A stretch of 14,611 bases of DNA from Candidatus Eiseniibacteriota bacterium (GTDB lineage: Bacteria; Eisenbacteria; RBG-16-71-46; CAIMUX01; VGJL01). The notes beneath the pieces are model-generated. The model saw only the letters and a program-made list of their open reading frames with translations, searched no databases and was not told the DNA's origin. The DNA lies in the NCBI GenBank assembly GCA_041946735.1, contig JBHGAY010000052.1, positions 1 to 14,611 on the forward strand, in the 5' to 3' direction. This document shows positions 1 through 14,611 of the stretch, piece after piece (the stretch's first letter is position 1; each line of letters opens with the position of its first letter). Both the position numbers and the translations under genes were made by a program.

Positions 1-200
1 AGTTCCGTTGCGATCTCTCTCCCAGTGCACCGACTCACAGCAAGAGAGATGCCGAGGAGCGCTCTCCGACGGACAACGCTGCAAGAGGCGCTGCTACGCA
101 ACGCTGCGGCTGTACCGGCGCCGATCGCCGCACTCCAGGTCTCGCCGAGCGGCGTCGAGGATCAGACGAATCGTCGAAACGCCGACGCCTCGCCCACGGG

Positions 201-252
201 TATGGATGGCTGCATGCATGCATGTATGCATGCATGCACGCATGCATACATG
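201..252. repeat. (CATG)n-type self-complementary tetranucleotide repeat, 13 degenerate units
   Basis: TATG GATG GCTG CATG CATG CATG TATG CATG CATG CACG CATG CATA CATG; perfect 13-bp inverted repeat at 221-233/240-252. Confidence 0.9.
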
Positions 253-312
253 GGAGGGGTGCTCGGCATGAAAGGACGCGCCAACCGGCTGGACGGCCGA
301 CGCGGCCTCGGA

Positions 313-1122
313 TCAAGCCCAGTCCAGCGGCCCGCTCTCGAAACGCTTCTGCAGGTTCCCGAGCACGAGACTCCATGCCCGGTCGAAGTACTGGTAGACC
401 TCGTCCCAGACGTCGCCCCCTCCCCATCCGAGGTGGTCGAAGAGGACGCGAGTCTTGGAGCCGCCCAGCTCCTCGAACCGGAGGACGACATGCGTGCGCG
501 CGTCGCGCGCCGGGCCGAACTGCGCAGGCGCATTCCACTCGAAGGACAGCATCTCCTCGGGGAGATAGCTCAGTACGCGGCAGTCCTCCGAGCCCTGCTC
601 ACCGTAGGGCCGGTCGCCATCGAAGAGGACCTCGATCTCCCCTCCGATCCGCAGGTCCACCCGGGACCGAGGGGAGAAGAAGCTCCTCAGGCCCTCGGTC
701 GTCGTCCACGCCCCCCAGACGTCCGAGCGCGGAGCGCCGACAACCGCCTCCTTATGGAGGATCCGATCGCTCGCCGGCTCGGCGTAGCGGTCCGCCGGCA
801 CGTGATGCGCGAGCAAGGCCACCCGAAGATCGCTCATCTCGTAGGTGTGGACGCCCGACACGACCGATGGCTCCCGCGCCATGATCGCGCGGGCCTCGTC
901 CTCCGACTCCACCGAAAGGACCATCAGGCCGAAGGTCGGATTCGCGAAGCAGGGTCCCGCCATCAGGACCTTCTTCTTGGCCGTCAGGTCCTTCAAGTAG
1001 AGGAAGTGCTCGTCCATGATTCGCGACTCGCGCTCGTTCATCTGCTCGGGCCATCCCGGGCGCGTGCCCAGCAGGCGGACGAAGTAGTGCTTCGGGGCGG
1101 GCGGACGCTGCGCCGCGTTCAT
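313..1122 (-). CDS. YciI-family domain fused to SRPBCC (AHSA1-like) domain protein, 269 aa
   Basis: N-terminal YciI-like motifs (DEHFLYLKDL, VLMAGP, GLMVLSVESEDEARAIMAREP); C-terminal SRPBCC (APRSDVWGAWTTTEGLRSFF, DLRIGG, MLSFEWNAP, YFDRAWSLVLGNL); ATG at 1122 overlaps the upstream TGA (ATGA). Confidence 0.85.
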   Translation of the reverse strand: MNAAQRPPAPKHYFVRLLGTRPGWPEQMNERESRIMDEHFLYLKDLTAKKKVLMAGPCFANPTFGLMVLSVESEDEARAIMAREPSVVSGVHTYEMSDLRVALLAHHVPADRYAEPASDRILHKEAVVGAPRSDVWGAWTTTEGLRSFFSPRSRVDLRIGGEIEVLFDGDRPYGEQGSEDCRVLSYLPEEMLSFEWNAPAQFGPARDARTHVVLRFEELGGSKTRVLFDHLGWGGGDVWDEVYQYFDRAWSLVLGNLQKRFESGPLDWA

Positions 1123-2267
1123 CCCCGCTCCCCCTCCCTCTCCCCATCCGCCTCGAAGTGCTGCACGAGAGCGGCGAGCACATTCGGCCACGCGTTGTCG
1201 AAGTAGGTGCGGATCTCGGCCCACCCGTCCCGGTTCGGCGGGTCCCCCGCCGCCAACTCCTCGAAGCCGAGATGGGTCAGGCTCACGCGCGTCGCCTTCT
1301 CTCCCTCGGGCTGCATGCGCACGACGACCCAGGTGTGCTGCTCGCGCAGCGGACCGAACTCGGGCGGCGCGTTCCACGAGAAGCTGAGCATCTTCTCCGG
1401 TTCGTAGGCGAGGACGGTGCAACCCTCGGAGCCTCGCGCACCCTGCGGCGCGTCAGGCAGGAAGTAGAACTCGAACGGCCCGCCCACGCGGAGTTCGACG
1501 TTCGCGTCGGTGAGAAACGCCTTCACCCCCTCGCTCGTCGTCCAGCTCCGCCATACCTCGCTCACCGGCGCGGGGACGACGGCCTCCGTGTGGATCGGAG
1601 CGAGAGTCGCGCCGGCTTCCGCCGGTGCCGACTCTGCCGCTTCCACGGGCTCCGCGGCGGGCGCGCGCTCCAGCGCCTCCTTCAGCTTGCGGATCGTCCA
1701 GGCGTCCCCCTCGTCGAAGAACTCGCGCATCTTCTGTCCCTCCGGATCGGGGCCGTACCCCATGCAAGCGATCCGGACACGGCTGCGATCGTCGGCGAGG
1801 GCGTCCATCGTGACGACGGTCCAGACATTCTTGTATGCGCGCATGAACGGAAAGGCTGCCGGCGGCTTGGTGATCCGGAAGGCGATCATCTTCGCCGGCT
1901 CGTAGGAGAGGATCGTGTTCTCGATCGTCCCCTCGTCGCCGATCACGCCGTCAGGCTCGGGCTTGTAGTGGGTGAGCATCTTCCCGCCGATCCGGAGGTC
2001 GATCTTCGCCTGGGCCACGCCGAGCTTGCGGAAGCCGTCGCCGGTCGAGAAGACGTGCCAAACCTCCTCCACCGGGGCCTCGATGATCGCTTCATGCACG
2101 AGCGCCGTGGTATCGGGTTCCACCGCGGCGCGCGCTACGTCCGGCAACAGACAGCTCCCGAGGCCAAGGACGAGAGCAACGGCGAAAAGGACGGTGGCGC
2201 GCGCGGGGGCGTGGGTTCTGGCGCGCTCGCTAGCGCTCGCGCTCCGCGGCGATCTCGCTCTATGCAT
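1119..2267 (-). CDS. Exported protein with two tandem SRPBCC (AHSA1-like) domains, 382 aa
   Basis: ATG 2267 with AAAGGAGA RBS; hydrophobic signal VLFAVALVLGLGSCLL...ARA; two SRPBCC repeats (APVEEVWHVFSTGDG..DLRIGG and APVSEVWRSWTTSEG..ELRVGG) joined by an Ala/Glu/Pro linker. Confidence 0.85.
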   Translation of the reverse strand: MHRARSPRSASASERARTHAPARATVLFAVALVLGLGSCLLPDVARAAVEPDTTALVHEAIIEAPVEEVWHVFSTGDGFRKLGVAQAKIDLRIGGKMLTHYKPEPDGVIGDEGTIENTILSYEPAKMIAFRITKPPAAFPFMRAYKNVWTVVTMDALADDRSRVRIACMGYGPDPEGQKMREFFDEGDAWTIRKLKEALERAPAAEPVEAAESAPAEAGATLAPIHTEAVVPAPVSEVWRSWTTSEGVKAFLTDANVELRVGGPFEFYFLPDAPQGARGSEGCTVLAYEPEKMLSFSWNAPPEFGPLREQHTWVVVRMQPEGEKATRVSLTHLGFEELAAGDPPNRDGWAEIRTYFDNAWPNVLAALVQHFEADGEREGERG

Positions 2268-2598
2268 GGCGATCTCCTTTCTTGGGACTCCGGACTCGGG
2301 CGACGCCGGGCGTCCGACGATCCCCGGCGGCGACGAGAAGTTCCTCGACGGAACGCGTACCCTGCCCGACCAACCTCTCCTTCTCCGCCCGGCGCATCCG
2401 CTTGACGCGGTGCTCGGCGCGGAGCGCATCGCTCCAGGTCGCGACCTGCTCGGACCATACCATCGCCACGGGCAGCCGCCCGCGCGTGTAGCGCGAGGCG
2501 CGTCCCGCCTCGTGCTGGCGGAGCCGGGCCTGCAGGTCCTTCGCGCTCCCTGCATAGAACGACCCGTCGCAGCATCGCAGCAGGTAGACGTAGGGCAT
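2260..2598 (-). CDS. GIY-YIG nuclease family protein (UPF0213/YazA-like), 112 aa
   Basis: YVYLLRCCDGSFYAGSAKDLQARLRQHEAGRASRYTRGRLPV...ALRAEHRVK; GGAGG RBS before ATG 2598. Confidence 0.9.
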   Translation of the reverse strand: MPYVYLLRCCDGSFYAGSAKDLQARLRQHEAGRASRYTRGRLPVAMVWSEQVATWSDALRAEHRVKRMRRAEKERLVGQGTRSVEELLVAAGDRRTPGVARVRSPKKGDRHA

Positions 2599-2641
2599 GG
2601 CGCCGGTTCCTCCCCTCTCCTCTGCTCTCTTCCGCTTCCCG

Positions 2642-3862
2642 CTACTCCGGCTCGAAGAGCAGGAAGGTTTCCAGTCCCGCCGTGCCCGGGAAGAGGTCGA
2701 GCGGGACGGCGCGCCGCAGCCGGTAGCCGGCGCGCGACCAGGCCGCCGACTCGCGCGGGATCTCGTCCGTCCCGCAGCAGACGTGCGCCACGCGAGCCGG
2801 CCCGCGCTCCGCGATCGCCGGGACGACGCCGGGCGCCGTCCCCTGCCTCGGCGGATCGAGCAGGACGATCTCTTCGGCATCGCCGGTCACGCCGGCGTGC
2901 GGCCGCAAGCGATCTGCGACGAAGGCGCCATCGATCCGCGCCGCAACGAACCTCATGCGCCCCGCCATCTTCAGGTGCTCGGCGTTCGATCGCGCCGCCT
3001 CGATCGCAGCGCGATCGAAGTCCGCTCCGACGACGTGAGCCGCGTCCCGCCCCGCCGTTAGCGAAAAGAGTCCATAGCCGCAGTAGAGGTCGAGCAGGCT
3101 GCGCCCTTCGACCGGCGCGAGCAGGGCGCGTGACGTCTCCACCATCACCGGCAGCATCGCGGCGTTACCCTGTGAGAACACGGCCGGCGGGAATCGCAGG
3201 CGCGTGCCGTCGACGTCGACCTCGAGCCAATCGGGCCCGAACAGCCGCTTGAAGGAAAGGATGCCGGGCCCGGGACGCCGGGCCTCGAGGTAGTAGTCCG
3301 AGCTGCTGGGATCGAGATACAGAAAGGCCGACCGGACGCCGAGCGCGCTCTCGCTTTCGATCGCTTGCGCCAGCGACTTCGCAGCGCGTACGGCCGGCGC
3401 GTCGAACCGGCGAAGATTGAGGATGACCGCAAGCGCCGGCGCCGACCCTCGCACGATCGCCCAGTTCAGCGCGGCGGCGAGCGGCCTCGCCGGCGGGCGG
3501 CGCAAGCGATCGACGAGGAAGGCGTAGACGGCCGCATGTTCCGGCAAGTCGAGCACGGACGGAGCGACCGAGTCGACCCGCGAGGGCGGCGCCCCCGGAA
3601 AGACGAGACGCAGGTCGGAACCGCGGAAGTCGGCGCGTCGCTTGGTGGTCGTCCGATAGGCGCGCGGCGCGCGAGCCGCCACGACCGGATCGGGCGCGCC
3701 GGGCAGCTCCGCCGCCCGCCAGAACGCGGCGATCGCCTCGCGCTTGAGCGCCAGCTCGGCATCGTAGTCGAGGGCGGCGAGCGGCTCCGGATGGTTCGGC
3801 GGGGGCAAGGCGAGGCGCCGCCGCTGCGCCAGAGTCCAGAGCGTCTCCGTCCAGTTCGTCAT
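2642..3862 (-). CDS. Class I SAM-dependent RNA (uracil-5)-methyltransferase, RlmD/TrmA family, TRAM-less
   Basis: FSQGN, LLDLYCGYGLFSL, LDPPR, HVCC (catalytic Cys position), DLFPGTAGLE (catalytic Glu) motifs. Confidence 0.85.
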   Translation of the reverse strand: MTNWTETLWTLAQRRRLALPPPNHPEPLAALDYDAELALKREAIAAFWRAAELPGAPDPVVAARAPRAYRTTTKRRADFRGSDLRLVFPGAPPSRVDSVAPSVLDLPEHAAVYAFLVDRLRRPPARPLAAALNWAIVRGSAPALAVILNLRRFDAPAVRAAKSLAQAIESESALGVRSAFLYLDPSSSDYYLEARRPGPGILSFKRLFGPDWLEVDVDGTRLRFPPAVFSQGNAAMLPVMVETSRALLAPVEGRSLLDLYCGYGLFSLTAGRDAAHVVGADFDRAAIEAARSNAEHLKMAGRMRFVAARIDGAFVADRLRPHAGVTGDAEEIVLLDPPRQGTAPGVVPAIAERGPARVAHVCCGTDEIPRESAAWSRAGYRLRRAVPLDLFPGTAGLETFLLFEPE

Positions 3863-3989
3863 GCGGGAAGCGTAGCGGATCGAGAAAGACGTTTCCGCGG
3901 CCGTGTGGCCGGAGGCGGCTGCCTGGCCGGCTCCTTGGCGGCGGGCTCCTTTCCGGCTGCCTGGCCCGCTGAGGCCGAGGGCCGCACTC

Positions 3990-4636
3990 CTACCGGTATA
4001 GAGCCCTCAACGTGCCCCAGGTGCTCGGAGCCACAGCGGTCGGTCCCACCGGATCGAATGTGAGATCGTCGAGCGCAACGCCACACCAGTCATGACTCCC
4101 GAGAAACTCCACGCGATGGATTGCGGCAGCCGTCACTTCCAGCAGCGCACCCGGGGAGTCGAAGACCTCGTCCGAGTCCACCAGAACGCCCTCGAGGTCG
4201 TACGCGTTGAGGACGACGTTCATCCCGCTGTCCGACCACAGGTCGCAACGGACCGAGACATAGTCGGTCGAGGCGGGAATGTTCGGATCCCCGGGATCGA
4301 CGAACGTGAAGACGACAGGCCATCCGCGCTCGTACGTCAGGTAGCCGTCCGGAGTCGACCCTCCGATCATGTGGGTGCCGCTCGGGGCGCAGTCCGGCTC
4401 GCAGTGAACGACGGCCACGTAGGGGGCGCCCGACGAGAAGACAACGCGTACGCGCTCGCAAGCTGATCGGACAGGCGAGCCGCTTCGGGAATCGGATAGC
4501 CGCTCAGGTAGTCCATCGCATAGAACGACTCGAAATCGATCACGACGCCGAGGCCGACCGCAGGCAGGATCGCGGCGGCCAGGCATCCAGTCAGCAACAT
4601 CTGGACCGGTCCGATTGCAGTCTCGATCATTCGCAT
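3990..4636 (-). pseudogene. Secreted protein with C-terminal TWGTLRALYR motif, split by a 1-bp frameshift at about 4447 (pseudogene or sequencing error)
   Basis: ATG 4636 with GGGAGA RBS and signal peptide in one frame (…VVIDFES…SDQLASAY); C-terminal part (VVFSSGAPY…DDLTFDPVGPTAVAPSTWGTLRALYR*) in another; adding one G (TAC G[G]C GTT) joins them as YGVVFSS. Confidence 0.75.
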
Positions 4637-4666
4637 CGCTTTCTCCCTTCACTGCCAAGGAACCGC

Positions 4667-4786
4667 CTATCGGTAGAGCGCTTTCAGCTTTCCCCAAGTC
4701 AGGCTGCTCGCCGCGGGCGGCGCGCAAGGATCCGGATGGCAAGGAACGCCGACACCCAGGAAGAGCCAGCCGATTGTGAAAGGCAC
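4667..4786 (-). pseudogene. Remnant or mini-ORF ending in the WG..LYR motif: VPFTIGWLFLGVGVPCHPDPCAPPAASSLTWGKLKALYR*
   Basis: Manual translation; stop TAG at 4667-4669; frame open up to TGA at 4886-4888 with only a GTG at 4786 and no good RBS or signal peptide. Confidence 0.7.
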
Positions 4787-4901
4787 TCCGGCGCGGTTGG
4801 GCGGCGTCGGCGAGTAAGGCCGCCGCGGCAGCCGCGCGTCATCGCTGCGAGCGGCCCGGCGCGCTGCGCCGTCACGATCGGCGGCTCAGGTCCGGTCGTC
4901 C

Positions 4902-5891
4902 CTACCAGCTCCGGTCGGCGATTACGACCCCCGCGACATCGAACGTCTGCCACTGCCCGTGGTCGTCTTCCCACGTGATCTCGTGCAGGCGGCGGAAGGC
5001 GGATTCCGAGTGCTCCCACTGGTGGACCGTCATGCGGCCGCTCTTGCCGTCCGAGGACACGTCGGACTCCCACTTGCCCTTGGTGTCCCCGACCCAGAGC
5101 CAATCGGCGTGCTCCGTGCCGTCGGCCAAGCGGTCGCAGACGAGTCGCGCCTCCAGGTTCTCCTGGATCGGGTCGCCATCGTAGAAGAGCCATGCGCCGA
5201 CCGGCGGGTCCGCGTTCTCGAGCTGCCAGGTCCACGAGCGATCGACGATCGCCTCGCCACGGCCGTAGACGACGAAGCTCCCCGCGCGCGCCGCGATGTC
5301 CGTCACCACGCGCATGTGGGTCCAGTTGTCGAACGTCCGGGTCTCGAAGAAGTCGGGACATTCCCCGTTCAGCACGTCGACCAGCTCCAGGCTCCCGTCC
5401 TGTCGATAGCAGGCATAGGTGATGTAGGAACAGGCTCCGTCGGCGCTCGGCGTCGTCTTGCTCCAGCAGGCCTCGCCTTCCTCGTCCCAGTCGTCGCGGT
5501 TCATCCAGCCGATGTCTCCGAATGCCGTCCGGGCGACGAAGCTGACCATGTTGCGTTGCGCCGAGACGATGCGGCGGGCGTCGACCACCACGGCCTGGCT
5601 GCCTGGGATCCGCGGATCGTTCGCCAGATGCGGGACGGGCAACGACGGCGGCTCGCCCAGGTTCTGCGGTCGCAGGGACGATTCCTCGTCGCTGCAGGAG
5701 AGAGCGCAAAGCAGTAGGCAAAGGAAGAGCGGCACAGCGAGACTCCGCGCGAAACCTGGGAGCCGCCACGCGGCCGCTCGGGAGGCTGGAGCACCGGCGA
5801 GAGTGACGGGGGGTGAGTCAGCGCGGGTCCGGTTCTCGTCCGCGGACGCCCCCGTCCGACCCTGTCGCCGGGTTGCTCGATGCCATCGCAT
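4902..5891 (-). CDS. Putative lipoprotein of unknown function, Trp/Asp-rich and likely beta-rich, 329 aa
   Basis: ATG 5891 with AGGAG RBS; h-region LAVPLFLCLLLC plus lipobox-like ALSC-SDEE; protein-like composition. Confidence 0.75.
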   Translation of the reverse strand: MRWHRATRRQGRTGASADENRTRADSPPVTLAGAPASRAAAWRLPGFARSLAVPLFLCLLLCALSCSDEESSLRPQNLGEPPSLPVPHLANDPRIPGSQAVVVDARRIVSAQRNMVSFVARTAFGDIGWMNRDDWDEEGEACWSKTTPSADGACSYITYACYRQDGSLELVDVLNGECPDFFETRTFDNWTHMRVVTDIAARAGSFVVYGRGEAIVDRSWTWQLENADPPVGAWLFYDGDPIQENLEARLVCDRLADGTEHADWLWVGDTKGKWESDVSSDGKSGRMTVHQWEHSESAFRRLHEITWEDDHGQWQTFDVAGVVIADRSW

Positions 5892-6268
5892 CTCCTGCTC
5901 CTTGCTGCGGGGCCGGCCCCGGAGAGCCCCGCGAGGACGTTGCCACCGGAAGCGCAAACCGAAGATATGCGGTCTCTTTCGCCACTTCAAGCAGGTGCGA
6001 GCGGTACGCGCACGGCAGCCGGTGCACAGCAGCACGCGCGCCAGCACGCGTCAGGCAGCACGCGGCGCGGACGGGTGCCGTCGGTCGTTGCAGGGTCGCC
6101 GGCACTGGGAGGAGAAGGGGCCGGCTCGAGCATCGGGCTGCCGCCAGCGTCGAGCGTCGTGGACCTCGGGAGAAAACGCCCGGCCCCACCCGGACCGCCC
6201 CGGGGACCCGCCAGGAGGACCGGCTCGGACCAGCGCCCCCGCGCTAGCGAACCCTTGCTCGCAGACTC

Positions 6269-6296
6269 TTGCCGACCATCCGATATCGAGTATAAT
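6269..6296 (+). promoter_or_regulatory. Sigma-70-type promoter for the 6396 gene
   Basis: TTGCCG-16 nt-TATAAT; perfect -10 hexamer in very GC-rich DNA, 100 bp upstream of the ATG. Confidence 0.65.
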
Positions 6297-6395
6297 TCCT
6301 ATGCGATCGATTCTGGTGCGACGGGTCCCCCCCGTCGGAGCGAGCGATTCACGCTCGCCTCGCACCCGTGACAACCAGCAGCAAAGGGAGGCCGT

Positions 6396-6971
6396 ATGAG
6401 GCTCGTAGCTATTCTCGGTCTGCTCGCACTCCTCGCCGGGACCGCCCAAGCCGCCGATCCGATCTGGATCTCCGGCCCGGCCGGCGACGGATGGCAAGCT
6501 CCGCTTCGCGAAGACGTCTGCCAATGGGGATTCCAGGACGACCTGATCGGTGGCGGATTCGCCCTCCAGGCGGGTCAACCCCTCGGCATCCGCTGCGTGG
6601 GGCCGATGACGATCACGCGCGTCGGATTCTACGTGGAGTTCATCGTCACGCCGGGACAGGTCGACATCGTGATCCTGGACGGAGAGGTCGAGGTGCAGCG
6701 GACCCAGACGACGCCCGCCGTGGGCGACAACGAGTTCGACATCCCGGACATCGCGGTTGCCGATCCCACCATCATGCTCTGCCCGGTCGGGGCGTTCGAC
6801 GGCGCGACCGGCGAGGACATCACGAGCTTCGGCAACAGCTACTACTCGACGACATGCGCGCCCACGTCTCCGTTCGAGTGGCTGAACCTGATGATCTGGG
6901 CGGTCTACACCGACGAGCCGGTGCCGGCGCCGGCGGTGAGTTGGGGGACGATCCGCGCGTTGTACCGGTAG
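6396..6971 (+). CDS. Secreted protein with C-terminal SWGTIRALYR motif, 191 aa
   Basis: AGGGAGG RBS; signal peptide MRLVAILGLLALLAGTAQA; acidic beta-rich body; Pro-rich linker then SWGTIRALYR*. Confidence 0.9.
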   Translation: MRLVAILGLLALLAGTAQAADPIWISGPAGDGWQAPLREDVCQWGFQDDLIGGGFALQAGQPLGIRCVGPMTITRVGFYVEFIVTPGQVDIVILDGEVEVQRTQTTPAVGDNEFDIPDIAVADPTIMLCPVGAFDGATGEDITSFGNSYYSTTCAPTSPFEWLNLMIWAVYTDEPVPAPAVSWGTIRALYR

Positions 6972-7061
6972 GGCGGTAGCGCCAGCCGGCCAGGCGGCCA
7001 GCAGGCCAGCCGTTCCAGAGCTCCACCCAGGCCGCACGAACGCGGCGAATGCTTGCGGCAA

Positions 7062-7090
7062 CCGCCCCGGACCAGGCAGGTCCGGGGCGG
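7062..7090. terminator. 12-bp perfect GC hairpin between convergent genes, possible terminator or 3' stabiliser
   Basis: CCGCCCCGGACC-AGGCA-GGTCCGGGGCGG; no clear U-tract. Confidence 0.4.
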
Positions 7091-7133
7091 CGTGCATCCC
7101 CGCCGGCGCCGTGCCGCGAGCGAGCGGAATCGC

Positions 7134-7704
7134 GAGCTGCGTTCCGTCGTCCGAGAGGGCCGGTCCGACATGGCGAGGAATCTGCTTCGATCGGCCGGGA
7201 AGGCTGCTGGGACCGCCGAGCAACATGTCTCAAGTAGACGGGCGCTTTGCTCCCGGGCGATCGCAACATGCTGCGATGTCCCGCTCGATCCCGTGTCGGC
7301 GAAGTGTCACGTGCTTCGATGAGCCGGCGGGAGATCCCTCGTCTCTGAGTAGCATGCTACAAGTGCCCAGGAGGAGTGGTCCCGGGCGTATGTGACCGGC
7401 TTCGAACTGCCGGATGGAGATCGCCCGGCGCATTGTTCCCTGCTCCAGTGGCCCGCGGGCAATGCTGGCGCGCGTATGTAGCAGGTCGCAGAGTCCCATC
7501 CGGAGATCGGGCGGCGGTGTGGAACGCGCGGCACCACGCCACCCGGAGATCAAGCGTCGGCGAGGAACATGCGGCGGATCGCGTTCGGCAAAGCCGGCTG
7601 CGCATCGCGACCGGTTGCGATCCCCCGGGAGATCTCCCGGCGGCTGTCTGTAGCACGTCACACGTGCTCGCCGGCAGAGCGGGCGCGGCATTGCAGCAGT
7701 TTCG
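7134..7704. repeat. Degenerate 43-bp-period tandem array of 12-bp palindromes (consensus GNNRCNNGYNNC-R), 13 units plus one decayed unit
   Basis: Motifs start at 7134, 7177, 7220, 7263, 7306, 7349, 7392, 7435, 7478, 7521, 7564, 7607, 7650 (and 7693, decayed), each exactly 43 bp apart. Confidence 0.9.
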
Positions 7705-7790
7705 GCGAGGAGCCGGAGCGTGTCGGAAGTCTGGTCGCGCGCGAGAGAGCGCGCGAAGGAGAGCGCGCGTGAGAGCGAAGGAGCGAGCAG

Positions 7791-9296
7791 TCAGTCGTCG
7801 GCGGTCGGCCGGAAGCGGCTACGCCACTCGTAGACGGTAGCTTTGGCGATCCCGGCGCGCCGGGCCACCTCCGGTAGATTCCCCCCCGATTCCCTCGTCA
7901 AGTAGTCGAAGTACCTGGCAGTCACCTGCCGGAAGGTCAGCCCCTCGAAGACCGCCCGCTCGCACGATTCCGGCACACGATGCGCCGACTCCGTCACCGC
8001 CGTCGAAGCGGCCGCAGAAACAGCCGCCGAGGCTCCCGTCGCGATCGCCTGCGGCGCCTGCGGAGGCGCTCCATTCCCGGGGCCGAAGACTGCCTCGCTC
8101 CTGCGCAAGACTTCGCGAACGTCGGCAAGGGTGATCTGGCACCGGCCGACCGCGCTCGCCGCCTCCAACACGGCTCGAAGCTCGCGCACATTGCCTTCCC
8201 ATGGAAGATCGGTCAGGTAGTCCATCGCCTCGCGCGCGATGCCTGTGATCCCGTTCTCGTCTCCTTGCCCTGCGTCTCGCAGGAAGCTTCGGATCAGAAC
8301 CGGGATGTCCTCTCGCCTCTCCCTTAGAGGTGGAATCGTGATCGCGTGCCAGGCGATCCGGTGGTAGAGGTCGCGACGAAACCGGCCTTCACGGACGAGA
8401 GCGGCCAGATCGCAGGACGTTGCACAAATCAAGCGGAAGCGGACCGGATAGCTGCGCGCGTCCCCGACGGGAACCACCTCGTGTCGGTCCAGCACGGTTA
8501 GCAGCTTCGCTTGCAGCTCGGACGGCAAGTCCGCGATCTCGTTGAGGAAAAGCGTGCCTCCGTGCGCCGATCGGATACGCCCCTGAGACGTCTCGCGGGC
8601 TCCGGTGAAAGCGCCGCGCACATGGCCGAAGAGCTCGCTCTCGATCAGGTTCGGATTGAGCGCTGCCATGTTGACGGCAACGTATGGGCGGGTCGAGTCT
8701 CCGCTCAGCGCGTGCGTCGCGAAAGCCAGCGTATCCTTCCCCGTCCCGGTCTCGCCGAGGAGGAGGATCGGACCACTCCCGGGTATCGCCTGGTAGAGAG
8801 AGACGAGGGTCGCGCACAGAGCCGGAGACGCGGATACCACTCCGATCTCGCGGAATCTGCCGAAGGTCTCTTCTCCGGTGCCCGCGCGAAGGTCGAAGAC
8901 TCTGTCCAGGCGGGCGCGGAGAATGTCCGGTTGCCGTTGCAGATCCTCCCAGGCCAGGAAGTCGGCTCGCTCGTTGGTCGCTTCCATCGCGGTCTCCTGG
9001 TCACGATGGCCCGTTATCATGAGAACGGGAACTTCGGGATATTCGCGACGGAGCCGTCGCAGGATATGGAGACCTTCGTTGTGACAGTCGCCTGGGGGGC
9101 CGATGAGTTCGGCGAGAGGCGCATGCGAGAAGTCGCGGTCGAGCAGCACGGCCCCGACAGAACGCGATCCGGGCTCTCCCAGGCGGGACTTCGCCTGAGG
9201 CCACGAGCCGACGAGATGGAAGGTGTAGCCGGCCAGGATCCTGCGGCAGAACGAATGCAGGTCTTCCCGGTCATCGATGATCAGCACTTCCCTCAT
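7791..9296 (-). CDS. Sigma-54-dependent response regulator (NtrC-family REC-AAA+-HTH), atypical, 501 aa
   Basis: REC (VLIIDD, VLLD, MITG); Walker A GETGTGKD; ESELFGHVRGAFTGA; TLFLNEI; GRFRRDLYHR; PPLRERREDI; WEGNVREL; HTH GNLPEVARRAGIAKATVYEW; GAGGTG RBS before ATG 9296. Confidence 0.95.
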   Translation of the reverse strand: MREVLIIDDREDLHSFCRRILAGYTFHLVGSWPQAKSRLGEPGSRSVGAVLLDRDFSHAPLAELIGPPGDCHNEGLHILRRLRREYPEVPVLMITGHRDQETAMEATNERADFLAWEDLQRQPDILRARLDRVFDLRAGTGEETFGRFREIGVVSASPALCATLVSLYQAIPGSGPILLLGETGTGKDTLAFATHALSGDSTRPYVAVNMAALNPNLIESELFGHVRGAFTGARETSQGRIRSAHGGTLFLNEIADLPSELQAKLLTVLDRHEVVPVGDARSYPVRFRLICATSCDLAALVREGRFRRDLYHRIAWHAITIPPLRERREDIPVLIRSFLRDAGQGDENGITGIAREAMDYLTDLPWEGNVRELRAVLEAASAVGRCQITLADVREVLRRSEAVFGPGNGAPPQAPQAIATGASAAVSAAASTAVTESAHRVPESCERAVFEGLTFRQVTARYFDYLTRESGGNLPEVARRAGIAKATVYEWRSRFRPTADD

Positions 9297-9325
9297 GGTC
9301 GCACCTCGAGGAATCCTGTCGGGAT

Positions 9326-11602
9326 TCACTTCACCATCATGCGAATGTCGGTCCTCTCGCCTTTCGAGAAGTGCACGAGGGGTCCATACGGCTCGACCGG
9401 CGCCGAGCGCGCCGCGTCGCTGAAGTCCCCCGTGCGGACGAAGAGCGGGCGAAGAGTCGCGTCCAGCCAGTACATCCGTCCATCGAAGAGTGTGACTTGA
9501 ACGACGGCTCCATCGCTCGACGGTTGACCGATGTCGATTCGTCTGATCTCCGGTCGGGTCCCCCGCCTCAACGGGGGAAGGATGAGGTAGCCTTTCTCCC
9601 CTGCTCTCGGCAGCCCCGCCCAGCAATGGTACGGGTAGGACTGCCCGGATATGCTGGGCGGCTCGAGCATCACCAGGCAGTCGACATAGGTTTGCGGGTC
9701 CTCGGGGAAGATCGTCGTGTCGCGGGCGACCTCGTTGTTGATCCCGTACATGAGGACTTCTTGCGCTCCGTCCCCATCGAAGTCCTCGCTCGCGCGCCAA
9801 GTCAGATGGCCGCAGTGGTAGTAGCATCCCAGGGAGTCACCGGAGGCGCGGAAGAACTGGGTGGCGGTCGGATAGTAGTCGACCACCCGCGCGTGCGTGA
9901 TGAGGACTGTTTCACGTTTCTCGCCCCAGAGGACTTCGCCGAGCCATCTGCAGGACGGACTGCCGGTGCGGCTGGCGAGCGGCCCGCGCTCCGGGTAGAT
10001 CCAACGCAGATGGTGGCTCTCGATCACTCTCCCCCGTCGATCGGCGATCCAGAGCTTCGATGGGCCACGGATGGGCTGCGTCGCCAACGCCAGGCGCGGC
10101 GACAGGCGGTCACGGTCCGTGATCGGGAAGATGCGGTCCGGGGACCTGCGCCTCTGGGTCGATGGATAGTCCGGAAGGTGATTCGTAAGGATCTCCTCTC
10201 CGAGCTCCCAGGACCAGAGAACCTTCCCTTCGTCGTTCATCCCGACGACCCTAGTGCCGCCTCGGACTTCAACGGTCGTCGCGGTGGGTCGGCTGACGGA
10301 AGCGAGCGCCAGGCCCGCGGCCAGGAGAACAACCGCGATGGCCGCCACCATCGGCCGCATGCTCCAGAGCGGGGGATCCGGAATCGGGATAGGAGTTCTG
10401 GTGAGATGAATGCGGAAGAGCGTGCCGACCCCCGCAGCGCTCCAGATGCACACGGAGCCCCGGCTGGCCAAGAACTCCTTCTTGGACTCCGTCAAACCAT
10501 GGCCGCGCCCCTTCGCATGCCGGCTGTAGCCCGACTCCCATATCTTGTCCTCGTCCTCTGGGTCCATCCCGATGCCGGAGTCCTCGATCTCGACCCAGAC
10601 GCCGGGCCGAGGGGATCCGGCGGGCGCGATTCCCGGAGAGGAAAGGCGCACGGTCACTGGAACCTCGTCCACGTTCACTTCCCGCGCGCCAGCGCGGCAG
10701 GCCCTTTCCTCGGTCGCTTCGACCGCGTTGCGGATGAGGTTCTTGAAAAGATCGTGCCAAAGGGCGGCATCGGCAACCGGGACCCAGCAAGTCGAAGAGA
10801 TGCCCCCCATGTCGAGGAGGATGGGGACGCGGGCGCGGGCCACGCCGGTGCCCGCTTCTCCGCAGCGTGTCGCTTCCGGATGCGCCGCCGTCGCGGCCTC
10901 CGGACGCGCATCCCTCAGTCCCGCTCCCACTCCTAGTCCCACTTCGCGCCGAACCTCGTCTGCCGCCTCGGTGAGGACATCTCCGATCGGAGCACCGTAG
11001 CGACGGGAAAGGTCGTCGGCGAGGCCCTTCGACAAGGTCCCGAGTCTGGAAATGCCGCGCTCGAATCGGGCAAGCGCGGAGAGCGAGAGAGGTTCGGCCT
11101 GCTCGAGCGGCCTGACGATCTGGCGGAGCCGCTGGACTGACGAGATCAGGCGCAGCAACAAGACGAGGGATCCGAAGCGGGCCGCGGCAGGGCGCGCGTG
11201 GCGGAGAGCGATCTTCTGGAAATCGAGGAGGATCTGCCCGGCGTCCTCGGCGTCGGACGCGAGATAGCGGCCGCGGCGCCACTCGTTCAGCAGGCCGGCC
11301 AGCCGGGCCGTTTTCGCCGCAGTCTCGTGAGATAGATGGCTTCGGAGAAGGTCGAGGGTCGGCGCGGTGACCTGCGATCGGCTCGCAAGAGCGGGGGCCA
11401 AGGCCATCACCGCGGAGACCGGGCGAAGACAGCGGGGAGATTGGAGCGAGCGGAGAGAGATGAGCGAGCGGCGAGAGCGGGGAGAACGGGGAGAACGAGG
11501 AGAGCGAGGAGAACGAAGCCTGGTCCGGACCAGAAACCGATAGGGAGGCTTCAGATACGCCTTGCGATTGCGATCGCGCATTCTCGGGAATCCCCTCGGC
11601 AC
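9326..11602 (-). CDS. Atypical membrane histidine kinase: N-terminal DHp-like and HATPase_c domains, one TM, C-terminal FG-GAP-like ectodomain (start uncertain: 11602, 11581 or 11407)
   Basis: Putative H-box LSHE; N-box NLIRNAVEA; G1 IEDSGIGM; G2 GRGHGL; GVGTLFRIHL; TM MVAAIAVVLLAAGLALASV; DFDGDGAQEVL; ends 29 bp upstream of the bEBP gene. Confidence 0.85.
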   Translation of the reverse strand: MPRGFPRMRDRNRKAYLKPPYRFLVRTRLRSPRSPRSPRSPRSRRSLISLRSLQSPRCLRPVSAVMALAPALASRSQVTAPTLDLLRSHLSHETAAKTARLAGLLNEWRRGRYLASDAEDAGQILLDFQKIALRHARPAAARFGSLVLLLRLISSVQRLRQIVRPLEQAEPLSLSALARFERGISRLGTLSKGLADDLSRRYGAPIGDVLTEAADEVRREVGLGVGAGLRDARPEAATAAHPEATRCGEAGTGVARARVPILLDMGGISSTCWVPVADAALWHDLFKNLIRNAVEATEERACRAGAREVNVDEVPVTVRLSSPGIAPAGSPRPGVWVEIEDSGIGMDPEDEDKIWESGYSRHAKGRGHGLTESKKEFLASRGSVCIWSAAGVGTLFRIHLTRTPIPIPDPPLWSMRPMVAAIAVVLLAAGLALASVSRPTATTVEVRGGTRVVGMNDEGKVLWSWELGEEILTNHLPDYPSTQRRRSPDRIFPITDRDRLSPRLALATQPIRGPSKLWIADRRGRVIESHHLRWIYPERGPLASRTGSPSCRWLGEVLWGEKRETVLITHARVVDYYPTATQFFRASGDSLGCYYHCGHLTWRASEDFDGDGAQEVLMYGINNEVARDTTIFPEDPQTYVDCLVMLEPPSISGQSYPYHCWAGLPRAGEKGYLILPPLRRGTRPEIRRIDIGQPSSDGAVVQVTLFDGRMYWLDATLRPLFVRTGDFSDAARSAPVEPYGPLVHFSKGERTDIRMMVK
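11443..11516. repeat. Purine-rich 9-bp degenerate tandem repeat (GRGGAGARC), reads (SPR)n in the kinase frame
   Basis: ggcgagagc ggggagaac ggggagaac gaggagagc gaggagaac plus decayed flanking units. Confidence 0.75.
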
Positions 11603-11827
11603 TCGCGCGCTTCTGCTCCCTCGTCACCACCCCGGTAGACGCGCGGACCGATCGTAACGGACGGGCTCCAGCAGGTCAATTCGGCACCGGTGCCGGTGTC
11701 GCAGCGATACCGGAGTTGTGTGGGCGTCGGCATCGGCGTGGCGACCGGCGTCGCGCGATGCTGCTCGCGGACAGCAGGCATCTGTCTCGAGGCGAAGTGG
11801 TCGGCATCTCGAGCGATCGAGCGATCA

Positions 11828-11907
11828 GATTCCGGACCCGCGGTATGGATTCCGGACGAGATGGGCCGAATTTCGGACGGGATCTCGGACCTGGGCCGAC
11901 TACGGAA
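11828..11907. promoter_or_regulatory. Clustered direct repeats (GATTCCGGAC x2, AATTTCGGAC, GATCTCGGAC), candidate enhancer (UAS) sites
   Basis: CGGAC ends at 11837, 11857, 11878, 11890 (20-21 bp phasing for the first three); near-palindrome GGCCGAATTTCGGAC; lies in the divergent region next to a bEBP operon. Confidence 0.45.
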
Positions 11908-12417
11908 GCAGTGCGGAGAGCATCCGGGGGTCCATCCGCTGAGCAGCATGCGGCCGACTGACCGGACGGGGTAGCGGAGCCGAGAGACGACTCGGGTTGA
12001 GTGTTGTCATTCCGAGGAAGCCTGGCATGCCGCGATCGTTGGCGACGAGTAACCGACCTGATGGCGGGCGTACTGATCGAAGAGGCCGCCTCCGAAGACG
12101 CCTTGGGCCCACGGGCCGTTCCGTTGGATACATGACCTACTCCGCGAGGCGGCCCGATGATCTCCGCAGGGCTGCACGCACGCATCCGCCGCCAATTATT
12201 AGATCGAAGGCGCGATTCGAGAGTCGCACTCCGAATTCCCGACTCGTCGGGTGTGGTATCCAGACGGGCCCAGCGGCGGAAGACGACCGCAGGGTCGAAC
12301 GAGGTGACCTCACATCTCGCATCTTTCGCGTTGGACGAGCGCTCGCCTCGGACATCCTCAGAATCGGCGCGGACGCTTGCCAAACTGAACACTCCGTCGC
12401 CCCCGTGTCTACTCCGA

Positions 12418-12433
12418 TGGCATGGGTCCTGCT
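12418..12433 (+). promoter_or_regulatory. Sigma-54 (-24/-12) promoter candidate for the 12514 gene
   Basis: TGGCATGGGTCCTGCT: GG-N10-GC spacing, close to TGGCAC-N5-TTGCW. Confidence 0.6.
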
Positions 12434-12513
12434 TGCCCCTTGGTGGCTGTTGGCTGCTCGCGTTTCGTTGACCTTTCGCACAGGCAGCGGACTCAACCGG
12501 AGGTGTATCACTC

Positions 12514-13248
12514 ATGCGCTCAGCTCTCGTCCTAGTTCTCGTCTTCGTGTTCTTCACCGGCTGCGCAACAACCAAGCCACCTCAGGTCTACACTCCACAG
12601 TTCGCGTTCTCAGCTCCTAACACTGCTGGCCCCGGTTCCGCCGGCGTCACCCTGGCCGTCGTCAATGCGCAATACGCGACGGACGCAGACTGGACGTCCG
12701 AGGCACCATTCTCCACCTTCGCCAGCACAATGAGCTCCGACTTTCAGGCGCTTCTCAATGCTCGTGGCTTCACTGTGCGGGGGCCCTTCCGGACAGTCGA
12801 CGAGATGACTTTCCCCGACAAGAAGGGAAGCGATCTCGTTCTCACTCCCACCCTCGAACTGGCCTTTGATCCCGTTCCCGGCTCGGCACGGCTCCGTGAC
12901 ACGACAGGGTTGTTGGCTGCTGCGTTGGCTGGCCAGAAAACCTACACCGCGGAAGTCGACTACACAGTGGGCGGACGGGTCACTTTGGCCGTGAGCGAAC
13001 CCCTCTCGGCGGAGCGCATGTGGTTCAAGAGTCTCCCGGTCGAGACCACAACAGTTCACCTGACGTACCGAGCGACCGGTGCTGGCATGGCCGACATCAA
13101 CCTAATGGAGAGCCGGGAACTTTGTGAAGCGCTCTCATCTACTTATGCCAGCATCCTCGATACCGCATGGAAGTACCTAGATCCAGACGAGATGGCGATC
13201 GCGAAGAAGCAGAGCGCAGAGATTCGCGCGAAGAAGGTATACGACTGA
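12514..13248 (+). CDS. Lipoprotein, HpaA/neuraminyllactose-binding hemagglutinin (NLBH)-like, 244 aa
   Basis: GGAGGT RBS; lipobox FTGC; FQALLNARGFTV..DEMTFPDKKG, GRVTLAVSEPLSAE and the C-terminal ALSSTYASILD..KYLD..KKQSAEIRAKK follow the HpaA pattern as I recall it. Confidence 0.8.
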   Translation: MRSALVLVLVFVFFTGCATTKPPQVYTPQFAFSAPNTAGPGSAGVTLAVVNAQYATDADWTSEAPFSTFASTMSSDFQALLNARGFTVRGPFRTVDEMTFPDKKGSDLVLTPTLELAFDPVPGSARLRDTTGLLAAALAGQKTYTAEVDYTVGGRVTLAVSEPLSAERMWFKSLPVETTTVHLTYRATGAGMADINLMESRELCEALSSTYASILDTAWKYLDPDEMAIAKKQSAEIRAKKVYD

Positions 13249-13324
13249 AACAGCGCGCCATGGAGCATCCACCCACTTGCGTAGCCCGCCCGCTTCGTCC
13301 GAGAGATTTGCCTGTCTCGGCGCT

Positions 13325-13340
13325 CGGCACATCTCCTGCT
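13325..13340 (+). promoter_or_regulatory. Second sigma-54 promoter candidate, for the 13405 gene
   Basis: CGGCACATCTCCTGCT: GG-N10-GC, same TCCTGCT -12 element as the 12418 site. Confidence 0.5.
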
Positions 13341-13404
13341 CTGCGCCGTAGAGGGAGGAACGTCCTCCGCTCATGCATCCCCTACCGAGTCAACAGAGGT
13401 GATC

Positions 13405-13919
13405 ATGTTGCCCAGGACCGCACGCCCCGCTTCGCTTGTCGCTTTCGCGCTTGTCTTATTCTGCTTCTTCCTGCCCTTCACAAGGCTCTCATGTCAGGGG
13501 CAACAAATCGCGACCATGACAGGCGTACAGCTAGCGATGGGTCGCACGATCCAAGATCAGACCGTCAGAGGAGAGATCGCTGCTGTGATCGCCGCGGCTG
13601 CAGCGTTGGGCGGTCTCCTCGCTTCTGTGAGCCGGCCGATCCGGCGTCCGCTCGAGAGGTTGATCGCGAGCGCAGTCGGGGCGCTTTCTCTCCTGTTCCT
13701 CAAAGCTCGTCTCGACAACCAAGTCCTGTCTAGGGGAGAAGGCGTACTAACCATCCACTATCTCTTCCCATACTGGCTGGCCTTTTGCCTCTTTGCGTCG
13801 GTGGGCGTCATGAACTGGCTCGCGCTCCGCTCCTCACCGCGAGCCGCGGCGGAAGACCCCCAAGCCGCTCCCATGAGAGAGGAGACTTCTCGTCGGACGG
13901 ACATGGGAGGCAGCTCACA

Positions 13920-13923
<4 letters not shown>
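13405..13923 (+). CDS. Uncharacterised integral membrane protein (about 4 TM), 172 aa
   Basis: GAGGTG RBS before ATG 13405; LFCFFLPFxxLSC..TGxQLxxG N-terminus; four hydrophobic segments. Confidence 0.8.

Positions 13924-14611
<688 letters not shown>

Follow-up and report, generated by a model that had tools for sequence, protein, structure and literature searches.

In the centromere of the F plasmid, sopC, a 43-bp direct repeat occurs 12 times, and SopB binds a 16-bp inverted repeat within each copy; its authors discussed this spacing as almost exactly four helical turns, so that all dimers would lie on one face of the DNA (PMC3177203). The same source describes type Ia centromeres as direct tandem repeats of approximately 43 bp in 3-17 copies and Sop-type centromeres as found only on enterobacterial plasmids (PMC3177203). 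Tandem palindromic units are also found on bacterial chromosomes. In E. coli and other Proteobacteria, REP elements form BIME-2 clusters, which are intergenic tandem clusters of short palindromic units at many loci, with copies that are alike within a locus and a linker and sequence that vary between loci, and they bind proteins such as gyrase, IHF, and Pol I (PMC3333891; PMC3733652).

The DNA analyzed here is a stretch of 14,611 nucleotides from a Candidatus Eiseniibacteriota bacterium, referred to as the window; contigs of the same genome are numbered with the prefix C. An intergenic gap of the window holds 13 direct units of exactly 43 bp, which is the repeat organization described for sopC. 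An initial annotation had suggested that dimer-binding sites with this spacing would share one face of the DNA, and the 12 x 43-bp, four-turn arrangement of sopC is an exact precedent (PMC3177203). The features discussed below are collected in Table 1.

Table 1. Position and description of the window array, its flanks, and related arrays. Positions refer to the window unless a contig is named.
Feature	Position	Strand	Description
Tandem array, non-coding	7134..7704	no strand	13 units of exactly 43 bp each; register, column counts, and shuffle test
Twelve well-matching units	7177..7692	+	Together with sister-array units, source of the profile and of model R1; nhmmer
Block A example	7349..7360	no strand	Perfect palindrome GTAGCATGCTAC; unit columns 1-12, skeleton G1..C5..G8..C12
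Block B example	7625..7640	no strand	Perfect 16-bp palindrome CCGGGAGATCTCCCGG; unit columns 19-37, skeleton CC....G.....C...CG
Left neighbor gene	6396..6971	+	191 aa, signal-peptide-like N terminus, GC3 0.84; 3' end toward the array
GC-rich hairpin	7062..7090	+	12-bp stem, 5-nt loop; -33.5 kcal/mol, z -2.5
Right neighbor gene	7791..9296	-	Sigma-54-dependent response regulator: receiver, AAA+, HTH; 3' end toward the array
Sister array	C46:4257-4772		~12 units, 43-bp period, same two blocks
43-bp loci (n = 8)	C48 (window), C46, C6, C43, C55, C56, C29, C31		
43-bp arrays split across contig ends (n = 2)	C7-end/C32-start; C21-end/C19-start		Pairing inferred from orientation
42-bp loci (n = 6)	C11, C14-end/C4-end, C16, C5, C7:17964, C12:107664		Contig-end pairing inferred from orientation

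The 43-bp periodicity of the window array is real. The initial annotation had listed thirteen 12-mers at 43-bp steps and proposed comparing autocorrelation at that lag with shuffled sequence. Cutting the DNA every 43 bases from 7134 returned exactly the listed set, including its one perfect palindrome (GTAGCATGCTAC, 7349-7360). Identity at lag 43 was 0.452 compared with 0.278 +/- 0.019 in dinucleotide-preserving shuffles (z 8.9), and none of 2000 shuffles attained this value, even when the best of lags 10-199 was taken for each. Lags 86, 129, and 172 were equally high (0.469, 0.474, and 0.468), so the likeness between units does not decay over distance. A stronger 86-bp super-period, absent from the initial annotation, is also present. 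Tandem Repeats Finder gave no entry within 7013-7735, in agreement with the earlier remark that the units are too diverged to show as tandem repeats. A leave-one-out register test placed 12 of the 13 units at offset 0. Unit 0 (7134-7176) is degenerate and fits the remaining units poorly, and from 7693 on only part of a 14th unit is present. Model R1, which spans three units, scored 65-76 bits on the plus strand and 26-42 bits on the minus strand of the array; the unit therefore has a direction, and the repeats are direct. The array is non-coding and occupies a convergent gap, with the plus-strand gene ending at 6971 and the minus-strand sigma-54 regulator gene ending at 7791.

Each unit contains two conserved blocks. 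Block A returns every 43 bp from 7134, and counts over the 13 window units agree with the column frequencies given before: G1, G8, and C12 are present in all 13 units and C5 in 11, a pyrimidine occupies column 9 throughout (C in eight units, T in five), and column 13 is always a purine (A in six, G in seven). The second block, B, was absent from the initial annotation and is marked by C19, C20, G25, C31, C35, and G36; GGAGATC-type cores are found in units 4, 6, 8, 9, and 11 of the window array. Both blocks are partly palindromic, with centers near columns 6.5 and 28, which is a distance of 21.5 bp.

A profile built from the window units alone matched one further place in the genome, the sister array on C46. 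This array lies in a divergent gap between neighbors unrelated to those of the window array, and the two loci have no common flanks and no conserved element ends. Its units hold register (11 of 11 at offset 0), and a recent tandem duplication of two units (86 bp) is visible in four near-identical units whose ends follow an 86-bp alternation. Conservation per column was correlated between the window and sister arrays (r 0.72, permutation p < 1e-4), and none of 42 rotations of the column profile reached this value (maximum 0.30). The correlation was 0.745 among the 23 columns with a G/C consensus in both arrays, so that GC-biased mutation is not the explanation. Three columns of the window array are invariant, whereas a uniform-rate simulation gave an expectation of 0.05. 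In the window and sister arrays, pairwise identity has otherwise fallen to 45% and 60%, yet the same approximately ten positions are kept in both.

For dyad symmetry and covariation, we aligned 23 units of these two arrays. In block A, columns 1 and 12 form G-C or C-G pairs in all 23 units and columns 5 and 8 in 21; in block B, columns 20 and 36 are complementary in 21 units and columns 25 and 31 in 20. Sixty percent of mirror-position cells were complementary in the dyad register, compared with 36-46% when the partner was slid by 1-3 columns. No covariation was detected within units: right halves dealt among units paired at 61.3%, and 420 of 500 such shuffles attained the observed pairing. 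Because shuffling the right halves leaves pairing unchanged, each half follows the consensus without mutual compensation. Single units showed no folding advantage over shuffles (z -1.1, -0.3, and -1.5), and the whole array folded only slightly better (z -2.1 and -2.3). These data point to a constraint on duplex DNA, in the form of consensus half-sites, rather than on a hairpin or an RNA. The earlier proposal of a constraint at fixed positions of double-stranded DNA is upheld in that the kept columns agree between the sister arrays and the halves do not covary.

Comparable arrays elsewhere had been named as a test of the annotated array, and within this genome such arrays are present. We scanned the 4.89-Mb genome for autocorrelation and period without reference to sequence; the window array itself is too diverged for this genome-wide detector. 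Among periods of 36-50 bp that are not multiples of 3 and extend over at least 4.5 units, 43 bp accounted for 8 of 10 matches. A period of 42 bp gave 18 matches, compared with 5, 6, and 4 for 39, 45, and 48 bp, and 10 of the 16 period-42 matches checked were free of cover by a coding-like ORF. Three of these 10 (C12:129096, C20, and C45) were left out of the 42-bp loci because their units show no 42-bp repeat. Together with the window array, the loci outside coding sequence whose units measure 42 or 43 bp number at least 16 (Table 1), and the non-coding periodic DNA of the genome is dominated by one unit length, 42 or 43 bp. Arrays of this class fragment metagenome assemblies, with at least seven contig ends of this one falling inside them. 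The only long non-coding periodic locus of the genome outside the 42/43-bp class is a CRISPR at the end of a contig (C17:76723-78655), with a 73-74-bp period and a repeat of approximately 36-37 nt. Five tandem 21-bp units, half of 42, are located at C20:65354-65480 and carry the word CGCGTCAC, which is also present in the C11/C14/C4 family.

By sequence, the arrays divide into several families with short words in common; among these, TGTTCCC, GGAACAT, and GTTCCCG are enriched 11-23 fold over the genome and recur in 6-7 arrays, with both periods represented. No dispersed single units were detected, with unit profiles matching two arrays only, and 10-mers shared between arrays were at background level outside them. 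Dyad symmetry of the whole-unit consensus reached 0.60-0.67 in some arrays only; in most others it was 0.48-0.57, approximately chance for the best of 43 centers. The initial annotation had taken an indel-free period to imply selection on spacing. The window register is indeed clean, and all 12 units of the C6 array are also at offset 0, but the leave-one-out test revealed register drift of 1-5 bp in C16, C5, C7, C56, and C29, arrays of a divergence similar to that of the window array. Because indels do occur in the class, the clean register of the window array is weaker evidence for selection on spacing than the initial annotation assumed and could be luck. The conserved columns are the stronger argument for constraint.

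The same test, extended to relatives, had a different outcome: no comparable array was found in 250 genomes searched by model or in 2.0 Mb scanned directly. BLAST of the window array against 40 relatives gave short chance-level matches only (best E about 1e-3). Model R1 produced weak matches (18-24 bits) in 14 of 100 relatives, and none of the 15 loci fetched from these was 43-bp periodic; in 150 genomes of the phylum, it produced no match at E <= 1e-4. The C6 array, used as a BLAST query against 100 relatives, was found in this genome only, and blastn of the sister array against plasmid and phage collections gave no match. Gene context gave no array either: none accompanies the paralogues of the left neighbor or its homologues at 10 loci in relatives, and none was present at seven loci of five family relatives that carry orthologues of the genes beside two other arrays, where synteny is not kept. 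The AurF-like neighbor of the sister array has no orthologue in the five family relatives. A metagenome search with the sigma-54 regulator returned 24 loci that were distant (28-51% over parts), and none was 43-bp periodic. The 2.0 Mb comprised 1.2 Mb of G004 and 0.8 Mb of G005, both of them genomes from the family of this bacterium, and contained no 42-, 43-, 84-, or 86-bp array and, with the same detectors, no other array with a period that is not a multiple of 3. At the density of the present genome, the expectation for this DNA was approximately 3.3 arrays if those of 43 bp alone are counted and approximately 6.5 if non-coding 42-bp arrays are added, and the Poisson probability of finding none is approximately 0.04 to 0.002. 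Because the arrays were not found in relatives, any function would be dispensable at the family level. A near-identical strain occurs in three other studies, and its contigs match the window array, in whole or in part, with no difference or gap; in X2, the only differences are at 7742, 7805, and 7968; divergence is so low that this identity shows only that the array is no assembly artifact. We found no description of such chromosomal arrays in the literature searched, which left out most subscription journals, and none of the listed papers on Eisenbacteria concerned repeats, as judged by titles and the openings of abstracts. The window array is probably an old, diverged member of a family of intergenic tandem arrays found only in the genome of this species.

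The left neighbor protein matched no Pfam family, and the hairpin at 7062-7090 is probably the terminator of its gene and lies outside the repeat. The right neighbor matched Sigma54_activat at 1.2e-54, with 9296 as its inferred start. A short GC-rich GAGAG/CGCGCG repeat with a 12-14-bp period, approximately three copies, and a weak inverted repeat lies at 7736-7777, past the array and before the stop codon that ends this regulator gene. Farther along the window, 11600-14611 has a G+C content of 0.59-0.64 compared with 0.66-0.72 elsewhere, contains ORFs without a Pfam family, and is possibly acquired DNA.

Neighbors of the other arrays are unrelated to one another: they include a prepilin peptidase, proteases, a short-chain dehydrogenase, a metallo-beta-lactamase-fold protein, an O-methyltransferase, a phosphoesterase, a Ser/Thr kinase, an alanine racemase, and a GNAT acetyltransferase. 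No gene family common to the array neighborhoods was found by BLASTP or Pfam, and no shared DNA-binding gene that would be a candidate for the binding protein. At the 11 loci with both flanking genes known, three gaps are convergent, three divergent, and five tandem; since this is as expected by chance, passive insertion fits as well as function. Three further observations concern particular neighbors. On C43, a C-terminal fragment of an IS256/Mutator-family transposase (L072 110-538) directly abuts the 43-bp array at the contig start. An array lies just past the 3' end of the sigma-54 response-regulator gene at C4:134338-135840, as in the window at 7791-9296, and these two arrays belong to different sequence families. 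Genes for large secreted proteins with a C-terminal sorting domain of the FlgD_ig type adjoin 7 of 18 array ends or loci in a post hoc count (C6:46877, C43:867, C55:9948, C7:129908, C11:45064, C5:115174, and C12:108045); they comprise C25, M1, and M36 peptidases and a beta-helix protein, and five of the seven have the 3' end toward the array. With at least 150 FlgD_ig matches in the genome, an adjacency of roughly 10% is expected.

The reading that we favor, tentatively and with somewhat less than even confidence, is that the arrays are helically phased docking arrays for a DNA-binding protein. Arrays grow by tandem duplication, with 86-bp steps in the sister array, and the kept positions of the unit would be where a DNA-binding protein, dimeric or of higher order, makes its contacts. 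Because the sites recur every four turns (42/43 bp), the protein would be placed on one face of the DNA and could form a regular nucleoprotein stack, as has been proposed for SopB bound to sopC. Such a stack may serve as an architectural or topological element of the chromosome and would be neither a centromere nor the operator of a single gene. If the arrays are docking stacks, the chromosome uses the phased-array design of the F-plasmid centromere at many sites, and the 42/43-bp unit is a readable signature with which the protein could be found. A more far-reaching version, which we think unlikely, is that phased palindrome arrays with a four-turn unit (41-43 bp) represent a widespread class of bacterial chromosomal element yet to be described, with selection acting on geometry and a sparse skeleton of contacts instead of sequence, and that they form nucleoprotein stacks such as topological barriers or sites for the loading or wrapping of gyrase, condensin, or nucleoid proteins. 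Such stacks would follow a design that is not known outside plasmid centromeres such as sopC.

The main competitor is a selfish or neutral minisatellite family, in which one ancestral unit of approximately 42-43 bp spread to intergenic sites of the lineage. Slippage or unequal exchange would then preserve unit length by itself, decay would follow, and the kept positions would serve only amplification or reflect chance. Several properties of the class are what such a family would produce: the recent 86-bp duplications in the sister array, arrays located at contig ends in at least seven cases (as is usual for near-identical repeats of recent origin), random gap orientation, register drift with mixed 42/43 periods in several arrays, presence in this species only among those searched, and one array that abuts an IS256-type transposase fragment. 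Harder to accommodate are the same positions kept in two otherwise decayed arrays (45% and 60%), which holds for the G/C columns alone, and the lack of conserved element ends or common flanks at the sister loci. Dispersed single units are also missing, as is a RAYT transposase: PF01797 (RAYT/Y1 transposase) had no match in this 94.8% complete genome, in a search whose control matched 6 of 14 known genomes. On balance, we consider a minisatellite family rather unlikely; if correct, it would mean that repeats of fixed unit length, without a known transposase, had expanded in a burst within this lineage.

It is very unlikely that the array is transcribed and cut into RNAs of approximately 43 nt, either as type III antitoxin repeats or as a protein-sponge RNA. 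Type III antitoxin arrays have a similar tandem format of short units, the unit shows some strand asymmetry, and the slight excess in whole-array folding (z -2.1 and -2.3) is in the same direction. Otherwise, the processed non-coding RNA that the initial annotation offered as its alternative found no support: a consensus scan of 6700-8000 returned 0 promoters and 0 terminators, Rfam had no match at E <= 1 in 6800-8000, no toxin-like gene lies downstream, the units neither covary nor fold better than shuffles, and the gaps are convergent, divergent, or tandem with no strand rule. Type III toxin-antitoxin loci are organized as promoter, repeat array, terminator, and endoribonuclease toxin gene on one strand; with no promoter-like site and no gene downstream on either strand within the gap, this assignment was rejected.

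The centromere-like reading in the initial annotation, a plasmid-type, sopC-like partition site bound by a ParB/SopB-type protein, is highly improbable, and we reject it. The architecture is identical, with approximately 12-13 direct 43-bp repeats that each have an inverted repeat (PMC3177203), but there are no par genes nearby and the loci number at least 16, in several sequence families. Neither ParA nor ParB was found among the 24 window ORFs scanned or beside any array examined; ParB_N is present in the genome only at C56:66877, 35 kb from the C56 array, and at C28:15832. Neighbors are ordinary chromosomal genes for housekeeping and secreted proteins, no plasmid-collection record shows similarity, and the sopC inverted repeat given in that source is missing from the units. 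A bank of enhancer-like sites for the adjacent sigma-54 activator is the least probable explanation of all: the window array and the C4-end array do each closely follow a sigma-54 response-regulator gene at its 3' end, but both genes flanking the window array point toward it, which leaves it nothing to activate, such a neighbor occurs at only 2 of 18 array ends in a post hoc observation, and the two arrays are from different sequence families.

Two other known repeat systems were considered for the window array and rejected. Iteron-type replication origins consist of direct repeats adjoining a rep initiator gene, and no Rep family was found among the window ORFs. A CRISPR, in which unique spacers of similar length separate near-identical repeats, is excluded because repetition extends over the full 43 bp and conserved columns run through all of it.

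The window array has the geometry of sopC and differs from it in several respects. The 16-bp SopB inverted repeat is missing, and each unit carries two conserved blocks where sopC has one; no sopAB or parAB genes adjoin the array; and there are many loci with housekeeping or secreted-protein neighbors rather than one array per plasmid. Since sequence, gene context, copy number, and host range all differ, the window array is not a member of the sopC family. The BrickBuilt repeat of Porphyromonas gingivalis is likewise a minisatellite in bacterial non-coding DNA, but it is described as sitting in a MITE with inverted-repeat ends (PMC4596501), whereas the two sister loci have no common flanks. 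REP/BIME-2 elements share the organization into intergenic tandem clusters at multiple loci. Their unit is an imperfect palindrome of 20-40 nt that forms a hairpin and bears a GTAG (or CGTC) tag. They differ from the present arrays in alternating REP and iREP, whereas the repeats here are direct; GTAG heads only 3 of the 13 window units; the palindromes have a center of 0-2 bases and give no hairpin signal; and this genome has neither a RAYT gene nor dispersed single copies. The multi-locus chromosomal pattern of the arrays resembles BIME-2 clusters more than it does sopC.
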